Shown: positions 1 through 64,000 of the stretch, in pieces
How positions within the stretch are numbered: the first letter of the stretch is position 1
How the letters are laid out: every line of letters begins with the position of its first letter
From: an uncultured Treponema sp.
GTDB taxonomy: Bacteria > Spirochaetota > Spirochaetia > Treponematales > Treponemataceae
Direction: 5' to 3'
Assembly: GCA_963539665.1 (NCBI GenBank)
Contig: CAUTOX010000002.1
Location: 787-64,786 of the forward strand
Length of the DNA: 64,000 nucleotides
The notes under the pieces: model-generated
The model's input: the letters and a program-made list of their open reading frames with translations, nothing else
What the model was told of the DNA's origin: nothing
Database searches by the model: none
Made by a program: the position numbers and the translations under genes

Positions 1-72
1 TTTTGCGCAAACGTCCTCGCTGAACAGGTCGACGAATACCGAATCTTTGTAGCGGCGGTTGTGTTTGGCCAT
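1..72 (-). CDS. First 24 codons of a further Rpn-family (PD-(D/E)XK, TIGR01784-type) nuclease/putative transposase paralog; the rest lies outside the window
   Basis: Reverse complement of 1-72 reads MAKHNRRYKDSVFVDLFSEDVCAK. This is identical to the N-terminus of ORF 190..1068. The gene is truncated by the window edge. Confidence 0.6.
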   Translation of the reverse strand, partial: MAKHNRRYKDSVFVDLFSEDVCAK

Positions 73-189
73 GCCGGTTCCTCCTGTCGGCGGATTTTAA
101 CACAATCGCATGATTTTGTAAGCGGAAAGAAGAGCAATATGCGCCGCAAACAGAAAGCGGAAGCGCCGGCCATCGCTAGTATGCAATAT

Positions 190-1068
190 TTACAGCATCG
201 CAACATCTTCTACGCTGAGGCCGGTTGCCTGTGCAATAACATCAATAGCAATGCCGAGCCGCTTGAGATTACCGGCATCTTCTAACGCTTTTTGATGTAA
301 CCCGTCAGCAAGCCCTCTCTCAACCCCTTGTGCAAAGGCGATTTTGCTGGCTTCTTCGCGCTGCACTTCGATGTCTACGTCATAATCGTATTCTGCTATC
401 AGCATGTTCATTACCTCCCGTGATTTGCGTTGCAGGTAGTCTTTCAAGATGTCGTTTTGGATGCACTCTTTTATTGCATTCCGAAAGCCGTTTTCTGAAT
501 CGAGGGCGATATGACTGCGGACGATCTCGACAAATGCGCTGTATTCGGCGAGGGGGCGGCAGCTTGATACGATTTTGTCCGCCCTGCCGTAGTTTATGTT
601 TATGACGCGGACATACAGCTCCAAACTTGGAGCGGCAGGGCGCGTCATAAATGCGTCAGAAAGTTTAAGCGTATCGCTCGGCGGCAACTGCTCTCGGCCG
701 TTATAGAATAGGTAAAATTCAGGAGTCGGAATCATTTTGAGCGCCCGCAGGTAGCGGTCGCGGGGGCTTTGGATTTGTTCGTACAGGCGTGCGGCGTACT
801 CCAGAAAGCGCAGCGGCATATTGGCGTTGACGGTCGATTGGTGCTCCGCGAGCACGATAATTTTGTTGTCAATCAGGCAGGACACATCGTTGCGGAAGCT
901 CATGTACATAACGCGGTCGAGGCGCAACGGCTTGAGTTCGGCAGATGCGTCAAGGCTTGTGCCGTGCAGGGCGTTGTACAGCGCAAGAAAGTTGTCTTTT
1001 GCGCAAACGTCCTCGCTGAACAGGTCGACGAATACCGAATCTTTGTAGCGGCGGTTGTGTTTGGCCAT
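190..1068 (-). CDS. Rpn-family recombination-promoting nuclease / putative transposase (PD-(D/E)XK; TIGR01784 'T. denticola putative transposase' type)
   Basis: 292-aa ORF. The N-terminus YKDSVFVDLFS...NFLALYNAL...IIVLAEHQST...MPLRFLEY is characteristic of the Rpn/Transposase_31 family. A paralog lies at 45076..45978. Confidence 0.8.
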   Translation of the reverse strand: MAKHNRRYKDSVFVDLFSEDVCAKDNFLALYNALHGTSLDASAELKPLRLDRVMYMSFRNDVSCLIDNKIIVLAEHQSTVNANMPLRFLEYAARLYEQIQSPRDRYLRALKMIPTPEFYLFYNGREQLPPSDTLKLSDAFMTRPAAPSLELYVRVININYGRADKIVSSCRPLAEYSAFVEIVRSHIALDSENGFRNAIKECIQNDILKDYLQRKSREVMNMLIAEYDYDVDIEVQREEASKIAFAQGVERGLADGLHQKALEDAGNLKRLGIAIDVIAQATGLSVEDVAML

Positions 1069-1173
1069 GCCGTTTCCTCCTGTCGGCGGATTTTAACACA
1101 ATCGTGCGATTTTGTAAGCGGAAAGAAGAGCAATATGCGCCGCAAACAGACAGCGGAAGCGCCGGCCATCGCA
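997..1173. repeat. Direct repeat of 1..177 (offset 996 bp): first 24 codons plus about 105 bp upstream of the Rpn paralogs
   Basis: 1-72 is identical to 997-1068. 73-177 matches 1069-1173 with a few mismatches. Similarity ends near 177/1173. Confidence 0.85.
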
Positions 1174-1625
1174 CTCACAACATCGTATTATATAGAAGAT
1201 TTTACGTCCTGCATCAAACCCCTCGCAAGGGACCTGCGTAACTCCCGCTGCAAAATAAGACAGCTTGCAAGCGGCAAATCCGCGCCGTTCATGCGTTTTG
1301 ACGCAGCCCTTGCACGGGGCGCTCTAAAAAGAGCGGCCGCCCGCCAAGCTGCTCGCCTGCCCATCCGCATTCTCTCTGCCGCATCGAACGATGACGCGCT
1401 CTTGCCTGCCCCTCGCCGCAATCGCCTACTCTACAGGTATACTCCTCTCCATTAGAATGCCCGCCGCCCTAAGAACCGCCGCGCCAGCACATCCCGCCTT
1501 TTGCGTTCCCCCGGCAAGACTGTATAATTTTTCTTGACAATACATCGCTACATGGCAGATAATAGCCGACAAAACTATATTGCAGCCGATTGGTTACAAT
1601 ATAGTTTAAATTTATTTTTTTAATT

Positions 1626-3923
1626 ATGGAGGATAAGATGAAAAAAATCATTTCTTTCATCTCTTTTTTCCTGTTGCTTTCTGCGGCGGCAGTTGCGGAA
1701 ATTACAGCGAAAAAGACGGCTGACGGAAAGCTGGAAGTTACGTTCTTCTACGGCAATCCGCGTGCGGAACAGGTCTTGCTTGCGGCAGACTTTACCAATT
1801 TTAAAGACGGCGCCCTGCCAATGACCAAAACGGACAAGGGTTTTACGCTCACTCAGATTTTTGAACCGGGCGCATCGGTGAAATACAAGTTTATTGTTGA
1901 CGACAACTGGACAACAGACCTCCGTGCGCCGGACTTTGTTGACGACGGCTTCGGCGGTAAGAACAGCTTTGCCGAGTTGGATTCGCTGGTCGCTGATGCT
2001 GGCGGCGCGGACAAGGCAAAAGACTCCGCAGCGGACAAAACGGCAAAGAAAAAAGGCCCAAAGGTTCAGTTCCAGTCTTGGACGATGCTTGGAATGCAGA
2101 CGAAGTTCAGTACACAAGGAAAGTTCGACAAGGATGCCAAAATAGACGATAGAAATAAGAAAGTAACAAAAGCGGACAATGTTGCGCTTGGCTTCAAATC
2201 GTATAACAAATTGCTTGGCGACCTTACGGGCAATATGCCGTTTTTTATTGAACTTTCAGTTTCTGGAGAAGACTATGAAGATGCACATGTTAAGCTGTAT
2301 GACCGTACGCTCAGCAGTGGAGCAAATGCAAATCTGGTAAAAAGCAGCCTCGGACATCTTATCTCTGATCCTGTAATGTACCTTGCAAACGGCACAGAGG
2401 GAAACTGGAAGAATGAGCCAAAACTTGGCCACCTGAAATTCGGATGGAATACGCCGTATGTCAATTACACGACCGGCTATATCTATGCGAGGCTGCCGGC
2501 GCGGAAAGAAATCATTTGGAATACCATTGCCGATAACTGGGAAGCCGGATATGAACACGTCGGCGGTTACAATTTATTTGAAAACGGCGCAAAATGGCAG
2601 AAAATCGGCGATAACACGCTGAAAGTCGGCGTAAACTTCAATAAATCGGCCGACCGCAAAGGAAACAACTTCGGTTCTTATGCATTCGCAACATTTGACG
2701 CCAATATGTGGAAAATCGACGCGCAGTGGAATACGATGTTCGGAAGAGAATACCAGTTCTATAAGCCGGTTGAAAACGACATCATCATCGGTGCAAAAGC
2801 CAAAATTGCCGACGTTTCAATCGCGGCGCAGGGACTTATCGCTATCCACAATATGAAAACGGCCGACCTTGTTAGTGACCCTAAAAATGGCTGGAGCATC
2901 GCAGATGTCTTTGGTTATTCAACAGATGTATTCTATCGTTCCGGTAAATTTGACGGTATCGAAAATCTGGCAGGGAACATTACCGTTGGTTATAAGAACG
3001 ACAAGTTTAACGTAAATGCCGAATATCGGTTCCGCGGTATGGAAGCATCCATGCTCTATGTTCGCAACAACCATGATGACAACGATCACCGTATCCGCAA
3101 TATGCTTGGCTCAAAAAATACCCAGCAGGTAACGCTGAAGTTCGGCTTCAATCCGCTAGATGCGCTTTCACTCGGCTTAAAGACAAGCATGGAGACAGAA
3201 TTGAAGCATTACGGCACCAGTGCGTCTGATAATGAATTCGTCGGCAACGTTATGAGTTCTTTGCCTGCGGGATATAAAGGCGGAACCGATCCAACACTTT
3301 TGGATAAATTCGGTGCGGAATTCGGATTTACTCCATCCGCAACCTATAAATTTAATGACCTGCTCGGCTTTAAATCCTCTCTATACGCGTACGGAATTAT
3401 GAATTTCGCCTCATATAGAAAAAGAGGAGCATCGGCAGATTACGAATACAGCGCATCCGATAGTAAATTTGCATTTAAGTATGCAGGACTTGCATTCAAA
3501 TCTGAAAAGCTCAGCGATGTCGTAGAAGCTTTGGACGTATACTATGGCCTTGACAATTCAAAGAAAGACCTTCTCGGTAACACCTTGATTGCAAGAGTTG
3601 CGCTTCCGTTCGACATGGAAGTAACTGGCGGTATCGGAATCCGTTCCATCAAGAGTACAAAGGGCGGGAAAGACTACAAAAAAGATGCTTTGAACCCATT
3701 CGGCTTTGCCTTGGGCTTTGCAAAGAAACTGCAGGCTATCAAGTCACCGAAAGTATATGCACAATTCATGTGGAATATGGATATATATAAAGGATTTGGA
3801 GATGGTCCGACTGAGCTGAATCTTTCAAACGGCGCAAACCTCGGCAAATGGGAGTATACCAAAGGGTTGGATAAGTATGACGGCGCAGGTGCATTGCGCG
3901 TAGGCCTGCACTGGAATTTCTAA
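1626..3923 (+). CDS. Putative outer-membrane beta-barrel protein with an N-terminal CBM48/AMPK-beta-like (early-set) carbohydrate-binding domain
   Basis: Signal peptide (MKKIISFISFFLLLSAAAVA; the likely start is the ATG at 1638). The segment VLLAADFTNF...VKYKFIVDDNWTTD resembles glycogen-binding modules. A long region of alternating beta-strand-like sequence ends in LRVGLHWNF, a C-terminal aromatic residue typical of OMPs. Confidence 0.5.
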   Translation: MEDKMKKIISFISFFLLLSAAAVAEITAKKTADGKLEVTFFYGNPRAEQVLLAADFTNFKDGALPMTKTDKGFTLTQIFEPGASVKYKFIVDDNWTTDLRAPDFVDDGFGGKNSFAELDSLVADAGGADKAKDSAADKTAKKKGPKVQFQSWTMLGMQTKFSTQGKFDKDAKIDDRNKKVTKADNVALGFKSYNKLLGDLTGNMPFFIELSVSGEDYEDAHVKLYDRTLSSGANANLVKSSLGHLISDPVMYLANGTEGNWKNEPKLGHLKFGWNTPYVNYTTGYIYARLPARKEIIWNTIADNWEAGYEHVGGYNLFENGAKWQKIGDNTLKVGVNFNKSADRKGNNFGSYAFATFDANMWKIDAQWNTMFGREYQFYKPVENDIIIGAKAKIADVSIAAQGLIAIHNMKTADLVSDPKNGWSIADVFGYSTDVFYRSGKFDGIENLAGNITVGYKNDKFNVNAEYRFRGMEASMLYVRNNHDDNDHRIRNMLGSKNTQQVTLKFGFNPLDALSLGLKTSMETELKHYGTSASDNEFVGNVMSSLPAGYKGGTDPTLLDKFGAEFGFTPSATYKFNDLLGFKSSLYAYGIMNFASYRKRGASADYEYSASDSKFAFKYAGLAFKSEKLSDVVEALDVYYGLDNSKKDLLGNTLIARVALPFDMEVTGGIGIRSIKSTKGGKDYKKDALNPFGFALGFAKKLQAIKSPKVYAQFMWNMDIYKGFGDGPTELNLSNGANLGKWEYTKGLDKYDGAGALRVGLHWNF

Positions 3924-4005
3924 AACTCTTTTTATCAAACTAAACGCACTTGCAGTGTGCGCCGTAAAGCCAAATCGCTTGCGGCTCACGCTGTGCTAAC
4001 AAACA

Positions 4006-4037
4006 AAAGCAGTTGCCCCATGCGGCAACTGCTTTTT
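4006..4037 (+). terminator. Rho-independent terminator downstream of the beta-barrel gene
   Basis: AAAGCAGTTGCC (4006-4017), a 6-nt loop, GGCAACTGCTTT (4024-4035), running into a T stretch. Confidence 0.7.
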
Positions 4038-4399
4038 GCATTTATAGAAGAATTAGCCGCTGGCAGTTTTCGTAAATAAAATAAATACCGCTTTACCGAT
4101 GCTTTTTTGCACTCTGCCCCGCCCGCTCCAAGTTCCCCCACAAGAAAAAGCGCACCTTTAAGCAGTATTCTATATTCCTTACGCATACGGAATTTTATTC
4201 ACGCGGAGGCTACCCCGACACTCTGCGTCAAGGGGTTTTGATTGACAGCGCACTTTTTTACTTATAATATGGCGGCCAAACAAATGGGAAGAGAACAAAT
4301 TGAGCGAGTAATCCCGTGCGGCAGCGCACCGCACACCGTTCAAGACACTGCCGGAATGCGGCGTTTCCGTAAAATGCAGCGGCAGAGGAGGCGTCGAAA

Positions 4400-5161
4400 T
4401 TGTCAAGTTTTATCACATTGTGCTGTCTTTTTACCTGCGTTGCATGGCCTTCCTTCTTAAACACGCTCGCATATCCGCTCAACATCCGCTGGAGCCGGAC
4501 AATTTCGCAATACATTGTAAAAGTACTCGCTCCGCGCGTATTCGCCATTCTCACTTGCTATCGGAATTTTCATTTTTTTGCCTACAATGACAGCAAAAAA
4601 CTCCTGCCGGAACAGTTTATCATCATTTCGAACCATCAAAGCCTTTTCGACATTCCCGCTTACATGAATTTTTTGCGCAACAAGGAACTGCGCTTTGTCG
4701 CAAAAGACAACCTTGCGCGGCACATTCCGCTTGTTTCAGAAATGTTGCGCGCACAGGAACATTGCATGATACCCCGCCGCGGCAGTCCGATGCTTGCAAT
4801 GAAAGTTGTCGAACGGTTTGGCCAGCGAATCCGCGAGCGGAATCAAATTCCCGTGCTTTTTCCGGAAGGTACGCGCTCGCGAGACGGCAACGTCGGCCGG
4901 TTTTATTCTGCGGGATTCCGGAAACTCTCCGAAACGCTCAATCTGCCGGTTGCGGTATGCGCACTCGACGGCGGTTGGCGAATCCGCGACATCGGCAACA
5001 TCATGCGCCGCCTGAAAAACGGCTGCTACCGCATCAAGGTTGTGAAAATCTACCCCGCCCCGCAAACAAAAGAAGCGGCCGCTGCAATTCTTGAAGAAAG
5101 CCGCGCGCTCATTCAGCGGCAGCTCAATGAATGGCGTACGCTCGGAACAGATAAAAAATAA
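4400..5161 (+). CDS. plsC: 1-acyl-sn-glycerol-3-phosphate acyltransferase
   Basis: HX4D motif NHQSLFD and the FPEGTRSRDG motif. There is an N-terminal hydrophobic segment. The exact start is uncertain. Confidence 0.75.
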   Translation: MSSFITLCCLFTCVAWPSFLNTLAYPLNIRWSRTISQYIVKVLAPRVFAILTCYRNFHFFAYNDSKKLLPEQFIIISNHQSLFDIPAYMNFLRNKELRFVAKDNLARHIPLVSEMLRAQEHCMIPRRGSPMLAMKVVERFGQRIRERNQIPVLFPEGTRSRDGNVGRFYSAGFRKLSETLNLPVAVCALDGGWRIRDIGNIMRRLKNGCYRIKVVKIYPAPQTKEAAAAILEESRALIQRQLNEWRTLGTDKK

Positions 5162-5200
5162 CGCAGTACGCGCATCATCGTTCCGGCAATTCGGCTCTTT

Positions 5201-5752
5201 TTGATGCAGCGTCCAAACGAGGAAAATATGAACCGTTCGCCTCAGATTAGAACTGCGCTGCCGAGCGATTTACGGGCTATTCAGGAAATTTTTGCCCGCG
5301 CGCGCCGCTTTATGCAGCAGTCAGGCAATCCGAATCAATGGGAATCCGGCTATCCTTCCGACACCCTTATCCTGCATGACATCGTAGAACAAAATTGTTA
5401 TGCCATCGCATCCGGCGCAACCGTTTACGGCGTTTTTTCGCTGATTGCCGGCGCCGACCCGACGTATGCGGAAATAAACGGGGAATGGCTTAACGACGAG
5501 CCGTATGCAGCGTTGCACCGCGTCGCCGCCAGCGGTGAATCGAGCGGCATTTTTTCCGCCGCGGCGGCTTACGCAAAGACGCGCCACGACAATCTCCGCA
5601 TCGACACGCACCGCGACAACAAAATCATGCAGCATCTCATAAGCAAACACGGCTTCCGCTTTTGCGGCATCATCACAATCGAGAAAAATAATGTGCAGGG
5701 GAACAAAACAAGCGCACGGCTCGCCTATCAATGGAGCCGAACGGCAGACTGA
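5201..5752 (+). CDS. GNAT-family N-acetyltransferase
   Basis: 183-aa ORF. Its size and pattern (IRTALPSDLRAIQEIF..., HRVAASGESSGIF..., RIDTHRDNKIMQHLISKHGF) fit small GNAT acetyltransferases. Confidence 0.55.
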   Translation: MMQRPNEENMNRSPQIRTALPSDLRAIQEIFARARRFMQQSGNPNQWESGYPSDTLILHDIVEQNCYAIASGATVYGVFSLIAGADPTYAEINGEWLNDEPYAALHRVAASGESSGIFSAAAAYAKTRHDNLRIDTHRDNKIMQHLISKHGFRFCGIITIEKNNVQGNKTSARLAYQWSRTAD

Positions 5753-5785
5753 ATGCCCGTATATTTTAGCCGCTTGCATACTGCG

Positions 5786-6277
5786 CCGTCCGGTAGACTG
5801 CAATCGGGCAGGCAGACAGTCCGCCGACCGATCGCAATATCATCGCGGCAGCAACCGCCGGATATTCCTCCGTCCCGACCTGCGGCAACGCAGAGGCTCT
5901 TCCGCAAGCACGGAATGCTGCATCGCCAGACAAAAGCCAAACAGCACACACGGCAAGGTCGTGAGAGGTGCAAGGCGCATCATTAACAGCAAATCAGCCT
6001 CGCCCTCCGGTACACTGCAATCGTGCCGCTCGTCAACCAGCCGACCGATCGCAATGTCATCGCGGCCGAAACCGCCGGATATTCCTCCGTCCCGACCTGC
6101 GGCAACGCAGAGGCTCTTCCGCAAGCACGGAATGCTGCATCGCCAGACAAAAGCCAAACAGCACACACGGCAAGGTCGTGAGAGGTGCAAGGCGCATCAT
6201 TAACAGCAAATCAGCCTCGCCCTCCGGTACACTGCAATCGTGCCGCTCGTCAACCAGCCGACCGATCGCAATGTCAT
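5786..6277. repeat. Tandem repeat, 217-bp unit, about 2.3 copies
   Basis: The string CCGGTAcACTGCAATCG...GACCGATCGCAATgTCATCGCGGC recurs at about 5789, 6006 and 6223. ORF-track entries repeat with a 217-nt offset (5968 vs 6185). Confidence 0.85.
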
Positions 6278-6324
6278 CGCGGCAGCCCCTCGCGTGATTG
6301 CGGCACACCGCGCCTCGCAGAAAA

Positions 6325-7620
6325 TTATTCATCCATCAGCGTGATTTCGACGCGGCGGTTGCGCTTTCTGCCGGATTCGGTGGCATTGGACGCGGCTGGT
6401 TCGGAGGCTCCTTTTCCAGCGGTGAATATGCAATCGGACTTCCGAACGCCTAAGCCGCTCAGGTAATCTGCAACCGACGCCGCCCGTTCTTCGGACAGCT
6501 GCTGCTGAGAGGCAACTGTCCCCCGATCAGCGCAATGGCCGGTAACGAGGATGTCATTGCTGAAATTTTTAAGAATATCGGCAATACCGTCCAGTTTTTT
6601 CTTTTCACCGGCGGACAAGTCGGCGGAATCCGCCTCAAACTGGATGTCCTCCATGATTATGGTCAGCCCTTTTTTGCTTTCCGCAACCTGCACATCCTTT
6701 AAGCCCAGCTCATTTACCCGCTCGGTAATTTTAGAAAGATTCTCTTTTGTCGCGCTGCGCGTGTATTCCGTTACTTCCGCGCGCGCCGTTCCCTGAAACG
6801 TAACCGTCTCCCCGCCAAACGTCTGCATGAATATCCGAAAAGATTCGCTGTAATGGTCAATAGCCCCGCGCTCGTTGTCCCACCAAATCTTCTGATTGGA
6901 TTGCCCCGCTGTTACCGCAGGAAGATGACGCTTGTCCGCACCGGAAGCAGCCGCCGGACTTTCAAAATACAAATTGTACTGAACTTCAATGAGGCTCAAT
7001 ACCGTTCCGTCCGCCTGCCGCGCATCTCCCTTGTACTCGTACGAAGCGACAAACGGAACTTTATACGGATGGGGAATCCCGAACGTTCGCCGCAAATCAT
7101 GCGCTTCGGAGCCTTCCGCAGTCCACTTTGCGCCCGCTCGCAGCGGTTCAGCAGGAAAAACCGGAACATTCCGCACGGTCGGCATAAAGTAATTATCGCC
7201 GATTTTATATTTGCCGTCCGCCGTGCGGGAAAACACGCTCCGATATTCCTCTCCCCATGTGAAATTCCCCGCACCGCGCGTAACAGTAGAATTCTCGGAA
7301 GTCATAAAATGCACCTGCTCGGTACTTGTCCCCGCTGCATCGACATCCGTTACCGTTGCTGTGATGCGGTTGAGAATGTCTGCGTGATGATGGAAGTTGC
7401 CATTGAAGAACACATCTTCGTAGACGCTGGAAAGGATGCGGCTTTGCGCGCCCTTTTTGAATTTGAACGAAAAGGTCTTCGCCGCGCCATCCGTAATGAG
7501 CGGCGCATTGTCCGCATCCCTGCGGTTTGCTTCCGAATTGAATTGAGTCTGCGCTCCGATACCGGATATAAAAACGGCCAGCATACCAAGAGCTGCGCCA
7601 AACATCCGTATATTCATCAT
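6325..7620 (-). CDS. OmpA-family protein (signal peptide, C-terminal OmpA-like peptidoglycan-binding domain)
   Basis: N-terminal signal sequence MMNIRMFGAALGMLAVFISGIGA. The C-terminus LVTGHCADRG...SEERAASVADYL...GKGASEP...NRRVEITL is an OmpA_C-like signature. Confidence 0.75.
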   Translation of the reverse strand: MMNIRMFGAALGMLAVFISGIGAQTQFNSEANRRDADNAPLITDGAAKTFSFKFKKGAQSRILSSVYEDVFFNGNFHHHADILNRITATVTDVDAAGTSTEQVHFMTSENSTVTRGAGNFTWGEEYRSVFSRTADGKYKIGDNYFMPTVRNVPVFPAEPLRAGAKWTAEGSEAHDLRRTFGIPHPYKVPFVASYEYKGDARQADGTVLSLIEVQYNLYFESPAAASGADKRHLPAVTAGQSNQKIWWDNERGAIDHYSESFRIFMQTFGGETVTFQGTARAEVTEYTRSATKENLSKITERVNELGLKDVQVAESKKGLTIIMEDIQFEADSADLSAGEKKKLDGIADILKNFSNDILVTGHCADRGTVASQQQLSEERAASVADYLSGLGVRKSDCIFTAGKGASEPAASNATESGRKRNRRVEITLMDE

Positions 7621-7816
7621 TCACTCCTCCGCACCGCGCATAATTGCCGCCCGCAAACCGGTTGGTTACCAGCAGTTGCAGCATTCTCTACCAGCCTGTT
7701 TCCGCCGGACATTCCGCCCCGAGCGCGTTTGGCTTGGGAAAACGCGCTTAAAACTAAACTGGCAGCAGGCTGGACAATACCCTATCATCTTTACGGAAAA
7801 ATTCTCTTAGGCCGCC

Positions 7817-9934
7817 TCAGACTTTAAACTGCCGTACTTCTCCAACCAATCCTTCGATGCTCTCTTTATTCTTCCGCGCCAGCTCATTGACTTCCTGTAC
7901 CGCGTTGTTGATCTGCGTAACGCCCGCGCTCATTTCGCTCATGCTGTTGCTGATTACGCGGGTAAGTTCGTCGAGCTTCTGCATCTCTACAGCAGCGCCC
8001 TTTCCGCCTTTCAGCATTTGACCGGAACCATCTTTGACTTCGGCAGTAACGGCGCTGATGGTTTTGATTGCTGCCAACACTTCGCGGCTGCCGTTTTCCT
8101 GTTCTTTCATCGCCATTGTCAGCTCTGCGCTCATGCCGCGCACATTTTCGGCAAGTTGGAAAATGGCGTTGAACTTTTCTTCGACAGTTTTAGAGCTTGC
8201 GGACAGACCGGCGATTTCGTCGCTGAGCTTTTTCAGCGTGTCGGTAATAGCCTTGCCCTGCGCGGAAGATTCTTCCGCCAGCTTCCGAATCTCATCGGCC
8301 ACAACCGCAAAGCCTTTTCCGGCTTCTCCTGCGTGAGCAGCTTCAATAGCGGCGTTCATAGCGAGCAGGTTGGTCTGGCTTGCAATATTCTGAATGATGC
8401 TCGATGCTTCGATGAGGCCGCCGGAGGCTTCGGCAATTTTCTGAGTAACGGTATTTGAGTTTTGGAGCGTCGTTTTACCTTCGGAGGTAGCAGTTGCGAG
8501 CATTTTCACCATATTGTCGCTTTTTTCCAGCGACTGCGTAACGGATGCAATATTGGCGACCATCTGATCTACGGAAGAAGATGACTGGGCAACGCTTGCC
8601 GCCTGCGTTTCGATGCTGTTGTCTAGCTGATTAATCGTGCGGACAATTTCTTCGATGGCAGCGGCAGTTTCGGAAACGCTTGCCGCTTGAGTCATGGCTT
8701 GTTGCTTTACCCCTGCAATATTCGCGCTAATTTGGTGCACTGCGCTGGCCGTCTCCGTCATGTTGGCTGCAAGCTCATTGCCAAGCTCTCCCATCATAGT
8801 GCTGGCAACGCCGACTTGCTTGATAGACGCACCAATTTTCTTGATTGTTTCGTTGAAATAGTTGGATAGATCCGTTATTTCATCGTTCCCCTTAACCGGC
8901 AATCGTGCCGTAAGATCGCCTTCTCCTTGCGCGATATTTTGTAAGCCCGCAACGGTTTTATTCAGCGGCTTAATGAGTATTACCTGTATAAATACCGTAA
9001 CAATGAGAATTAAAACACCGATAGAAAAGACCGCAAGCATGATATTAATAAACAGCACATGATTAAATGTTTCGAAGATAACCCGTTTATCAACTGCAAG
9101 GCAGAGATACATACCGGTTTCGGCAACAGGCGCAGTGATAATAATTTTTTCATCATCTTCAAGCATCCCATTGTTGATTGTTTCCGCAGTAAGATTGAAG
9201 AGCTGCTGTCCAATTATGTTTTTATCCTTATTATTCAAACAAATACCATTTTCATTTATAAGCGACAATGAGTATTCGCTGATGTCGGGAAAGGCGATCG
9301 TAGCAAAATACGCGCTTAAAGGTTCAAGACCAAGATCGATTGTTACTACGCCGAGCTTCTTTTTGTTCCGCGCATCCAATAACGCGGAAGTTATGGTAAT
9401 CATGGGAACGCCGGTTACGGCATCATTATACAGTTCGCTCCAAACATATTTTTTATTGCGGGCAATTCCGTCGTTCTTATACCAGTCAAATTGCTTGTAA
9501 TCATTCTGCTCATTATTGTATTCCCATGTCAGCTTGACAGTTCCGCCATCATCAAACCAGTACGGGCCGTACAATTTTGCGTCCGGCACAACATACGGTT
9601 CAAGCCAATAGCCGCCGCCTACAATAGAAGCGTCGGAAGCCATGGTAATGGCGCTGATAGCGGAGAGTTCTTCCGGATGGTCAAACCCGATACCTGTAAG
9701 CAACATCGTATAATGAACTGCGGCCGCTTCAAATTTGGAAAATATATTTCCATAAATCGTATGCGCTTCTTTTTCAATCCTTCCCGACAAGCCTATCTTT
9801 ATATTATGGATGATTAATTTTGAAAACGCTCTAAAAGTAATAGTACCGAGCATACTTATAATCAGTATAAATAGTCCGATTACGATAGCTGACATCTTAA
9901 ACGACAAGCTGTGTATTTTCCGTGAAAGTTTCAT
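7817..9934 (-). CDS. Methyl-accepting chemotaxis protein (Cache-type periplasmic sensor, HAMP, MCP signalling domain)
   Basis: Two TM segments flank a Cache-like region. HAMP segment: [22 protein letters not shown]. Invariant MCP hairpin: [41 protein letters not shown]. Confidence 0.9.
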
Positions 9935-10546
9935 GTTCGATTCCTCCTTTCGCTTTTTAAAAAATATTCTTAAATAAAAACAGCGCGGTCAGGATACATT
10001 TCGGCATACCTGCGCGTATACCGAAAAAACATCGCTTGTGTGTATAGCCCCATGAATAAAGGCGGCTTTCTAAGACAGCCCCCCTCAACGGCTATTTTGA
10101 ATATAGAATGGACTCTCAAGATGTGGAAGACATCTTTTATCAAAAAAGGCACCTTCGTGCGAGACTTTAAACTTTTCGATTTCTTATGTCAAGTTTTCAA
10201 TTAATTGGTCATTTCGCGGCGTGATTTTTCTCTGCGGCAAGGCTCCGCAATGTTGTTAAACCTTGTTCAATAGTGCAAAGCGAACAGCGGCCTGTCCAGT
10301 GCCCCCATCTTTACGGCAACTGCCGGGCGTTTTCTGCGGAACTGCTTTATCGGAAAAACCTAACGGCAATGCTGCCTGCGCTTCGATGCTTTCTTTCTTC
10401 CGCGGGGCGGCGTGATTTTCAACCAGTTTTCCTGCACGGAAAGCCTGAAGCAGGCGCGCGACAATGTTTAGGCTGTTCGATACAATCCAACCGCTCTGCG
10501 TCCGGCAGACAAAAAAGGCGCCGGAGCGCAGAACTTGTATCTACTA

Positions 10547-12631
10547 TCACACCTTAAACTTGTCTATCTCGTTATCAAGCAGACTAATGCTCTCGCGGTT
10601 TTGGTCGGTGGTCGCTTTGGCGGCGGCAATGGTTTGCTTGATTTGCTCAGTGCCGGAAATGATTGCGCTGACAGCATTCTGGATTCCTTCGGCTGCGGCG
10701 GCAAGGGCGTTCATTTCCTCAGAGGAGGCTTTGCTGTTGTGCATAATGGTAGACGACCCCTCTTTTACTTGAATGGTAATGCTGTTCAAATGCTGGGCGG
10801 TTTCAAGTATTTGGCGGCTGCCAATAATCTGTTCCTTCATGGCGTTCATAATAACCGTTTCCTGCTCTTTGACCGTCAGCGTCAACCCCGCAATCGTATT
10901 GAACTGGCTTTGCAGCATAGAGGCAGTTTCGGCAAGATGGTCGAGCTTTTGCTTGAATACGTTAAGGACATTTGTAATCGTCTTACCTTGAGTGTTCGAC
11001 TCTTCGGCAAGTTTCCGAATTTCGTCTGCAACAACGGCAAATCCTTTGCCCGCTTCTCCCGCATGGGCTGCTTCAATCGCCGCATTCATCGCAAGTAAGT
11101 TCGTTTGACTTGCAATATTCTGAATTACAGTACTCGCTTCCAAGAGGCCTTCCGAATCCTCGTGAATGGTATGCACTGCATCGGCGGCAATCTGGACGTT
11201 CGCAACGCCCGTTTGCGCTTCGGATTCAAGATTCGTAACGGATACAACATTCTTTTCCAAAATCCCATTTACCGAATTGATATTTGCAAACATTTGTTCG
11301 ACGGCGGCGGACGATTCCGACACTTCCGACGTTTGATTTTCAATCTGGATGTTGAGATCGGTAATTCCCTGTAAAATCATGTTGAGCGCCTTCTGCGTTT
11401 CAAGAATACCGGACGACTGGTGAATTATCTGCGTCTTAATATCTTCTATATTAGAAACCATGTGCCCCACTGCATTGCCGCTCTGCTCCATTTCATTAAC
11501 AAGCGCCCGCTCCGTCTGCTTTATGTTCGTCATCTTTTCTTTGACGAGTACGAATGCGCCGCGGATTTGCGCAACTGCAACATTGAACGGCTTTGCAATA
11601 ATGCCCGCCTCGTCGTTTGTTTCTGCAATCGGTTTTGTAAAATCTCCCGTTCCAAAAACCTCAAATCCGGTGAACAGCCGGTTCATCCGGTTGAACAGCT
11701 TATTTACCAGAAACACGTTGCTCGCCATGATACACGCCAAAAATATGAGCGCGAACAGCAGCGGCTTTTTCAGGAGCGTAAAGAAAGTTGGAATAAAATC
11801 AGTTTCCGGCGTCAGCAGAACCATACGGAACGGATAATCATCCATGTGCTTTTCCGCATACAGCATACGTCCTTTATCTGCCGTTTTCCAACAATGGATT
11901 GAATTGATGGAACACGCAAGAGCCGCAGAAGTCTTCACGAACGCCGACAACGGCTGTCCGACAGCCCGTTCATCGGAGGCTAAAACAACGGTATCCGATT
12001 CATCCGCCAGCAGGATCATACTGTTTTTGCTGGGGAGGTTTTCTTTGAGCAGCGCGATCATTTTAGAATAATCGATGCCGACCGTAACAAAGCCGACCGT
12101 TTCATTATTTTCTATCACCAACGTATCAAGCCACAGCGACGGCAGTCCAGTATTATTGTCAATGCCGATATTGTAGGAGATTGCATCTTTATTTTGCAGC
12201 CGCTCAAACAGGCATACATCCGGCGGATTATCCCTTGACATACGCTGTATCTGCATCGGAGAGCCGGCTCTTTTGATGTAATACTCATTTTTGCCTGCGT
12301 GTACAATTCCGACAGCGGAAAAATCCCGCTCGGCAACTTTTTCCATCTTTTGCAACGCCAGTTTTCGGATATTTTCATTTTCCGTTTCTTCAGAAAGCCA
12401 GCGGTGCAGCGCGGGGCCGGAAGCCCATTCTTCCGCAACGGTTACGCCGCGTATCAATGCCTTTTCAAACTCTACATTCGAAAGTTTTATAATGCGCGGC
12501 ATCAAGCTGTATACAAAATCCGCCATACGCTTCCGGCTCGGAATGATACTGACTGCAAGAATAAAGACAGATGCGAGCACCAGCATGAATGAAATAAAAA
12601 TGTTCGAAATACTTCTAATTTGCATAAACAC
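10547..12631 (-). CDS. Methyl-accepting chemotaxis protein
   Basis: Carries the same conserved signalling hairpin ([41 protein letters not shown]). It has an N-terminal TM segment, a periplasmic domain and a second TM segment. Confidence 0.9.
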
Positions 12632-12984
12632 ATTCCTAATAAAATCAACTTATTATCTTACGCCTTATTCGGCAAACTGCCGCATAATTTAAGGGCACGA
12701 ATAATAATACTCCATAAAATCTCATTTGTAAGCATTTTTTTTACTGCTCCGGAAACAAGAAAACGCCCGAACAACCGCCTCCTCGTAAAAACTGCGGCTG
12801 CCGTCCAATTGGCGGCAAAACCTTTTCGCGCTCTATTGAAATGAGTTTTTTTACCGATATATATTTTAGGCATTTGAAAAGGTGCAAGGCGCTTCAAATG
12901 CCTAAAATATTTTTAAATGGGCACACGATGCGTGAATAAAAAAACATTTCAAGCGTCTGTAAACTACATTTTCTGGAGCACATC

Positions 12985-15123
12985 ATGGAAACAGCGAACA
13001 CGTATGGCCGCAATTCAGCGGAAAAATCAAAAAAAGTATTTTCTATTACAAAAAAGCTCGTTATTTTTTTCGGCGTTTTGACTTTGGCAAGTTCCTTCAT
13101 GCAGGAACTGCTGGCGGTTCTGTCGGCGCGCAAGGCGGTCATCGAAAAAGTCGAAACGTTTTTTATCGAAAAGGCGGAGGACGTTGCGGAAATCGTTGAC
13201 GGCCGCGCTGATTCCATCTTCCAGTTTGTTGAAGGATTGGCGCGTACGCCTGCGCTCAGCGATCCGAATCTCACGTATGCAGAAAAAACAGAAACGCTTG
13301 CAAAGGCGGCGGCGCTTAACTCTCAAATTGAATATTTCGGCGTGTGCGACTTGCAGGGCAATCAACATGATGCCAAAGGAATAGTCGTAAACATCAGCGA
13401 CAGGGAATGGTTCCGCAGCGCCGCGGCCGGAAAGCGTTTTATCTCCGAACCGATACTGTCACGCAGAACTAACAAGATGCAGATTATCTTTGCCGTACCG
13501 ATTTTGGACGAAAATCGTCAGGTTATCGGCGTTTTGAGCGCAATGGTTCCGGAAAACGGCGCATCGGACATTATAAAAAACATTACAATCGGCACGACGG
13601 GAGAAAGCTACATCGTCGGTTTAACCGGAACCGTCGTCGGGCACAAAGATGAATCATTTGTTAAAAAGCAATACAACCCGATTGAAGAAGCCAAGCGCAA
13701 TAAAGAACTCGAATCATCGGCGCATTTTATTCAATACGCTTTGTCGCATGAGGCGGCGGAAGTTTTAGAATACGACTACAACGGCGATCGGTACATCGCC
13801 TCATTTGCAACAATGAAGAGTACCGGCTGGACGGTGATTATCAAGGCGCCGGTTGATGAATTCATGGGAGCGGTAAACCGCCTGCGCGTTTCGATGTTCG
13901 TTATGGGCAGCATCATTATGGCGATTGTGCTTGTACTGGTATACTTTGTAGCGGATAAAATCGCAAAGCCGCTCCGCGTGGCGGTCGATGCGCTCAAAAA
14001 CATTGCGCAGGGCGAAGGCGATTTGACGGTCCGTCTTGCCGTTGAAACGCAGGACGAAATCGGACTTATGTCAGAATACTTTAATCAAACAATTGAAAAA
14101 ATCGCCCATTCAATGCGCTCTGTCAACCAAAACGTCGGCATTATGGAAAGTATCGGAACAGACCTTGCAAGCAATATGTCCAATACGGCCAGCGCAATAA
14201 ATGAAATCAGTTCGAACATCGACGGCGTAAAGCAGCAAGCAATCTCGCAAAGCGCGAGCGTTACCCAGACGGCTGCAACAATCGGCGAAATCATGACGAC
14301 AATTCGCCAGCTTAACAGCAGCATAGAAAATCAATCGGCAAGCGTTACCGAATCATCGGCGGCGGTTGAAGAAATGGTTGCAAACATCGCTTCAATCACG
14401 CAGACAATCGAAAAAACAAACGATGCAATTAAAAGCCTTGCGTCCGCCACAGAAAACGGCCGGAAAACCGTTAATGATTCCGCCCGCATTACGCTTCAGG
14501 TTGAAGAGGAATCCGGCAGTTTGCTTGAAGCAAGCAGCGTTATCGAAAACATCGCAAGCCAGACGAACCTGCTAGCGATGAATGCGGCAATCGAAGCAGC
14601 GCACGCAGGAGAAGCGGGAAAAGGCTTTGCCGTCGTTGCCGATGAAATCCGGAAACTTGCCGAAGAATCTTCCGTACAGGGCAAACGCATCACCGCAACG
14701 CTCAAAAATTTGAGCGGAGAAATTGACACGCTGTCCAAATCGTCCGCCGCCGCAGACAAAGATTTTGAAAGCATTTACAAACTTGCCGAAGATGTCAAAG
14801 ACATGAGCGCACGTTTGATGTCCGCGATGGTTGAACAGGAAAACGGCAGTAAGGAAGTGCTTGCGGCAATCCGTACAATCAGCACGGTTACGATGGAAGT
14901 AAACGACGGGTCGGCAAAGATGCTGCAGGGAAGCAAGCAAGTTGCCGGAGAAATGCAAAAACTCGGAGATTTAACGAGCGTCATCACCGAAAGCATGAAT
15001 GAAATGTCAATCGGCGCAGCTCAAATAAATAATGCGATGCAGGAAGTAAACGAAAGCTCGCAGAAAAATAAAGAAAGCATCGAAACGCTTGCTTCCGAAG
15101 TAAAAAATTTCAAATTGGAATAG
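12985..15123 (+). CDS. Methyl-accepting chemotaxis protein (Cache-type sensor), paralog of 7817..9934
   Basis: HAMP segment [22 protein letters not shown] and the conserved MCP hairpin. Overall collinear with the 7817..9934 product. Confidence 0.9.
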
Positions 15124-15129
15124 CAGACT

Positions 15130-15785
15130 AACGCGCTCCCAACATCCCGACCGCCAAAGCTTTTTGCCGTTAGGCAAAAGCGTCGCGGACGGCACGACCA
15201 CTAAAACAGAACGCGGCATCTTCCGCCGTCTGCGGCCTTCTGTCCGCCCAACCGCGCCAGCATACCGACTATCGTAGCGTTTTGCCGTAGGCAAAAGGCG
15301 TCGCGGACGGTACGTCCACTAAATGTTCAACAAGGCTCCTACCGCCGTCTGCGACCTTCTGTCCGCCCAATCACGCCAGCATACCGGCCATCGCAGCGTT
15401 TTGCCGCAGGCAAAAGGCTACGCGGCTGGTACGTCCCCTAAATGTTGAACGCGGCGCCTACCGCCATCCGCAAGGCACTACCATCAACCAGCTTGCCTAC
15501 AGGCAAACTAGTCGCGGACGGCACGACCACTAAAACAGAACGCGGCATCTTCCGCCGTCTGCGGCCTTCTGTCCGCCCAACCGCGCCAGCATACCGACTA
15601 TCGTAGCGTTTTGCCGTAGGCAAAAGGCGTCGCGGACGGTACGTCCACTAAATGTTCAACAAGGCTCCTACCGCCGTCTGCGACCTTCTGTCCGCCCAAT
15701 CACGCCAGCATACCGGCCATCGCAGCGTTTTGCCGTTAGGCAAAAGGCATCACGGACGGCACGACCACTAAAACAGAACGTGGCG
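15130..15785. repeat. Cluster of about 6 hairpin-bearing intergenic repeat units (about 95-120 bp) with a 329-bp higher-order period
   Basis: GTTTTGCCGTAGGCAAAA and GGACGGTACGTCC hairpins recur. The segment at about 15174-15405 is repeated at about 15503-15735. ORF-track entries 15007..15294 and 15438..15623 share an identical N-terminus at an offset of 329. Confidence 0.85.
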
Positions 15786-15843
15786 CCTACCGCCGTCCGC
15801 CACCGCTCAAAATTCTCCAAGTCGGAGATTCGGCTAAAAGAGC

Positions 15844-15881
15844 TAAAACCTGCTCGGAAACAAGGACATCGAACAGGTTTA
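15844..15881. mobile_element. Minimal MITE-like element (paired termini only) just downstream of the clpB stop
   Basis: TAAAACCTGCTCGGAAAC..CATCGAACAGGTTTA resembles the termini of the 52712-52835 element. Confidence 0.4.
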
Positions 15882-15886
15882 TTTTA

Positions 15887-18478
15887 TCAATCGAAGGCAA
15901 GACTGCCGCCATCGGAAGCAACGCGCACTTGTATTTCGGAGCCGTCGGCATATTTGCCTTGCAACAGCTCTTTTGAAAGCGGATTTTCAATAAAGGCTTG
16001 CACCGCGCGCTTAATCGGCCGCGCCCCGAACGCCGGATCGTATCCCTTTTCCGCAATAAAATGCACCGCACCATCGTCAACGCGCAGTTTTATCCTCCGG
16101 TCGGTAAGCCGCGATGCAACGCGCTCCAACTGAATTCTCACAATTCCTTCGATGCAGCTCCGGTCAAGATGGCGGAACAATACCGTTTCGTCAATTCGAT
16201 TTAAGAATTCAGGACGGAACGTCGCCTTTAGCAGCGCATTAACCCGTTCCCGCGCGGCATCCATCTTTTCGTCAGTGTCCGCTTCGAGAATCTCCGCGCT
16301 GCCAATATTGCTCGTCATGATGATGATTGCGTTCTTAAAATCGACCGTGCGCCCCTGCCCGTCGGTAAGTCTGCCGTCATCAAGGACTTGCAAGAGGACA
16401 TTGAACACATCCGTATGCGCCTTTTCAATTTCGTCGAACAAAATAACGCTGTACGGCCGCCTTCGCACCGCTTCCGTCAGCTGCCCGCCTTCGTCATAGC
16501 CCACGTAGCCGGGCGGCGCTCCAATCAGGCGCGTTACACTGAATTTCTCCATATATTCGGACATATCGATGCGCGTCAGGGCTTTTTCGTCATTAAACAG
16601 AAAATCGGCGAGCGTTTTCGCAAGTTCGGTTTTTCCAACGCCCGTCGGCCCAATAAACAGGAAGCTGCCGACCGGTCTGTTCGGATCGCTTAAACCGGAA
16701 CGGTTCCGCCGAATTGCGTCGGAGACCACTTGCACCGCCTCTTCCTGCCCAATAACCCGCCGATGCAGCACGGATTCAAGCTCAAGGTACTTTTGCTTTT
16801 CTCCCGCAAGCATTTTTGCCACCGGAATGCCCGTCCACGTGCTGACAACACGCGCAACATCTTCTTCCGTAACCTCTTGCCGAAGGAGTGATGCGCGGCT
16901 TGAGCCGGATTCCGGCTGATTTTCGTTCGCCGCAGCCGCAAGCTGTTTTTCAAGCGTCGGGATTTTGTCGTATTTTAATTCCGCCGCCTTTGCAAGATTA
17001 CCTTCCCGCGTGAATTTTTCCATCTCAAAGCGCGCCTGCTCCAGCTCCTCTTTGACTTTGCGGCTCCGGTCAATCTCAGACTTTTCATTTTGCCATTGCA
17101 GCTTCATCGCGTCCCGTTTAGACGAAATTTCGGCAAGTTCCTTTTCGAGTTTTGCAAGCCGATCTTTCGAAGCCGCATCGTCTTCTTTCGACAGCGACTG
17201 CCGTTCAATCGAAAGCTGCAAAAGTTTCCGCTCAAGCTGATCCAGCTCGGTCGGCTGACTTTCAATTTCCATTTTGAGCCGACTGGCAGCCTCGTCTACA
17301 AGGTCAATCGCCTTGTCCGGCATAAAGCGGTTCGTGATATAGCGGCTGCTGAGCGTTGCTGCGGCCACCAACGCCTCATCATTGATGTGTACGCCGTGGT
17401 GAATCTCGTATTTTTCGCGAAGGCCGCGCAGAATGGCAATCGTATCGCCAACAGACGGTTCATCGCAATACACTTGCTGAAAACGCCGTTCAAGCGCCGG
17501 ATCCTTTTCAATGTACTTGCGGTATTCATCGAGCGTTGTAGCTCCGATGGCGCGCAGCGAACCGCGCGCAAGAGCCGGCTTTAACAGATTCGAGGCATCC
17601 ATCGCGCCGCCTTCGGTTGCGCCTGCGCGTACAATCGTGTGCAGCTCGTCGATGAACAGGATAATCCGGCCTTCGGACTTTTCGACTTCACTGACAACCG
17701 CCTTGAGCCGCTCCTCGAATTCGCCGCGGAATTTTGCGCCGGCAACCAAAGCGCCCAAATCAAGCGAAAGCAGCCGCTTATTTTTCAGGCTTTCCGGCAC
17801 GTCGCCAGAGGCGATGCGGCGGGCAAGACCTTCAACAACGGCAGTTTTCCCAACGCCCGGTTCACCGATGAGCACAGGATTATTCTTTGTGCGGCGGCAA
17901 AGCACCTGCATAACGCGGCGGATTTCTTCATCGCGCCCAATAACAGGATCAATTTTATCTTGGCGGGCAGCGGCGGTAAGATCCCGCGTGTATTTTTCGA
18001 GCGAGCGCATGGAGCTTTCAGGATCCTGCGAATCGATTTGCACGTTGCCCCGCACGGATTTAAGCGCTTCCAACACCGTTTTATTGGTTATCCCGTTTGA
18101 TTGCAGCAGTTCTTCCGTCCGTCCGCCGCTTTCCGTCATGGCGAGCAAAACGTGTTCGGTCGAAAGATACTGGTCTTTGAGCGCCGCCATGTGCGTTTCC
18201 GCTTTTGCAAGAACCTTCTGCGCTTCATTGGAAAGGCGCATCTGCGTGTTTCCCGTTACTTTCGGATATTCTTTCAGCCGTTCTTCAAGCTGTTTCGCCA
18301 GCGATGCGACATTGCCCCCAATCCGCTCGATCACCGGCGGAACAATCCCGTCTTCCTGAGCCAGCAACGCCAGCAGCAAATGCTCAAGTCCTATTTCACT
18401 GTGATCGTTTTTTTGTGCAAGCGCACTCGCATTTTGCAGCGCATCTTGCAATTTGAGTGTAAAGTGTTCGTAGTCCAT
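15887..18478 (-). CDS. clpB: ATP-dependent chaperone ClpB
   Basis: 863 aa. Contains a Clp_N repeat, two AAA+ modules (GEPGVGKT and GPTGVGKT) and a long coiled-coil middle domain between them. Confidence 0.95.
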
Positions 18479-18605
18479 GCCTCTAAAATAAACATGGAAA
18501 AGCAGCGAATCAAATTTTATTTATCGAATGCCTGCGTGCCGAATACCCGTAAAGCAACCGTTCCGGCAAGCGGGAGTAAGCTGCACGCCGCTCAGTCCGC
18601 TGCAT

Positions 18606-19345
18606 TTACGCTCCCGAATCGTCCGGCTGCCCGAATTCGCACAGGGCCTTTCCGATCCGCGCGTGTTCAATAAGCTCAAGGTCTTTGCGTAAACATTTGT
18701 AAAGTCGAATTTCGCCTGTGCCGTCCCCGCCTGTAATCAACTTCATGAGCTTGCGGCCGCCTTCCTGATATTCAATATTCCGCACAAAAGCGCTCCACGT
18801 GTGTTTTATGGAGGTGTATTCCGGCAAATACGGCGGTAGAAAAATCAAGGTCTGCGAGTATTTTTTGCAATTTGATACAAGGCCTCTTTCTTGTGAAAAG
18901 CAGCATTGTCCATGATGATGACATGCCCTTTCGGTAAACAGCGCAGGAGTTTGTTTTCAAACCACTTTTCGAACACCAACGCCTTCATCCTTCCGCTGTA
19001 GATGCGCGGAGCAAACAAAACTCCTGCACATTGTACCGCAACCAGCCCAATTCGAGCATGACGCTTGCCGCTGATGCGAATATTGACGCGCTTTCTGCGT
19101 TTACTACGCGCATATTGGCGGTACACCTGCGTCTAAATTCCTGTTCCATCTATGATAGACGAGTTTTTCATTGGAAAACTCTTTGATTTTTTCCAAATAT
19201 GCCTCTACTTGTTTGGGAGCTTACTCTTTGCAGAATGAGCTCGTTTTTCGCGAAACCTGAGTTTTCTCAGTCGTTTCAGCACGGAAGATTGATGACTGCC
19301 GAAATATTCTGCAATTTCTTTTAAGTAGGCATAAGGATGCGCTTC
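18606..19345 (-). pseudogene. IS630/Tc1-mariner family transposase, decayed (frameshifts, in-frame stop, 5' truncation)
   Basis: The fragments ...YLKEIAEYFGSHQSSVLKRL..., ...LVY(I)DGTGI*..., ...GHVIIMDNAAFHKK... and ...FLPPYLPEYTSIKHTWSAF... sit in different frames. Together they give the DDE_3 pattern (DNAxxH ... LPPYSPxxNxIE). Confidence 0.7.
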
Positions 19346-19349
19346 TATT

Positions 19350-19403
19350 GTGCTATTTGTGCGATTTAGAACTCGTAAACCTGTTCGATGTTGTCAAACA
19401 GGG
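19350..19403. mobile_element. Partial copy of the TAGACCTGTTCG-type MITE, abutting the truncated IS630 5' end
   Basis: GTGCTATTTGTGCGATTTAGAACTCGTAAACCTGTTCGAT matches the central and right parts of the full copy at 52712-52835. Confidence 0.6.
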
Positions 19404-19540
19404 CATGTTTTCGGGAATGACTTTCTTATTAATCAGACAGCGGATTTTTGTTTTTACGTCGCCGCTTGCAGAGTTGGCTTGAACAAAACGCGTGATTTCT
19501 ACTATAGGTCTATTCAGGATTTCGCTGCCAAACAGATTTA

Positions 19541-20077
19541 TTATTTTCCTAACGCTTCGGCAATTTTGTTGATTAAATCTTTTGACGGGCGGAACATTTG
19601 CGTCGTTCCGTCATCAAGCGTAATTTCCAAAAGCGCACTGTTATCACGTAGAGCAGAAAGCACGTTTTCCACAGCATCTTGAGAAAGGAGTGTCGCCGTG
19701 CGGACAAAACCGCGTTTGGCATTTTTATCAAGCGTTTTAATGTCAGTGAGTTCTGCGCTTACTCCGAAAGACAAGACAAAACGCGCCCGTTCAACAAACG
19801 CATCGTTTTTCGAGTAAAGCGTAAAGTTCGTGTAGGCAGGCGAAACGTAATCGCGGTTTTTCATACGGTACGTAAAATCAATCGCAACGGAAGATTTTTC
19901 CTGCGGGGCTGCGGCAGGCATCGCGGACGGCCTGATGTAGTGCTTTAAAGTCCCGTCTTCCATAAAGACCGTCATCACTTTGCTGCTGTCTGATGAGCGG
20001 CTCAGCGTCGCGCAGGAAACAAATACAAGCAGTGATACAAACACAAATACGATTTTTTTCAATAAAGCGCTCATCAA
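19541..20077 (-). CDS. Hypothetical lipoprotein
   Basis: 178-aa ORF with a signal peptide and lipobox (LLVFVSC). No recognisable domain. Confidence 0.55.
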   Translation of the reverse strand: MMSALLKKIVFVFVSLLVFVSCATLSRSSDSSKVMTVFMEDGTLKHYIRPSAMPAAAPQEKSSVAIDFTYRMKNRDYVSPAYTNFTLYSKNDAFVERARFVLSFGVSAELTDIKTLDKNAKRGFVRTATLLSQDAVENVLSALRDNSALLEITLDDGTTQMFRPSKDLINKIAEALGK

Positions 20078-20104
20078 TAAACCTCATATTTGGAATTGGA
20101 TATA

Positions 20105-20137
20105 CAAACACAAATGCCCGAATAAAAATATTCGGGC
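20105..20137 (-). terminator. Candidate rho-independent terminator after the small lipoprotein gene
   Basis: GCCCGAATA / TATTCGGGC stem (20116-20137). On the minus strand it is followed by the T-rich ATTTGTGTTTGT. Confidence 0.45.
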
Positions 20138-20163
20138 GTTGCTATTCATCCTAACCGCGCGTC

Positions 20164-20451
20164 TTACTCGCCGGAAACAACCGTTGTTACAACCATGTAT
20201 GGAATGAGGGGGCTTGCCGGATAGTCAACCCGGACATCTACCGTTCCAACATTCGTAATACCGCCATTTTTGGCAGCCTGATAGACACCGCCTTCACCTT
20301 TAAGCGGCAAGCCTCCAAAGAACGCCTGTTTTGCTTCGCCGGTTTTTGCGCCGACTTTGCCGGTTGCGCCAGCGACAGGGCTTACGGTTGTGCAAGAAGC
20401 AAGCATCAATGCCGCTGCTCCTGCAAGTAATACGGTTGCGATTTTTTTCAT
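20164..20451 (-). CDS. Small secreted lipoprotein (TRL-like, glycine-rich)
   Basis: 95 aa. Signal peptide plus lipobox MLASC. Strong RBS AAGGAAGG upstream. Confidence 0.65.
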   Translation of the reverse strand: MKKIATVLLAGAAALMLASCTTVSPVAGATGKVGAKTGEAKQAFFGGLPLKGEGGVYQAAKNGGITNVGTVDVRVDYPASPLIPYMVVTTVVSGE

Positions 20452-20542
20452 GATCGACCTTCCTTAATTCCGCAACTTTTATTGCGGATAGTTTTATTGA
20501 GCGGCACACATCAGTTGAGTAATCAACTACCAGTCAATACCA

Positions 20543-20572
20543 ATTGATTGATTGATTGATTGATTGATTGAT
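20543..20572. repeat. Tetranucleotide microsatellite (ATTG)7, read as (CAAT)7 on the lipoprotein-gene strand
   Basis: Seven perfect ATTG units at 20543-20570, 92 bp upstream of the start codon at 20451. Confidence 0.95.
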
Positions 20573-20775
20573 CCGCTCTGGCTTATGAAGCGTATCCCGA
20601 CGGGATCGTTATTTCATTGACCGTACTATAGCGCATTTTCACATGAGGGACAAGAGGCGCACGGAAATAATTTTTTTTCAAAATTCATTTCCGTGCAGGG
20701 GCGGAGCCTTTCTACGAAAAAAAAACTTTACACTCCCCACGTGCATTCGATGCCGTCAGTCATGCTGCCACCTTC

Positions 20776-21365
20776 CGGCGTATCTCGCCGCCTATCGTGC
20801 CATCCCGTCAATCTTCCGCCCGCACGGACAGTGCGGCCCCGCAAATGATGACAGTACATTGCTCATCGATGACATATCGTACAAGCCGCCTGACGTAAAA
20901 TCATGCCCGCCGCCATTTTCTTCACAGCCGCCGCACATTCCACGAGGACGCACGGAATACGGAAAATCTACCGCGTCGCCTACTTGCATTTGGCACCGCC
21001 AGCCGCGCAGCCCTTCCAGCAGAGCCTCGCACAAGACACCGGCGTATCTCGCCGCCTATCGCGCCATCCCGTCAATCGTCCGCCCGCATGGACAGGGCTA
21101 TCCCGCAAATGATGACAGTACATTGCTCATCGATGACATATCGTACAAGCCGCCTGACGTAAAATCATGCCCGCCGCCATTTTCTTCACAGCCGCCGCAC
21201 ATTCCACGAGGACGCACGGAATACGGAAAATCTACCGCGCCGCCTACTTGCATGTGGCACCGTCAGTCACGCTGCCACCTTCCGGCGCATCTCGCCGTTC
21301 GTCGTCTTATCCAGTCAATCTTCCGCCCAAACGGACAGTGCGGCCCCGCAAATGATGACATCGCG
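20776..21365. repeat. Tandem repeat, 264-bp unit, about 2.2 copies
   Basis: GGCGTATCTCGCCGCCTATCG...GATGACAGTACATTGCTCATCGATGACATATCGTACAAGCCGCC recurs at an offset of 264. ORF-track entries 20903 and 21167 have identical N-termini. Confidence 0.85.
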
Positions 21366-21551
21366 CCGCTCTTTGCTGGCATTCAACGTGTCGCCGGCTC
21401 GCCATCAACCGCCCTATCCGGCAATCCTGTCATTCATAGATGCCGCCCATGACCGCGCTTCTGCTTGCACTGCCGTCCCTGCCCAGACCGAATTGCAGGC
21501 TGTCGACCGCGGACACGCGGTATGGGGAAGCGGGGCAAATTTGCCCATTCA

Positions 21552-21581
21552 TTGACAGCAGCAAAAGTTCTTCTATATAAT
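21552..21581 (+). promoter_or_regulatory. Candidate sigma70-type promoter of ptsI
   Basis: TTGACA (21552-21557), an 18-nt spacer, TATAAT (21576-21581). The ptsI ATG is at 21591. Confidence 0.35.
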
Positions 21582-21590
21582 GCCGCAATT

Positions 21591-23306
21591 ATGGATACTT
21601 TTGTTGGAATTGCCGTCGCTGACGGAACGGGAATCGGTACAGCGTTTTTTATTCCCGAACAGGTAAACCGGGTAATTCCGCAAAAGAAGGGTGCGGAAGA
21701 TGCAGCTGCCGGCTGGCTGCGCTTTATGGCGGCAAAGCAGGCAGTTGCGGAAAGCATAGCGGCCGATCTTGCCGCGCTGCCGAAGGATGCGCAATCAAAT
21801 GCCATTCAGCGGGAGATTTTTGAAACCTACTTTCTGATGCTTGAAGATGCGGTTTTTCTGAAAGAAGTGCAACGCTCGTTTGAAGAATCCGCAGACAGCA
21901 TCGAACTCACCATACAGACAAAGGCGATAGAGTATGCGGCGCGGCTCCGTGCAGCAGGAAACGAATATCTTGCCGAACGCGCTCAAGACATTACGGATGT
22001 GTTTGATAAAGTACTCGACCAAATGCTCGGCATCGTTTCGTTCGACATTCACAGCGTTCCCTCCGGCAGCGTGATTTTTGCGAAAACGCTCAGCCCGACC
22101 GACACCATCGTTCTTTCGGAAAAAAATATAGCGGGTTTGGCTCTTGAAGAAGGCGGACGGTCGAGCCACGTCGTCATTCTTGCGCGGAATTACGGCATTC
22201 CCGCAATTGTCGGTATACGCGCCGCAGATGTCCGCGCAAAAATTCAAAATGGGGCGCCGGTTATCGTTGATGCGCAGGCGGCAAAAGTTATTGCCTCCCC
22301 CGACCAACAAACGGCTGAGCGCTACGCGGCGCGCCTTGAACAAGAGCGGCAGGAACGAGCGCACTTGAAAACCTACCTCGAAAAGCCTGCGCGCACAAAG
22401 GACGGAACGGAATTCACGCTCTACGCAAATATCGGTACGCCGGAAGAAGCGGAATTGGCTTATGCGGAAGGCGCTGACGGCATCGGGCTTTTCAGGACGG
22501 AGTTTTTGTATATGAGCCTTGCGGAAAACGCAAACGCACACGACGGCGCATTTGCGGAGGACGCGCAATTTGAAGCGTACAAACGGGTTTTACTTGCGAT
22601 GAAAGGCAAACCTGTTACCATCCGTACGCTGGATGCCGGCGGCGACAAAGTCATCGACAGCGCGGAAATTCCTATGCCGGATGAAAAAAATCCGCTGATG
22701 GGCCTGCGGGCAATCCGGCTAAGCCTTTCGTATCCCGCGCTTTTTAAAACACAACTGCGCGCCCTGTACCGCGCAAGCGTTTACGGCACGCTCAAAATCA
22801 TGCTGCCGCTCATCACAACGGCGGAACAAGTCGAACAGAGCCTTACGCTGATCGAAGAAGTCAAAAGCGAACTCCGGACGCAAAACATTCCGTTTGATGC
22901 GGATGTTCCCGTCGGCATTATGGTTGAAACAGCGGCGGCCGCCATCGCCTCCGACTGCCTCGCAAAGTTGAGCGCGTTTTTTTCCATCGGCACCAACGAC
23001 CTCGTGCAATACGCGCTCGGCGTCGATCGGGAAAACCTTAATGTCTCCGCGCTCTACGATGAGTACAACCTCTCCGTACTGCGCCTCATCAACATGACCA
23101 TCCGCAGCGCGGCGCAAAACAAAATCCCGCTGTCCGTGTGCGGCGAGATGGCCGGCCGCCGGGAAAGTATTTTGATTTTAGGCGGCATGGGTGTTCGCGC
23201 ACTCAGTATGAGTCCCAAGCTCATCTCCGGAACGAAAAAGCTGCTGTCGCAATTTACGATTGCCGAATTGCAGGCGATTTCATCCGCAGAACTCAATATG
23301 TTTTGA
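21591..23306 (+). CDS. ptsI: Phosphoenolpyruvate-protein phosphotransferase (PTS enzyme I)
   Basis: GGRSSHVVILARNYGIPAIVG (phospho-His region), the PEP-utilising TIM-barrel motifs GLFRTEFLY and SIGTNDLVQY. The start is placed at MDTFVGIAVADG (21591), not at ORF start 21465. Confidence 0.9.
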   Translation: MDTFVGIAVADGTGIGTAFFIPEQVNRVIPQKKGAEDAAAGWLRFMAAKQAVAESIAADLAALPKDAQSNAIQREIFETYFLMLEDAVFLKEVQRSFEESADSIELTIQTKAIEYAARLRAAGNEYLAERAQDITDVFDKVLDQMLGIVSFDIHSVPSGSVIFAKTLSPTDTIVLSEKNIAGLALEEGGRSSHVVILARNYGIPAIVGIRAADVRAKIQNGAPVIVDAQAAKVIASPDQQTAERYAARLEQERQERAHLKTYLEKPARTKDGTEFTLYANIGTPEEAELAYAEGADGIGLFRTEFLYMSLAENANAHDGAFAEDAQFEAYKRVLLAMKGKPVTIRTLDAGGDKVIDSAEIPMPDEKNPLMGLRAIRLSLSYPALFKTQLRALYRASVYGTLKIMLPLITTAEQVEQSLTLIEEVKSELRTQNIPFDADVPVGIMVETAAAAIASDCLAKLSAFFSIGTNDLVQYALGVDRENLNVSALYDEYNLSVLRLINMTIRSAAQNKIPLSVCGEMAGRRESILILGGMGVRALSMSPKLISGTKKLLSQFTIAELQAISSAELNMF

Positions 23307-23323
23307 AAAACGGCGGTTTACCC

Positions 23324-24775
23324 ATGACGCAACGCATTGAATCCGATATTTCCGAAGATACAGCGGCTCCGGCGGACGGACAGAAAGTCGGCATAACGGA
23401 AAAAAAATACGAAGGCCTCCCAACGGTTGCGATTGTCGGCCGTCCGAATGTCGGCAAGTCAACGCTGTTCAACCGGTTTATGAATCGGCGAATGGCGATT
23501 GTCAATCCAACGCCCGGCGTTACCCGCGATCCGGTTGAAGGCAACGCGCTGCTGAACGGGCGCCCCGTACATTTTATGGACACCGGCGGCTACAAGCTGC
23601 AACGGGATGCGGGCACAAAAGAAGCGGAGCTTGACGAGCTGGTCGTTGAGCGTTCGCTGGAAGCCCTGCAAAAAGCCGATTTGATTGTGCTGCTGCTTGA
23701 AGCGGGGCAAATTACCGGCGAAGACGAAGAACTCATCCTCAAGCTGCGGCCGCATTGGAAAAAGCTCATCGCAGCGGTCAACAAAACCGAAGGCGGCAGA
23801 AACGAAAGCGATGCATGGGAATGCGCCAAGTTCGGGTTCAACGAGCTGTTGTTCATTTCCGCCTCGCACGGCGACAACATTAGCGAGCTGGCGGAACGGA
23901 TTGTTTCGCGGCTCGATTTTTCCGCCGTCAAGGAGATTGACAGCTCTCCCCCTATCCGCATCGCCATTCTTGGAAAGCCGAACACCGGCAAATCGACGCT
24001 TTCAAACCGCCTGACGCACTCAAACGCTTCGATTGTCAGCGATTACGCCGGAACGACGCGCGACACGGTAGAAGGCGCGTTTGAATACCGGAAGCAAAAG
24101 TTCACCGTACTCGACACCGCCGGTATCCGCCGCAAAGCGAAAGTCAATGAAGATGTCGAATATTATTCGGTGAACCGCGCAATTAAAACGCTTGACCGCA
24201 CGGATATTGTATTCCTTCTGATTGATGCGGAAGAAGGCCTTGCCGAGCAGGACAAAAAGATATGCAGCCTTGCGTATGAACGGGGGCGCGGCATCATATT
24301 CGTCCTCAATAAGTGGGACACACAGCAACAAGACCGCAAAACCATCCGCGAACGGAAAGAATGGATCAATATCATGTTCGGTCAGATGGAATTTGCGCCG
24401 ATTATCCCCGTATCCGCGCTCAATGGCACGGGAATCAAAGATTTACTGGACACCGCGCTTGAACTGTACGGCCAGCTGACGCGCAAAATCGAAACATCCG
24501 CGCTGAATGCCGCGCTCAAAGATTGGTTGCTGCAATATCCGCCGCCGGCAAGCAAAACCGCGCACTTTAAAATCCGGTACATCACGCAGACATCGGTCAA
24601 TCCCGCAGCCTTTCTGATTTTTGCAACTCGTCCCGAAGTCGTCCCGCAAACATATACCGCATTCCTCAAAAACCGCATCCGGAAAGATTTAGGCTTCGAC
24701 AAGATTCCCGTGCAGCTTGAAATCAAAGCAAGCCGGAAAAAGTGGGCGGACAGGCGGGATGCGGAGATGCCGTAA
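23324..24775 (+). CDS. der: Ribosome-biogenesis GTPase Der (EngA)
   Basis: Two tandem G domains (GRPNVGKST and GKPNTGKST; DTGG and DTAG; NKTE and NKWD) plus a KH-like C-terminus. The start is taken at the ATG at 23324, because the upstream ORF extension overlaps ptsI. Confidence 0.9.
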   Translation: MTQRIESDISEDTAAPADGQKVGITEKKYEGLPTVAIVGRPNVGKSTLFNRFMNRRMAIVNPTPGVTRDPVEGNALLNGRPVHFMDTGGYKLQRDAGTKEAELDELVVERSLEALQKADLIVLLLEAGQITGEDEELILKLRPHWKKLIAAVNKTEGGRNESDAWECAKFGFNELLFISASHGDNISELAERIVSRLDFSAVKEIDSSPPIRIAILGKPNTGKSTLSNRLTHSNASIVSDYAGTTRDTVEGAFEYRKQKFTVLDTAGIRRKAKVNEDVEYYSVNRAIKTLDRTDIVFLLIDAEEGLAEQDKKICSLAYERGRGIIFVLNKWDTQQQDRKTIRERKEWINIMFGQMEFAPIIPVSALNGTGIKDLLDTALELYGQLTRKIETSALNAALKDWLLQYPPPASKTAHFKIRYITQTSVNPAAFLIFATRPEVVPQTYTAFLKNRIRKDLGFDKIPVQLEIKASRKKWADRRDAEMP

Positions 24776-24789
24776 GCGCTTAACATTGT

Positions 24790-25480
24790 TGACCGCCTGT
24801 CTCAAGTTTGTCTGACGACAAACTTGCCAGTGGAGTCGTCGCCGGGGCGGACAGGACGGACTGAACCGAGAAGCGTTGACATGGTCGGCTGTCCACTTCA
24901 TGTTTTGCTGCAAGCAAAACATGCTAGCAGAGACGTAGACAGGCAGGAAGGATGCCGTAAGGACGTTACGCTGTCGGCCGCCTGCCTCAAGTTTTGTCTG
25001 ACGGCAAACTTGCGAGCAGGGACGGCTCGGCGGCGTAGCAGCTAGCAAGTTTTGCGTTTGCAAAACTTGGAGCAGACGGCCGTGCCGTTAAATCTTCCAA
25101 GTGCCATTTCTCTGTCCGCAGTGGTCGGGAGAACGAGCACCGTCGTAATGGAGTGGCTTGACCGACCGCTTCCAGTTTTGCGGGCACGAAACTGGCGAGC
25201 AGGTTCGTGGCACGGCGGTCGCGGTCGTGTAAAAAGGAACGCGGAGAGAACAGGGTATCTACTGCGGCGGGAGAATGGGCTTGACCACGTAGCAACTCGC
25301 AAGTGTTGCGCTTGCAAAACTTGGAGCGGACGGCCGTGCTGTTAAATCTTCTAAGTGCCCTTTCATCCGTCCGCCCCCCATTATGCAAGACCTTCTCGCC
25401 TGTTTTGCATAAAGCAAAACAGGAGGCAGGCGGACGCGGCCGTTCCAGCATTCCGGTATCACTTTCATCCGCCTGCCCCA
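24790..25480. repeat. Cluster of hairpin-bearing intergenic repeats (same family as 15130-15785)
   Basis: Seven spaced hairpins of the form CAAG-TTTTGC-loop-GCAAAA-CTTG, for example CATGTTTTGCTGCAAGCAAAACATG, CAAGTTTTGCGTTTGCAAAACTTG and CCTGTTTTGCATAAAGCAAAACAGG. GGACGG...TCCGTCCGCC blocks lie between them. Confidence 0.8.
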
Positions 25481-25482
25481 TA

Positions 25483-27861
25483 TCAGAATTCTGCGCGGGT
25501 GTAGAAAAAAGTGCAGACGTAAGCGGTTGTAATGCCGATGAGAATCGACAGGCCCATCATGCGGACGGGGACAAAGCTGCTCAGCGACAGGGCGCCGAAT
25601 GAAACAGCAGTTGTTACAAACGACAGCGCAATGGCAAATGGCTCTAGCTTGGCGTTTTCGCTTTTATCTTTGCGTTTCTCGTTTTCAATCATGTAAATAA
25701 CGTAGTCAAGCCCCAACCCAAACACCAAAATAATTCCCGTAATGGAGAAAAACTCCAGCTTGATGCCGGCCGCCGCAAAAACCGCCGCTTCAAACAGCAC
25801 GATAAGCAGCGGGACGGACAAGATTTTGAACGTCTGCTTCCACGTATACGCGAATTTGAGCGCCGCGAACAAAATGAGGTAGACGACCGCAAAGAGCGTT
25901 AAAATCGTGCGGGAAAGCCGGTCTAAATCATTGTTCATGTCGTGCATTTTATTGATGAAATACGCGCCGTCAACTTTTTCGGCAAGCGCACGGTACGCTG
26001 CCTCGTCCGTAACCGACACCGGCAAAATGACGGAATAATATTTTTTTCCGATTTGCCCAATCCATGTCGAAGAAACAGCGTTCTCCAAAAAAGTAGGAAG
26101 CTCTTTTTCCGGCGAAACGAAATCGGCCGCGCTCGCATCAAATTCCACCTGCAAGCGTTCCGCATACGGCGCATCGAAGCCCAACGCCTCGTATTGCGCG
26201 TGTGCAAGGGGAAGCAATTTTGCCGCCGCTTGGCGCGATGCCGTTTGCTTTGCGCGCGACGGAATAAACGCCGACGTGCAGACAAAACCGCCCTGCGCCT
26301 TTCCGTGATTAAGGCGCTTCAATTCCGCAGCAAGACGCTCCTCATGCTGCAACAGCTCCTCCGCAGATTCTCCGCTCACCACAAACCAGCCGGACGGATT
26401 GTACTGCAAGATGCCCGCCGCTTCCTTTTCGTTTTCAAATTCCCGCCCCTCAAGCCGGTAGAGCCGGTCAACTTTATTTTCAATCGTAAGGTTCTTGTGG
26501 AACGCCGTCAGCATTGCCGCCGCCGCAACGAACATTCCGGTTACGGCGACGCGCCCCGCAGCCTTCGGATTGTACCATGCCGGCGTTTTTACCAGATGAA
26601 TGAACGTAACCTTCCGCGCTCCCGATGGCATCGGAATGTGCGGAAAGATGCAAATCACCGTCAAAAAGGAGCTGAATATGCCGGTCATTGAAAAAACGGA
26701 CATCTGCCTAAGCAAATTAAACGGCGCAAAGACGAGCGCAAAATAGCAGAGCACCGTCGAAAACATCGAAAGCAGAAGCCCTTTAAGCAAATGATTCCGC
26801 GTCTGCATTCCGGTTTGGAGGGCGCTATTTCCTTTCCAGTTGACAAAATAGTGGAGACTGTAGTCGATGCACGAACCAATGAGCGATGTGCCGAACACAA
26901 GCGTCAGAATGTGCATTTTCCCGAAAACCGCAAGGGTCGAAAGCGCAGCCGTCGCCGTCGATACCGCAATCAGCGCAGCCGAATACACAATCGGGAGGTG
27001 GCTCCGAAAGATTAAAAGCAAAATAGACAGCACCGCCAGCAAGGAAACGGCGGAAATAACCGTAATTTCGCGCGAGGCGTTTGAAGAGCTTTTGTAGCTG
27101 TGAAAGGGCGTTCCCGAATAGACAAAACGGATGCCGTCTTTTTCAAGCGGATCGCACACCTGCCGTATTTGCACGACGGCATTCGCCTTGCTTGCAAGCG
27201 CCGCCCCCTTTTTGCTGAGCGTCCCGCGAATCATCACGTACCAGCGATCGTTTGCAAAAGAAGCGAGCGTCCCCGCCTTGGGCGACATCTTCGTTCCGGA
27301 GTCCTGCAATTCCGAAAGATAATGCTGCATAACCGAATCGCCGAGCATGAACGGATCTCTTTCCAATGAATCAAGCGAGGCAATGGTGAACGCGCTATAG
27401 GCTTTCGTCAGCGCATCCTGCGCAAAGCGTTCTGAACCGCCGTCCATATTAATAGAAGAAACAGCTGCATCATTCAAAAGATTCCAGCGGTAGCGTTGGG
27501 CAAAATCCAGAGCGGATTCAAGCAGCGACGCATCCTGATACAGCGTAATCGACTTAAAACGCGGGCTATCTTTGAGTTCGGCATATACCGTTTCCGCAGT
27601 CCGTTTTGCCGTTTCAAAATCGATATGGGAAACCAGAATAAACACATTCTGCGCTGTTATTTCGGTTAATTTGTCGTCAGCCGCATTTAAAGCCTCGCTT
27701 AACGCAGGCTTCGGCAACATATTGAATAAATCCGTGTCAATGCTGACTGCGCCCTTCCGCATAAAAAACGCGGATGCGAACGCAAGCGCGGCCAACGCAT
27801 GAAAAGCAAACCAGATTTTCCGGAAGGCGCTATTTTGCAATAAAGTAAGATTTTTCAGCAT
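25483..27861 (-). CDS. MMPL/RND-superfamily membrane exporter
   Basis: 792 aa. Two blocks of about 5-6 TM helices are each preceded by a large soluble loop, the typical MMPL/'putative exporter' topology. Confidence 0.6.
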   Translation of the reverse strand: MLKNLTLLQNSAFRKIWFAFHALAALAFASAFFMRKGAVSIDTDLFNMLPKPALSEALNAADDKLTEITAQNVFILVSHIDFETAKRTAETVYAELKDSPRFKSITLYQDASLLESALDFAQRYRWNLLNDAAVSSINMDGGSERFAQDALTKAYSAFTIASLDSLERDPFMLGDSVMQHYLSELQDSGTKMSPKAGTLASFANDRWYVMIRGTLSKKGAALASKANAVVQIRQVCDPLEKDGIRFVYSGTPFHSYKSSSNASREITVISAVSLLAVLSILLLIFRSHLPIVYSAALIAVSTATAALSTLAVFGKMHILTLVFGTSLIGSCIDYSLHYFVNWKGNSALQTGMQTRNHLLKGLLLSMFSTVLCYFALVFAPFNLLRQMSVFSMTGIFSSFLTVICIFPHIPMPSGARKVTFIHLVKTPAWYNPKAAGRVAVTGMFVAAAAMLTAFHKNLTIENKVDRLYRLEGREFENEKEAAGILQYNPSGWFVVSGESAEELLQHEERLAAELKRLNHGKAQGGFVCTSAFIPSRAKQTASRQAAAKLLPLAHAQYEALGFDAPYAERLQVEFDASAADFVSPEKELPTFLENAVSSTWIGQIGKKYYSVILPVSVTDEAAYRALAEKVDGAYFINKMHDMNNDLDRLSRTILTLFAVVYLILFAALKFAYTWKQTFKILSVPLLIVLFEAAVFAAAGIKLEFFSITGIILVFGLGLDYVIYMIENEKRKDKSENAKLEPFAIALSFVTTAVSFGALSLSSFVPVRMMGLSILIGITTAYVCTFFYTRAEF

Positions 27862-28450
27862 CGCTGAGCTCCAGAGGATATTTTTGGTCGGAAAAGCGAT
27901 ACGTTATCGTGTCGCCGGAGGCTTCGGTCATGACGATTGCGTTCATGTCCGCTCCATTTGCGCCGGAAAGCGTAATCGACTGCAAGACAGCGGCGATGGC
28001 GCGGTCTTTGGGAGAAAGAATTGCGCGCCAGCGTTCCGAATCGCCGGAAAACTGGACGGTAAAGTTTGCAGAAAGCGCATCGGCATTACCGGAAAATACC
28101 GCCGACAGCGTTGATGCAATGCTCGTAAAAATCTGATTCGACGAAGCGTCAATCACCGTCTGCCTGCCGTCTTGCATCGTCTGAATGACGGATGTTTTGC
28201 CGACCGCCAGTGTCGAAGGAAATGGCTTGAGCGTCTTCCACATGATACCGTCAAGGCTAAAGATAAATGTACCGCTCGACTTCAATTCTCGTCCGGCCTT
28301 TTTGATGGTCTTTACCTGCGTAAAATTCCCCGTCATGTTCGGGCGCGCGGAAAGCTGTTTGCAGACCGATTGAAAAGTCAGCTCTCCTGCGGAAAGCGCG
28401 GCGGATAAAAACACTGCGGCGAAACAGGCTAAGATTTTTTTCATTTTCAA
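27830..28450 (-). CDS. LolA-like outer-membrane lipoprotein carrier family protein
   Basis: 206 aa with a signal peptide. The pattern GNFTQVKTIKKAGRELKSSGTFIFS...GIMWKTLKPF resembles LolA-like proteins. It overlaps the MMPL gene start, so the two look operonic. Confidence 0.5.
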   Translation of the reverse strand: MKMKKILACFAAVFLSAALSAGELTFQSVCKQLSARPNMTGNFTQVKTIKKAGRELKSSGTFIFSLDGIMWKTLKPFPSTLAVGKTSVIQTMQDGRQTVIDASSNQIFTSIASTLSAVFSGNADALSANFTVQFSGDSERWRAILSPKDRAIAAVLQSITLSGANGADMNAIVMTEASGDTITYRFSDQKYPLELSDAEKSYFIAK

Positions 28451-28485
28451 CTCCTTATAAAAAAATAAATGAATCGTTCAGCATG

Positions 28486-28522
28486 AGACCTGTTCTGAAA
28501 CTAAAGTTTCAGAACAGGTCTA
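28486..28522. mobile_element. Minimal palindromic MITE copy (termini only), probably also a bidirectional terminator
   Basis: AGACCTGTTCTGAAACT-AA-AGTTTCAGAACAGGTCT is a perfect 17-bp inverted repeat. Confidence 0.6.
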
Positions 28523-28583
28523 TTATCGGCAAGAGTACCGAATTACGCGGCATCGGCGCATCGTTGCAAAGCCTGCCGGATGT

Positions 28584-29009
28584 TCAGGATTCCGTCATTG
28601 CGGCCTTTACTTTTTCTATAAAAATTGCCGGACAGACAAACGATGATTCCCACGTATCGATTTTCAACGTCATCTGAACGGTTTGCGCCTTTGTGCAAAT
28701 CGCGCCGCTTTCATCAAAAATCTCATAATTGATTTTAATGCAGTTTTCATATTCGACAAGCGCCGCGCGAATCCGCGCATTTTCCCCAAATCGCAGCGGA
28801 CGGACATATTTTATAGTAATGTTGGTAATTGGAAAAGCGTAGCCGTTTGCGCGCATCTCTTTGTAGCCGAACCCAACAGCATCGAGAAGCGCACAACGCG
28901 CACGTTCCATGTACTTGACATAATTTCCGTGCCACACAACATCCATCGAATCCACATCGTAAAACTCAACGTGCAGGGGAATCTCAACAGCCGGCAAGTC
29001 CTTCGGCAT
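28584..29009 (-). CDS. Acyl-CoA thioesterase, hotdog fold (4HBT/YbgC-like)
   Basis: 141 aa. VEFYDVDSMDVVWHGNYVKYMERAR matches the YbgC/4HBT catalytic N-terminal motif. Confidence 0.7.
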   Translation of the reverse strand: MPKDLPAVEIPLHVEFYDVDSMDVVWHGNYVKYMERARCALLDAVGFGYKEMRANGYAFPITNITIKYVRPLRFGENARIRAALVEYENCIKINYEIFDESGAICTKAQTVQMTLKIDTWESSFVCPAIFIEKVKAAMTES

Positions 29010-29691
29010 ATTTCCTCCTTAATATCGAACACAACCGCCCCGCCGCACACGTTCAACCGCGCCCTGCAGGCCCGTGAGCGTATCGATACAGCGCATTTGA
29101 AATCGCCATGAATTGTATAGATATAACACGCACTCGTAAAGTTCGGGAGTAAGACAACCGATTTGGCGGATTTCGTTATGTTACCGCCAGCCAGTTTGTT
29201 TCCTCAAAGCAAACAAGAGCGAACGGCACGAAAAGACGTGCTTATGGCATCGTTCTCGTTACTCGCCGTCGGCTAATGATCGGCCAACTGACGACAAAAG
29301 TATGAAAAAACGTAAATTATTAGGTTGAATGCCGAGTTTTTGGAAATAGTTAAGGGCACCTCGAAAAACTCGCTTTTTGCGATTTTTTCGAGATTGCGAC
29401 GAGTTGTAACTCGCTGGATTATCGCGAGTTACAACATCGCATTTTCAAAGTTACCTCTAAAAACTGAAGTTTTTAGAGGTTCCCTTAAGAAACAAGGAAA
29501 GAAGCGCGGCCGAACATCATCAACAAGATGGAACAAAAATGCAGAAATGCTGAAAAAGAAATGTCTAAACATCTCCGCCGCACTTCTTGCACAATGATAA
29601 ATCAGATTGTAATTCAATTTCATAACTGACCGGACTTTCTATTCTGTTGCGCGGCAAGGAATCTGGAAGGGTTCCTTAGAAAGCACTCGTT

Positions 29692-30370
29692 TCATATCTT
29701 TCTCGTTGCCTTGCACGTCTTTGTTCCTGAATTATACATCTTTTGGAGATATTCTTTAAGAAGATAGCCTGCATCGGGCACGAAAGTTCCTATAAGCCCT
29801 TCCGTTATATCAACGAAAGATCGGCTATCATGTTCTTTGCCCGGACGGAAGCAGAGTTTTTCAGTGTGCCGTCGGCCGCGCATATTCCCTGCAAGTTGAA
29901 GCCGAAAAACCATCCTTATTGATGATTCTCCCCTGTCTGCCAGTCCTTTCATAACCTTGTGAGAGGGCTTATAACGGTTTTTACAGACTGAAATAGGCGT
30001 CGAATCGACATAAACAGTGCAGGCTGTTCAGATAGAGCTGGTATTGTACAAAAGCGCCTATGGCTCCCGCTGCCTTGTTTGCGGCTTTCAAAAAATTCTC
30101 GTAATTCGTGAGCATAGGAAAATATGAAATGTAATGTTCGTTGGCATTTTTATGAAAGGGCATCTCAAAAAACCTTGTTGGATTTTTAGAGATGCTCGTC
30201 GATTTTTCATAAGTCTTTATATATCGGTAACTTATGAAAAACATCGCAAAAGGAATCTCCGGGAAACCTCTAAAAAACTGAATTTTTTGGAGGTTCCCAA
30301 ATATTTTAAGGTCGCTAGGCCTGTCGAATATGTGGATAAGGTTCAATGTTACGACATCAGCAACTGTCAT
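29692..30370 (-). pseudogene. Possible DDE-transposase debris (family not determined)
   Basis: Two short adjacent minus-strand ORFs. One contains VPDAGYLLKEYL, reminiscent of the DAGY(x)S motif of IS4/IS5/IS1182-type transposases. They are surrounded by palindromic elements. The evidence is weak. Confidence 0.25.
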
Positions 30371-30488
30371 CCTGCGTTTAGGGACACGCTTGCCATAATA
30401 CAGAGCGAGGTTCTTTTTTCCGGCAGGAGTTTTAAGAAAATGATGGCTACAATCATCAATTGTGCAATAGAGCTGTTCGATAACCCCA

Positions 30489-30589
30489 TTATCGAACAGG
30501 TCAACGATCTAAATCGTTCTATTTGCGCAAGTTAGATCATCGTATTTTAAAGTAACCAGTTCTGAAACTGAAGTTTCCGAACAGGTCTA
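30489..30589. mobile_element. Inverted, slightly truncated copy of the TAGACCTGTTCG-type MITE
   Basis: TTATCGAACAGGTC..CTAAATCGTTCTATTTGCGCAAGTTAGAT..AGTTCTGAAACTGAAGTTTCCGAACAGGTCTA is collinear with the reverse complement of 52712-52835. Confidence 0.7.
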
Positions 30590-31188
30590 ATATAATGAGG
30601 TCAGGCTATTTTTGCTTTTGTTGGGGTAAATAAAATTCTAAGAACGTGTTTGAAGTCTTCTATGAAGCTAATTTTAACTGGTTAAATGGAATAATTTTCA
30701 TATATTTTAGGTCTTTTTCAATCAATGAGACGTAAAATAAAGCTTGTTTCGCTTGAAACAGCGGTCTCGTTGGAAAAACAAAAAACGCAAGGCTAATAGC
30801 GCTTTGTAATCTATAGTATTGAGCGTTATAGCAATCTTTTATATAAGACTTTAAACAAGTTCTGAACTACAGAACTCCGGAGGCTGTTTATTCAAAAATT
30901 GCATCCTGCGGCGCGGAGGCTCAAATTTTGACAAATCAATGAACAAAAAGTAGAATAGGCCCGTTCGTAAACTTTATTGTCGAACAGGTTTAATCAACAT
31001 CCTTCAGGCAGGTATCGGGGGCTGTTGTTCCAATAAGGTGGTTGTAGGCAACTTTAATCCTCATTATTACGATGCAGGGTGTTGGGGGATTAAAAATTTC
31101 GCACGAATAAACCGAAAAACGCCCTGCGTTTGTTTAGAAAAAGTTTATATCTGACAGAGCTTTTGCCCGCACGGAGAATCATGACGTT

Positions 31189-32901
31189 ATGAAACAAAAT
31201 GAAAGTGAACAGACTTTAGGTCAAACCAATGCAGCTGATCTTGATTTACTGCGCATTTTAAAAGAGTACGCATTGCCGCTTCTGGTTGCAAAACCGGTTT
31301 TTACCGATTCGAAAATAACGGATTTTGAAATTGTATTCAAAAATGAAGCGTTTTCGTCGCAACTCAATCATATCTGCACCGATTGTAAATATTATTCGGA
31401 AATGAAAGACAACCTAAGCAGCTTGATTGATTGGTTCGATTTGGCTGTCAGCGCGTCTGCCGGTAAGACGATTGAACCGATCATCTACAAATCGGAAGCG
31501 ACGGACAGGTGGCTCCGTGTGGTTATAAAAAGCGCTGCGCAGGGCGAAGTTATTTTTACGCTGGAAAACATAACGAATGAAATTGCAACGGATATGAAGC
31601 TGCGGGATTCCATGTACCGCGATTTTTTGACCGGCTTACAAAACCGCGCAAAGTTTTCGGAAGACATTGCCGCATATATCGAAAAAGCGGACACAGCTCA
31701 TACGCAACTCGGCCTGCTGCTCATCGACATTGACAACATGAAGAACCTCAATGATTTACGGGGGTATCGCGAAGGCGATGCGCTGCTGCGCAAGGCGGCT
31801 GATTTGCTCCGCACTTTTGAAAAGAACGGCATCGCCTGCTATCGCTTTGGCGATGATGCGTTTATGGTCATCATGCCGAATATGCCGACGCTCGATTCGC
31901 TTGCGAACACGACGGATGCGATTTTTGAAGCGCTTACGGCGCAAAATATACCCGTTTCCGGCGGAGTGGCGGCGTATCCGGAGAATTCCGGTTCGGCGGA
32001 CGACTTGCTGCGCTTTGCAGACATTGCCGTGCACTGCGCAAAAAAAGACGGCAAGGGGCGTTTCGTCTTCTTTAAACCGGATATGCAGCTCCTGTTCATT
32101 CAAAAGCTCAACATGCAGACAAAAATGAACGAGGCGGTTTACTGCGAATCGTTCCATTTGGAGTACCAGCCGCAGTTCGACATAAAAAGCGGGCAGTTGC
32201 GCGGGTTTGAGGCGCTCATCCGCTGGCATGACAAGGAGCTTGGCAATATATCGCCGGCGGTGTTTATTCCGGTTGCGGAAGAAAGTGGGCTGATTCTGCC
32301 GATAAGCGCGTGGGTTTTGAAGACGGCGTTTTCCGCGCTCAAAAAGTGGCAGCAGGATTTTAATTTCGACGGGCTGCTTTCGGTCAATATATCGCCGCTG
32401 CATCTTAAACAGCCGTCATTTATTTCCGAACTTTCAACGCTCCTGTGCGCCTATGACATAAAGCCAGAATCCATCGAGCTTGAAATTACCGAAGGCATTA
32501 TGATTGATAATATGGATGAAACGATAGCAAAGCTGATGCGGCTCAAGGAAATGGGCTTCCGTATTTCGCTTGACGACTTTGGAACCGGCTATTCCTCGCT
32601 TAGTTATTTGCAAACGCTGCCGCTGACTACGCTGAAAATCGATAAATCGTTTATTACTAACATAACTGCAAAAGACGGCGTACAGGCGAACATCACTGAT
32701 TCGATTATCAAGATGGTTTCAAAGATGGGATTGGAAACGATTGCCGAAGGCGTAGAGCACCCCGCGCAGCTTGCGCTGCTTAAAAAACTTGACTGCCACA
32801 TCGTACAAGGATTTTTACGCGGCAAACCAATGTCGGAAGAGCATTGTCGCAGCTACCTCAGCGGCGATGCGGATGCGCTTATCGTCGAAAAAAAAGAATA
32901 G
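31189..32901 (+). CDS. GGDEF-EAL protein: degenerate GGDEF domain plus intact EAL c-di-GMP phosphodiesterase domain
   Basis: The GGDEF position reads RFGDDAF (degenerate). EAL-domain motifs present: FEALIRW, DDFGTGYSSL, KIDKSF, EGVE and QGF. Confidence 0.85.
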   Translation: MKQNESEQTLGQTNAADLDLLRILKEYALPLLVAKPVFTDSKITDFEIVFKNEAFSSQLNHICTDCKYYSEMKDNLSSLIDWFDLAVSASAGKTIEPIIYKSEATDRWLRVVIKSAAQGEVIFTLENITNEIATDMKLRDSMYRDFLTGLQNRAKFSEDIAAYIEKADTAHTQLGLLLIDIDNMKNLNDLRGYREGDALLRKAADLLRTFEKNGIACYRFGDDAFMVIMPNMPTLDSLANTTDAIFEALTAQNIPVSGGVAAYPENSGSADDLLRFADIAVHCAKKDGKGRFVFFKPDMQLLFIQKLNMQTKMNEAVYCESFHLEYQPQFDIKSGQLRGFEALIRWHDKELGNISPAVFIPVAEESGLILPISAWVLKTAFSALKKWQQDFNFDGLLSVNISPLHLKQPSFISELSTLLCAYDIKPESIELEITEGIMIDNMDETIAKLMRLKEMGFRISLDDFGTGYSSLSYLQTLPLTTLKIDKSFITNITAKDGVQANITDSIIKMVSKMGLETIAEGVEHPAQLALLKKLDCHIVQGFLRGKPMSEEHCRSYLSGDADALIVEKKE

Positions 32902-33361
32902 CGAGCGGAACAACCTATCTGCATTGCGGCGGTCAATCGGAGACTGGTGCGCTTGCGGCTTTCCGAAAAACAACTTCCGTTTCGGATGCGCCCCAATGCA
33001 GCATGAGAGCATCGCCCTTCCGCACGAATAATTTTCCGCCGCCTCCAACAGCTGGACAATGCAAGGAATGCCGCAACTAAAATGGGATGCGGTACAGGCA
33101 TTTGGCGGAGTTGCCTCTGACGGCTTGCCGTGTACATAAAAGACCTGTTTCTAAACGGAAGGTACCGAACTGGTTTAAAATAATCGATTTTTACAGTGTA
33201 TTTATCGATTGTATGATATAATCGCCGCACGTTTGCGCGTTGGCTTTGCAAAGCGGTGAATCTGTTTTTATCGCGGTCGCTGCATACGGTCAATCAAAAT
33301 GCCTTAAAAAGGAGCGTATCCTTCGCTTCTCTAAATAAAACGGATTATTTTCACAATTGAG

Positions 33362-34759
33362 GTGAATATGTATCGGTCAAGCAAAAGACTTTCCGCAGTT
33401 CTGATCAATTTGTTCGTTCTTGTTCTGTCTGTTGCGCTTTCAATTGCGTTGGTTTTTGAAAACGGCAGCGATTCAAATACGCTCGTTTCCGTAATTCTTC
33501 CGTTTATGACGTTTATCGCACTGCTTTCTATCGGATTGGCACTCAAAAGGGGAATCGACAAGCGGCTCCGCAAGCGGTATTTAGATTCGGGAGAAACGAA
33601 GCTGCTTGAAAATTTTATTGACCGGCTGCGTTTCTGCTATTCTTTTGACGACTTGTACAAGGCGATTGCAGAAACGCTTGAGTTAGAAGCGGATTGCGCG
33701 GTTTTATTTATTGACCGCGAAAAAAATTACGTGCTCTACAACAGTCCTGCCCGGCTTGCATCCCATCCGGAAACCCGAAAAACACTTTCAAACAATTTCA
33801 CGGAGCAATGGAAGGACGGTTTTTATTTTCTCGGCAGCAATTTGGGCGTTGTTTCTACGCATAAACTTGCGCGCGGTTTTCTGCTATGCAGCCAAAAGCG
33901 CCAGTTTTTTGTGTTTAACCAGTATACGCGGATGTTTGACAGCGAGATTTACGGCAAGCTCTACGAAGAATACGTGCGCTTTCTTTCCCGAATAAAAATA
34001 ATCGCGAATCTTTCTGAAATTTCGGCGTTGACGAAGGAATGGGAGCAGTTGGCCGAAACGCAAGTGTCTTTCCTGCCGCACAAGATTCCGGAGATTCCGC
34101 ATTTGAAGATTGCGACATATTACCGTCCGCTCGTCAATGTTTCCGGCGACTATTACACAATTCTACCGCTTTCAAAATCCAAAACGCTTTTGATGCTCGG
34201 CGATGTTTCTGGAAAGGGACTGCCGGCAGCGCTCATCATGGGACTGGTTATGAATACGGTCAAAATAAAGGAAAATAAAGAAGATTTGGCGGAATTGGTA
34301 CAAGCGGTTGACAAGGCGATTAAAGGAATGCGCTTGCAGGATAAATACACCGTCCTATTCTTGGGAATTGTCGATACGGAAAAAATGAAAATCACGTACA
34401 TAAACGCCTCCATGTCCGACCCGATTATTTTGTCGCGCGCACCGGACGGCTACCGGATCAAGTCGCTTGTATCGAATGCGAGCCTTGTTGGGATTATCGC
34501 AATGGATGACGTTTCCGTGTCCGAGCACCGACTTTTTCGCGGAGACACGATTCTCCTTGCTTCCGACGGCGTTTCAGAAGTCATGGATGATAAGGGCGTA
34601 GAACTCGGCGACACGGAGATTTTTAAGGCGACGCTGCAAGCCGGAGCCGCCAAGCAGCCGCAGCAGATGGTAGATGATATTGTGAAGCTCATTATGGATT
34701 ATAACGGCGACAAGCGTCTGCACGATGATGTAACCATGATGATTGCAAAGGTAGGCTGA
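33362..34759 (+). CDS. Membrane-anchored SpoIIE/PP2C-family serine phosphatase
   Basis: N-terminal TM helices. C-terminal PP2C motifs: SGDYYTI...LMLGDVSGKGLPAAL...ASDGVSE...DDVTMM. The ATG at 33368 is the likely start. Confidence 0.8.
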   Translation: MNMYRSSKRLSAVLINLFVLVLSVALSIALVFENGSDSNTLVSVILPFMTFIALLSIGLALKRGIDKRLRKRYLDSGETKLLENFIDRLRFCYSFDDLYKAIAETLELEADCAVLFIDREKNYVLYNSPARLASHPETRKTLSNNFTEQWKDGFYFLGSNLGVVSTHKLARGFLLCSQKRQFFVFNQYTRMFDSEIYGKLYEEYVRFLSRIKIIANLSEISALTKEWEQLAETQVSFLPHKIPEIPHLKIATYYRPLVNVSGDYYTILPLSKSKTLLMLGDVSGKGLPAALIMGLVMNTVKIKENKEDLAELVQAVDKAIKGMRLQDKYTVLFLGIVDTEKMKITYINASMSDPIILSRAPDGYRIKSLVSNASLVGIIAMDDVSVSEHRLFRGDTILLASDGVSEVMDDKGVELGDTEIFKATLQAGAAKQPQQMVDDIVKLIMDYNGDKRLHDDVTMMIAKVG

Positions 34760-34760
34760 T

Positions 34761-36989
34761 ATGCTTTTTATGTTACTGAATCTTGCTTTTGCGCTCTTTT
34801 TTGCGTTTGAGACAGCTTATGTTACGCGGGTTGCAAGTAAGTACGGCGATGAAAATAATCCGGTTATTAATAATATTCTGCTTGCGATTGTTCCCGTTTC
34901 AATTCTTGCGCTTGCCATTGCAACGCGGAATTTTCTTACTCCGCCGCTGTTTACCGCTATGCTGCGCCTATGCTTTCTGGTTGAAGGCATCCTACTCGTC
35001 AATATTGCGTTTTGTTTTCCCTATTATGCGTGGAAGCATTCAAATCTCCTGCTGCGGATAATAAAGCTCCTGCTGTATATCGGCGTGTTTTTGGTTGTGC
35101 ACTTTAAGTTCCGCGCTATTACGATAACGCTCAGCGAGGGAATGCGCGTTGAGTCCGATTATTTGTTTACCGGACTTGCGCATAAATATTTTCCGTGGAC
35201 TTGGGTAACGCTCTTTCACTTTTTTTTCCGCTATTTGATTCCTGCATTCATGTGTATTCTGATGCTCGTGCATAACGATATGTTTTCAGCAAAGCTTGGG
35301 CAATACAAGGGCTATCTGCATACCGCAGCACTTGCTGCAATGTGGCTGACGGCGTATTTGCTCCAAAAAGTTTCCGCAGTTTACGGAGGATACAATCTGC
35401 TCCACTTTGCTATATACATTCCGCTGCTGGTTATTATTCCCGCCGCGTCTTGGCTGCCCTCCGCGCCGTCCGGCAAGGCGTTGCTCATCTTTATTCTGAA
35501 GTGGATTGCGCTCTATATACTGCCGGCATTGATTTTGGGGCTGTTTTTTGTCTTTCTCCATCAATTTGCAATGCGGAATATGCTGCTCTTTGCGGCGATT
35601 GCGTGCTCTGGAACGGGGATTGCGCTGGGGCTTGTTACCGTTATTTCGGAAATTATTCAGAATACGCGGCTCGGCCATACGTCCGACTACGCTACGATTT
35701 TCGAAAAGGAGCTTGCAGCGATTGACTACACGGACGAAATGGATTCGATTGCGAATACGATGTTCAAGATATTCCGAAAAAATGCGGAAGCCTCTTCCAT
35801 GTCGGTATTTATCAACGGCGGCAACAGCACCTTTGAGACGGCCTATTCTTCTACGGGGCGCAAAACGAATCTGACCGGCCTCGACCGGCTCTTTGAATCG
35901 CTGCTCAATATCGGAAAAACCGTCGTCATTTACAACGAACTGGAAACGCTCTATGCGCTTGTTTCGATTAAAGACCAGTTGGAAAAGTTTTTTTCTGACA
36001 CCCATTCCGACGCGCTGTTCATCTTGAACGAAGGGCGCGACGTACACGGCTTTATTCTGCTCGGACTAAAAGAAAGCCGCGACCATTACCGCGAGTACGA
36101 TTTAAATATTTTTACGAAGCTGTATTCGTATTTTTTCGTGTTCGGCTATTATATGCGCAATATTTCCAACAAGGAAATCATCGGCACGGTCAACCGCGAA
36201 CTGCGTATGTCGTCGCAAATCATTACGTCCATTCAAGAGAACATTGACGCGCTGAATAACCCGAAAATCGATGCGGGACATCTTATGATTCCGGCGCACA
36301 ATATCGGCGGCGAATTTGTCGATATGATTCGCCTGACGGATACGCGGCATCTTTTTGTAGTCGGCGATTTGAGCGGCAAAGGCATCGCCGCCAGCATGAG
36401 CATGGTTATCCTCAAAGCGATTATTCGCGAGTATCTTGCAGAAACGCATGACTTTAAGCAGCTGGTCGTGAAGGTTAATTCATTTATACGCAACAATTTA
36501 CAGAAGGGCACGATTTTTTCCGGTATGTTCGCAATTATGAATTTTGAAAACGACACGCTGTATTACATCAACTGCGGCATACCGGCCATGCTGCTGTACA
36601 CGCAAGCGTACAATAACGTCATCGAGATTCAGGGAGCCGGCCATTATTTGGGCTTCGTGTCCGACATTGCGCCGTATCTTTCCATTAAGCAGATAAAACT
36701 GCATGAATCGGATATTGTGCTGACCTGTACGCACGGCTTAACTGAGTCGCATTCGCTGAGAGGCGAGGAGTACGGCAAAGAGCGCATTCAGCGCAACATG
36801 GTTGCCAATTCAATGTATCCGGCGCATCGTATGGTTCGTTTCTTGTATGATGACTTGACGAAATTCATGTCGCACGAAATGGAAGACGACGTGAGCATCT
36901 TGGTGCTCAAATATTTGAAGACCAATGAGACGGAAAAAGCGGAAGCAGAGAGGCGGAACGAAGCGGAATCGTTTGCCCCGGAGCAATAA
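34761..36989 (+). CDS. Polytopic membrane SpoIIE/PP2C-family serine phosphatase
   Basis: About 9 TM helices, then a PP2C domain (GGEFVDMI...VVGDLSGKGIAASM...THGLTES...DDVSILV). Confidence 0.8.
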   Translation: MLFMLLNLAFALFFAFETAYVTRVASKYGDENNPVINNILLAIVPVSILALAIATRNFLTPPLFTAMLRLCFLVEGILLVNIAFCFPYYAWKHSNLLLRIIKLLLYIGVFLVVHFKFRAITITLSEGMRVESDYLFTGLAHKYFPWTWVTLFHFFFRYLIPAFMCILMLVHNDMFSAKLGQYKGYLHTAALAAMWLTAYLLQKVSAVYGGYNLLHFAIYIPLLVIIPAASWLPSAPSGKALLIFILKWIALYILPALILGLFFVFLHQFAMRNMLLFAAIACSGTGIALGLVTVISEIIQNTRLGHTSDYATIFEKELAAIDYTDEMDSIANTMFKIFRKNAEASSMSVFINGGNSTFETAYSSTGRKTNLTGLDRLFESLLNIGKTVVIYNELETLYALVSIKDQLEKFFSDTHSDALFILNEGRDVHGFILLGLKESRDHYREYDLNIFTKLYSYFFVFGYYMRNISNKEIIGTVNRELRMSSQIITSIQENIDALNNPKIDAGHLMIPAHNIGGEFVDMIRLTDTRHLFVVGDLSGKGIAASMSMVILKAIIREYLAETHDFKQLVVKVNSFIRNNLQKGTIFSGMFAIMNFENDTLYYINCGIPAMLLYTQAYNNVIEIQGAGHYLGFVSDIAPYLSIKQIKLHESDIVLTCTHGLTESHSLRGEEYGKERIQRNMVANSMYPAHRMVRFLYDDLTKFMSHEMEDDVSILVLKYLKTNETEKAEAERRNEAESFAPEQ

Positions 36990-37022
36990 TCGCGCCGCCC
37001 GCTGATTTGAGAGGAGAAATGA

Positions 37023-37349
37023 ATGGAACAGTTGGACGTAATTCAGAAAGAAGGTTCGAACTACGTGCTTTTTGGCTTGAGCGGCGCATTTAACGCATAC
37101 ACGGCGGTGAATGCGCAGACGAAAATATATGAAGAAATACAGAAAAATAATGTCGTCCTCGAATTATCGAAACTCATTGAACTCGATGATGCCGGCATGG
37201 GCATCATTATGGCCGCTCACAATGATGCCTGCGAATCCGGCAAAAAACTCTATCTGCTGTCGCTTTCCAATGAAGCGGATAAAGTAATCTCACGCACCGG
37301 ATTTAAGGATGTTTTCAATATCATAAATGCAGTAACCGAAGTGATATAA
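37023..37349 (+). CDS. STAS-domain anti-sigma-factor antagonist (SpoIIAA/RsbV-like)
   Basis: 108 aa. The size, the pattern (VVLELSKLIELDDAGMGIIMAAHN...LYLLSLSNEADKVISRTGF) and the position directly after two SpoIIE phosphatases all fit. Confidence 0.7.
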   Translation: MEQLDVIQKEGSNYVLFGLSGAFNAYTAVNAQTKIYEEIQKNNVVLELSKLIELDDAGMGIIMAAHNDACESGKKLYLLSLSNEADKVISRTGFKDVFNIINAVTEVI

Positions 37350-37625
37350 AAGGAACGCAGGAGCGGCGACGTTTCTTTTGCGGCTTCTTGCTGCCCCTCG
37401 CCGTATTTGCTTTTGCCGCTCGCCTGTACATTTCGGGACAGGAGAGGAAAGCGGCATACGCCCGCGTATACAAAGCGTTTTTATTGACAAGTATACGGGA
37501 CTGGAAAATTCTCAAATCCTCCGCAACATTCCCTCATTTTTCAAAGTTGATTTACGCCTGTAGCTTTCCTTGCAACTTGCAATCAATCTTGCAGAGCGTT
37601 TTTAAGTGGTGCTATAATCGGCCGC

Positions 37626-38711
37626 ATGGAAAAGACGGCTATAAAGACGATTGGCATTCTGACTTCAGGCGGAGACGCGCCCGGCTTGAATTCGGCAATT
37701 CGCGGGATTTGCAGGTCTGCGATGAATAATTATGGAATCAAAATCATCGGCATTCGGAACGGCTTCCGCGGTTTGGTGAACGATGATTGTTTTGAACTAA
37801 AATCCGAAGATGTGTCGGGCATTTTGACCAGAGGCGGAACGATTTTGGGAACGGCGCGCGACAAACCGTTCAAGAATCCGGTTCCAAACCCGAAGACAGG
37901 TCTTTTGCCGCTTGAGGCGATTCAAAAGAGCTGGCGAAAGTGGAAGCTCGACGCGCTGGCGGTACTGGGAGGGAATGGGACAAACACGACTGGCAGCTTG
38001 CTTGCGGACGAAGGCTTTAATGTCGTCGGGCTGCCGAAAACAATCGACAACGATATTGTCGGCTCCGATATTACGTTCGGCTTTCATACGGCGGTTGACG
38101 TTGCAGCCGAAGCTATTGACCGCATTCACACGACGGCGCACAGTCACAGCCGCGTGATGGTTGTCGAAGTAATGGGGCACAAGGCGGGCTGGCTTGGGCT
38201 GTATTCGGGAATTGCTGGCGGCGGCGATGTTGTTTTGCTGCCGGAGATTCCGTATGACATTCAGTCGGTTGCCGCAGAAATTCTCCGCCGCCGCGATGCG
38301 GGTAAGGATTTTTCTATTGTGGTTGTTGCCGAAGGCGCACTGTCGAAGGATGAAGCGAAATTGGACAAAAAGGCGTTTAAGAAAAGCCGCCGCGAGATGC
38401 CGTATTCCATCGGGTACCGGGTGGCGCACGAGCTTGAAAGCGCAACCGGCCTTGAGTCGCGCGTAACGGTACTCGGCTACTTGCAGCGCGGCGGAACGCC
38501 GTCCCCGTATGACCGCGTGCTTGCGACGCGCTTCGGTGTGGCTGCGACAGATTTTATCGTCAACGGCAGATTCGGAAATCTCGTTGCCATGCAGGATAAT
38601 AAGATCGTTGCCGTCCCGCTGAAAGAGCTTGCCGGCAAAGTGAAAAATATTCCCCTTGACCATCCACTTTTGGCAAGCGGACGCGCAGTAGGAATGAGTT
38701 TTGGCGAGTGA
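37626..38711 (+). CDS. pfkA: 6-phosphofructokinase
   Basis: GILTSGGDAPGLNSAIRG, GGNGT, PKTIDNDI, MGHKAGW and LGYLQRGG motifs. ATP versus PPi specificity was not determined. Confidence 0.9.
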   Translation: MEKTAIKTIGILTSGGDAPGLNSAIRGICRSAMNNYGIKIIGIRNGFRGLVNDDCFELKSEDVSGILTRGGTILGTARDKPFKNPVPNPKTGLLPLEAIQKSWRKWKLDALAVLGGNGTNTTGSLLADEGFNVVGLPKTIDNDIVGSDITFGFHTAVDVAAEAIDRIHTTAHSHSRVMVVEVMGHKAGWLGLYSGIAGGGDVVLLPEIPYDIQSVAAEILRRRDAGKDFSIVVVAEGALSKDEAKLDKKAFKKSRREMPYSIGYRVAHELESATGLESRVTVLGYLQRGGTPSPYDRVLATRFGVAATDFIVNGRFGNLVAMQDNKIVAVPLKELAGKVKNIPLDHPLLASGRAVGMSFGE

Positions 38712-39588
38712 TTTTAAGTGTCGTTTTTGCAATGTCTGTAATGGGTACGGCTGTAAGGGCGAAATGCCGGGCATGGGGGGCGTTGACGACAGCCGCAATT
38801 TTATCTTGAACTGCGCAGACTGGGAAAAAATATATCATGCTGCCCTCCGTGATGGGAGTGCGCATGAAATCGACCGTATTCGGGTTAAAGCGGCGCACAT
38901 CGGGATTGCTCCGGTAACGGGCGCCGTTCAAAATGTCGGCTTTCAAAACGAACATGATTTTTACCTGCCGTATTTTACCGCTGCATATAACTGCGGCATT
39001 TTAGTCTGCACGGGCGATGGCGCGCCGGATGACAAGCTCGCGCTCAGCATCGAGGCAGTGCGGTCGCTCGGAACAAAGGCGTATTGCTTCCTCAAGCCCT
39101 ATCCCGACGATAACCTTTTGCGCCGCGTTGCGCTCGTCAAGGATCATGCGCTGGCAATCGGGATGGATATCGATGCGTACAATATTGTGTCGATGCGCGA
39201 TCAAGTGCGGCTGGAACGGAAAACGGCGGAGCAGATTGCATGGTTGCGCGGCGTTTCAAACCTGCCGCTCATGCTGAAAGGTATTTTTACGCCTGACGAC
39301 ATTGCGCTCTGCCGCGCTGTGCGGCCGGATATTGCGGTTGTCTCAAACCACGGCGGACGGGTGGATACCTGCATCGGTAGTACGGCGGAATTCTTAAAAG
39401 CGGCGGCGGGCGAATTGCATTCGTGTTGCGGAGAAGTATGGGTTGACGGCGGCATCCGTACCAAGCGCGACATCCAAACAGCGCTCTATCTTGGCGCTGA
39501 CCGCGTACTCATCGGCCGACCGTTCATCACTGCCGTTTGCAGAAGCGTTGGCACGATGGAAAACGCAATCCGCTCGCTGCTCGGCTGA
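38701..39588 (+). CDS. FMN-dependent alpha-hydroxy-acid dehydrogenase/oxidase family protein with an N-terminal Cys-rich motif
   Basis: SNHGGR, DGGIRTKRDI and LGADRVLIGRPF motifs. The N-terminus reads CRFCNVCNGYGC...PGMGG. A non-ATG (TTG) start overlaps the pfkA end, so the start is uncertain. Confidence 0.7.
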   Translation: MASDFKCRFCNVCNGYGCKGEMPGMGGVDDSRNFILNCADWEKIYHAALRDGSAHEIDRIRVKAAHIGIAPVTGAVQNVGFQNEHDFYLPYFTAAYNCGILVCTGDGAPDDKLALSIEAVRSLGTKAYCFLKPYPDDNLLRRVALVKDHALAIGMDIDAYNIVSMRDQVRLERKTAEQIAWLRGVSNLPLMLKGIFTPDDIALCRAVRPDIAVVSNHGGRVDTCIGSTAEFLKAAAGELHSCCGEVWVDGGIRTKRDIQTALYLGADRVLIGRPFITAVCRSVGTMENAIRSLLG

Positions 39589-40017
39589 ATGGGGCGCCCG
39601 TTAGCTCTGTTGCGCCGCGCGGCCGGATATTGCGGCTGTCTCAAACCGCGGCGGACGGGTGATACCAGCATCGGTAGTACGGCGGAATTCTTAAAAGCGG
39701 CGGCGGGCGAATTGCATTCGTGTTGCGGAGAAGTATGGGTTGACGGCGGCATCCGTACCAAGCGCGACATCCAAACAGCGCTCTATCTTGGCGCTGACCG
39801 CGTACTCATCGGCCGACCGTTCATCACTGCCGTTTGCAGAAGCGTTGGCACGATGGAAAACGCAATCCGCTCGCTGCTCGGCTGAATGGGGCGCCCGTTA
39901 GCTCTGTTGCGCCGCGCGGCCGGATATTGCGGCTGTCTCAAACCGCGGCGGACGGGTGATACCAGCATCGGTAGTACGGCGGAATTCTTAAAAGCGGCGG
40001 CGGGCGAATTGCATTCG
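39292..40017. repeat. Tandem repeat, 297-bp unit, about 2.4 copies: the 3' end of the preceding gene (with its stop codon) is reiterated
   Basis: ORFs 39589..39885 and 39886..40119 both encode ...IGSTAEFLKAAAGELHSCCGEVWVDGGIRTKRDIQTALYLGADRVLIGRPFITAVCRSVGTMENAIRSLLG, identical to the C-terminus of 38701..39588. Confidence 0.9.
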
Positions 40018-40178
40018 CGCTGCGGCAAAACGCGCTGCCTGAAAACCATTGCGGCCGTCGCCTTATATATACTTCTTTACCTGCGTTCTCGCAGTTTTCA
40101 TATTTTTCTGCACGGATGAGATGAGAGCTGCGGGATGTTGCGCTCTGAATCTTTCCCGCCTATTTTCGACACCGCATT

Positions 40179-41495
40179 TTACGCAACACGCGCGGCAAGA
40201 ATCATTGCCGCCGCTTTGTCGAATGTGAGGCCGGATGTAACTTCGCGCGTTTTAAGATTTTTGAGCGAAAGCGTGCCGGCGGAAGCGTCTTCTTCGGAAA
40301 TCAAGATGCCCCACGTAACGCCTTTCGCCTCCGCAACGGCATACTGCTGCGCCATCTTTTTCTGGTCGGGGAAGACCTCAACCAAAATCCCGCGGGCACG
40401 GAGCGCGGCGGCAGTCTTTTGATAGTGAACGAAATGCGCCTCGCACTGGCAGAAAATCTCCGCATCAAGGTAGCTTGTCTTCTTTTCAAGCCGTCCAAGC
40501 TGTTCGAGCGCGGCAATTAACCGGTCAAGTCCAATGCTGCCGCCGACACCCGGAATGCGCTCTTTTGTGTAGAGGGCGGTCAAATTGTCGTAGCGGCCGC
40601 CGGAGCAAATGGAGCCGATGGACGGCAGGTCGATTAAAAATGTTTCGTACACGAGGCCGGTGTAGTAATCAAGGCCGCGCGTAATCGTTGGATCAAAGAC
40701 GAACGCGGCTTCAATTCCAGCCGCGCACATCATCGCATATAGCGCGCGCATCCGCTCGCCGTCCGCCGCAATGCCTCCGGCAAGGCCTTCAAGCCGAGAT
40801 ACCGTCTCTAAAAACCCCTCTCCGGCAGGAACTCGAATGTAGCCGGTAATTTTTGCGGCAGCCTCCGCCCCGCAAAGCTCCGTAAGCTGGGCTTGCACCG
40901 CATCATCGCCGATTTTTGTACGCTTATCCACGGTGCGGAGAATCTCATCGCTTTTGTCCGCCACTCCTTCCGCCGCTAAAAATCTGCCGAACAAGCCGCG
41001 GTGATTTACGTGAATGCTGATGCCGCCCGCGCCAGCCGCTTCAAGCGCCTCTTTCATGACATTTAGAATCTCAAAATCGGAAGCCGCGCTGTCGGAACCG
41101 ACCGTATCGATGTCGCACTGCACAAATTCCCGATACCGCCCGGCCTGCGGCTTTTCCCCGCGCCACACCTTTGCAACGTGATAACGCTTGAACGGCACAT
41201 AGAGCGAACTGCGGTGTTCGGCCGTAAAGCGCGCAAACGGCACGGTTAAATCGAAGCGCAGCGCAACGTCTCGGCCGCCGTTGTCTTCAAATCGGAACAC
41301 CTGCTTTTCTGTCTCCCCATTGCTTTTGCGCAGGAGAATATCCGAATACTCGATCGCCGGCGTGTCGATCGGCACAAATCCGAACGAACGATACACGGCC
41401 GTTATTTTTTCGATAAGCGAAGTCCGCGCAATCTCCGCTTCCGGCAAAGAATCGCGGAACCCTTTGAGAATCCTTGGTTGAATGAGCGTATTCAT
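40179..41495 (-). CDS. hisS: Histidine--tRNA ligase
   Basis: Class II aaRS motifs (GFRD..., RYREFVQCD, GGRYD) and a C-terminal anticodon-binding domain. 438 aa. Confidence 0.9.
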   Translation of the reverse strand: MNTLIQPRILKGFRDSLPEAEIARTSLIEKITAVYRSFGFVPIDTPAIEYSDILLRKSNGETEKQVFRFEDNGGRDVALRFDLTVPFARFTAEHRSSLYVPFKRYHVAKVWRGEKPQAGRYREFVQCDIDTVGSDSAASDFEILNVMKEALEAAGAGGISIHVNHRGLFGRFLAAEGVADKSDEILRTVDKRTKIGDDAVQAQLTELCGAEAAAKITGYIRVPAGEGFLETVSRLEGLAGGIAADGERMRALYAMMCAAGIEAAFVFDPTITRGLDYYTGLVYETFLIDLPSIGSICSGGRYDNLTALYTKERIPGVGGSIGLDRLIAALEQLGRLEKKTSYLDAEIFCQCEAHFVHYQKTAAALRARGILVEVFPDQKKMAQQYAVAEAKGVTWGILISEEDASAGTLSLKNLKTREVTSGLTFDKAAAMILAARVA

Positions 41496-41529
41496 GCAGG
41501 TATACTAGTTAAAAAGAGGAGAAGTAACA

Positions 41530-42333
41530 ATGCTTTTAGCTTTTGACATCGGAAACACGAACATAAAAACCGCAATCGCTGAAGACGGCAAGATTCTCAG
41601 CGAATGGCGGCTGAGCACCGATCCTAAACGCACGGGGGACGAATATTTTTCGATTCTCCGCCCGCTGCTGCGCGATGCAGCCGTCGATTGCTCGAAAATC
41701 GAAAAAGCCGTCATCAGCTCCGTTGTGCCGGCGCTCATCGGCGCATTCGTTATCGTTACGCAGCATCTGCTCGGCAAAAAGCCGCTCATCATCGGCCCCG
41801 ACATCTACCCGCAGCTGCCGATAAAGCTGCCGGCAAGCGCGGCGCATGAGATCGGCACCGACTTACTGTGCAATGCTCTTGAAGCGTGGGAACGCTACCA
41901 GCAGCCGGTTATAATAGTTGATTTTGGTACGGCGCTGTCCTTTACGGCAGTCGGAAACAATGCGAACATCGTAGGCGTTGCCATTGCTCCGGGCATCGGC
42001 ACGGCGCTCAAGGCGCTTTTCATGAATACCGCGCAGCTGCCGTCCACCCCGCTCGACATTCCGCCGTCCAGTCTCGGAAAAACTACCACGTGGTCGATTC
42101 AAGCGGGAATCGTGCTCGGCTACAAGGGGCTGGTCGAATCGCTTATCCGGCAAATGAAGACGGATATGCAGCAGGAATTCGGCATACCGGCAGAGCGGAT
42201 TAAAGTCATCGGCACCGGCGGCCTCAATAGTATGCTTGAACCGATAACGTGTATCTTTGACACGATGGATAAAGCATTAACTGTCTACGGCATCATCCGC
42301 GCCGCCTCTTATTGCGCGGCGGGTTGCGAATAA
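41530..42333 (+). CDS. coaX: Type III pantothenate kinase
   Basis: LAFDIGNTNIK N-terminus, DFGTA and GTGG motifs. 267 aa. Confidence 0.85.
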   Translation: MLLAFDIGNTNIKTAIAEDGKILSEWRLSTDPKRTGDEYFSILRPLLRDAAVDCSKIEKAVISSVVPALIGAFVIVTQHLLGKKPLIIGPDIYPQLPIKLPASAAHEIGTDLLCNALEAWERYQQPVIIVDFGTALSFTAVGNNANIVGVAIAPGIGTALKALFMNTAQLPSTPLDIPPSSLGKTTTWSIQAGIVLGYKGLVESLIRQMKTDMQQEFGIPAERIKVIGTGGLNSMLEPITCIFDTMDKALTVYGIIRAASYCAAGCE

Positions 42334-42364
42334 TTTACCGTAAAGTAATTGCTTTCTGCACGGA

Positions 42365-42625
42365 CCGCTCAAGGTTTTTCATCGGGAAAACTTGAGAGAG
42401 GGGCTGCATACTGCGGGCGGAAAACGTTGTCTACCGGATAGCGAGCATTGTCGTCTATCTGCATCCAGTTTCTCAAATGCGAAACAGGTTAATGGTTCGT
42501 AACGAGGCGAACAGTTAAGGCGCTTGCCTCATTTTAGAGCCGTTACACTCGTCTGCAACCTTATCATCCCCCGAGCCAGATTTTCCTTTGCAAAAACTGG
42601 AGCGGACAGGGGGCTGCGGAAAGTT
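42365..42625. repeat. Three units of the hairpin-repeat family, between convergent coaX and the helicase gene
   Basis: CAAGGTTTTTCATCGGGAAAACTTG, GCATCCAGTTTCTCAAATGCGAAACAGG and CCAGATTTTCCTTTGCAAAAACTGGAGCGGACAGGGGG. Compare the array-unit core CTGCATCCGGTTTGTTTGGCGTAAACCGG. Confidence 0.7.
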
Positions 42626-42664
42626 TTGGCATAAAACAAGAGTAAATAAACTGTCGGAATGTTT

Positions 42665-44905
42665 TTAGCGCGTTCGTATTTCTTGCCATCCCAGCACCCG
42701 CTGCTTCATTCCGGCGATATCCAGCACCCCTAAGGCAAATCCTTTGCGTACCAGCTCAGAGGGAACATACTCGTCGTATTTGTCAAAGACGGGGACTTCG
42801 TTTTCGTACACAAGCTCCAGCGGGTCAAAGTTTTGTGCGGCTTCTTCGGCAATAATGCGATAGAATTCCTGTGCGCTTACCTGCATGGTAAACTGTAGGT
42901 AGTACGGTCTGGACGGACTCAAGCCTTTGAGCCCAAGCCGTGCACCGCAGCGGAGCTTGAGAAAGCGTTCCAACGCAAGAAAGGCATAGCTGCCCAGCTG
43001 AGGAAAGAGCGCCCACATAGAGCCGCCGAGGGAAATGAGCGGGTGAGTGTCCATCCCTGCCTTGCTGAACGTATTCCGCGCTTCCTGCAAACGGCACACG
43101 GCATGGCGCATCAGGTACGGATAGCTTTTCTGTTCGGCAAGAACAGTATGCATCCGTTCCAAGATACAGGTGTGTATATCGCCTGCCACATCACCGAAAT
43201 ACGCAGGGATATTCCCCTTTACCAGCGTACAGTATACCTCGCGGCGCTGGTGATCCACCTCGTCCACTGCCCACACCCTGCCTGCAATAGCTATCTTCTC
43301 GCCCGCAGGCGGCGGTTTGACGATTGTTCCCAGCTCTTCGGAACCGGAACGCACCGTGTATTCGATATTTTCTTGGAACACTGCGTAAAACTTATAATTG
43401 TTGACAACCCGCTCCCCGGTAATCCCGACAATCAGCCCGCCGTTTTCCGTGCGGTTGATATGATCAATAGTGATAAGGTGCCGGAGCAAGGTACGGAAGT
43501 CCTCCTGACTGATGCGGCGGAATACCGAAAGGGTCAGTACTCTGGAGGCCAGCTCCGCCGGTGTCATCTCACCTGAGGAGGCAAGCGTACTCATGGTCTG
43601 GTGATAGAGCAGGGAGAAGGGCAGCTTTTCCGTGCGCGGCGGTTCCACAAAGCGCTCTTCGATATAAAGCTGAACAAGTGCAATTCCTTGAATAAGATAC
43701 CACGGAATCATCTCCGGCAGCATCGCCCGCGCTTCGGGATGATCTTCCCGCATAACAAACCACATTTCCGAAGGAGTGCCGCGCCGTCCGGTACGTCCCA
43801 TACGCTGTAAAAAACCGGAAACGGTAAAGGGTGCATCAATCTGGAATGCCCGCTCCAGTCTCCCGATATCAATCCCCAGTTCCAGTGTAGCGGTAGCGCA
43901 CACACTGATAAGCGAGTCGTCATTCTTCATCTCCTCTTCCGCACTTTCGCGGTACGAAGCGGAAAGGTTGCCGTGGTGAATTAAAAAGCGGTCGGGTTCG
44001 TGATTAGCTTCACAGTATTGCCGGAGGTGCTGGCATACGGATTCGCACTCCTCGCGGGAATTGGTAAACACGAGGCATTTTTTACCGCGGGTATGCTCAA
44101 AGATATAGCCCATCCCCGGGTCTGCGGCCTTGGGGGCAGTATCCGTCGCGGGTTCTACCGTAAGCGCTTCGATGGTAATAGGCTTACCTTCGTCAGCTTG
44201 CGGCTCCGTATTGAAGAAGTGTTCCATCGAAAGCCGCCACACCTCTTTGCCGCCGTCGCATTTGGGGATAACCGTTTCTCTCCCGCTGCCTGCAGCAAGA
44301 AAGGCTCCCGCTTCTTCGGGATCGCCGAGTGTGGCGGAAAGACCAACCCGCCGGGGATTGCAGCCCGCCGTCCGGCAGAGCCGCTCAATTAAGCAAAAGG
44401 TTTGCCCGCCGCGGTCGGCACGCAGCAGGAAGTGGACTTCATCAATGACGACAAAGCGTAGGTCATGGAACAAAGAGGGTATTTCGCTCTGCTTGGTGAT
44501 CATCAGCGCTTCAAGGGATTCCGGGGTGATCTGCAAAATCCCCGCCGGTTTACGGAGCAGCTTCCGTTTTTGGCTTTGCGGCGCATCGCCATGCCATCGC
44601 GTTACGGCGATTCCTGCTTCCTCGCACAGCTCGTTCAGCCTCCCGAACTGATCATTGATGAGCGCCTTGAGCGGAGCGATATACAACACTCCCACCGAGG
44701 CAGACGGCTCTTCGTACAAGAGGCTCAGGATTGGAAAAAACGCCGCTTCGGTTTTGCCGGAGGCGGTGGATGCCGTCAGCAGCACATTGTTATCGGTATT
44801 GAAAAGAGCATCGCCCGCCGCATTCTGCACCGCGCGAAGCGTCTGCCAACCGGAGCGGTAAATATAATCCTGTATAAAAGGGGCGTATTGATTAAAAATG
44901 TCCAT
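42665..44905 (-). CDS. DEAD/DEAH-box SF2 helicase (Lhr-like; SngC-like component of a Shango-type system)
   Basis: Motif I ASTASGKTEAAF, motif II VVIDEVHFL, motif III GLSATLG, motif VI QRMGRTGRRG. There is a long C-terminal extension. Confidence 0.8.
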   Translation of the reverse strand: MDIFNQYAPFIQDYIYRSGWQTLRAVQNAAGDALFNTDNNVLLTASTASGKTEAAFFPILSLLYEEPSASVGVLYIAPLKALINDQFGRLNELCEEAGIAVTRWHGDAPQSQKRKLLRKPAGILQITPESLEALMITKQSEIPSLFHDLRFVVIDEVHFLLRADRGGQTFCLIERLCRTAGCNPRRVGLSATLGDPEEAGAFLAAGSGRETVIPKCDGGKEVWRLSMEHFFNTEPQADEGKPITIEALTVEPATDTAPKAADPGMGYIFEHTRGKKCLVFTNSREECESVCQHLRQYCEANHEPDRFLIHHGNLSASYRESAEEEMKNDDSLISVCATATLELGIDIGRLERAFQIDAPFTVSGFLQRMGRTGRRGTPSEMWFVMREDHPEARAMLPEMIPWYLIQGIALVQLYIEERFVEPPRTEKLPFSLLYHQTMSTLASSGEMTPAELASRVLTLSVFRRISQEDFRTLLRHLITIDHINRTENGGLIVGITGERVVNNYKFYAVFQENIEYTVRSGSEELGTIVKPPPAGEKIAIAGRVWAVDEVDHQRREVYCTLVKGNIPAYFGDVAGDIHTCILERMHTVLAEQKSYPYLMRHAVCRLQEARNTFSKAGMDTHPLISLGGSMWALFPQLGSYAFLALERFLKLRCGARLGLKGLSPSRPYYLQFTMQVSAQEFYRIIAEEAAQNFDPLELVYENEVPVFDKYDEYVPSELVRKGFALGVLDIAGMKQRVLGWQEIRTR

Positions 44906-45075
44906 CGTGTTTTCTCTGTTGAGCAGTGTACCTTCTTGTATACATTTGAATCACCGCCGTTCATGTCAGTACTGAGAATGATGTATCCAGTCAGTTCACC
45001 CGTCGGTTATTCCTCTGCATTCTTAGCGTCTTCACGGTTTATCTTTAAAGTAACCGCGGAAGTACGCGCAGGTAC

Positions 45076-45978
45076 CTATAGCGCTTCGACTTCTGCTGGA
45101 GAGATACCGGCTATTTTGCAAATATCTGTAAGGGGATAGCCCATAGAGAGCATCATTTTTGCCGTTTCGAGGGCTTTTTGACGAGAGCCTTGAGATATTC
45201 CTTGGGATATTCCTTGGGATATTCCTTGAGATATTCCTTGAGCAAAAGCTATTCTGCCTGCTTCTTCTCTCTGTACCGCAATATCGGTATCGTAGTCATA
45301 TTCGGCTACCAACATATTGATTACCTCCCGTGATTTTCGTTGTAGGTATTCTTTTAAGATTCCTTTTTCTATACATATCTTTACTGCATTGGTAAAGCCG
45401 TTTGCGCTGTCGAGTTGGGTTTGTTTTCTTACCTCTTCTACAAACAGGCTGTATTCTTCAAGCGGCTTGCAGGCTGCTAAGACTTTGTTCGCCTTATCTG
45501 TATTGATGTTCAAAACCTGTACAGTCAACTCCAGCGGGGCATGCTCGGGTTTTGTCATAAATGCATCTGAAAGCTTTAGAGTCGCGGTTTCAGGGTAATC
45601 TTCCAGCCCATTGTAAAATACATAGAACTCCGGAGCTGGTATCTTTGATAACTTTCTTAGATATCTGTCTGTTGGTGCTTGTAACTTTTCATAGATCCTT
45701 GCGATGTATTCCAAAAAGCGTAGGGGCATATTCTCGTTTACCGTAGACTGATGCTCCGCAAGAACGATGATTTTATTGTCCACAAGGCAAGACACATCGT
45801 TGATAATGTTCATGTACATGACATTATCAAGGCGTATGTTTTCTACCGGGCATGAAAGCTGTAAATTAGTATTATGCAAGGCATTATAGAGTGATAAAAA
45901 GTTCTCTTTAGCTTTTTCATCCTCACTGAATAGATCAACGAACACTGAATCTTTATATTTCCTGTTTGCCGTACCCAT
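45076..45978 (-). CDS. Rpn-family recombination-promoting nuclease / putative transposase (PD-(D/E)XK)
   Basis: 300 aa. YKDSVFVDLFSEDEKAKENFLSLYNAL...IIVLAEHQSTVNENMPLRFLEY. Paralog of 190..1068. Confidence 0.8.
   Translation of the reverse strand: MGTANRKYKDSVFVDLFSEDEKAKENFLSLYNALHNTNLQLSCPVENIRLDNVMYMNIINDVSCLVDNKIIVLAEHQSTVNENMPLRFLEYIARIYEKLQAPTDRYLRKLSKIPAPEFYVFYNGLEDYPETATLKLSDAFMTKPEHAPLELTVQVLNINTDKANKVLAACKPLEEYSLFVEEVRKQTQLDSANGFTNAVKICIEKGILKEYLQRKSREVINMLVAEYDYDTDIAVQREEAGRIAFAQGISQGISQGISQGISQGSRQKALETAKMMLSMGYPLTDICKIAGISPAEVEAL
45188..45243. repeat. 12-bp in-frame tandem repeat, about 4.6 copies, encoding (GISQ)4 in the Rpn C-terminal region
   Basis: CCTTGAGATATT / CCTTGGGATATT units run consecutively at 45188-45235, followed by a partial unit. 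Confidence 0.9.
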
Positions 45979-46222
45979 AACTGTTCATCCTATTCCGGCA
46001 AGGATACCGGTCGGTCAAAACTCACCCCGAACCATATGCAAGGATGCACAAGGTTTGTTATAGCATAGACCGCCAGATTTTTAAAGATACATAGAAGACT
46101 TAACCGCCAAAGCACAAAGTACGCTGTTAATTGGTTGTACGTCACTGTATGCAGGAAAAACTATGTAAAAACTCGCTGCTGCGCATTCCTTCGGCCATCC
46201 ATCACTCTTCTGCGCACTCACC

Positions 46223-47554
46223 TTAAATCGTAAACTCGGCATAGTTTTCATCGGTGGTGTCCGATACCGCATCAGACTTTGCGTACGAAAATGTATCGGA
46301 GTTTAGTAGCTCGATAATGCTCATTCCCGGATTTTGGTACAAAATATCCAGCAGCTCGATAAAATCCCGGATTACTTCGCGCGGGGTGATATGCACATCG
46401 GCGCCGATCCGCTCATATTCAATTCTGATAAACGCCGCCAAGTCGTCCGTGGTGATTTTCTGCTCATAGCCGTAGAGACCTGCGTGCATCGCAGCGAGCT
46501 TTTCACAGAGGATCAACATTTCTTCCGCAGTAATCGGGTCAAGCCGGATTACCGGCGCAAGTAAGTCCCGTGCACCGGGCTTGGAAAACTTCCCCTCTGC
46601 AAGACGGGAGCGGAGCGCCTCGTAGCTGTACACACCGCGCCGCTTATCCTCTATCGCCTGCGGTGTCGCCCCCATGATAATACCGAGGTATTTTGCCTTT
46701 CCTTGTAAGGTGTCGTTGTACATGGTGAGGAGTTTTTCGTAATTGTACTGGCGCGTGATGGAGTTGGGAACTTTATAAATATTGACGAGTTCGTCGATCA
46801 TAATCATCATGCCGGAATAACCCGCCAGCCGGAAAAATGTTGCAAAGAGCTTGAGATACTCGTACCAGTCATCATCCGTAATAATGATATTAACACCGAG
46901 TTCTTCCTTTGCTTCGCGCTTGAGGGCATATTCGCCCCGGAACCACCGCACTACTTTTGCTTTCGTTTCATCATCGCTCTTGAGGTACGCATGATAATAG
47001 GCTGAAAGTAATTGAGCAAACTCAAAACCGTGTACCAGCTCGCTCACCGAAGCGGTTACCGCGTAAATCTTTTGATCGACAAGCGCAGTCAATGCCGGAT
47101 CTCCGGGTTGAAGCCCGCTTTCTTGCAAGGCTTCACTTTGCACGGTGCTGATCCACCGCTCCAATATCAGCGTGAGTGCACCGCCCTCCGGTTTTGTCTT
47201 TGTGGAAAGATTCCCGATCAACTCGCGATAAGTTGCAAGCCCCTGTCCCCGCGTTCCTTGCAGCCTCCGTTCCGGCGACAGGTCTGCATCCGCAACAATG
47301 AACCCGCGATCCATCACATAATTCCGGATAGTTTGCAGTAAAAAACTCTTTCCCGCTCCATACCGCCCGACAATAAAGCGGAACGAAGCGCCGCCTTCGG
47401 AGATAATATCAACATCATGCAGCAAGGCTTGAATTTCATTTTTCCTACCGACGGTGATATACGGCAGCCCGATACGGGGCACTACACCGCCTTTTAAAGA
47501 ATGCAATACCGTCTGCGCAATCCGCTTTGGAACTTTTCTTTCCGCTTCGTTCAT
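46223..47554 (-). CDS. DUF2791/BrxD-like ATP-binding protein (SngB-like)
   Basis: 443 aa. The N-terminus LKGGVVPRIGLPYITVGRKNEI, then Walker A VGRYGAGKSFLL and Walker B MMIMIDELV, match the DUF2791 'BREX system ATP-binding' architecture. Confidence 0.75.
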   Translation of the reverse strand: MNEAERKVPKRIAQTVLHSLKGGVVPRIGLPYITVGRKNEIQALLHDVDIISEGGASFRFIVGRYGAGKSFLLQTIRNYVMDRGFIVADADLSPERRLQGTRGQGLATYRELIGNLSTKTKPEGGALTLILERWISTVQSEALQESGLQPGDPALTALVDQKIYAVTASVSELVHGFEFAQLLSAYYHAYLKSDDETKAKVVRWFRGEYALKREAKEELGVNIIITDDDWYEYLKLFATFFRLAGYSGMMIMIDELVNIYKVPNSITRQYNYEKLLTMYNDTLQGKAKYLGIIMGATPQAIEDKRRGVYSYEALRSRLAEGKFSKPGARDLLAPVIRLDPITAEEMLILCEKLAAMHAGLYGYEQKITTDDLAAFIRIEYERIGADVHITPREVIRDFIELLDILYQNPGMSIIELLNSDTFSYAKSDAVSDTTDENYAEFTI

Positions 47555-47805
47555 GTTATTTTATCTCCCACTATCCAGGACAACCGCATACGAATATTTT
47601 AAGCAGTTGTCTTCATTTTGTGCGAAATTTTTGAGAAAATTTCGCACAGGTTATTTTAAAAGCATAGAGCAATCGCATCAGAAGTGTAGATCGAATTCCG
47701 CAAAATAATAGGTTGGGCAACCATTTGAGATGCAACGCATCGAAATTCTGGTTGAACGGCCTATTATTTTGCGGGGGATTTACAATAGCCTCTGATGCGA
47801 TTGCC

Positions 47806-49923
47806 CTATCCCAATATCCCGATAATATCATCACGATAATCTTCCACAAGGGTAATTGTTTTACCGTCGCATTCTACCACCGTATCGCCGATAAGATCAA
47901 ACAATGCCTCGTTGATAGCATCGGCGATAACGCTCGGCATTCCATGCTGTGCTGCAATCAATTCCTGCACCGGCTCTCCGCGGAGCAGCATTTGCATCAA
48001 CTGGGTCTGCATACTATCCAATGGAAGAGCTTGTGCCCCCTTCATCGCTTGTTGGTATTCCCCGTGATTGTCGAGCAGATTTGTCTGACTCTGCGTTGTC
48101 GCCTTTTCTGCTGCGCCCGTATCATCTTGAGCGATAGGTGGTGGACTTTCTTTTTGTTTTACAGAAATAACCGCACGGTCTACCGCTCCAAGCTTCTCTT
48201 CTTCTGTCAAAAGACTGGACTGCGTTTTGAGCGCATCCTGTCGGATTTTATTCAGACCGGAAAAGTCAATCGTAATCTTCTGCCGCGCGGCTTCGATTTT
48301 GGCTTTTCGATCCGCTTCAATAACAGCTTCAATGTAGGGGACTGCCCATGCCGCTTCTTTCCGCTCTTTTAATGGATGTTTCGTTTTTAGATAGAGGCGT
48401 AAGCGCCGGTCGGTTTCATGGAGAAGATCGACGAGCCGCTGTTTTTGAAAAGAAGACTTCTGATATGACCGTATATACCATTCTTTATTCTTAAAAATAT
48501 ACGAGCGGCAGGAAGTCAATTCATACGTAAAGGATTTTTTTATTTCCTTGTTATGAAAAAATACACCGCTCAGAGGATACCATGGTGTGGAACTCCGAAT
48601 ACCGAAGCACAGCCTAAAAAGAGTTTGTCCATTTTCACGGTACTGTGCCGTAACGAGGCGAAATACTGCGGCAAAGAGTTTGACTGCTTCCGCGCCATAC
48701 AGCTGTATCACCGTTGATTCGGCGGTTTTCTTTTTGCCGAACTTACAAAGCGCCTTAAACACTTCGGCATCGCTGTATTTTTTAGGATGGCGCAAAATTT
48801 CAATCTCTGCATCTTCTTCCAACAATTCTTGATCAATATAAAGGCGCGCTGTTGTCGGCTCGATATTGTTCACTACGGCAAACTCCAGCGCCCATTCATG
48901 CAGTCTTTTTTGCAGAGTTTGACCGCCAAGTCCGGCATCGATATAGGCTCTTTCAAATTCTTGTATTTTTCTCAGACTGTCTTCCGCAGAGACCGCTCCG
49001 ATTCCATTCAACAGCTCTAACAGATAAATAAAAACAAAAGCTTCGCAGTGTTTTTGAAAATTCCCTTTCCGCAGTTCTGTCCGCCACGTAAAATATCCGC
49101 GCAGCTGCTTTATGGATAAATCATGATAGGTCATAAAACCATAGCTATATAGGTCTCCATACCAAGGGACATTATCTTCATAGTCCTCCATGAACTTCCC
49201 CTGTATATAGAAGTTTTTGTATCTCAATTCAAAAGAAAGAAGGAACCTCTCTTGGTAAAGAGCCTGCATCTTGCGTATTTGCTCAGGAACCGCCTGTTTC
49301 TTTTTTTGAACTTTTGCTTTTTTCTCTGTTTTTGAATTTGCATCTCCTATCTGCTGTTGCTTCTGATTTTTACCATATAAAGGCGTTTCCTTGTATTGCG
49401 TCTTCTCATGAATATCCGCATGGAGGACTAGCGTGCATCCTTTTTGTTCATCGAATGCCTCGCCCCCGCCCGGTGCCGTTTGAACTGCTGCTCCTGAAAT
49501 TACCGGTTCAGGCAATGCTTGAGCAGAAAACTTTGAGTGCGCTTCATCGCGTGTATTTGAGGGCTGATCAGTATTGTTCGTATTATGGGAAGGATGATTT
49601 TCTGCATAAAAAAGCACTGCTGCCATGTGTTTGCAATTATTACCACTTGTCGCATGAGGGCACGAGCAGTCCATATTGGAAACGCCGCCATCGGAAAGGG
49701 ATATGCTGACAGTGTAGATTTCAGAGCCCGCTACGTTTGCACGGATTTTTTGCTCGTTCCTCTCGAATGAAGCAACACAGCCGTGCTTGTAATAGTTCAA
49801 TCCGCGATTTAGTATTTTATCAGCAAATAAAGCGTTCCAATCCATAAGCCGGTATGCTAACACAACATGACTTCTTGTCAATATACGACAAAACCGATTG
49901 GAAAAATACCATATTAGAGCCAT
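47806..49923 (-). CDS. SWIM zinc-finger + TerB-N + TerB-C domain protein (SngA-like)
   Basis: SWIM CxCxnCxH motif: MDCSCPHATSGNNCKHMAAVLF. A low-complexity linker follows. TerB-N-like block: HDLSIKQLRGYFTWRTELRKGNF...FVFIYLLELLNGIG. TerB-C-like tail: LDSMQTQLMQMLL...IADAINEALFDLIGDTVVE. The more likely start is MDWNALF at 49845. Confidence 0.7.
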   Translation of the reverse strand: MALIWYFSNRFCRILTRSHVVLAYRLMDWNALFADKILNRGLNYYKHGCVASFERNEQKIRANVAGSEIYTVSISLSDGGVSNMDCSCPHATSGNNCKHMAAVLFYAENHPSHNTNNTDQPSNTRDEAHSKFSAQALPEPVISGAAVQTAPGGGEAFDEQKGCTLVLHADIHEKTQYKETPLYGKNQKQQQIGDANSKTEKKAKVQKKKQAVPEQIRKMQALYQERFLLSFELRYKNFYIQGKFMEDYEDNVPWYGDLYSYGFMTYHDLSIKQLRGYFTWRTELRKGNFQKHCEAFVFIYLLELLNGIGAVSAEDSLRKIQEFERAYIDAGLGGQTLQKRLHEWALEFAVVNNIEPTTARLYIDQELLEEDAEIEILRHPKKYSDAEVFKALCKFGKKKTAESTVIQLYGAEAVKLFAAVFRLVTAQYRENGQTLFRLCFGIRSSTPWYPLSGVFFHNKEIKKSFTYELTSCRSYIFKNKEWYIRSYQKSSFQKQRLVDLLHETDRRLRLYLKTKHPLKERKEAAWAVPYIEAVIEADRKAKIEAARQKITIDFSGLNKIRQDALKTQSSLLTEEEKLGAVDRAVISVKQKESPPPIAQDDTGAAEKATTQSQTNLLDNHGEYQQAMKGAQALPLDSMQTQLMQMLLRGEPVQELIAAQHGMPSVIADAINEALFDLIGDTVVECDGKTITLVEDYRDDIIGILG

Positions 49924-49943
49924 CTGGCAAGAAGTGAGCGAAT

Positions 49944-52450
49944 AGGATTTAATTTTGCAGTCCGCCGTCCTCCGGTGTGTTTGTGTAAACCTGCGAGGGG
50001 GAAATGCGTTGGGGCGGGCGGGATGAATTTTCCGGCGGAGTTAATTTTGCAGTCTGCCTACATCCGGCGTGTTTGGCGCAAACTGGCGAGAGAGGAATAC
50101 GTTGGGGCGGGCGGATGGATTTTTTCAGACGGATTTAGCTTTACCATCCGCTTGCCTCCGGCGTGTTTGGCGCAAAACGGCGAAAGGGGATGCGCTGAGG
50201 CTGGTGGGATGGATTTTTCTGACGGATTTAATTTTACCGTCCGCTTGCATCCGGTTTATTTGGCGCAAACCGACAAGAGGGAATGCGTTGGTGCGGGTGA
50301 GATGGATTTTTCCAGCGGAGTTAATTTTACCGTCTGCCTGCATCCGGCGTGTTTGTGCCAACCGGCGAGGGAGAAATGCGTTGATGCGGGATGGATGGAT
50401 TTTCCGGCAGAGTTAGTTTTACTGGCTGCCTGCATCCGGTTTGTTTGGCGTAAACCGGCAAGAGGGAATGCGTTGGGGCGGGCAGGATGAATTTTTCCGG
50501 CGGAGTTAATTTTATCGTCCGCCGGCCTCCGGTGTGTTTGGCGCAAACCAGCGAGAGAGGAATGCATTGGGGCTGCCGGGATGGATTTTCCGGCGGAGTT
50601 AATTTTACTGGCTGCCTGCATCCGGCGTGTTTGTGCAAACCGGTGAGAGAGGGAAATGCGTTGGGGCAGGCGGATGGATTTTTTCCAGCGGATTTAATTT
50701 TATCGTCCGTCTGCATCCAGCATGTTTGGCGCAAAACGGTGAGAGGGGAATGTGTTGGAGTGGGCAGAGGGATTTTTTCCAGCGGATTTAGTTTTACCGT
50801 CCGCCTGCATCCGATTTGTTTGGCGCAAACTGGCGAGAAGGGAATGCGTTGGTGTGAGCGGATGGATTTTTTCAGATGGAGTTAATTTTACCGTCCGCCT
50901 GCATCCGGTGTGTTTGCAACCGGCGAGAGAGGAGTGCGTTGGTGCTGACGGGATGGATTTTTCCAGCGGAGTTAATTTTATCGTCCGCCTGCCTCCGGTG
51001 TGTTTGTGCAAACCGGCAAGAGGGAATGCGTTGGGGCGGGCAGGATAGATTTTTTCAGATGGATTTAATTTTACCGGCCGTCTGCATCCGGCGTGTTTGT
51101 GCAAACCGGTGAGAGGGGAATGCGTTGGGGCGGGATGGATGGATTTTCTGGCGGAGTTAGTTTTATCGTCTGCCTGCATCCGGCGTGATTGGCGTAAACC
51201 GGAGAGAGAGGAATGCATTGGGCGGGCGGATAGATTTTTTCAGATGGACTTAATTTTACCGTCCGTCTGCATCCGGCGTGTTTGTGCAAACCTGCGAGAG
51301 GGAATACGTTGGGGCGGGCGGATGGATTTTTCAGATGGATTTAATTTTATCGTCCGCCGGCCTCCGGCGGAGTTAGTTTTACTGGCTGCCTGCATCCGGT
51401 GTGTTTGTGCCAACCGGCGAGGGAGAAATGCGTTGGTGCTAGCGGGATGGATTTTCCGGCGGAGTTACTTTTATCGTCCGCCTGACACCGGTTTGCGTAT
51501 GCAAAACGGTGAGAGGGAATGCGTTGGTGTGGGCGGAGGGATTTTTTCCAGCGGATTTAATTTTACCGTCCGCTTGCATCCGGCGTGTTTGGTGCAAAAC
51601 GGTGAGAGGAGGATGTGTTGGTGCGGGCGGGATGGATTTTCCGATGGATTTAATTTTACCGTCCGCCTGCATCCGATTTGTTTGGCGCAAAAAGGCGAGA
51701 GGGAAATACGTTGGGGCTGACGGGATGGATTTTCCGGAGGATTTAGTTTTACCGTCCGCCTGCATCCGATTTGCGTGTGCAAACCGGCGAGAGGGGAATG
51801 TGCGGGTGCTGGCGGGCTGGATTTTTCCGGCGGAGTTAGTTTTACTGCCTGCCTCCGGCGTATTTGGCGCAAACCGGCGAGAGGGGAATGCGTTGGTGCG
51901 GGCGAGATGGATTTTTCTGACGGATTTAATTTTACCGTCCGCTTGCATCCGGCGTGTTTGGCGCAAAACCGGAGAGAGAGTACCGCGCTGGTGCTGGCGG
52001 GATGGATTTTTCCGGCGGAGTTACTTTTGCAGTCCGCCGTCCGCCGGCGTGATTGGCGTAAACCGGAGAGAAAGGAATGCATTGGGCGGGCGGATAGATT
52101 TTTTCAGATGGATTTAATTTTACCGTCCGTCTGCATCCGGCGTGTTTGTGCAAACCGGTGAGAGAGGGAAATGCGTTGGGGCGGGATGGATGGATTTTTC
52201 GGATGGATTTAATTTTACCGTCCGCCTGACTTCGGTTTGCGTGTGCAAACCAGTGAGGGGAGTGCGTTGGTACGGGCGGGATGGATTTTTCCGGCGGAGT
52301 TAATTTTACTGGCTGCCTGCATCCGGCGTGTTTGTGCAAATCGGAGAGAGAGGAATGCGTTGGGGCGGATGGATTTTTTTCAGATGGATTTAATTTTACC
52401 GTCCGCCTGCATCCTATGTGCTTGTGCAACCGGCGAGAGGGAAACGACGC
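49944..52450. repeat. Array of about 27 degenerate tandem units of about 93 bp (hairpin-repeat family, minus orientation relative to the other clusters)
   Basis: Units start near 49947, 50040, 50133, 50226 and so on. Each contains TTAATTTTACCGTCCGCCTGCATCCGGCGTGTTTGTGCAAACCGG..GGGAATGCGTTGGGGCGGGCGGATGGATTTTT. Open reading frames appear in most frames on both strands. Confidence 0.9.
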
Positions 52451-52552
52451 TTGAAGACCGGACTCTAGTCGAGAACTCTTAAAAAAGGCTGCTGCCGCAA
52501 AACACTAAAAGCGGCAGCCGAACAAAACAGGCGCTCCTGCTGTTGGAAGAAC

Positions 52553-52695
52553 TTCTCTTCAGCATAATGAAGGGATGTCCTTCACGGTAATGAAGAACAC
52601 TCCTTCAGCATAATGAAGGGACGGCCTTCACGGTAATGAAGAACACTCCTTCTGCATAATGCAGGACAGCTCTGCACTATGCTGAAGGCAGAGGT
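52553..52695. repeat. Tandem 46-bp repeat made of two 23-bp half-units, about 3 copies, giving six phased CCTTCA-n6-TGAAG palindromes
   Basis: CCTTCAGCATAATGAAGGGATGT and CCTTCACGGTAATGAAGAACACT alternate. The offset between equivalent positions (52563, 52609, 52655) is 46. Confidence 0.8.
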
Positions 52696-52711
52696 CAGTT
52701 CCATCGTTCAA

Positions 52712-52835
52712 TAGACCTGTTCGGAAACTTCAGTTTCAGAACAGGCTACCTTGAAATGCGATGTTCTAAATCGTGCTATTTGCGCGATTTAGAACTCGAC
52801 GACCTGTTCGATAACTCTGTTATCGAACAGGTCTA
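52712..52835. mobile_element. Full-length (124 bp) MITE-like element with TAGACCTGTTCG...CGAACAGGTCTA termini and three internal palindromes
   Basis: TAGACCTGTTCGGAAACTTCAGTTTCAGAACAGG / TTCTAAATCGTGCTATTTGCGCGATTTAGAA / GACCTGTTCGATAACTCTGTTATCGAACAGGTCTA. Related copies lie at 30489-30589, 19350-19403, 28486-28522, 63021-63057 and 15844-15881. Confidence 0.7.
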
Positions 52836-53143
52836 ATCTCTATTCTCCGCTGCCCAACAAATTTCGTTTGAACCTAGTTTTGCCGCATGATAAAACGAGC
52901 GCGGGCGGTAACTCCGTTGCGTCTTTCAAATACCTTTTTTCTCGTCCGTAAAAGTCCATTTTCCTCCAAACATATCCATAATAGCATGGTTGTGGATATG
53001 CTCGGGCAGACGGAAGTTCTGTTATGTCTTTTAAACACTCTTTTTACCGCCCGCCGTTCCCATGTAAAAAGATTTCGTTATTTTGACAACCGGCGGTTTT
53101 ATTTATAGAATGCGGCTTCATATGACAGTTTGTAGGCGGGAAA

Positions 53144-55069
53144 ATGGCATACGTAAAAAATCTCTTCGATTCCAATTTTATTCAATATGCGAGTTATGTT
53201 ATCCGCGACAGGGCGATTCCCGAACTCATCGACGGCTTTAAGCCTGTCCAGCGGCGTATTTTGCATACGCTTTTGGAAAATGATGACGGCAAATTCACCA
53301 AAGTTGCAAATGTTGTCGGCAAAGTCATGGCATATCACCCGCACGGAGATGCGTCCATTTATTCCGCGCTCGTAAATCTTGCGAATAAAGAGATTTTTAT
53401 CGACAAGCAGGGGAACTTCGGCAATATGTACACCGGAGACAGCGCGTCGGCTCCCCGTTACATCGAATGCCGCCTCCGTCCCGTTACCAAAGAAATTATC
53501 TACAATCCCAAAATCACGCAGTACGTGCCGAGCTATGACGGACGCAGCAAGGAGCCGGTCGTATTCCGCGCAAAGTTGCCGCTCGTCCTTATCACGGGCG
53601 CGGAGGGGATTGCAGTCGGCATGAGTACGCAGATTTTAAGCCACAACGTCCATGAAGTTATCGAAGCCGAAAAAGCGTGCCTGCGCGGCGAGCCGTTCCA
53701 ACTTTTTCCCGATTTTCCGACCGGCGGGCTGATTGACTGCACGGAATACAAAGACGGACTGGGAAAAATCGTTGCGCGCGCCAAAATGGATACGAGCGAC
53801 GATAAAAAAATCGTTATCACGGAGCTTCCGTACGGCAGCACGTCGGAAAGTCTTATGGATTCGATTGAAAAAGCGGCGCGGAACGGCAAAGTCAAAATTG
53901 CGTCGATAAATGACTTTACTGCGGACACCGTAAATATCGAAATCCGCCTGCCGCGCGGCGTGTACGTCAAAGACGTTGTAGATTCGCTGTACGCATTCAC
54001 CGAGTGCGAAAAGACCGTCTACTGCAATCTGCTTGTTATAAAAGAAAATATGCCCGTTCAGATGACGGTAACGCAGGTTATTGAACACCATGCAAAGCAG
54101 CTGGTGGAAGTTCTGCATGACGAACTTGAGTTTGAAAAGTCGGAATTAAATGAAAAGCTGCACCTCCGGACGCTTGAGCGCATTTTTATCGAAGAGCGGA
54201 TTTACAAGTCGATAGAAGAGATGAAAACGGACGAAGCGGTCAAAGCGGCGGTCAAAGACGGCTTTATTCCGTTCAAAAGAGAGCTTTTGCGCGACGTAAC
54301 TGACGAGGACGTTGCTCACCTGCTCAAAATCCCCATCCGGCGCATATCGCTGTACGACATAAACAAAAACCGCGAGGAAGTGAACGCGATAAACGCGCGG
54401 CTTAAAGAAATTGCGCGCCTTTTGCGCCATCTTACCGACTATGCGCTCAGCTGGCTTGAGGGGATTGAAGCGAAACTTGAGCCGCCGCTCCTTACGCGCC
54501 GCACGACGCTCCAAACGATTGAAACAGTCGATGCGCGGAGCGTCGTCAAGCGCGATATTGCCCTGCGCTACGATGAACGCGCCGGTTATCTTGGTACGCA
54601 AGTGTATTTCGGAAGCGAATTGCTGAAAATCAGTCAATTTGACCGCATTCTCTACGTGCGGAAAAGCGGCATCTACACGGTTACGGAAGCCCCCGCAAAG
54701 GTTTTCGTTGGCCCCCAGCTGCGCTGCGTAACCTTTGCTGACAAGGAAAGCCTCGCAAAAATCCTGTTTACTGTCATTTATATGGAAAAAGAGACGCATC
54801 TGGCGTACATCAAACGCTGTAAGATTTCGGGCTACATCATGAACCGCGATTATTTTCTTGCGCCGGACGGAATGGACGTGCTGCACGTGGATATGCGAAA
54901 GAGTTTCACGTTTACGCTCCGCTACGTGCAAAAACCGCGCGTAAAAATCCTGACGGAAACATTTAAGGCCGAAAGTTTCCCGGAAAAAGGGCTGAAAGCG
55001 CAGGGCGTAAGAATTTCGGTAAAAGAGGCGGAAGCAGTTATTGTCGAAAATGAATCGGTAACAGGCTGA
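53144..55069 (+). CDS. parC: DNA topoisomerase IV / gyrase A-type subunit (short ParC-like form)
   Basis: DGFKPVQRRILH, AYHPHGDASIY and the active-site region SAPRYIECRL. At 641 aa it lacks a long C-terminal beta-pinwheel region, like spirochaetal ParC. Confidence 0.8.
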   Translation: MAYVKNLFDSNFIQYASYVIRDRAIPELIDGFKPVQRRILHTLLENDDGKFTKVANVVGKVMAYHPHGDASIYSALVNLANKEIFIDKQGNFGNMYTGDSASAPRYIECRLRPVTKEIIYNPKITQYVPSYDGRSKEPVVFRAKLPLVLITGAEGIAVGMSTQILSHNVHEVIEAEKACLRGEPFQLFPDFPTGGLIDCTEYKDGLGKIVARAKMDTSDDKKIVITELPYGSTSESLMDSIEKAARNGKVKIASINDFTADTVNIEIRLPRGVYVKDVVDSLYAFTECEKTVYCNLLVIKENMPVQMTVTQVIEHHAKQLVEVLHDELEFEKSELNEKLHLRTLERIFIEERIYKSIEEMKTDEAVKAAVKDGFIPFKRELLRDVTDEDVAHLLKIPIRRISLYDINKNREEVNAINARLKEIARLLRHLTDYALSWLEGIEAKLEPPLLTRRTTLQTIETVDARSVVKRDIALRYDERAGYLGTQVYFGSELLKISQFDRILYVRKSGIYTVTEAPAKVFVGPQLRCVTFADKESLAKILFTVIYMEKETHLAYIKRCKISGYIMNRDYFLAPDGMDVLHVDMRKSFTFTLRYVQKPRVKILTETFKAESFPEKGLKAQGVRISVKEAEAVIVENESVTG

Positions 55070-55675
55070 ATGGAAAAGCTAACCGCCTATGCCGCAGCGG
55101 AGTTGACCGTAAAAAAATCACGCTTTTTCAGCGAACTCTTTCCGTGCGCTGACCAAGCCGCCGCCCGCGCAATCATAAAAGCACAGAAAGCGCGATACAG
55201 CGACGCCGCCCACGTGGTACACGCTTTCGTGTTGGGCGCGAACGCGGAAATTATGGGCATGAGTGATGACGGAGAGCCGTCCGGAACTGCCGGCCGCCCC
55301 GCACTCGATGTGCTCAAAGGCAAACAGTGTACGGATTTAGTATTAACGGTAACGCGCTGGTTCGGCGGCATCCTTTTAGGGACCGGCGGCCTTGTCAAAG
55401 CATACGGCGAAAGCGCAAAGCGCGTCATTGCAGCGGCAGAAAGCGCAGGCGCATTTGCCCCCATCATTGCCGAAAAAATATTTACGTTCACCTGCGATTA
55501 CGCGCACTACGAAGCCGTCCGCCGCCAGATGGAACGCTTCGCCGTTCGCGGTTTAACAGAAAACTTCGGGGCGCTCGTTACCGTGCGCGGCTCCATCCCC
55601 GCCGAAAAATCCCCCGCATTCGCCCGCCAGCTTACAGATTGCAGCAAAGGCGCCATTGCATTAGGCTGGCAGTGA
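55070..55675 (+). CDS. yigZ: YigZ/IMPACT-family (UPF0029) protein
   Basis: KKSRFFSELFPC...HVVHAFVLG...SDDGEPSGTAGRPALDVL. There is a C-terminal DUF1949-like region. Confidence 0.75.
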   Translation: MEKLTAYAAAELTVKKSRFFSELFPCADQAAARAIIKAQKARYSDAAHVVHAFVLGANAEIMGMSDDGEPSGTAGRPALDVLKGKQCTDLVLTVTRWFGGILLGTGGLVKAYGESAKRVIAAAESAGAFAPIIAEKIFTFTCDYAHYEAVRRQMERFAVRGLTENFGALVTVRGSIPAEKSPAFARQLTDCSKGAIALGWQ

Positions 55676-56216
55676 AAGCCAAAAGACGAAATGCTGCATA
55701 GTGCGCCGCCTGCACAAGTTTACCTGCGGATATCCTTGAGCATCCGGCATTCGGGCATCTATTTTCACCGTCCGCGCCCATTGGTATTCCGCTTGTATCG
55801 TAGACGCTGCATTTTGAGCGCAAGCCGCGCAATTCACACGAGCGCTTTTCTAAATCACGTTCTATTGGCAGTACGTTCCGATTGGTACGCTCGTTATCAT
55901 GGGGTGATTTGAAAGAAATTCGGAAAAACGGAACTTAGGACGGGCAAACGGAGTTCGCTCCTGCTACACAGGAGTTACATTCCTCCACAAACTCCATGAA
56001 GTCGCATGCCGCAACATTCAGAGCCGCCCGAAGATCTCTGCATTTGACCGGCAGCTCAGCCATCGTTATTGAGCAAGGTTCATTTCTTAAAGGCAAAAAT
56101 ATTCCGCGTTATGCTATACTAGCCCTGTTCGCTTTGAACAGGACTGCGAGTTCAAGGGACGCACTTCCAAAGCGGAAGGCGAGGAACAGGTTTAATTACT
56201 ACTGAGGTACACAGAT

Positions 56217-59210
56217 ATGAACGCTGCATTTGAAAATAACAGAGCGCAACTTTCACAGTTGACGGAATTATTTGAAAGGAATAAAAAGCAGTACAATACA
56301 TCGGCTTATGATGAAGCAAATACCCGTACCGATTTTATTGACAAGTTTTTTGAACTTTTAGGTTGGGATATAAGGAATGAACAAGGTTATTCTGAACAAT
56401 ATCGGGAAGTTGTGCGTGAAGACAAGGTAACGATAGCCGGAAGGGTGAAGGCTCCCGATTATGCCTTCAGAATAGGCAGGGTGAGGAAGTTTTTTGTAGA
56501 AGCGAAAAAGCCGAGCGTGAACATTAAAGATGACCTTGAGCCGGCGTTTCAGGTAAGGCGGTATGGGTACACGGCAAAACTCCCTTTGTGTATACTTACC
56601 GATTTTGAAGAATTTGCCGTGTACGACACCCGTATAAAACCTTCGCCTTCCGATAAACCAAGTACAGCCCGTATCTTTTACTGTACCTTCGATGAGTATC
56701 ATAAAAATTTCGATTTTATTTTTAACACTTTTTCAAAAGAAGCGATTTTAAAGGGCAGTTTCGATACCTATATTCAGGAGAACAAAAATAAAAAAGGCAC
56801 TTCCGAGGTCGACAAAGAATTACTAAAACTGATTGAAAGCTGGCGGACGGATATTGCAAAAAATATCGCACTGCGTAATCCTTCGCTCAATATTTATCAT
56901 CTAAACACTGCCGTACAAAAAATTATCGACCGCATCATTTTCTTGCGAATTGCGGAGGATAAAGAAATGGAAGAGTACGGACTTTTGCAAAAGATAACCG
57001 AAAGCGGCACAGTGTATCAAAAGCTGCAAGCTGTTTTTGACAGAGCTAATGCAAAGTACAATTCGGGACTTTTTAAACCGCATGACTGGCTCCGCAGTTT
57101 GACTATTGATGATGCGGTTCTTTCTTCTATTATAACAAGGCTTTATTACCCCGAATGTCCGTACGAGTTTTCTATTTTACCGGTGGAAATACTCGGCAAT
57201 ATTTATGAACAGTTTTTGGGAAAGATCATAAAATTCCGCAATATCGGAGGTCGACGTTTTGACGGGAGTCAAAACTCGGAGGTTTCGTCCGATAGGACGA
57301 ACACCCGACACACTGCGCTGATCGAAGAAAAGCCAGAGGTAAAAAAAGCCGGCGGTGTGTACTACACCCCACAATATATCGTCCGCTACATTGTAGAAAA
57401 TACCCTCGGCGTAAAAATAAAGGGGCAAAGCCCTGACGCTATTGCTCAGCTTAAAGTGGTTGATCCCGCCTGCGGTTCAGGCTCCTTTCTTGTTGAAGCG
57501 TATCAGCAGCTCTTGAATTATCATTTGGACTATTATTCAAGCGAAAAGGAGCAGAAGCTGGCTCTGAAAAAAAGCCGTATTTATGAATCAGGGCAAAATG
57601 TTTATAAACTCACTATTGAAGAAAAGCAGCGTATTTTGCTGAATAATATTTACGGAGTGGATATAGACGGTCAAGCTGTGGAAGTTACCAAGCTTTCGCT
57701 CTACTTAAAGCTGTTGGAAAATGAAGGGAGCGAAACGCAAGGGCAGTTATTTAAGTTTTCGGACATGAAGCTTTTACCCTCGCTCGATTCGAATATTAAA
57801 TGCGGCAATAGTCTTGTCGGTTCCGACTATTATAACGAAAAAGACGTAAGCCTTTTTGACGATGAAGTAATGCGGAAAATCAATACCTTTGACTGGGACA
57901 AGGAATTTCCGGAAGTCTTTGCTCAAGGCGGTTTTGACTGTGTGATTGGGAATCCGCCGTATGTGAACATCAGTGTATTTCCTGAACTGCACACATATTT
58001 GCAAATAACATATCCTATAATACACACAGGTTATAACGATTTGATGTATTATTTTATGTATCGCGGTATTGAGTTCTTAAAAGAAGATGGATTGTACGGT
58101 ATTATTACTTCAAATTATTTTTTGGGAAATGAATATGCGAAAAAATTACGAGTCTTTTTATCCGACAAGATTACCAAAATTTTAAATTTTAAAAATGCAA
58201 AAATATTTAGCGCAAATGTACATACTGCATTAGTATTTGCAGAAAAACATACAACAAATGACATCGATATTTTTACATATTCAAGCGATAAAGCTCCTGA
58301 TTCCGTAATTATAGAAAATGATTACTCATATATCACGATGAAAAGGAATACACTCAGTGAAGTATGGATTCTTGCCGATAGCAAAAAACAGCATGTTATT
58401 GACAAAATGAAAACAGATTCAATATATCTTGGTGATATAATGATTATCGAAAAAGGATCATCATCAGGTAAAAATGATATTTTTACAGTACCGCTTTCCG
58501 TTGCGGAAGAAGGTGCTTTTGAAAAAGACCTTATACGAAAAAATATAAAAAACGGCGATATTCATAGATACCGTTTAGAAAATAGGAAAACCGTTCTGAT
58601 TTATACAGATAACAAAACCGACATAAAAAAGTATCCGAATATTTATAAATATCTTTCAGCACATAAAAAAGAACTCAGCAACAGAAATGAGGTTTCAAAA
58701 GGAGCCTATGCATGGTATCGATTAGAGCGCCCTCGTGATAAAAATATTTTTGATGCAAAAGAAAAATTGATTGTCCCATATCGGGCAACACAGAATCGCT
58801 TTGCATATGATAATCAACAGTATTTCAATGACGGCGGTGATATCCGTGCATTAGTAATGAAAGAAAATATGCCTTTTAATATTAAATATCTACTGGTATT
58901 ACTCAACTCAAAACTACACAACTGGTATTTTGGCTTTATCGGTAAATCAAAAGGAAATACGCGGGAATATTTTAATAAACCTCTTGCAGAAATTCCCATA
59001 AAAACTATTTCACCGGAGGATCAAGCCCCGCTTATCACTCTTGCAGACCAGATGCTTGAAACGCAACGCAGATTGCAGCAAGCCCTATCCGATGAGGATA
59101 AAAAACTCTTGGAACAACGAGCGGCAATTATTGATAAGCAGATAGATAAGGCGGTATACCAGCTATACGGCTTAACGGAAGAAGAAGTGAAGATTGTGGA
59201 GGGGGAGTAA
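56217..59210 (+). CDS. Type IIG restriction enzyme / N6-adenine DNA methyltransferase (single chain: N-terminal PD-ExK nuclease, Eco57I-type gamma-class MTase, C-terminal specificity region)
   Basis: HsdR_N-like nuclease motif APDYAF...FFVEAKKP. Helical linker ILGNIYEQFLGK. AdoMet motif VVDPACGSGSFLVEAY. Catalytic motif VIGNPPYV. 997 aa. Confidence 0.85.
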   Translation: MNAAFENNRAQLSQLTELFERNKKQYNTSAYDEANTRTDFIDKFFELLGWDIRNEQGYSEQYREVVREDKVTIAGRVKAPDYAFRIGRVRKFFVEAKKPSVNIKDDLEPAFQVRRYGYTAKLPLCILTDFEEFAVYDTRIKPSPSDKPSTARIFYCTFDEYHKNFDFIFNTFSKEAILKGSFDTYIQENKNKKGTSEVDKELLKLIESWRTDIAKNIALRNPSLNIYHLNTAVQKIIDRIIFLRIAEDKEMEEYGLLQKITESGTVYQKLQAVFDRANAKYNSGLFKPHDWLRSLTIDDAVLSSIITRLYYPECPYEFSILPVEILGNIYEQFLGKIIKFRNIGGRRFDGSQNSEVSSDRTNTRHTALIEEKPEVKKAGGVYYTPQYIVRYIVENTLGVKIKGQSPDAIAQLKVVDPACGSGSFLVEAYQQLLNYHLDYYSSEKEQKLALKKSRIYESGQNVYKLTIEEKQRILLNNIYGVDIDGQAVEVTKLSLYLKLLENEGSETQGQLFKFSDMKLLPSLDSNIKCGNSLVGSDYYNEKDVSLFDDEVMRKINTFDWDKEFPEVFAQGGFDCVIGNPPYVNISVFPELHTYLQITYPIIHTGYNDLMYYFMYRGIEFLKEDGLYGIITSNYFLGNEYAKKLRVFLSDKITKILNFKNAKIFSANVHTALVFAEKHTTNDIDIFTYSSDKAPDSVIIENDYSYITMKRNTLSEVWILADSKKQHVIDKMKTDSIYLGDIMIIEKGSSSGKNDIFTVPLSVAEEGAFEKDLIRKNIKNGDIHRYRLENRKTVLIYTDNKTDIKKYPNIYKYLSAHKKELSNRNEVSKGAYAWYRLERPRDKNIFDAKEKLIVPYRATQNRFAYDNQQYFNDGGDIRALVMKENMPFNIKYLLVLLNSKLHNWYFGFIGKSKGNTREYFNKPLAEIPIKTISPEDQAPLITLADQMLETQRRLQQALSDEDKKLLEQRAAIIDKQIDKAVYQLYGLTEEEVKIVEGE
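57250..57305. repeat. Double-hairpin module inside the RM coding sequence (candidate in-frame repeat-element insertion)
   Basis: GTTTTGAC-GGGA-GTCAAAAC (57256-57275) and TTCGTCC-GATA-GGACGAA (57284-57301). The layout is the same as GTTTTGCC-GTA-GGCAAAA ... GGACG-GTA-CGTCC in the intergenic repeats. Confidence 0.55.
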
Positions 59211-59360
59211 TAATATTATGAGATATGATTATATGAATACAAAAAAACGATAACGGAAGATTTTAAACTATTAACAGCTCGTAATATAATAGATATTCTT
59301 GATGGTGATACAAAATTTGGTACATTTACATTTGAGAATGGCAAATATTTTGCAATTGCT

Positions 59361-60209
59361 ATGCCGTATTTAACAGGTCCAATGTTGTGTAGTATTTCAA
59401 CTCAATTCGGTCTTGCGGTTAGATACAATTTTGATACAACCAATGATAAAAAACAAAATAAAAGCAGATGGACATATCTAACTGATTTATTTGAATATTC
59501 TATTATGACCGGTTCTTGTTCAAATTTGCTATCATATCTTTTCGCACGAAAAAATTTTACAAATGAAACTTTTAAACAAAATATGAAAGATGATTCTTAT
59601 GGGTATCAAAATTATCAAGAGTTAGACGATAACGAAACTAATTATGCATACAAAATAATTATTGAACGAGTTATTAAAGAAATAAATGAATTATTAAAAT
59701 TTAGTCAAAAAGAACTCGCTATTGTATCAGATAATATTATTATAAAACCTATTACTGATGATATTAAAATTGAAACACCAAAAATAAAAAATATGGATGA
59801 TAAATATATTCAAAGTAAAGCTAACCAAGCTAAAGTTCATATCGAACAAGGTCAGTACGATACAGCCCTTACTCAAGCCCGCACAATATTGGAAGAAGTA
59901 TTTTGTTATGTCCTTGAAAGGAAAAATATAGAACCTATAGCAGCAGGAAAAATTGGAGAACTTTATAAACAAGTACGAGAAGTTTATAATATGCATATAG
60001 ATGATAATACTGATAAAAGAATAAAAAAATTATTATCGGGACTTAACACGATTGTTGATGCTATAGCGGAAATGCGAAATCAAATTAGCGATGCTCATGG
60101 ACAGGGTTCAAAAAGAAAAAGCATAAGAGATTATCATGCCCGACTCGCTGTTAATTCGGCTATTACGGCAGCAGAGTTTATTTTATCGGTATATGAACAT
60201 GCTACATAG
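59361..60209 (+). CDS. Abi_C-domain (abortive infection C-terminus) protein; the reading frame may begin at 59218 through a -1 shift at an A7 tract
   Basis: The C-terminus LSGLNTIVDAIAEMRNQISDAHGQGS...YHARLAVNSAITAAEFIL matches the Abi_C signature (RN..sdaHG). AT-rich. The in-frame open stretch extends upstream to 59229 without an ATG. Confidence 0.65.
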   Translation: MPYLTGPMLCSISTQFGLAVRYNFDTTNDKKQNKSRWTYLTDLFEYSIMTGSCSNLLSYLFARKNFTNETFKQNMKDDSYGYQNYQELDDNETNYAYKIIIERVIKEINELLKFSQKELAIVSDNIIIKPITDDIKIETPKIKNMDDKYIQSKANQAKVHIEQGQYDTALTQARTILEEVFCYVLERKNIEPIAAGKIGELYKQVREVYNMHIDDNTDKRIKKLLSGLNTIVDAIAEMRNQISDAHGQGSKRKSIRDYHARLAVNSAITAAEFILSVYEHAT

Positions 60210-60222
60210 CATAAAACTGTAA

Positions 60223-60350
60223 CAAGCCCTATCCGATGAGGATAAAAAGCTCTTGGAACAACGGACGACAATTATTGATAAGCAGATAGATAAGGCGGTA
60301 TATAAATTGTATAATTTAGCGGAAGAAGAAGTAAAGATTGTGGAGGGGGA
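60223..60350. repeat. Diverged direct copy (offset 1144 bp) of the last 128 bp of the RM gene (59079-59206)
   Basis: CAAGCCCTATCCGATGAGGATAAAAA.CTCTTGGAACAACG...ATTATTGATAAGCAGATAGATAAGGCGGTATA...GAAGAAGAAGT.AAGATTGTGGAGGGGGA is present at both sites. The second copy would encode ...QALSDEDKKLLEQRTTIIDKQIDKAVYKLYNLAEEEVKIVEGENDY*. Confidence 0.85.
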
Positions 60351-60352
60351 AA

Positions 60353-62626
60353 ATGATTACTGAAATTACGATGAAAAATATCGCGACTTATAATAATATT
60401 GGTGTTAAACTTGAGGGATTAAAACGGCTCAATTATTTTTTTGGAAACAATGGTTCCGGAAAATCTACAATCGCAAAATATTTGCAATCGCTTGTAATAG
60501 GTGATCCGGAAAATAAATATTCATCATGTTCAAAAGAAAATTATAACCCTATGCAGGAAGAAATTCTTGTGTTTAACCAAGATTTTGTCGAGAGAAATTT
60601 TAGGCAAAGCCAAGTCCTAAAAGGTGTTTTCTCATTAAATCAAAAGAATGCTGAAATTGATAAACAAATAAAACTAAACGAAGAAAGTATTTCAAACAAA
60701 CGTAGAACAAAGAATGACATGGAAGAAGAGAATAACATACTTGATCAGCAAAACAATCAACTTAAAACAGAATTAACAAAAAAATGTTTTAATAAAAGAA
60801 ATGTTTTTAAATCTTTTTCAAAAATGAGACTTGATCATTCAAAGAATATGAAAAATAATTTAGAACAAGTTGAAAAAATCATTCAGAATAATAGTATTGT
60901 AAAACCAGACTTTAGTACCCTAAATGATTTATATAAAAAGCTTTATGAAGATGATTTAAGCAGTATTGATGTTTTACTTGATATACAATTATTTGATGAG
61001 TTATTGCAAAAACATAATGAACTATCAGTATTGTTGCAAGAAATTATTATAGGTAAAGAAGATGTACAATTAGCAAAATTGATAAATGAATTTGGTTTAA
61101 AGTCTTGGGTTGCGCAAGGTAAAACATTTCTTGAGAAAACAAAGACTGTTTGTCCGTTTTGTCAAAAAGAAACGATAGACAATGATTTTATTTCGCAATT
61201 AAATGATATTTTTGACGAATCGTCAAAACAAAAGATAGACAAAATAAAAAGTGAAAAAATCATTTATGAGAATACATTCAAAAGGGTTTTGCAAAATATT
61301 CAAGCCGTATATGAAAAATACAATGTGAAAAACATTGTTTCAAATCTACAAATGAGCTTAAAAACCATTTATGATATTAACTTAAAAATAATAAGTGATA
61401 AAATCAATGCACCGAATGAAAAGAAAGCACTTGATGATATAACAGAATCATTTAAAAATATACTATTACAAATTAATAAGGAAATAGAAAATAATAATAC
61501 TCTTGTCAACTCTCTTGATACTCAAAAAGAGTCTTTAGAAAAACAAATATGGGATTACATTGCTCTTGACTGCAAAGATGATATTCTAAAATATCAAGAA
61601 GAGACTAAATCAACTACTGAAATTATTAATAAAAATAAAACTGGAATTGCGAGACTACTAGCGGAAATACAACAATTAGAACAAGAAAATGCTACACTAA
61701 GAGATAAAACTGTTAATACTACAGAAGCCGTTTATAATATAAATAAAATTTTGGAAAACTCCGGCTTTATGGGTTTTAAAATTTGTGAACAAACTAAAGA
61801 AAATAACATCTCCCAATATTATTTATCAAGAAATTCGAAAACACGTGAAGGTAATATATTTAATAGTTTGAGTGAAGGAGAGAGCAATTTTATTGCATTC
61901 TTATATTTCTACCAACTTTGTTTAGGTACTACGGATATTCAAGAAGGTTCTGAAAAAAAGAAAATAATTGTTATCGACGACCCTGTTTCAAGTATGGATA
62001 GCCAAGTATTATTTATCGTTTCAACATTAGTAAACAGGTTAATAACATATAAAGGCAGGAGCGGAGGAGAAAAAAAGGAGTTTCTAAATGGAAACATTGA
62101 ACAAGTTTTCATATTAACTCATAATTATTACTTCTATAAAGAAGTTGCAATGCAAAAACGACCTATATGTAAATCCCAACAGCATTATCTAATCGAAAAG
62201 AATGCGATTAATGAGTCATACATAAAATTGCGTGAATATAAAGAATACGATGACTATGCATTAATGTGGCAAACAATAAAAGAAGCAAAAGAAAAATTAT
62301 CTGATGACAATAAAGAACAAAATATTCTCCTGGCGAATTTATTTAGACGTATTTTAGAAAGCTATGCTAACTTTATAGGGCTTGGTACGGATTCTTGGGC
62401 AACTATTCTGGCGGATAATGACAAAGATAGTATGGAACATCATTTGAAAACTGCTTTTATTTCAATGATCAATGATGAAAGTCACAAAGTTTCGCCATTT
62501 GATAATTTTTATTTTCAAAAGATTCATAATGCTAATCCATCAAAGTTGTTTGAAGTATTTGAATCAATCTTCAATACTATTGGTAAAGAGCATTACGATA
62601 GGATGATGGAACCCAATAAATTATAA
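60353..62626 (+). CDS. AAA_13-family ATPase with coiled-coil CxxC hook and a PrrC/RloC-like C-terminal region (candidate anticodon nuclease)
   Basis: Walker A FFGNNGSGKSTI. Long coiled-coil segment with VCPFCQ. Walker B/D-loop IIVIDDPVSSMD. H-loop ILTHNYYF. C-terminal LFRRILESY...(37 aa)...NDESH resembles the PrrC/RloC Arg-Glu-His arrangement. The start is taken at the ATG at 60353. Confidence 0.7.
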   Translation: MITEITMKNIATYNNIGVKLEGLKRLNYFFGNNGSGKSTIAKYLQSLVIGDPENKYSSCSKENYNPMQEEILVFNQDFVERNFRQSQVLKGVFSLNQKNAEIDKQIKLNEESISNKRRTKNDMEEENNILDQQNNQLKTELTKKCFNKRNVFKSFSKMRLDHSKNMKNNLEQVEKIIQNNSIVKPDFSTLNDLYKKLYEDDLSSIDVLLDIQLFDELLQKHNELSVLLQEIIIGKEDVQLAKLINEFGLKSWVAQGKTFLEKTKTVCPFCQKETIDNDFISQLNDIFDESSKQKIDKIKSEKIIYENTFKRVLQNIQAVYEKYNVKNIVSNLQMSLKTIYDINLKIISDKINAPNEKKALDDITESFKNILLQINKEIENNNTLVNSLDTQKESLEKQIWDYIALDCKDDILKYQEETKSTTEIINKNKTGIARLLAEIQQLEQENATLRDKTVNTTEAVYNINKILENSGFMGFKICEQTKENNISQYYLSRNSKTREGNIFNSLSEGESNFIAFLYFYQLCLGTTDIQEGSEKKKIIVIDDPVSSMDSQVLFIVSTLVNRLITYKGRSGGEKKEFLNGNIEQVFILTHNYYFYKEVAMQKRPICKSQQHYLIEKNAINESYIKLREYKEYDDYALMWQTIKEAKEKLSDDNKEQNILLANLFRRILESYANFIGLGTDSWATILADNDKDSMEHHLKTAFISMINDESHKVSPFDNFYFQKIHNANPSKLFEVFESIFNTIGKEHYDRMMEPNKL

Positions 62627-62648
62627 TTACAAAAGGAGGAGTCCGATT

Positions 62649-63001
62649 ATGTCTTATGAACCAGTTATTGAACAAGTAAAAATGCTGCCGGAGCCGCTAT
62701 TGGCTTCCTTAAAATTCACCGCTACAGGAAGTTTGAACTTCCGAAAGCGCTGAATTGGTGTGCGCAAGCACACATATAAATAGGCGATGTTTTGTATTTT
62801 TGCAAAACTCGCGTTTAAGTTGAACGACTTTATCTTAGTCGTTCAACTTAAACTATAGTGACAGCTTTTATCAAATTGCTTGAAGCAGAGCAAGGTTGTG
62901 TTACGGGAAATTATACCAAGCAAGCATTCTTTGCATTAGCAGGGAAAATCCATCTTGACCAAGATGCAGTAACCGAATTACGCGAGGCAAGATTGATATG
63001 A
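62649..63001 (+). pseudogene. Disrupted antitoxin gene (DUF2281/VapB-like), split by an insertion of about 150 bp
   Basis: A good RBS (AAGGAGG) precedes MSYEPVIEQVKMLPEPLLASLK. After the multi-hairpin insert (about 62716-62866) a different frame reads ...FIKLLEAEQG...FALAGKIHLDQDAVTELREARLI*. The stop overlaps the next ATG (ATGA). Confidence 0.45.
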
Positions 63002-63024
63002 TTTTGGTAAACACGAATATTAAA
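62998..63024 (+). pseudogene. Stub of a PIN-domain (VapC-like) toxin gene, truncated by a MITE
   Basis: MILVNTNI is a typical VapC N-terminus (MxLxDTNI). The frame runs straight into the element at 63021-63057 and stops. Confidence 0.4.
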
Positions 63025-63057
63025 CCTGTTCGGAAACGCAGTTATCGAACAGGTCTA
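63021..63057. mobile_element. Minimal MITE copy (termini only)
   Basis: TAAACCTGTTCGGAAACGCAGTTATCGAACAGGTCTA is the left and right termini of the 52712-52835 element joined together. Confidence 0.6.
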
Positions 63058-63120
63058 TTATCATAGACTTTTGGAATAATCCTACAGCTGCTGTTGGAAA
63101 AAAACATTGGCTCTTGACTA

Positions 63121-63345
63121 TCATCTTTTAAATATTTGCTTAATTACTTTGCCCCCTCCCCTCAAAAAAAATAAACCAGAAACCGGTGTTTTTCTTACAA
63201 CTCATCTACCTCTCTCTACCCCAAAATAAGATTCATCAAGTTCAAAAGTTCCAATTTCTTTTTCAGTTTTTTTGAATATCTTTCTCATATTATATTGAAA
63301 TATCGATTAACTGCGTTACGATTTACACCCACAATTCAATTTTAG
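63121..63345 (-). pseudogene. IS1595-family (ISXO2-like) transposase fragment with frameshifts and stops
   Basis: Minus-strand pieces VGVNRNAVNRYFNII / REKIFKKTEKEIGTFELDESYFGVER* / VVRKTPVSGLFF / LRGGGKVIKQIFK lie in different frames. Compare the family pattern E(I/L)DESYFGG...GKTPVFG(L/I)..RGGKV. Confidence 0.5.
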
Positions 63346-63544
63346 CCGTTGCAGTAGCAGTTTGTCCTCTACAAAACATAAAATTATTTTGTTTGTTTTT
63401 TATTGTACTAAGTCTCTGATGTACAGGACTTATAGCCTCCATTTTTTGAGGTGCCAGTCAAGAGCTAATTGTATAATACAGGAAAAACTGCTATCATTAG
63501 AAAATGTCGCTTTTAAAAAACTTGTATTGGGTGGAGAACTAAAA

Positions 63545-64000
63545 ATGAAACAAGAAGTCGTGCAAACTTCTTCAATAGATATTGATCGTGCTATTGTTGA
63601 AATTACATCAAAACTTTCTAAATCAACGCATGAATATAACGCAATTATATTTTTTGCAGCAGCGGAGTATGATTTTCCAACTCTTGCCGTAAAAATGAAA
63701 AACGCTTTCCCTAAAGCGCAAGTAATCGGCACCAGCGCTCCCGGTGAAATAACTCCAAATGGTTTTATAAAGCAATCATTAGTAGTTTCAGCCTTATCGT
63801 GCAGGAAAACATCGTTTCAAGGGGTTTTTATAGATAATGTCGATAAATTTCCAATTATTGATAAACAAAAAATTGAACAAGCCGCTGCAAAATGCGGTAT
63901 TTCAATAAATAGCCCTTCTTCACATAAAGATGCCTTTGCATTAACATTTATAAATGGCGCTCGCAATATCGAAGAAGCTTTTTTATCGCTTTTTTACGCC
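63545..64000 (+). CDS. FIST-domain sensory protein, N-terminal part (continues beyond the window)
   Basis: ATG at 63545, open to the window end (152 codons). AIIFFAAAEYDFPTLAVKMKNAFPKAQVIGTSAPGEITPNGF resembles the FIST_N domain. Not listed in the ORF track because there is no stop inside the window. Confidence 0.5.
   Translation, partial: MKQEVVQTSSIDIDRAIVEITSKLSKSTHEYNAIIFFAAAEYDFPTLAVKMKNAFPKAQVIGTSAPGEITPNGFIKQSLVVSALSCRKTSFQGVFIDNVDKFPIIDKQKIEQAAAKCGISINSPSSHKDAFALTFINGARNIEEAFLSLFYA

Follow-up and report, generated by a model that had tools for sequence, protein, structure and literature searches.

TD-1 and TD-2 (Rfam RF03155 and RF03162) are RNA motifs of Treponema denticola, with copy numbers of 28 and 36, respectively (Weinberg et al. 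2007, PMC1950547), and TD-1 was put forward as a cis-regulatory motif (PMC1950547). The two motifs are 98-120 nt long and share the hairpin cGA-(n)-GUUU-nnnn-loop4-nnnn-AAAC-UCg, with a bulge and a covarying inner stem. REPs are extragenic, with a conserved GTAG tetranucleotide and an association with RAYT transposases. Rickettsia palindromic elements (RPEs) are ~100-150 bp long, and a single genome holds them in dozens of unrelated genes (PMC10969869).

Here we describe a Type IIG restriction-modification (RM) gene within a 64,000-nt stretch of DNA from an uncultured Treponema sp. of 48% GC, analysed as a whole and called the window below. Its linker between the nuclease/helical and methyltransferase halves carries two hairpin-forming segments, E1 and E2. 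The insert shares with RPEs and other intragenic MITE-like repeats (PMC10969869) a palindromic, in-frame and stop-free sequence, an intact host gene and an apparently permissive surface region. An RPE-like repeat would be expected to measure ~100-150 bp and to sit in frame in numerous unrelated genes of a genome; the unit here is 27 nt long, is seen in one gene family only and was probably acquired a single time before recombination spread it. Likenesses to the REP/BIME elements of proteobacteria are imperfect palindromes of 20-40 nt in multiple copies, clustering between convergent genes and covarying stems; the arrays in the window and the position of E1 beside E2 resemble their layout.

The host gene and its enlarged linker

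The RM gene encodes a nuclease, a gamma-class N6-adenine methyltransferase and a TaqI_C specificity domain, in this order, in one polypeptide. The N-terminal PD-(D/E)xK nuclease domain (D81...E95-A-K97) matched Pfam HSDR_N with 35.4 bits against a cutoff of 25.1, and the protein also matched Eco57I (136.8 bits), MmeI_Mtase (56 bits) and N6_Mtase (49.8 bits). The methyltransferase motifs X (GxYYTP; here GVYYTP), I (DPxCGSGxF; here DPACGSGSF) and IV (NPPY) were located at 380, 416 and 579, respectively, and the C-terminal target recognition domain, TaqI_C, covered residues 780-928 (51.3 bits). With this full architecture and all catalytic motifs intact, the enzyme is, as judged from its sequence, of the predicted Type IIG (Eco57I/BpmI-like) class. 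The linker of such enzymes is 12-15 aa long, whereas that of the window enzyme comprises 33 aa between YEQFLGK and EEKPEV; the first-pass annotation, which gave 32 residues, had omitted the final I. The canonical 12-aa linker, VIRLTxGHxAKV, is still recognisable on the two sides of the insert (IIKFRN...RHTALI).

Table 1. Features of the RM gene, its linker and the related repeats in the window.
Feature	Position	Strand	Description
Intergenic tandem array	15139..15823	+	~119-nt units; source proposed by the first-pass annotation
Second intergenic array	24776..25482	+	Between convergent genes; GTTTTGC...GCAAAAC hairpins, weakly TD-like; custom covariance model 13.7-18.1 bits
Type IIG RM gene	56217..59210	+	Intact ORF, 997 aa, 38% GC
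Expanded loop patch	57243..57308	+	ATC...CGA, 66 nt, 55% GC; encodes IGGRRFDGSQNSEVSSDRTNTR; from the three-state protein/DNA comparison
8-nt direct repeat TCGGAGGT, first copy	57244..57251	+	Brackets hairpin 1; read from the sequence
E1, younger 27-nt insertion	57252..57278	+	CGA-C-GTTTTGAC-GGGA-GTCAAAAC-TCG; encodes RRFDGSQNS
Hairpin 1	57256-57275	+	GTTTTGAC-GGGA-GTCAAAAC, perfect
E2-derived segment, older 27-nt expansion	57279..57308	+	Includes hairpin 2; encodes (E)VSSDRTNTR
Hairpin 2	57284-57301	+	TTCGTCC-GATA-GGACGAA, perfect
TD-1-like element, full length	62708..62820	-	Rfam TD-1 63.0 bits (gathering 64.5), E = 6.7e-8 in the whole window

Two perfect hairpins lying in frame in the gene had been reported previously, and direct inspection of the sequence confirmed both. 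Shuffled sequences gave an expectation of 0.00 hairpin-1-type patterns, and the segment folded better than its shuffles (z = -2.9). A scan for terminators and promoters around the insert returned nothing convincing. No PDB chain aligned before residue 374, and the linker is thus not covered by a solved structure. In the AlphaFold model (mean pLDDT of 62), the insert (residues 344-363) formed the tip between strands 339-343 and 364-368, with a pLDDT below 50 in the linker. The surface loop suggested in the first-pass annotation is compatible with this model, albeit one of low confidence, and the insert is predicted to lie at the protein surface.

The loop grew in two 27-nt in-frame steps

We compared the linker across 80 homolog loci from many phyla, which yielded 82 linker matches because two loci had two copies each. 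The linker was 12 aa long in 61 matches (most phyla), in agreement with the earlier statement that homologs have about a dozen residues there, and 15-16 aa long in most spirochaetes. Among the 120 best matches, which are close Treponema homologs, three states were distinguished: state A with 15 aa and neither hairpin (62 homologs), state B with 24 aa and hairpin 2 alone (51 homologs), and state C with 33 aa and both hairpins (6 homologs). Outgroup linkers measured 12 or 15 aa. DNA comparison of the alleles showed that every step amounts to 27 nt (9 codons), and state-A alleles have 12 nt (VKGG) in place of the 66-nt patch. State B is common and old and state C is rare and young, and therefore the two expansions were separate events. 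The loop grew in two distinct 27-nt in-frame steps, from 15 to 24 to 33 aa. In-frame hairpin DNA that is extra relative to homologs, as noted before, is thus real, but the three allele states contradict its description as a single module of 60-70 bp.

The E2 step is the older and the E1 step the younger. State-B patches diverged by 7.7-12.8% between alleles, which was not significantly below the flanks, and hairpin 2 was imperfect in L008 (1 mismatch) and L010 (2 mismatches) through synonymous changes. E2, which occurs alone in these alleles, has drifted like ordinary coding sequence, diverging along with its host alleles. In the state-C patch (E1 and E2), 0-1 of 66 nt differed while the flanks differed by 6.7-13.2% (P = 0.0015-0.013). 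The opposite order, in which state C was gained as a single 54-nt unit, state B lost hairpin 1 and a recent sweep made state C uniform, is very unlikely. Palindromes are prone to deletion, two events are needed in either scenario, and all that can be read from the T. denticola pair of L005 (state C) and L008 (state B) is that patch exchange converts the states into one another. Nevertheless, state B exceeds state C by far in both distribution and diversity, 27-nt-spaced direct repeats that could guide an in-frame deletion are absent, and the differing unit corresponds to exactly one TD hairpin, as expected for a gain (see below). E2 has no affinity to TD, and the two halves therefore differ in origin.

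The first-pass annotation had proposed that the insert derives from the intergenic repeat GTTTTGCC-GTA-GGCAAAA ... GGACG-GTA-CGTCC as one double-hairpin module, inserted in a single in-frame event like an RPE. This repeat was present only in the tandem array at 15.1-15.8 kb. The order of the hairpins and the 8-nt spacing between them are indeed the same in both places, GTTTTG.C/G.CAAAA is common to hairpin 1 and the array hairpin, and a profile of the array aligned colinearly with 57241-57292. However, the nhmmer profile alignment reached only 4.8 bits (E = 1.3), and the Smith-Waterman score was 18 against a chance maximum of ~25 (P = 0.53). The loops are not of equal length, and hairpin 2 has its arms in the reverse order of those in GGACG-GTA-CGTCC. 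Furthermore, the array hairpins lack the CGA-n-...-TCG base of E1 and scored 11.8-16 bits with our custom covariance model (below), as opposed to 30.2 bits for E1. A common, diverse and old state B with hairpin 2 only, next to a young state C, also speaks against one event, as does the lack of 27-nt-spaced direct repeats favouring a clean deletion of hairpin 1; the sole flanking repeat has a spacing of 32 nt and is out of frame. Hairpin 2 matched no repeat found, and the equal order and spacing are therefore regarded as coincidental. We consider the single-module origin largely refuted and attach hardly any probability to it.

No matching repeat was found for E2 by a fuzzy search of 1.33 Mb of DNA, by comparison of the state-B patch with the window (P = 0.9) or by the TD hairpin model (4.5-10.2 bits), which indicated no family tie. 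The fuzzy search with both hairpins returned matches at RM linkers only, with no copies of either hairpin elsewhere in the 1.33 Mb. The suggestion that a hairpin-bearing repeat family native to the genome was the source thus holds for hairpin 1, through TD-1/TD-2, but fails for hairpin 2.

E1 and the TD-1/TD-2 clan

No Rfam family matched at the gathering threshold anywhere in the window, and the relationship to TD surfaced only with a permissive threshold. On sequence and predicted pairing, E1 corresponds to the full 27-nt stem-loop of the TD-1/TD-2 clan (Rfam CL00124) in TD-2 orientation. It agreed with the Rfam TD-1 alignment at every conserved position and at the bulge site. At 27 nt, the insertion also equals the TD-2 consensus hairpin, cGA(n)GUUUugcc-guaA-ggcaAAACUCg, in length. 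The shared features comprise the CGA/UCG base, one bulged base, GUUU...AAAC, the covarying inner stem and the 4-nt loop, in the same host genus. E1 is a single hairpin of these motifs and not a whole TD element; the full Rfam TD-1 model gave it 19.5 bits, compared to a gathering threshold of 64.5.

A custom covariance model was built from validated TD hairpins only, with E1 left out. It scored E1 at 30.2 bits over 27 of 27 positions, the second best match in the window, with an E-value of 3.4e-5 that is rough, the model being based on four sequences of which two are consensus strings. When 890 kb of 54 other loci were searched, E1 was the only non-training match above 25 bits, and the loci from non-Treponema genomes gave no comparable match. 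As an independent positive control, the match in T. vincentii fell within an Rfam TD-2 match. In keeping with the restriction of the clan to oral Treponema in multiple copies, a TD-1-like element was found in the window, TD-2 in L010 and a TD-2-like element in T. vincentii. The near-threshold TD-1-like element lies 5.5 kb downstream of E1 at the end of the defence island, and its 5' hairpin, CGA-T-GTTTTGTA-TTTT-TGCAAAAC-TCG, occupies 62785-62811 on the plus strand. The bona fide TD-2 of L010 adjoins the RM gene of that locus. E1 is part of a translated ORF; by contrast, every TD copy or TD-like hairpin examined, including all the remaining ones in the window, was intergenic.

The first hairpin of the 15.1-15.8 kb array is similar to the inner, variable stem in the TD-2 consensus, and a profile of the second array also picked up arrays at 42.3 kb, 50-52.4 kb and 10.4 kb. 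A verdict of no repeat relationship, drawn from the chance-level linear tests, stands for the 15-kb array and for E2. For E1 it proved premature, because such tests have low power for a 27-nt covarying hairpin.

An exact scan for the 20-mer of hairpin 1 gave no match in 185,579 representative genomes or in viral contigs, and one match in a metagenome contig, again in an RM gene; a donor with the same sequence as E1 was not found among the genomes, viral contigs and metagenome contigs scanned. A scan of viral contigs with GTTTTG-N(8-10)-CAAAACTCG returned mostly chance matches. One viral contig (L203) contained a complete TD-shaped hairpin but was not TD according to Rfam; chance alone can produce a full hairpin of TD shape in very large databases. 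This hairpin, together with the absence of a donor for E1 or E2 in the searches, would suit an origin of both hairpins by local replication errors with a fortuitous likeness of E1 to TD. The spirochaete loop is moreover an indel hotspot, with independent lineage-specific expansions in L019, L064, L028, L040 and others. Those expansions, however, are not rich in hairpins, and the predecessor alleles contain neither arm of either hairpin. No template within the gene for an origin by fold-back or template switching was found (P = 0.54), the GC content of the insert (55%) is foreign to the gene (38%), and E1 fits the TD hairpin in conserved positions, bulge site and exact length. We therefore judge an origin outside any repeat family to be unlikely.

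Spread of the patch and its implications

The syntenic T. denticola alleles L005 and L008 differ by 22 substitutions in 2.9 kb, of which three lie within 10 nt of the indel, indicating patch replacement. The low diversity of the patch (0-1 of 66 nt) amid 7-13% flank divergence likewise indicates recent spread. On these sequence patterns, short-tract recombination probably carried the E1 and E2 patch between diverged alleles. The RM genes are mosaic: the specificity domain of the window allele is 100% identical to that of L001, which has a different linker, and only ~40% identical to that of L011. In identity profiles of the alleles, the mosaic junction fell ~250 codons downstream of the linker, which itself had no breakpoint. 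Two synonymous sites separate the known state-B alleles from the sequence inferred to have preceded the insertion, and thus the insertion event was complex or its exact parent was not among the alleles sampled. The second copy of TCGGAGGT (57276-57283) lies 32 nt from the first and is out of frame, so that the copies do not form a clean target-site duplication. Since this spacing differs from the 27-nt difference between alleles, and since the near-isogenic pair reflects patch replacement, the insert does not show the terminal inverted repeats and target-site duplication of a MITE.

The near-invariance of the patch despite the divergent flanks could also mean that the hairpins are kept for a function, either as a TD-type RNA or DNA structure in the mRNA that tunes RM expression by pausing, cleavage or factor binding, or as a recombination site for swapping the two halves of the enzyme. 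Hairpin 2 is perfect in all state-C alleles, a Shine-Dalgarno-like GGAGGT precedes both hairpins, and the cis-regulatory role proposed for TD-1 (PMC1950547) would fit. On the other hand, the low diversity is accounted for just as well by recent spread, and synonymous changes erode hairpin 2 in state-B alleles. E1 is absent from most alleles and about half have neither hairpin. The Shine-Dalgarno-like sites are not followed by an in-frame start codon, and the mosaic junction does not coincide with the linker. We give this explanation little credence.

The stepwise model, with an old E2, a recent TD-derived E1, a tolerant loop and patch recombination, is in our view the probable explanation, held with some reserve. 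The loop that joins the helical connector (...ILGNIYEQFLGK) to methyltransferase motif X (GGVYYTP) has gained 9 codons on two occasions. In the old step, the 27-nt hairpin-forming E2, for which the searches found no source, lengthened the spirochaete linker from 15 to 24 aa. In the recent step, which probably occurred once, the complete TD-1/TD-2 stem-loop E1 would have been copied in 5 nt upstream of hairpin 2, in frame and free of stop codons, adding RRFDGSQNS(E). The patch of E1 and E2 would then have moved among diverged RM alleles through short-tract homologous recombination. Survival of the inserts would be explained by their position at the tip of a loop that is tolerant and probably exposed. 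The copying of E1 most likely proceeded by microhomology-guided template switching or by illegitimate recombination with a TD element in the vicinity, cut-and-paste transposition being less likely, and E1 is most likely a neutral passenger in a permissive loop, with no effect on the enzyme.

In a rather unlikely alternative, the TD stem-loop of 27 nt would be mobile in the manner of REPs and would insert next to existing hairpins, even in ORFs, with E2 as an older, decayed insertion. If so, it would be the smallest palindromic element known to enter bacterial genes in frame, the RM loop would be a trap that records such insertions, and the 'candidate RNAs' TD-1 and TD-2 would have no function as RNA, being composites built from a hairpin repeat at the DNA level.

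These alleles document dated, stepwise growth of a protein loop through capture of repeat-derived hairpins, with the intermediates of 15, 24 and 33 aa still segregating. A near-isogenic pair is available in T. denticola (L005 and L008), and this pair and that of the window and L001 alleles are natural material for testing the tolerance of insertions between the nuclease/helical and methyltransferase halves. DNA annotated as a candidate RNA motif can end up translated within a protein. The discoverers of TD-1 and TD-2 left the question of whether these are functional RNAs or repeats; at this locus, their signature hairpin appears as transferable DNA that tolerates translation.

Stepwise lengthening of the RM linker

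The Type IIG RM protein matched Eco57I (136.8 bits), MmeI_Mtase, N6_Mtase, TaqI_C and HSDR_N in Pfam, and the nuclease motif D81...E95-A-K97 and the motifs GVYYTP, DPACGSGSF and NPPY were all found. The gene encodes an intact Type IIG enzyme. The two perfect hairpins described in the first-pass annotation were verified in the sequence, both in frame. The hairpin-1-type pattern was expected 0.00 times in window shuffles, and the 83-nt segment folded more strongly than its shuffles (z = -2.9). With a GC content of 55% vs 38% for the RM gene, the insert is foreign in composition.

The linker between YEQFLGK and EEKPEV, previously counted as 32 residues, contains 33. A survey of 80 homolog loci from many phyla gave 82 linker matches, as two loci have two copies each. 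In agreement with the expected dozen or so residues, 61 of these matches had 12 aa of the form VIRLTxGHxAKV, and the linker was 15-16 aa in most spirochaetes, so the extra segment is real. The best 120 protein matches belonged to the Treponema lineage (the few source-named ones are Treponema or Spirochaetales) and fell into states A, B and C, listed in the table, apart from one more with the canonical 12-aa linker. The linkers of other phyla, together with that of a Treponema group further removed (EINFKNVKNGHTVTV), show that state A is ancestral. DNA comparison showed that each step between states adds 27 nt, with hairpin 2 alone in state B and hairpin 1 added in state C. A single insertion of 60-70 bp, as originally proposed, is thus ruled out in favor of two events, which left an older (E2, hairpin 2) and a younger (E1, hairpin 1) 27-nt piece.

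In a weak AlphaFold model (mean pLDDT 62), strands 339-343 (KFRNI) and 364-368 (RHTAL) formed a beta-hairpin whose disordered tip consists of the 20 inserted residues; no solved structures were found over the linker region. The same loop has been lengthened independently in other spirochaete lineages without hairpin-forming DNA, indicating that the site tolerates insertions. A termite-gut Treponema (L019) and a Spirochaetia bacterium (L064) carry independent 6-aa expansions, VKGKAAEQSTH and VKGKADGVRQH, whose hairpin potential is not notable; indels recur in this loop among spirochaete members of this enzyme family. The insert-bearing enzyme is probably active.

Coordinates and properties of the features (the three linker states are counted among the best 120 proteins)
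Feature	Position	Strand	Size or units	Details
Type IIG RM gene	ORF 56217..59210	+	997 aa	contains both hairpins in frame
Hairpin 1	57256-57275			GTTTTGAC-GGGA-GTCAAAAC; perfect
Hairpin 2	57284-57301			TTCGTCC-GATA-GGACGAA; perfect
E1	57252-57278		27 nt	CGA-C-GUUUUGAC-GGGA-GUCAAAAC-UCG
State A linker			15 aa	IIKFRNVKGGHTALI; 62/120
State B linker			24 aa	IIKFRNIGGRVSSDRTNTRHTALI; 51/120
State C linker			33 aa	IIKFRNIGGRRFDGSQNSEVSSDRTNTRHTALI; 6/120, window counted
TD-1, near-threshold	62708-62820	-		63.0 bits vs gathering 64.5; E = 6.7e-8
Defence island	59361-62626			downstream of RM; Abi_C (abortive infection C-terminus) 282 aa, AAA_13 ATPase 762 aa
Large tandem array	49934-52429		~93-nt units, about 27	inverted repeat per unit, e.g. 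CAGACGGA...TCCGTCTG
Short array	52546-52683		23-nt units	GAAGAAC..CTTCAGCATAAT / GAAGGGA..CCTTCACGGTAAT; each an inverted repeat
Three long-loop hairpins	29333-29439 and 52759-52798			all intergenic
Near-perfect tandem repeat	39306-40025		297-nt unit, about 2.2 copies	96-100% identical over compared stretches
Tandem repeat	5784-6286		217-nt unit, about 2.3 copies	near-perfect; 80-94% identical

Affinities of the two pieces

An early reading of the insert as unrelated to any repeat was reopened by an excess of GTTTTG-N(3-9)-CAAAAC hairpins in the strong-hairpin survey (5 in the window vs 0.09 expected) and by a weak match of the insert to the Treponema denticola motif TD-1 in a permissive Rfam scan. 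TD-1 and TD-2 have been described with 28 and 36 copies in T. denticola, their function as RNAs being uncertain (PMC1950547). In alignment, the reverse complement of hairpin 1 fitted all conserved positions of the TD-1 5' hairpin, the single bulge included. The consensus hairpin in TD-2 orientation, cGA(n)GUUUugcc-guaA-ggcaAAACUCg, is 27 nt long counting the bulge, and the length of E1 is exactly the size difference between states B and C. A TD-2 element above the gathering score adjoins the RM gene at another locus, L010.

A custom covariance model was trained on four TD hairpins (both consensus hairpins of Rfam, the window TD-1 copy and the L010 TD-2 copy), leaving out E1 and E2. With filters off, E1 ranked second among the window matches, covering 27/27 positions at 30.2 bits (E = 3.4e-5), between the training copy (37 bits) and the following match (19.7 bits). 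Across 890 kb of 54 other loci, nothing besides the training copy and copies of E1 exceeded 25 bits; the next match, in T. vincentii, is contained in a stretch that Rfam matches to TD-2 (44.9 bits, E = 6.5e-4) and is an independent positive control. Every other TD-like hairpin in the window is intergenic. The insert is outside TD-1 and TD-2 as Rfam defines them, and carries one module of the TD family.

Under this model, E2 reached 10.2 bits for the window copy and 4.5-7.8 bits for the state-B alleles, and it had no relatives within the window (P = 0.9); no affinity to TD is evident. The idea of repeat-derived hairpin DNA inserted in frame thus holds for E1 and fails for hairpin 2. Nor does the intergenic array at 15139-15823, the source suggested earlier, account for the insert: their best alignment scored 18, where chance reaches a maximum near 25 (P = 0.53), profile HMMs of two intergenic arrays gave E = 1.3 and E = 37, and the hairpins of this array (11.8-16 bits under the custom model) have the variable inner TD stem and lack the CGA-n/TCG base. 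Exact scans for the hairpin-1 20-mer found none in 185,579 representative genomes or in viral contigs, and one metagenome contig that is itself another RM gene. No copy of either hairpin outside RM linkers was found in 1.33 Mb of DNA searched, and no intragenic template within the RM gene.

Age, exchange and arrival

Between alleles, the state-B patches diverged by 7.7-12.8% and their flanks by 14-19.5%, the patch not being significantly lower, and synonymous substitutions disrupted the hairpin at one site in L008 (TCT in place of TCG) and at two in L010. E2 is thus an old piece without a conserved structure. In state C, the 66-nt patch showed 0-1 differences between lineages, compared to 6.7-13.2% in the flanks (Fisher P = 0.0015-0.013). 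Two syntenic T. denticola alleles, L005 in state C and L008 in state B (the latter on chromosome CP038800.1), are separated by just 22 substitutions over 2.9 kb. Three of these fall no more than 10 nt from the 27-nt indel, indicating a short patch exchange of at least 37 nt; with a donor similar to the window allele, the patch would have measured about 80 nt at most. The RM genes are mosaic beyond the linker patch too: in the specificity domain, the window has 100% identity to state-A L001 and only about 40% to state-C L011. Together, the near-invariant patch, the L005/L008 exchange and the mosaic genes indicate that state C is young and spreading among alleles by recombination. E1 without E2 occurred in none of the best 120 matches, and this fits a single origin.

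Among RM alleles, swapping of the specificity (TRD) half, alignment columns 630-990, is independent of the N-terminal half (window vs L005 likewise about 40%; N-terminal halves of the window, L001, L011 and L005 85-97% throughout).

Adding 27 nt to a state-B allele reading GGT CGG GTT would give exactly state C with unchanged flanking residues; sampled state-B alleles differ from this precursor at two synonymous sites. E1 has no clean target-site duplication, and the copies of the TCGGAGGT repeat that bracket it have a 32-nt spacing, which is out of frame. The missing duplication argues against classical transposition and favors a one-off templated copy from a TD element, which may have arisen by microhomology-guided template switch or illegitimate recombination, with E1 then spreading through homologous recombination.

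Surrounding repeats and precedents

The final ~130 nt of the RM gene (59074-59206; conserved C-terminal helix ...IDKQIDKAVYQLYGLTEEEVKIVEGE) are duplicated with 87% identity at 60218-60350, just upstream of the AAA_13 gene, with the Abi_C gene between both copies. The gene after RM varies by allele (DUF4917, KAP NTPase, Abi_C) and differs between L005 and L008; the duplication and this variation suggest cassette swapping at the 3' end of the RM gene. An IS110-family transposase gene (DEDD_Tnp_IS110) at L008 3689-4777 has no counterpart at that position in the otherwise syntenic L005. The small defence island ends at the TD-1-like element.

A profile of the 24.8-kb array picked up the 93-nt array (E 7e-5 to 3e-3) and further matched at 42.3-42.6 kb and at 10.42-10.48 kb; such cross-detection points to a family of intergenic repeats dispersed in this genome. 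The 93-nt array is directly followed by the 23-nt-unit array. Two of the three long-loop hairpins have the TD base CGATGTT...AACTCG after gaaa(a)tg, with 16-nt loop insertions, and the group may form a sub-family related to TD.

The nearest parallels are provided by Rickettsia palindromic elements and further MITE-like repeats inside genes (PMC10969869), which are 100-150 bp long and multi-copy within genes, as opposed to the 27 nt of E1. REP/BIME elements share its size and clustering but occur extragenically. The insert represents a new and very small form of palindromic-repeat insertion in frame, and hints that the TD hairpin behaves as DNA-level repeat material.

Follow-up and report, generated by a model that had tools for sequence, protein, structure and literature searches.

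The locus analysed here lies in a 64,000-nt stretch of DNA from an uncultured Treponema sp. (the window), in which three co-oriented open reading frames (ORFs), spanning 56217 to 62626 of the + strand in the ORF listing, encode a Type IIG restriction-methylase (RM), an AbiJ-family protein and an RloC-type ATPase. An earlier note on this DNA had reported three consecutive plus-strand genes for a single-chain RM, an Abi_C protein and an AAA_13 ATPase. All three ORFs are present as described, and the family calls are borne out by motif conservation and by profile searches with Pfam and PADLOC, the Pfam matches including AAA_13, Abi_C, Eco57I, N6_Mtase and HSDR_N. Its label of a "layered restriction / abortive-infection island" is a fair description, and its account of base composition holds when GC is recomputed per segment (flanking core genes, 52%; RM N-terminal part, 41%; RM specificity domain, 31%; RM tail, 47%; AbiJ, 29%; RloC, 28%). 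The genes do not, however, have "almost no spacing" between them, as had been stated: a 150-nt gap separates RM from the 282-aa AbiJ ORF and a 143-nt gap precedes the RloC ORF. The first is the AbiJ 5' end, which is out of frame, and the second is a relic of the RM gene 3' end. None of the three proteins matches a Type I subunit in Pfam or PADLOC, and no PrrC-named model is found among their nine PADLOC hits.

The RM gene (56217..59210, +) is intact and encodes 997 aa. The protein matches PADLOC REase_MTase_IIG PDLC03604 across model positions 5-1004 of 1011 (E=1.6e-199), and its Pfam domains are HSDR_N (31-139), Eco57I (476-664), N6_Mtase and TaqI_C (780-928). Motifs of the PD..ExK, PACGSGSF and NPPY types are legible in the translation, which combines a PD-(D/E)xK nuclease, a gamma-class N6-adenine methyltransferase and a C-terminal specificity (TRD) module in one polypeptide, the Type IIG architecture. 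A search of NCBIfam returned no family-level name, only sub-threshold matches to PglX and MAD2 methylase. Comparison with relatives indicates that the gene is a mosaic in which the specificity domain has been swapped between strains. The nuclease and methyltransferase part (56217..57967, +) has 87-94% nucleotide identity to L001, L002 and L108 and 86-91% amino acid identity to nine related RM genes, whereas the swappable TRD module (57968..59015, +) has no DNA similarity to L001, L002, L007 or L108 despite matching flanks on both sides. At the amino acid level this module is 77-81% identical to that of L086 and L107 and about 25% identical, or not alignable at all, to that of L001, L002, L089, L099, L102 and L108. 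TRD type and cargo type (cargo being the genes that follow RM) assort independently among the related loci, and nearly identical AbiJ and RloC genes are found with differing RM clades (N-terminal identity of 53-55% vs 86-91%).

The last ~130 nt of the RM gene form a conserved tail that ends in GTGGAGGGGGA plus the stop codon and is common to 20+ related contigs. In the window this tail (copy t1; 59074..59206, +; direct repeat D1, by alignment) encodes ..QQALSDEDKKLLEQRAAIIDKQIDKAVYQLYGLTEEEVKIVEGE and contains GGAGGGGG, positioned so that it could act as ribosome-binding site of the gene that follows. In junction sequences the cargo start codons mostly fall 3-22 nt past the RM stop codon; cargo is therefore probably co-transcribed with RM and translated from the tail. 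A 133-nt direct repeat flanks AbiJ; its second copy (t2, QALSDEDKKLLEQRTTIIDKQIDKAVYKLYNLAEEEVKIVEGE; 60218..60350, +; direct repeat D1, by alignment), a relic of the RM gene 3' end, is 87% identical to t1. The relic directly precedes the RloC start codon, with GGAGGGGG 3 nt before the ATG, and holds a promoter-like TAGATA-17-TATAAT at 60287-60315. Promoter-like sites numbered 43 against about 30 expected, in AT-rich DNA where such a scan is uninformative, and terminator-like sites were at chance level, with none between the RM, AbiJ and RloC genes. Relic t2 is 98-99% identical in L001, L108 and L110 (99% in L108), where RloC or SIR2-HerA follows, and tail relics part cassettes in the window and in L001, L007, L087, L089, L099, L108 and L110. 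Simple local duplication of the resident tail was rejected as a general origin of the relics on the strength of L007 and L087, which pair a type B resident tail with a type A relic. A phage-borne origin was likewise set aside, as the tail pattern had no match in the viral contig collection.

The AbiJ-family HEPN gene is represented by a 282-aa ORF that begins at an internal ATG (59361..60209, +). This ORF matches Pfam Abi_C at residues 200-275 (2.5e-23) and PADLOC AbiJ at model positions 24-279 of 281 (1.2e-70), and carries an R-x6-H motif (MRNQISDAH, nt 60075-60098) in its Abi_C domain, of the R-x4-6-H kind expected of AbiJ. A PDB sequence search with AbiJ gave chance-level matches only. Comparison of reading frames with relatives places the 5' end of the gene at 59218..59253 (+; MRYDYMNTKKR*), where an ATG at 59218 or 59233 is followed by an A7 tract (59241-59247) and then a TAA. 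The first ~43 codons are out of frame with the remainder, and the N-terminal domain of the window ORF is incomplete. Full-length relatives have 325-337 aa (325 or 330 aa in 8 of the 11 members of the 90% cluster), and one of them, P0123, covers positions 4-279 of the PADLOC model. In L086 and L099 the tract is A8 and the ORF is uninterrupted; in L007, L087 and L093 the tract is replaced by AAAAATT and AbiJ is also in frame. Judged by these alignments the window gene is frameshifted at its A7 tract, and AbiJ would be off or N-terminally truncated in the window strain because of the A7/A8 difference, which is a possible on-off switch. The Treponema gene resembles AbiJ, the Lactococcus abortive-infection protein, in its PADLOC AbiJ (E=1e-70 to 1e-77) and Pfam Abi_C matches and in its R-x6-H motif. 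It differs in always having an RM-tail relic on its 3' side and, in the window copy, in being short of those in-frame codons. One Streptococcus thermophilus AbiJ homologue was inactive in the panel tested (PMC12322248). As early as 2013, HEPN RNases, AbiJ and PrrC/RloC among them, were described as linked to RM operons, and it was said of the AbiJ HEPN family that "some occur in operon with R-M" (Anantharaman et al., PMC3710099).

The third gene (60353..62626, +) encodes 757 aa from an ATG at 60353, the mechanical ORF beginning at TTG 60338. The protein matches Pfam AAA_13 almost end to end (1.5e-114, positions 2-712 of 713) and is filed by PADLOC under the candidate name PDC-S06 (4e-180). Its ABC-ATPase motifs (Walker A, GNNGSGKST, 31-39, nt 60443-60469; signature, LSEGE, 506-510; Walker B/D-loop, IIVIDDPVSSMDS, 538-550; switch His, THN, 589-591) vary little or not at all across sets of 13 and 63 homologues, and the zinc hook C267-P-F-C270 (nt 61151-61162) is invariant across the 63 sequences. 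RloC has been defined by a C-terminal Arg-X3-Glu-X36-52-His triad, often with Ser before the His, as in GkaRloC R692/E696/H737 (Davidov & Kaufmann 2008, PMC2610378). The earlier note had pointed to a C-terminus of PrrC/RloC type, and a motif check finds a conserved RRILES...NDESH region with the catalytic Arg-Glu-His there: R665-x3-E669-x41-S710-H711 (nt 62345-62485), with R665, S710 and H711 invariant and E669 at least 90% conserved in 63 sequences. The length is inside the published range of 658-897 aa. An AlphaFold model (pLDDT 80) predicts long helices (97-152 and 388-451) on either side of a helical region in which two short strands bracket CPFC, and its best PDB fold matches are Rad50 (E=2e-8), SMC, LmuB and JetC. 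PDB sequence searches with the single sequence and with a 13-sequence profile found nothing. By its sequence, then, the AAA_13 ATPase has the published features of RloC (Rad50-like head, CPFC hook and triad), an assignment that rests on the definition and triad of PMC2610378 plus JGI homologues, at 42-45% identity, named "wobble nucleotide-excising tRNase".

In its ABC-ATPase motifs, its coiled-coil insert with a CxxC hook and its triad, the Treponema protein is like RloC of Geobacillus kaustophilus and Acinetobacter baylyi (COG4694), and the G. kaustophilus gene also adjoins an RM-gene relic (PMC2610378). The view that Type I or III RM is the usual neighbour of RloC runs counter to the source papers (among them PMC2610378), which give 8 of 72 and the word "rarely". 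Where PMC2610378 reports only occasional Type I or III linkage, the gene in the window and in close Treponema relatives follows a single-chain Type IIG gene in one operon. PrrC-EcoprrI likewise combines an ABC-ATPase with a HEPN-type anticodon nuclease, follows the same triad logic and is linked in cis to a restriction system. However, PrrC has 341-416 aa, without a coiled coil or zinc hook, and is always inside Type Ic hsdMSR and silenced by hsd, while the Treponema gene lies behind a Type IIG gene and also occurs solo.

Downstream of RloC the right flank (62649..63092, +) is degraded when compared with intact relatives. A 149-nt insert with a hairpin (62709-62857) interrupts a 75-aa antitoxin-like gene, whose parts lie at 62649-62711 and 62858-63001, and about 40 nt are left of the partner PIN toxin gene (63056-63092). 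This flank is intact in L002 (antitoxin), L100 and L108, and in other contigs the same small antitoxin gene recurs downstream of RloC, of SIR2-HerA or of a cyclase pair. Of the TA, MITE and IS debris proposed for this region, the toxin-antitoxin part is confirmed by the split antitoxin and the PIN remnant; the MITE part falls away, as the hairpin element (62810-62856) has no second copy in the 64-kb window. ORF lists for 55.7-63.5 kb show no integrase- or recombinase-like ORF; the profile scans covered the three main proteins.

Linkage of the three genes elsewhere is a mixed picture: the triplet recurs, and its parts are also separable. The order RM-AbiJ-relic-RloC is found in L001, L007 and L087 (with RloC broken in the latter two), and L110 has RM-291aa-AbiJ-relic-RloC. 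RM is followed by RloC without AbiJ in L102 and in Treponema sp. OMZ 305 (L002, a complete genome), where the RM stop is at 9994 and the RloC start at 10001. L099 has RM and AbiJ, then core genes, without RloC; L099 and L102 share the same RM and downstream core genes, between which the former holds AbiJ and a relic and the latter RloC. In L108 the order is AbiJ-relic-SIR2/HerA, and in L005 (Marseille-Q4130) a solo RloC keeps a decayed tail relic. Altogether at least ten unrelated kinds of cargo follow the same RM tail, including, directly behind it, Hachiman HamA, PDC-M11A/B, bSEFIR, a KAP NTPase, a PycC-like cyclase pair, SIR2-HerA, a second AAA_13 type, an RES protein and unknowns. A more distant contig (L088) has a 49% identical tail with GajA/GajB 206 nt after it. 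Most of the comparison loci are metagenome contigs, in which short-read assembly may wrongly join strains at repeats like the tail; the named strains are OMZ 305 and Marseille-Q4130 (a whole-genome shotgun record), and the others are MAG-labelled records.

We therefore read the locus, with a probability of roughly 0.68, as an RM-anchored defence slot holding two stacked cassettes and not as one integrated three-protein machine. The idea of a dedicated system with Abi_C "wedged between guard and effector" does not survive, given that the parts are separable, the slot holds unrelated cargo and AbiJ is frameshifted. The cassettes are probably exchangeable and co-transcribed, each part presumably working independently. 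The Type IIG enzyme would restrict unmethylated incoming DNA, its specificity module being exchanged between strains, and cargo would be translated from the Shine-Dalgarno-like sequence of the tail, as the spacing suggests. Cargo may be swapped by homologous recombination acting in the RM gene or its tail at the left end and in the conserved small antitoxin gene, or in core genes, at the right end. To judge from the relics and the allelic contigs, a cassette that is added instead of replaced would leave a tail relic between cassettes, and such an addition would have brought AbiJ to its place between RM and RloC. By analogy with published RloC, a Rad50-like zinc-hook DNA-dependent ATPase would sense DNA breaks and turn on its own C-terminal HEPN-type RNase, which would remove the tRNA wobble nucleotide and stop translation in infected cells. 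AbiJ would be a separate HEPN RNase abortive-infection gene.

A challenge to independent parts comes from the close Treponema RloC genes, since an RM tail or relic (in L005 only a decayed relic) lies immediately upstream in all ten loci with upstream sequence and RM-RloC operons are spaced by 3-9 nt. Together with the PrrC-EcoprrI precedent, the HEPN-RM linkage already proposed and the relic beside G. kaustophilus rloC, this could point to a Type IIG enzyme that binds and silences RloC, and perhaps AbiJ, until a phage anti-restriction factor frees the RNase. We consider such guarding unlikely. The same tail precedes many unrelated cargo systems, and adjacency would thus be a property of the slot, not of RloC; solo RloC occurs; and RM specificity domains, even whole RM clades, vary beneath nearly identical AbiJ and RloC. 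Among 68 distant RloC homologues, RM-related upstream neighbours are a minority (HsdS 7, ResIII 3, Eco57I 2, N6_N4_Mtase 2, Mrr 2), and by tblastn against 79 genome loci neither RM nor AbiJ was found near distant homologues outside Treponema, bar one opposite-strand Eco57I-type gene (L038). In published work, moreover, RloC has an internal, DNA-break-responsive switch that operates without RM, and it was activated in an R-M-deficient host.

The same work describes an ATPase and nuclease activated by DNA and by double-strand-break inducers, which fits the Rad50-like fold and zinc hook of our model and would suit a looser coupling, in which restriction of incoming DNA by the neighbouring Type IIG enzyme would itself yield the double-strand ends sensed by RloC and so set off a translation-arrest alarm. 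This would give functional synergy without physical silencing and agrees with the conserved RM-RloC operon in Treponema, but suicide is counter-productive after successful restriction and exchangeable cargo argues against a dedicated partnership; we regard the coupling as quite improbable. The frameshifted AbiJ, the degraded toxin-antitoxin pair and the broken RloC of L007 and L087 might also be taken as signs of an eroding island of little effect, with AbiJ a pseudogene and the rest drifting. Such decay seems the most improbable account of all, as RM and RloC of the window are full length with all catalytic motifs intact, and A7/A8 is a single reversible step with both states among close relatives.

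An extension of the slot reading, which we put forward only tentatively and think somewhat doubtful, is that in this family of Treponema Type IIG genes the conserved 3' tail serves as a capture-and-expression platform for promoterless defence cassettes. Recombination at the tail would excise, insert and stack the cassettes, each able to carry a tail copy, and their expression would run via the RM transcript and the tail's GGAGG. If true, the RM gene would itself form the first line of defence while giving a second line, variable between strains, its docking and expression site. Such a locus would amount to an integron-like array in which homologous recombination at coding sequence takes the place of an integrase. 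Like integron cassette arrays, the slot has apparently promoterless cassettes in one orientation on a fixed platform, each followed by a repeat; unlike them, it has no integrase-like ORF in the lists for this region, and its repeats, of 66-133 nt, derive from a protein-coding gene. Homologous over site-specific recombination is consistent with the varying left ends of these repeats. One slot with conserved flanks and many alternative defence systems is also found in defence hotspots, and defence genes embedded in RM, BREX or Hma loci likewise include ABC-ATPase and HEPN systems as RM back-up (e.g. PMC10250203; bioRxiv 10.1101/2024.01.29.577857). Here, by contrast, the coding 3' end of a Type IIG gene serves as left flank, cargo begins 3-22 nt past its stop and copies of the coding tail persist between stacked cassettes; the term "IIG" is absent from the embedding preprint (bioRxiv 10.1101/2024.01.29.577857). 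Eco57I- and MmeI-like Type IIG enzymes share the single chain, PD-ExK, the gamma-class N6A methyltransferase (NPPY), a TaqI_C-type TRD and its wholesale replacement between strains, but in the Treponema gene the conserved 3' tail additionally forms the left border of a variable slot for defence genes and probably provides the cargo with its ribosome-binding site.

The triplet as such is not a new system: each of its genes has a known family, and HEPN RNases linked to RM have been under discussion since 2013. It offers instead a small-scale case of layered immunity, with specificity-domain swapping, cassette stacking that leaves coding-sequence relics and a possible A7/A8 switch. Oral-type Treponema carry a recurrent operon of RloC behind a Type IIG gene, and there the long-standing question of a cis partnership between RloC and a restriction enzyme comes down to two genes. 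The tight linkage to an RM tail or relic in the close RloC clade exceeds mere island co-residence and could reflect functional dependence. The RM tail also marks a compact slot where unknown genes neighbour known defence systems, and because the slot mixes the two, the tail could give metagenome surveys a cheap "guilt by docking" probe. Such unknown genes include one of 291 aa, one of 328 aa that is paired with a cyclase gene, and a 420- plus 351-aa combination.

An earlier note had claimed three plus-strand genes in this region, and the ORF listing of the window finds all of them in place; judged from their sequences, all three belong to known families. ORF1 (56217-59210, plus strand, 997 aa) carries the Pfam domains HSDR_N, Eco57I, N6_Mtase and TaqI_C, matches the PADLOC Type IIG model from end to end (E=1.6e-199), and is predicted to be an intact single-chain restriction-methylase (RM). 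ORF2 (59361-60209, plus strand, 282 aa) matches Pfam Abi_C (2.5e-23) and PADLOC AbiJ (1.2e-70), the latter beginning only at model position 24. ORF3 (ATG at 60353, plus strand, 757 aa) covers the whole Pfam AAA_13 model (1.5e-114) and also matches the PADLOC candidate family PDC-S06 (4e-180). The GC profile described earlier was confirmed by computed region-wise values: 52% in the upstream core genes, 41% in the N-part of the RM gene, 31% in its specificity part, 47% in its last 195 nt, 29% in AbiJ and 28% in ORF3.

Davidov and Kaufmann (PMC2610378) define RloC as a protein of 658-897 aa whose ABC-ATPase motifs are like those of PrrC, whose coiled-coil insert is Rad50-like and carries a zinc hook (CX2C), and whose C-terminus has the triad Arg-X3-Glu-X36-52-His, in which a Ser often precedes the His. 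The ATPase motifs of ORF3 (GNNGSGKST, LSEGE, IIVIDDPVSSMDS and THN), its zinc-hook motif (C267-P-F-C270) and its C-terminal triad (R665-x3-E669-x41-S710-H711) show little or no variation across alignments of 13 and 63 homologues, which extend down to 42% identity. An AlphaFold model (pLDDT 80) has a split ABC head and long helices at 97-152 and 388-451, with CPFC between two short strands in a helical region flanked by these helices and a C-terminal domain that is all helical. Among PDB folds, the model comes closest to Rad50, SMC heads, Lamassu LmuB and JetC, and the JGI name on homologues is 'wobble nucleotide-excising tRNase'. By sequence criteria, ORF3 is RloC. The earlier wording, 'RloC/PrrC-like ATPase', stands in its first half on motifs, hook, triad and length; PrrC was ruled out, as the protein is too long, has a hook and sits at no Type I locus. 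The closest RloC proteins are from Treponema (sp. Marseille-Q4130, 84%; sp. OMZ 305, 81%). No homologue of the window's RM or AbiJ was found near seventy-odd RloC loci from other phyla, where upstream neighbours are RM-related in a minority only. In several genomes among L008-L084, the gene directly upstream of the RloC homologue is RlaP (7/68) or RtcB (3/68), so that a tRNA-cutting enzyme adjoins RNA-repair genes; a Type I hsdS takes the upstream place in 7 of the 68, including Treponema sp. UBA4267 (L008), with 7 nt spacing.

The genes had also been described as having almost no spacing, which proved wrong for both gaps. The gap before ORF3 is a copy of the RM tail: 60218-60350 is a direct repeat, 87% identical, of the RM gene's final 133 nt (59074-59206), and AbiJ is thereby bracketed by two tail copies. 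This relic is still readable as QALSDEDKKLLEQRTTIIDKQIDKAVYKLYNLAEEEVKIVEGE and terminates in GGAGGGGGAAA, immediately 5' of the RloC ATG. The loci examined share one point of junction between AbiJ and relic, suggesting that it arose once and then spread. In contigs L007 and L087 the relic is of another sequence type than the resident tail, and it therefore arrived with foreign DNA and not by local duplication. Within the window's relic, 60287-60315 holds a promoter-like TAGATA-17-TATAAT (10/12 matches) that is missing from the intact tail copy; in L086, L102 and L107, intact tails of the A' type have the same TTGTATAAT within RM coding sequence.

In the gap before ORF2, an out-of-frame ATG at 59218 (or 59233) opens MRYDYMNTKKR-stop, and one extra A in the A7 tract at 59241-59247 would fuse this frame with that of AbiJ. 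The tract is A8 in L086 and L099, where the AbiJ gene is unbroken (325-330 aa), and L007, L087 and L093 have AAAAATT at this position, with AbiJ likewise in frame; A7 is common to the window and L001, an independent metagenome contig. In the 90%-identity AbiJ protein cluster, 8 of 11 members have 325 or 330 aa, and the listed 282-aa member is from the window's own contig. Because of the A7 frameshift, the 325-330-aa relatives and a match that begins at AbiJ model position 4 in a full-length relative, the AbiJ of the window is predicted to be off or N-terminally truncated, through either phase variation or decay.

The RM gene itself reads as a mosaic. From 57968 to 59015, bounds that are exactly those of the GC drop, it has no DNA similarity to L001, L002, L007 or L108, while both flanks match at 84-99%. 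Among nine RM genes with N-parts 86-91% identical, identity in the specificity region (TRD) is 77-81% for two, and the others reach about 25% or cannot be aligned. Specificity module and cargo, the gene or genes after the RM tail, assort independently in the comparison loci. For instance, the window's TRD type is paired with AbiJ in L086 and with HamA in L107, and its AbiJ-RloC block (99.4% identical) accompanies another TRD in L001.

In the complete genome of OMZ 305 (L002), a Type IIG gene belonging to the window's RM family stops 6 nt before RloC, without AbiJ. In Marseille-Q4130 (L005), a named-strain whole-genome shotgun record, no RM gene is near RloC, which is preceded by a decayed tail relic that contains an internal stop. 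The window-like order RM-AbiJ-relic-RloC is found in L001, L007 and L087, although RloC lies in two ORFs in L087 and in L007 (2676-4920), by frameshift or assembly error, and L007 also has a frameshift at the 3' end of its RM gene. L110 reads RM-291aa-AbiJ-relic-RloC, and L108 reads RM-291aa-AbiJ-relic-SIR2-HerA-TA-partial relic-bSEFIR, with a relic 99% identical to that of the window. L099 and L102 have the same RM and downstream core genes, but L099 holds AbiJ and relic where L102 holds RloC.

Scanning metagenomes with the tail DNA pattern yielded 23 contigs. On those related to the window's RM family, what follows the tail is AbiJ, RloC, Hachiman HamA, PDC-M11A/B, a KAP NTPase, a 328-aa protein with a PycC-like cyclase, a further AAA_13 type, a set with a RES domain or one of several unknowns. 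L088 is less closely related (tail 49% identical), and its cargo, GajA/GajB, lies 206 nt past the tail. The junctions are sharp, with GTGGAGGGGGA and a stop codon followed 3-22 nt on by the cargo ATG, whichever the cargo. The right flank that recurs behind RloC, SIR2-HerA and the cyclase pair is an antitoxin-like gene of 75 aa. The window's copy is interrupted by an insert of 149 nt, and its PIN partner has nearly disappeared. The comparison loci are mostly short-read metagenome contigs, in which tail-like repeats can cause chimeric joins and single junctions are uncertain, and they are not independent strain samples, so counts are not frequencies; many samples show the pattern, for which the OMZ 305 complete genome and Marseille-Q4130 serve as anchors.

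A 291-295-aa cargo protein (MTLSGQTIKNLREI...) recurs in L108 (3324-4199), L089 (625-1509, minus strand) and L110 (3842-4717), directly after the RM tail or relic. Its sole match, with none in Pfam, is to 60 residues of the Stk2 N-terminus in PADLOC, and it is a candidate unknown defence gene. The 328-aa protein and PycC-like nucleotide cyclase directly follow the RM tail in L090 (843-1826, minus strand) and L106 (1241-2050); the 328-aa protein has no family match, and the two may form a Pycsar-like pair in which the effector is unrecognised.

We favour, at a probability of about two-thirds, independently acting modules on a common platform for expression and exchange. The three genes would form one transcription unit (a terminator scan, which is a weak test, found nothing terminator-like between them), and the GGAGG of the tail would serve translation of the cargo. 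Cargo could be exchanged by homologous recombination, with the RM gene or its tail on one side and the right flank on the other, and tail relics would be leftovers of stacking. In line with published work on RloC, its zinc hook and DNA-break-responsive ATPase would make up an internal switch, one that is reported to be active even in an R-M-deficient host. Alternatively, the RM could silence RloC in a PrrC-like manner, which we think improbable. DNA ends generated by restriction might instead be the trigger of RloC, for which we see somewhat poorer odds, and decay takes up what likelihood is left beside the preferred reading of independent modules.

A 2013 paper linked AbiJ, PrrC/RloC and 14 further HEPN clades to R-M operons and put forward the idea of a 'multi-pronged defence' (PMC3710099). 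Earlier work also describes defence genes embedded within RM, BREX and Hma loci as well as hotspots bordered by conserved flanks (PMC10250203; bioRxiv 10.1101/2024.01.29.577857). Our limited literature search returned no Type IIG gene with a coding 3' tail as the left border of a slot, no cargo beginning a few bases past a Type IIG stop codon, and no coding-tail copies persisting between stacked cassettes. The nearest precedent is the G. kaustophilus rloC that adjoins an hsdR relic (PMC2610378).

Elsewhere in the window, a GC-rich unit of 93 nt is repeated in tandem about 27 times at 49945-52443 (74-78% matches). GC skew in this region is strongly positive, and the ORFs on its two strands are all short and overlap. 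A short 23/46-nt tandem repeat (52557-52668) lies immediately upstream of a topoisomerase-like gene. The insert in the antitoxin-like gene (62709-62857) has a hairpin with a 17-bp stem and no second copy within the window; the same split gene copy is seen in L108 (10297-10667) and L109. A short minus-strand ORF (63202-63288), which reads ..ELDESYFGVERGR, presumably resembles an IS1595-type transposase fragment and would fit the 'IS debris' of the earlier note.

Follow-up and report, generated by a model that had tools for sequence, protein, structure and literature searches.

Leftover restriction-modification gene tails as probable seams of defence-gene exchange in a gut Treponema

Between 56.2 and 63.1 kb, the gut Treponema window studied here (the whole stretch of DNA that was analysed, 64,000 nucleotides long) is a low-GC defence island: a type IIG restriction-modification (RM) gene is followed by the AbiJ and AAA_13/PDC-S06 genes and by a decayed antitoxin/PIN pair. 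The locus is probably an integrase-free modular defence hotspot, in which the 3' end, or tail, of the RM gene serves as an adapter for translational coupling and also provides a homology arm for recombination. Leftover RM-gene tails would then mark the joints at which defence genes behind this RM family are gained, lost or exchanged. The features discussed below, all on the forward strand, are the following.

56217 to 59210, +: type IIG RM gene, 997 aa (Pfam; PADLOC REase_MTase_IIG PDLC03604)
59031 to 59210, +: conserved RM tail block, approximately the last 60 codons, ...LADQMLETQ...VKIVEGE and stop (homology, tail alignment, GC profile)
59074 to 59206, +: repeat copy 1, the functional RM 3' end (repeat search, alignment, assembly search)
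59158 to 59177, +: polymorphic patch of copy 1, QLYGLT form (mismatch clustering)
59218 to 60209, +: AbiJ-type abortive-infection gene with an Abi_C/HEPN C-terminus, frameshifted (Pfam, PADLOC)
60218 to 60350, +: repeat copy 2, an orphan RM tail with a 46-codon open frame at 60223-60363 that lacks an ATG start
60302 to 60321, +: partner of the patch in copy 2, KLYNLA form (mismatch clustering)
60342 to 60355, +: GGAGGGGG, putative Shine-Dalgarno site from the last tail codons, then AAA, then the AAA_13 ATG (read from the sequence)
60353 to 62626, +: AAA_13 gene for a 757-aa ABC-type ATPase that has a CPFC hook, assigned by PADLOC to the candidate defence family PDC-S06
62637 to 63066, +: decayed antitoxin/PIN pair, the conserved right arm of the variable region (homology; ORF fragments in the window)

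The RM protein, matched over its full length by PADLOC REase_MTase_IIG PDLC03604 (E 1.6e-199), has HSDR_N/MmeI_N nuclease, Eco57I/MmeI methylase and TaqI_C specificity domains according to Pfam, and a conserved C-terminal tail. Members of the RM family are conserved over 1.8 kb at the 5' end and over the last ~130-180 nt (the tail), with a hypervariable specificity block in between. In the window the tail block follows this low-GC specificity block, and past the unalignable specificity region nucleotide alignment with other RM alleles picks up again at 59016-59040. The AbiJ gene (Pfam Abi_C 3.5e-23; PADLOC AbiJ 7.7e-75) carries a 1-nt frameshift, with seven A at 59241-59247 versus eight in the closest intact relative, L113. 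The first ATG after the RM stop is at 59218; the AbiJ frame is open from 59229, and its earliest in-frame ATG is at 59361. Intact AbiJ ORFs occur in L010, L042 and L119. The AAA_13 protein matches Pfam AAA_13 over residues 10-740 (1.4e-114) and PDC-S06 (4.1e-180) in PADLOC, where neither PrrC nor RloC matched.

The AbiJ gene is flanked on each side by one copy of a repeat, and the two copies (59074-59206 and 60218-60350) match at 116 of 133 bases (87%), without gaps and at an offset of 1144, by repeat search and alignment. The first-pass annotation had estimated an identity of ~85-90% for a 128-bp direct repeat at this offset, and exact alignment within those limits gives 88%. The similarity is significant on formal pairwise alignment, and the whole 2.36-Mb assembly holds only two copies of the 133-base sequence (second copy E 1.5e-41, next match E 0.16). 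The repeats bracket the Abi_C gene as described, with the RM stop at 59208-59210, the Abi_C stop at 60207-60209 and homology resuming at ~60214-60223. Copy 2 can indeed be read as an RM C-terminus, having an open 46-codon frame (QALSDEDKKLLEQRTTIIDKQIDKAVYKLYNLAEEEVKIVEGENDY, then stop). The remnant stop codon had been placed at 60359-60361 and its overlap with AAA_13 put at 9 nt; the actual TGA is at 60361-60363 and the AAA_13 ATG at 60353, so the overlap is 11 nt.

Mismatches between the copies are unevenly spread: 10 of the 17 fall in one 19-22-nt patch (permutation p = 0.0009), outside which the copies agree at 107 of 114 bases (94%). The more AT-rich codons reported earlier for copy 2 are present in this patch, but they do not reflect decay: judged by its sequence, the AT-rich patch is an allelic form that also occurs in RM-gene tails elsewhere. 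The patch of copy 2 matches the L040 tail at 17 of 19 positions and that of copy 1 matches the L043 tail at 18 of 19, while the L113 RM-gene tail bears KLYNLT, an allelic form of the AT-rich patch. Since both copies hold alternative patch alleles that are also found in other RM-gene tails, we conclude that they were derived from two RM alleles and not by in-place duplication.

Copy 2 probably stems from an older RM allele whose tail was once joined directly to AAA_13, as is still the case in relatives. For instance, L043 has an intact 1055-aa RM ORF at 2831-5998, followed by TAG, AG and then an AAA_13 ATG at 6001, and its AAA_13 gene is 82% identical to that of the window. The L041 junction also reads TAG-AG-ATG, and the RM and AAA_13 genes overlap by ATGA in L040, L051 and L048. 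These loci bear out the earlier suggestion of an ancestral direct coupling, and the states with and without an intervening gene both occur among close relatives. A 9-nt overlap was not the ancestral geometry, given that intact loci have ATGA or stop plus 2 nt and the remnant lost one base there. Flanks beyond 56.25-63.1 kb are shared with none of the compared loci, and "empty sites" are thus empty relative to the island, not to a chromosomal position.

In the scenario that we favour, an RM-AbiJ unit would later have been placed upstream, and the old tail would have been left before AAA_13, carrying that gene's ribosome-binding site. Homology arms for ordinary homologous recombination, presumably of the RecA type, would be provided by the tail copies, by the conserved 5' part of the RM gene and by the antitoxin/PIN right arm. 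A donor segment would take the form of RM 5' part, specificity block, tail, cassette and orphan tail; one crossover in the RM body to the left and another between donor orphan tail and recipient tail to the right would add the cassette and retain the recipient's downstream gene. Tail-by-tail crossovers could delete a cassette or switch the gene behind the tail. We infer this order of events for the window locus from comparison with its relatives.

One lineage (92-98% nucleotide identity) contains zero, one and two cassettes:

L051: RM1, tail, AAA_13
L010: RM, tail, AbiJ, tail, AAA_13
L042: RM1, tail, 301-aa and 165-aa genes, tail, AbiJ, tail, AAA_13

Homology breakpoints also fall at tails. 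The window RM gene is 92-94% identical to that of L096 across its entire length, and homology ends at 59209, in the RM stop codon, after which L096 continues with a KAP NTPase gene. Window positions 56271-60350 are collinear with L113 (85.7%) up to the last base of copy 2, where a 274-aa plus 150-aa cassette stands downstream of the RM-AbiJ-tail block in place of AAA_13. Compared with L010, L119 and L042, homology extends from 59088, inside copy 1, to 62707. Similarly, the orphan tail and KAP gene of L085 are 93% identical to the RM tail and KAP gene of L097. The segment missing from L115 relative to L113 reaches the tsaD flank on the right, and this polymorphism does not end in the tail. The AbiJ-tail junction, with orthologous orphan tails, is common to the window, L010, L042, L113 and L119, and thus had a single origin. 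The first-pass annotation had proposed either entry of the Abi_C cassette or replacement of the RM gene; both occurred, as the single-origin junction and the L096 breakpoint (an RM gene exchanged in front) indicate. Its suggestion that the tail acts as a cassette-exchange site agrees with this lineage, with the cargo switch in L113 and with arrays holding other cargo.

Alternatively, a single AbiJ gene may have inserted after the RM stop of an RM-AAA_13 locus with a long target duplication of ~133 bp, the copies diverging afterwards or a later exchange of RM alleles overwriting copy 1. This would fit a published pattern, in which direct repeats of more than 30 bp flank an insert exactly (Furuta et al. 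2010, PMC2853133). Cassette-free loci have just one copy of the repeat, orphan lengths differ among cassette types, and identity is high (94%) apart from the patch. We nevertheless think this quite unlikely. The published repeats are 93-100% identical and have RM inserts (PMC2853133), compared with 87% and an AbiJ insert here, and the divergent patch reflects two alleles that already existed rather than random decay. Tail_a and tail_b of L042 share 86% identity, though tail_b is 98% identical to the L010 RM-gene tail; in-place duplication plus an RM swap would take two events, displacement one. Long target duplication would also cover the founding event only, leaving later reassortment to be explained. 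For the founding of the cassette-tail junctions, the candidates are homology-facilitated illegitimate recombination that displaced a resident RM gene, and insertion with long target duplication.

The tail may also matter for translation. RM tails end in ...GTG GAG GGG GAG and stop, a Shine-Dalgarno site, so that a gene starting a few bases from the stop could be translated by coupling, as we propose from the geometry of the junctions. The final bases of copy 2 (GGAGGGGG) are the putative ribosome-binding site of the AAA_13/PDC-S06 gene, and in most of the junctions read the same motif stands before the start codon of whichever gene comes after the tail. Of 28 tail-to-gene junctions read, about 22 have the next start codon between 11 nt inside and 7 nt beyond the tail stop; many of these junctions are orthologous and hence not independent. 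Three AAA_13 relatives (L009, L029 and L039) are without an RM gene, yet have a decayed tail containing stop codons, in which GGAAGGGGAG, directly 5' of the ATG, is the best-preserved part. We suspect that the remnant was retained for its ribosome-binding site.

It is conceivable, if rather unlikely, that selection for a working leader of the downstream gene is the main reason for the remnant's persistence, with recombination incidental; the remnant would provide a ribosome-binding site and either a small translated upstream ORF, allowing coupling, or an internal promoter. Preservation of the Shine-Dalgarno-to-ATG geometry at most junctions would fit, as would decay of all but the Shine-Dalgarno-like stretch where no RM gene is nearby. 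The L048 orphan is a 53-codon ORF with an ATG start (MLETQ...) and an ATGA overlap with AAA_13, several orphans open from the conserved DQM methionine, and a TAGATA-17-TATAAT site lies at 60287-60315. However, copy 2 in the window lacks an ATG and begins past the DQM codon, the frame is shifted in the copies of L010 and L042 and interrupted by a stop codon in that of L113, and promoter-like sites occur at chance level (30 found versus 24.8 expected). Selection of this kind also leaves the homology breaks at tails unexplained, which the adapter-and-homology-arm reading accommodates.

The antitoxin/PIN right arm comes after the last cassette in many related loci. Homologues lie directly 3' of the last cargo gene in L084 (96%), L096, L083, L085, L087, L043, L041 and L048; L038 retains both genes of the pair intact, and L043 the PIN gene.

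The arrangement is not confined to the window. The RM tail is present in 79 of 401 genomes of the family, and ~20 tail matches (E <= 1e-6) in frames shorter than 150 codons, our count of orphan tails, are spread over ~15 of the 401. Each orphan tail examined has a full RM gene 1-3 kb upstream of it, in the same orientation. As the first-pass annotation anticipated, many related genomes hold arrays with other defence genes between such repeats, including PDC-S42, PDC-S32, PDC-M68A/B, PDC-S49 (KAP), bSEFIR, SIR2-HerA, TIR-STAND (PDC-S60) and a type II RM pair. Each cassette type apparently has one characteristic cassette-tail junction (AbiJ at ~-43 codons, PDC-S42 at ~-60), which indicates few independent founding events.

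The comparison loci are mostly metagenome contigs or MAGs, in which assemblers may misjoin contigs at repeats, and the window itself derives from a 180-contig assembly. That its gene order results from a misjoin is scarcely credible, given that the order RM, AbiJ, tail, AAA_13 recurs in independent assemblies of other samples (L010, L042, L119-L123); arrays are also found in five single-contig genomes (G125, G083, G149, G086 and G053). Site-specific, integron-like recombination, with an attachment site in the tail recognised by a dedicated recombinase, is suggested by the layout of an anchor gene followed by gene-plus-repeat units. We consider it very improbable: no recombinase family was matched among the ORFs scanned in the window island, L042 and L043, tail secondary structure is not above chance (z from -0.4 to +0.4), the 5' ends of orphans vary between ~-78 and -17 codons, and crossover points vary from comparison to comparison.

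Several known systems resemble the locus as we interpret it. The RM-linked suicide nucleases PrrC and RloC (PMC2610378) offer a parallel in that the neighbour of an RM enzyme gene codes for an ABC-type ATPase bearing a Cys-x-x-Cys hook, but PADLOC assigns the window protein to the candidate family PDC-S06, and the likeness consists of the hook and gene position. Integron arrays share ordered promoterless cassettes behind one anchor, each delimited by a repeat; here, an integrase and a folded attC-like site are absent, junction positions vary, and the repeat belongs to the coding sequence of the anchor gene. Insertion with long target duplication has been described for RM gene complexes of Helicobacter and other bacteria (Nobusato et al. 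2000; Furuta et al. 2010); direct repeats of 46-423 bp are reported, as is specificity-domain substitution in a type IIG gene (PMC2853133). Common to those complexes and the present locus are long direct repeats that flank the insert exactly, the absence of a mobility gene and a single-copy repeat at the empty site. In the published cases, however, the inserted genes are RM genes and the repeats hardly differ, whereas here the repeat comes from the 3' end of the RM gene itself, a different defence gene is inserted, the two copies represent two alleles at 87% identity, and units stand one after another.

The orphan arrays of rhs, cdiA and T6SS effectors arise by "C-terminal displacement" or "sequential displacement" (Jackson et al. 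2009; Kirchberger et al. 2017, PMC5361080), in which incoming modules displace older ones downstream, and the older ones keep a 3' fragment of the anchor gene. Such arrays grow in some strains, and complex ones spread by ordinary homologous recombination without an integrase (PMC5361080). The window locus likewise has a conserved anchor gene, a variable downstream part and displaced modules with an anchor 3' fragment. Unlike those arrays, its anchor is a restriction-modification enzyme, its cargo consists of anti-phage defence genes instead of toxin tips or immunity genes, and the retained fragment doubles as the putative ribosome-binding adapter of the next gene.

The window holds a single family of direct repeats, recovered by repeat search and alignment as two ungapped copies of 133 nt at 87% identity (116/133) and an offset of 1144 nt. 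This bears out the first-pass annotation, which had placed such repeats around the Abi_C gene. The copies are clearly similar (E 1.5e-41), and a DNA search of the whole assembly (2.36 Mb, 180 contigs) returned these two only, the next match having an E value of 0.16.

Features of the island, in order
RM gene, ending at the stop codon 59208-59210: type IIG restriction-modification (RM) enzyme, 997 aa in a single chain, with HSDR_N/MmeI_N, Eco57I/MmeI_Mtase/N6_Mtase and TaqI_C (Pfam)
59074-59206: copy 1, the tail (conserved 3' end) of the RM gene, of which the 3' end is GTGGAGGGGGAG plus stop
AbiJ (Abi_C) gene, frame ending at 60209: full-length AbiJ (PADLOC AbiJ 7.7e-75, residues 10-324; Pfam Abi_C 3.5e-23, HEPN C-terminus)
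60218-60350: copy 2, an orphan tail detached from its RM gene, including GGAGGGGG ahead of AAA_13
AAA_13 gene, from the ATG at 60353: 757 aa, PADLOC candidate family PDC-S06 (4.1e-180), Pfam AAA_13 over residues 10-740
62637-63066: antitoxin/PIN pair, the right arm

Copy 1 is the end of the RM ORF, and the next ATG follows at 59218. The 133-nt repeats flank the AbiJ gene, the frame of which is the only sizeable ORF between them and matches Abi_C alone in Pfam; homology between the copies resumes 5-14 nt beyond its end. Copy 2 reads as an RM C-terminus, in a frame open over 46 codons. Its stop codon was said to overlap the AAA_13 start by 9 nt; the overlap stands, but it is 11 nt (stop at 60361-60363), because the remnant (GGGGGAAAATGA) lacks one base compared with the ATGA type (GGGGAAAAGATGA in comparison locus L051).

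The RM protein unites nuclease, gamma-class N6-adenine methylase and specificity domains in one chain, as in type IIG enzymes of the Eco57I/MmeI type, and is matched over its full length by PADLOC REase_MTase_IIG (PDLC03604, 1.6e-199). In several relatives this gene is split into at least two frames (L040, 1855-4403; L096; L113; L120), and the sister contigs L115 and L118 carry it intact (992 aa). Intact cargo behind an inactivated RM gene seems to be a common arrangement. The AbiJ frame of the window has no start: seven A residues at 59241-59247 stand against eight in L113, where the ORF starts MNTKK, and the reading frame is not intact from the start codon (affected stretch 59218-59361). The gene could be a pseudogene or subject to phase variation, or the missing A could be an error of assembly or sequencing. 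The 5' end of AbiJ in L010, L042 and L119 is intact but different from that of L113. Among the genomes of the family, a search for AbiJ returned one homologue only, at 48% identity and at the end of a contig (G148), which was uninformative.

The AAA_13 protein fits the RloC form, in which an N-terminal ABC ATPase carries a coiled-coil insert and a zinc hook (Cys-x-x-Cys); its translation contains CPFC. In PADLOC it matched PDC-S06 models and, weakly, LmuB, with no match to PrrC or RloC. Sequence search of the PDB returned no relative of AAA_13 and no match for AbiJ, and NCBIfam has a specific family for neither. Distant AAA_13 homologues (30-34% identity) adjoin N6_N4 methylases, SNF2/DUF4391 and McrC-like genes, without a tail remnant; these neighbours show RM linkage in general, nothing more. 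A partial copy (71% aa; L012, L037) lies on a contig titled Bacteroidaceae that also appears as the genus-g1 genome G190, and another at 38% lies beside a YhcG-type nuclease on a Paludibacteraceae contig (L011). Both may represent cross-phylum gene transfer or mis-binned contigs. The island (56.2-63.1 kb) has a GC content of 23-45%, against about 50% in flanking genes.

Close relatives of AAA_13 (81-89% aa), taken from genome and metagenome collections, include loci in which the RM gene runs directly into it. In L043 an intact 1055-aa RM ORF (2831-5998), the 5' 1.8 kb of which shares 86-88% nucleotide identity with the window RM gene, is followed by TAG, AG and the ATG of AAA_13. L041 has the same TAG-AG-ATG junction, and L040, L051 and L048 have an ATGA overlap. 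Direct RM-AAA_13 coupling therefore exists, in keeping with the earlier suggestion that the AAA_13 gene was once coupled to an RM gene. Where no cassette intervenes, the repeat occurs once: L043, L040, L041 and L051 each have one tail leading straight into AAA_13. The survey of relatives thus recovered RM-AAA_13 pairs both without (L043, L051) and with (L010, L042) an intervening gene. Three loci that are mutually 92-98% identical carry zero, one and two modules, respectively.

Loci with zero, one and two modules
L051: RM1-tail-AAA_13
L010: RM-tail, AbiJ, tail, AAA_13
L042: RM1-tail, 301-aa and 165-aa genes, tail, AbiJ, tail, AAA_13

The window layout recurs in further samples (L119-L123), where gene callers annotate the orphan tail as a 46-aa gene. 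The additional module of L042 (3244-4621), with an RM tail on either side, encodes two proteins, one of 301 aa and one of 165 aa; the latter looks membrane-spanning from its sequence. Neither has a match in Pfam, PADLOC or NCBIfam, and the pair is a candidate unnamed defence module.

Homology between loci breaks at the tails, which supports the proposal that the tail is an exchange site for defence cassettes. The window and L096 RM genes are 92-94% identical along their full length, homology ends at 59209, and a KAP NTPase gene comes next in L096. Window positions 56271-60350 (RM, tail, AbiJ, orphan tail) are collinear with L113 at 85.7% identity up to the final base of copy 2; beyond it, L113 has a pair of genes (274 aa and 150 aa), then another short tail, its third, and a TIR-STAND gene. 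Homology to L010, L042 and L119 begins at 59088, within copy 1, and extends through AAA_13. Window positions 62637-63012 are common to many loci, directly after the last cargo gene. As read from these breakpoints and the common right arm, the plan of the locus is an RM gene (5' part and tail conserved, the specificity block between them variable), tail-separated variable cassettes and a conserved right arm. Cargo also varies between near relatives: L113, L114, L116 and L118 have the TIR-STAND gene (PDC-S60), L115 and L117 lack it, and L097 differs from L085 by a PDC-S42 gene. The 274-aa and 150-aa pair of L113 (7129-8407), situated after the AbiJ orphan tail, has no PADLOC match or recorded Pfam match and is a second unnamed-cassette candidate.

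A 60-aa tail query matched 79 of the 401 genomes of the family. By our own count, about 20 matches (E <= 1e-6), in about 15 genomes, fall in frames shorter than 150 codons, and each of those examined follows a full RM gene at a distance of 1-3 kb, in the same orientation. Other cargo between such repeats, which the first-pass annotation had suggested seeking, was found in the form of PDC-S42, PDC-M68A/B and PDC-S32 cassettes.

Cargo of related loci
L082 (single-contig genome): RM, PDC-S42, tail, SIR2 and HerA, right arm, half tail
L083: RM, 319-aa gene and bSEFIR
L084: RM with the specificity block of the window (94% aa), PDC-M68A/B, tail, SIR2 and HerA
L085: RM, PDC-S42, tail, KAP (PDC-S49)
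L086: RM, PDC-S32, tail, bSEFIR
L088: RM, 337-aa gene, tail, C5 methylase and HATPase (weak type II restriction-enzyme match)
L048: PDC-S42, tail, AAA_13

Thus one RM specificity allele occurs with differing cargo, and one cargo with differing RM alleles, in a set of comparison loci that is mostly metagenomic. Counted from the stop, the 5' ends of the orphans lie between about -78 and -17 codons. The position is typical of the cassette (AbiJ about -43, PDC-S42 about -60 codons), a pattern that suggests few founding events, then spread.

The two copies in the window carry different alleles of the RM tail. Ten of their 17 mismatches fall in one patch of 19-22 nt (p = 0.0009), outside which they are 94% identical. 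Within the patch, copy 1 agrees with the tail of L043 at 18/19 positions and copy 2 with that of L040 at 17/19; the KLYNLT form, near the KLYNLA of copy 2, occurs in both the RM tail and the orphan tail of L113. These alleles recur in RM-gene tails elsewhere, and therefore the AT-rich codons that had been remarked on in copy 2 are not decay, but were inherited from another RM allele. Duplication in place followed by decay was rejected, the divergent patch being allelic in RM-gene tails of other loci, and the two-allele patch, as it appears in these alignments, argues against a simple in-place duplication. The copy 1 region (59092-59238) is only 71-75% identical to the RM tail of L113, while the flanks are much closer (RM just before, 89-90%; AbiJ 5' end just after, 94%), which looks like a tail-sized conversion patch.

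How the cassettes moved can be considered in two parts. No recombinase family was matched among ORFs scanned in the window island, L042 and L043. An integron-type folded site in the tails was rejected, given that either copy, folded as DNA on either strand, did no better than shuffles (z -0.42 to +0.43). Because the tails are unstructured, the scanned ORFs have no recombinase match and the junction positions vary, site-specific recombination seems unlikely. Judging from locus structure, ordinary homologous recombination can explain every event once a cassette-orphan tail unit exists. A left crossover would fall in the conserved RM 5' part of donor and recipient and a right crossover between the donor orphan tail and the recipient tail, so that together they would add a cassette and keep the downstream gene of the recipient. 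Tail-by-tail crossovers would delete a cassette or swap the gene behind the tail.

The founding cassette-tail junctions would require an illegitimate event, for which there are two candidates. In the first, homology-facilitated illegitimate recombination (one homologous anchor and a microhomology join), the resident RM gene would be displaced; this route has been proposed for rhs and for arrays of T6SS effectors (PMC5361080). Displacement is the simpler explanation of L042, in which the first two tails are 86% identical to each other and the second is 98% identical to the RM-gene tail of L010. The other candidate is insertion with long target duplication, recognized by direct repeats longer than 30 bp around an insert that has R and M genes and no mobility gene, with one copy only of the repeat where a related genome lacks the insert (PMC2853133). 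The 133-nt repeats around AbiJ, the lack of a mobility gene and the single tail at L043, L040, L041 and L051 are consistent with this; however, the insert is a lone AbiJ gene rather than R and M genes, the repeats are 87% identical (116/133) whereas published cases are near-identical (93-100%) (PMC2853133), and the patch comprises two alleles from RM-gene tails. A donor, recipient and product trio was not found for any founding junction among the compared loci.

The right arm has its own history. Positions 62637-63012 belong to a decayed antitoxin/PIN pair that is intact in L038, with PIN also intact in L043. In the window, the antitoxin is broken by about 150 nt (62708-62856) absent from L043, L041 and L048, and about 8 codons of PIN are left, up to a palindromic repeat. 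A 37-39-nt palindromic element (ACCTGTTCGATAAC...GTTATCGAACAGGT) occurs at 52801-52840, upstream of a parC-like gene, and at 63019-63062, at the right edge of the island (85-86% identical, 10.2 kb apart), with a further copy in L042 and L050. L038 (1-3274) has a decayed-tail and AAA_13 unit between the intact pair and a second, partial copy of it; the right arm is therefore also capable of duplication. A half tail lies beyond the right arm in L082 and L083.

The tail may also matter for expression. At about 22 of 28 tail-to-gene junctions read, many of them orthologous, the next start codon lies from 11 nt inside to 7 nt past the tail stop (e.g., TAG/ATG, ATGA, stop+2). The orphan of L048 is an ATG-started 53-codon ORF with an ATGA overlap with AAA_13. 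In L009, L029 and L039, AAA_13 lies away from any RM gene and keeps a decayed remnant with stop codons, the best-kept part being GGAAGGGGAG ahead of the ATG. A promoter-like TAGATA-17-TATAAT at 60287-60315 is not evidence of a promoter in the remnant, with 30 such sites found against 24.8 expected. We infer translational coupling via the tail from sequence. A bolder and rather doubtful idea is that the RM tail (about 130-180 nt) has been selected as a universal adapter for defence genes that needs no integrase and has three jobs: the last helix of the enzyme, a Shine-Dalgarno sequence and stop for coupled expression of whichever gene lands behind and, as an orphan, a portable right-hand homology arm. 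If so, ordinary recombination could copy cassette-tail units to every RM locus of this family with the recipient cargo kept, type IIG RM genes of Treponema and relatives would be "integrons without integrase" that build multi-layer immunity, and many PADLOC candidate families (PDC-S06, S32, S42, S49, S60, M68) would be their regular cargo.

Defence islands are mosaics; how they come to stack new defence genes beside existing ones in the absence of mobile-element machinery has, to our knowledge, been explained only in small part. In these loci the seams can be seen, as a leftover RM tail at each junction and as natural variants with zero, one and two cassettes, and they offer a concrete, testable mechanism for modular immunity. 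Orphan RM tails are a simple sequence signature for spotting unnamed defence cassettes, and the two unnamed pairs (301-aa and 165-aa; 274-aa and 150-aa) and the PDC families form a set of candidate anti-phage genes.

We found analogues in the literature, although RM tails punctuating defence cassettes were not found described. Unlike an integron, the island has no tyrosine-recombinase integrase among the ORFs scanned (window island, L042, L043) and no attC-type fold in the copies. Like orphan arrays of rhs, cdiA and T6SS effector-immunity genes, these loci (the window, L042, L082-L088, L113) have a conserved anchor and variable modules, each behind a fragment of the anchor 3' end, and the number of stacked modules varies in relatives (L051, L010 and L042; L113 and L115; L097 and L085). 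The cargo differs, being anti-phage defence genes and candidates rather than a polymorphic toxin tip or immunity gene. The comparison of loci supports reading the window as an orphan array, probably formed by displacement and recombination, applied to defence genes behind a type IIG RM gene, with the RM tail as both seam and adapter.
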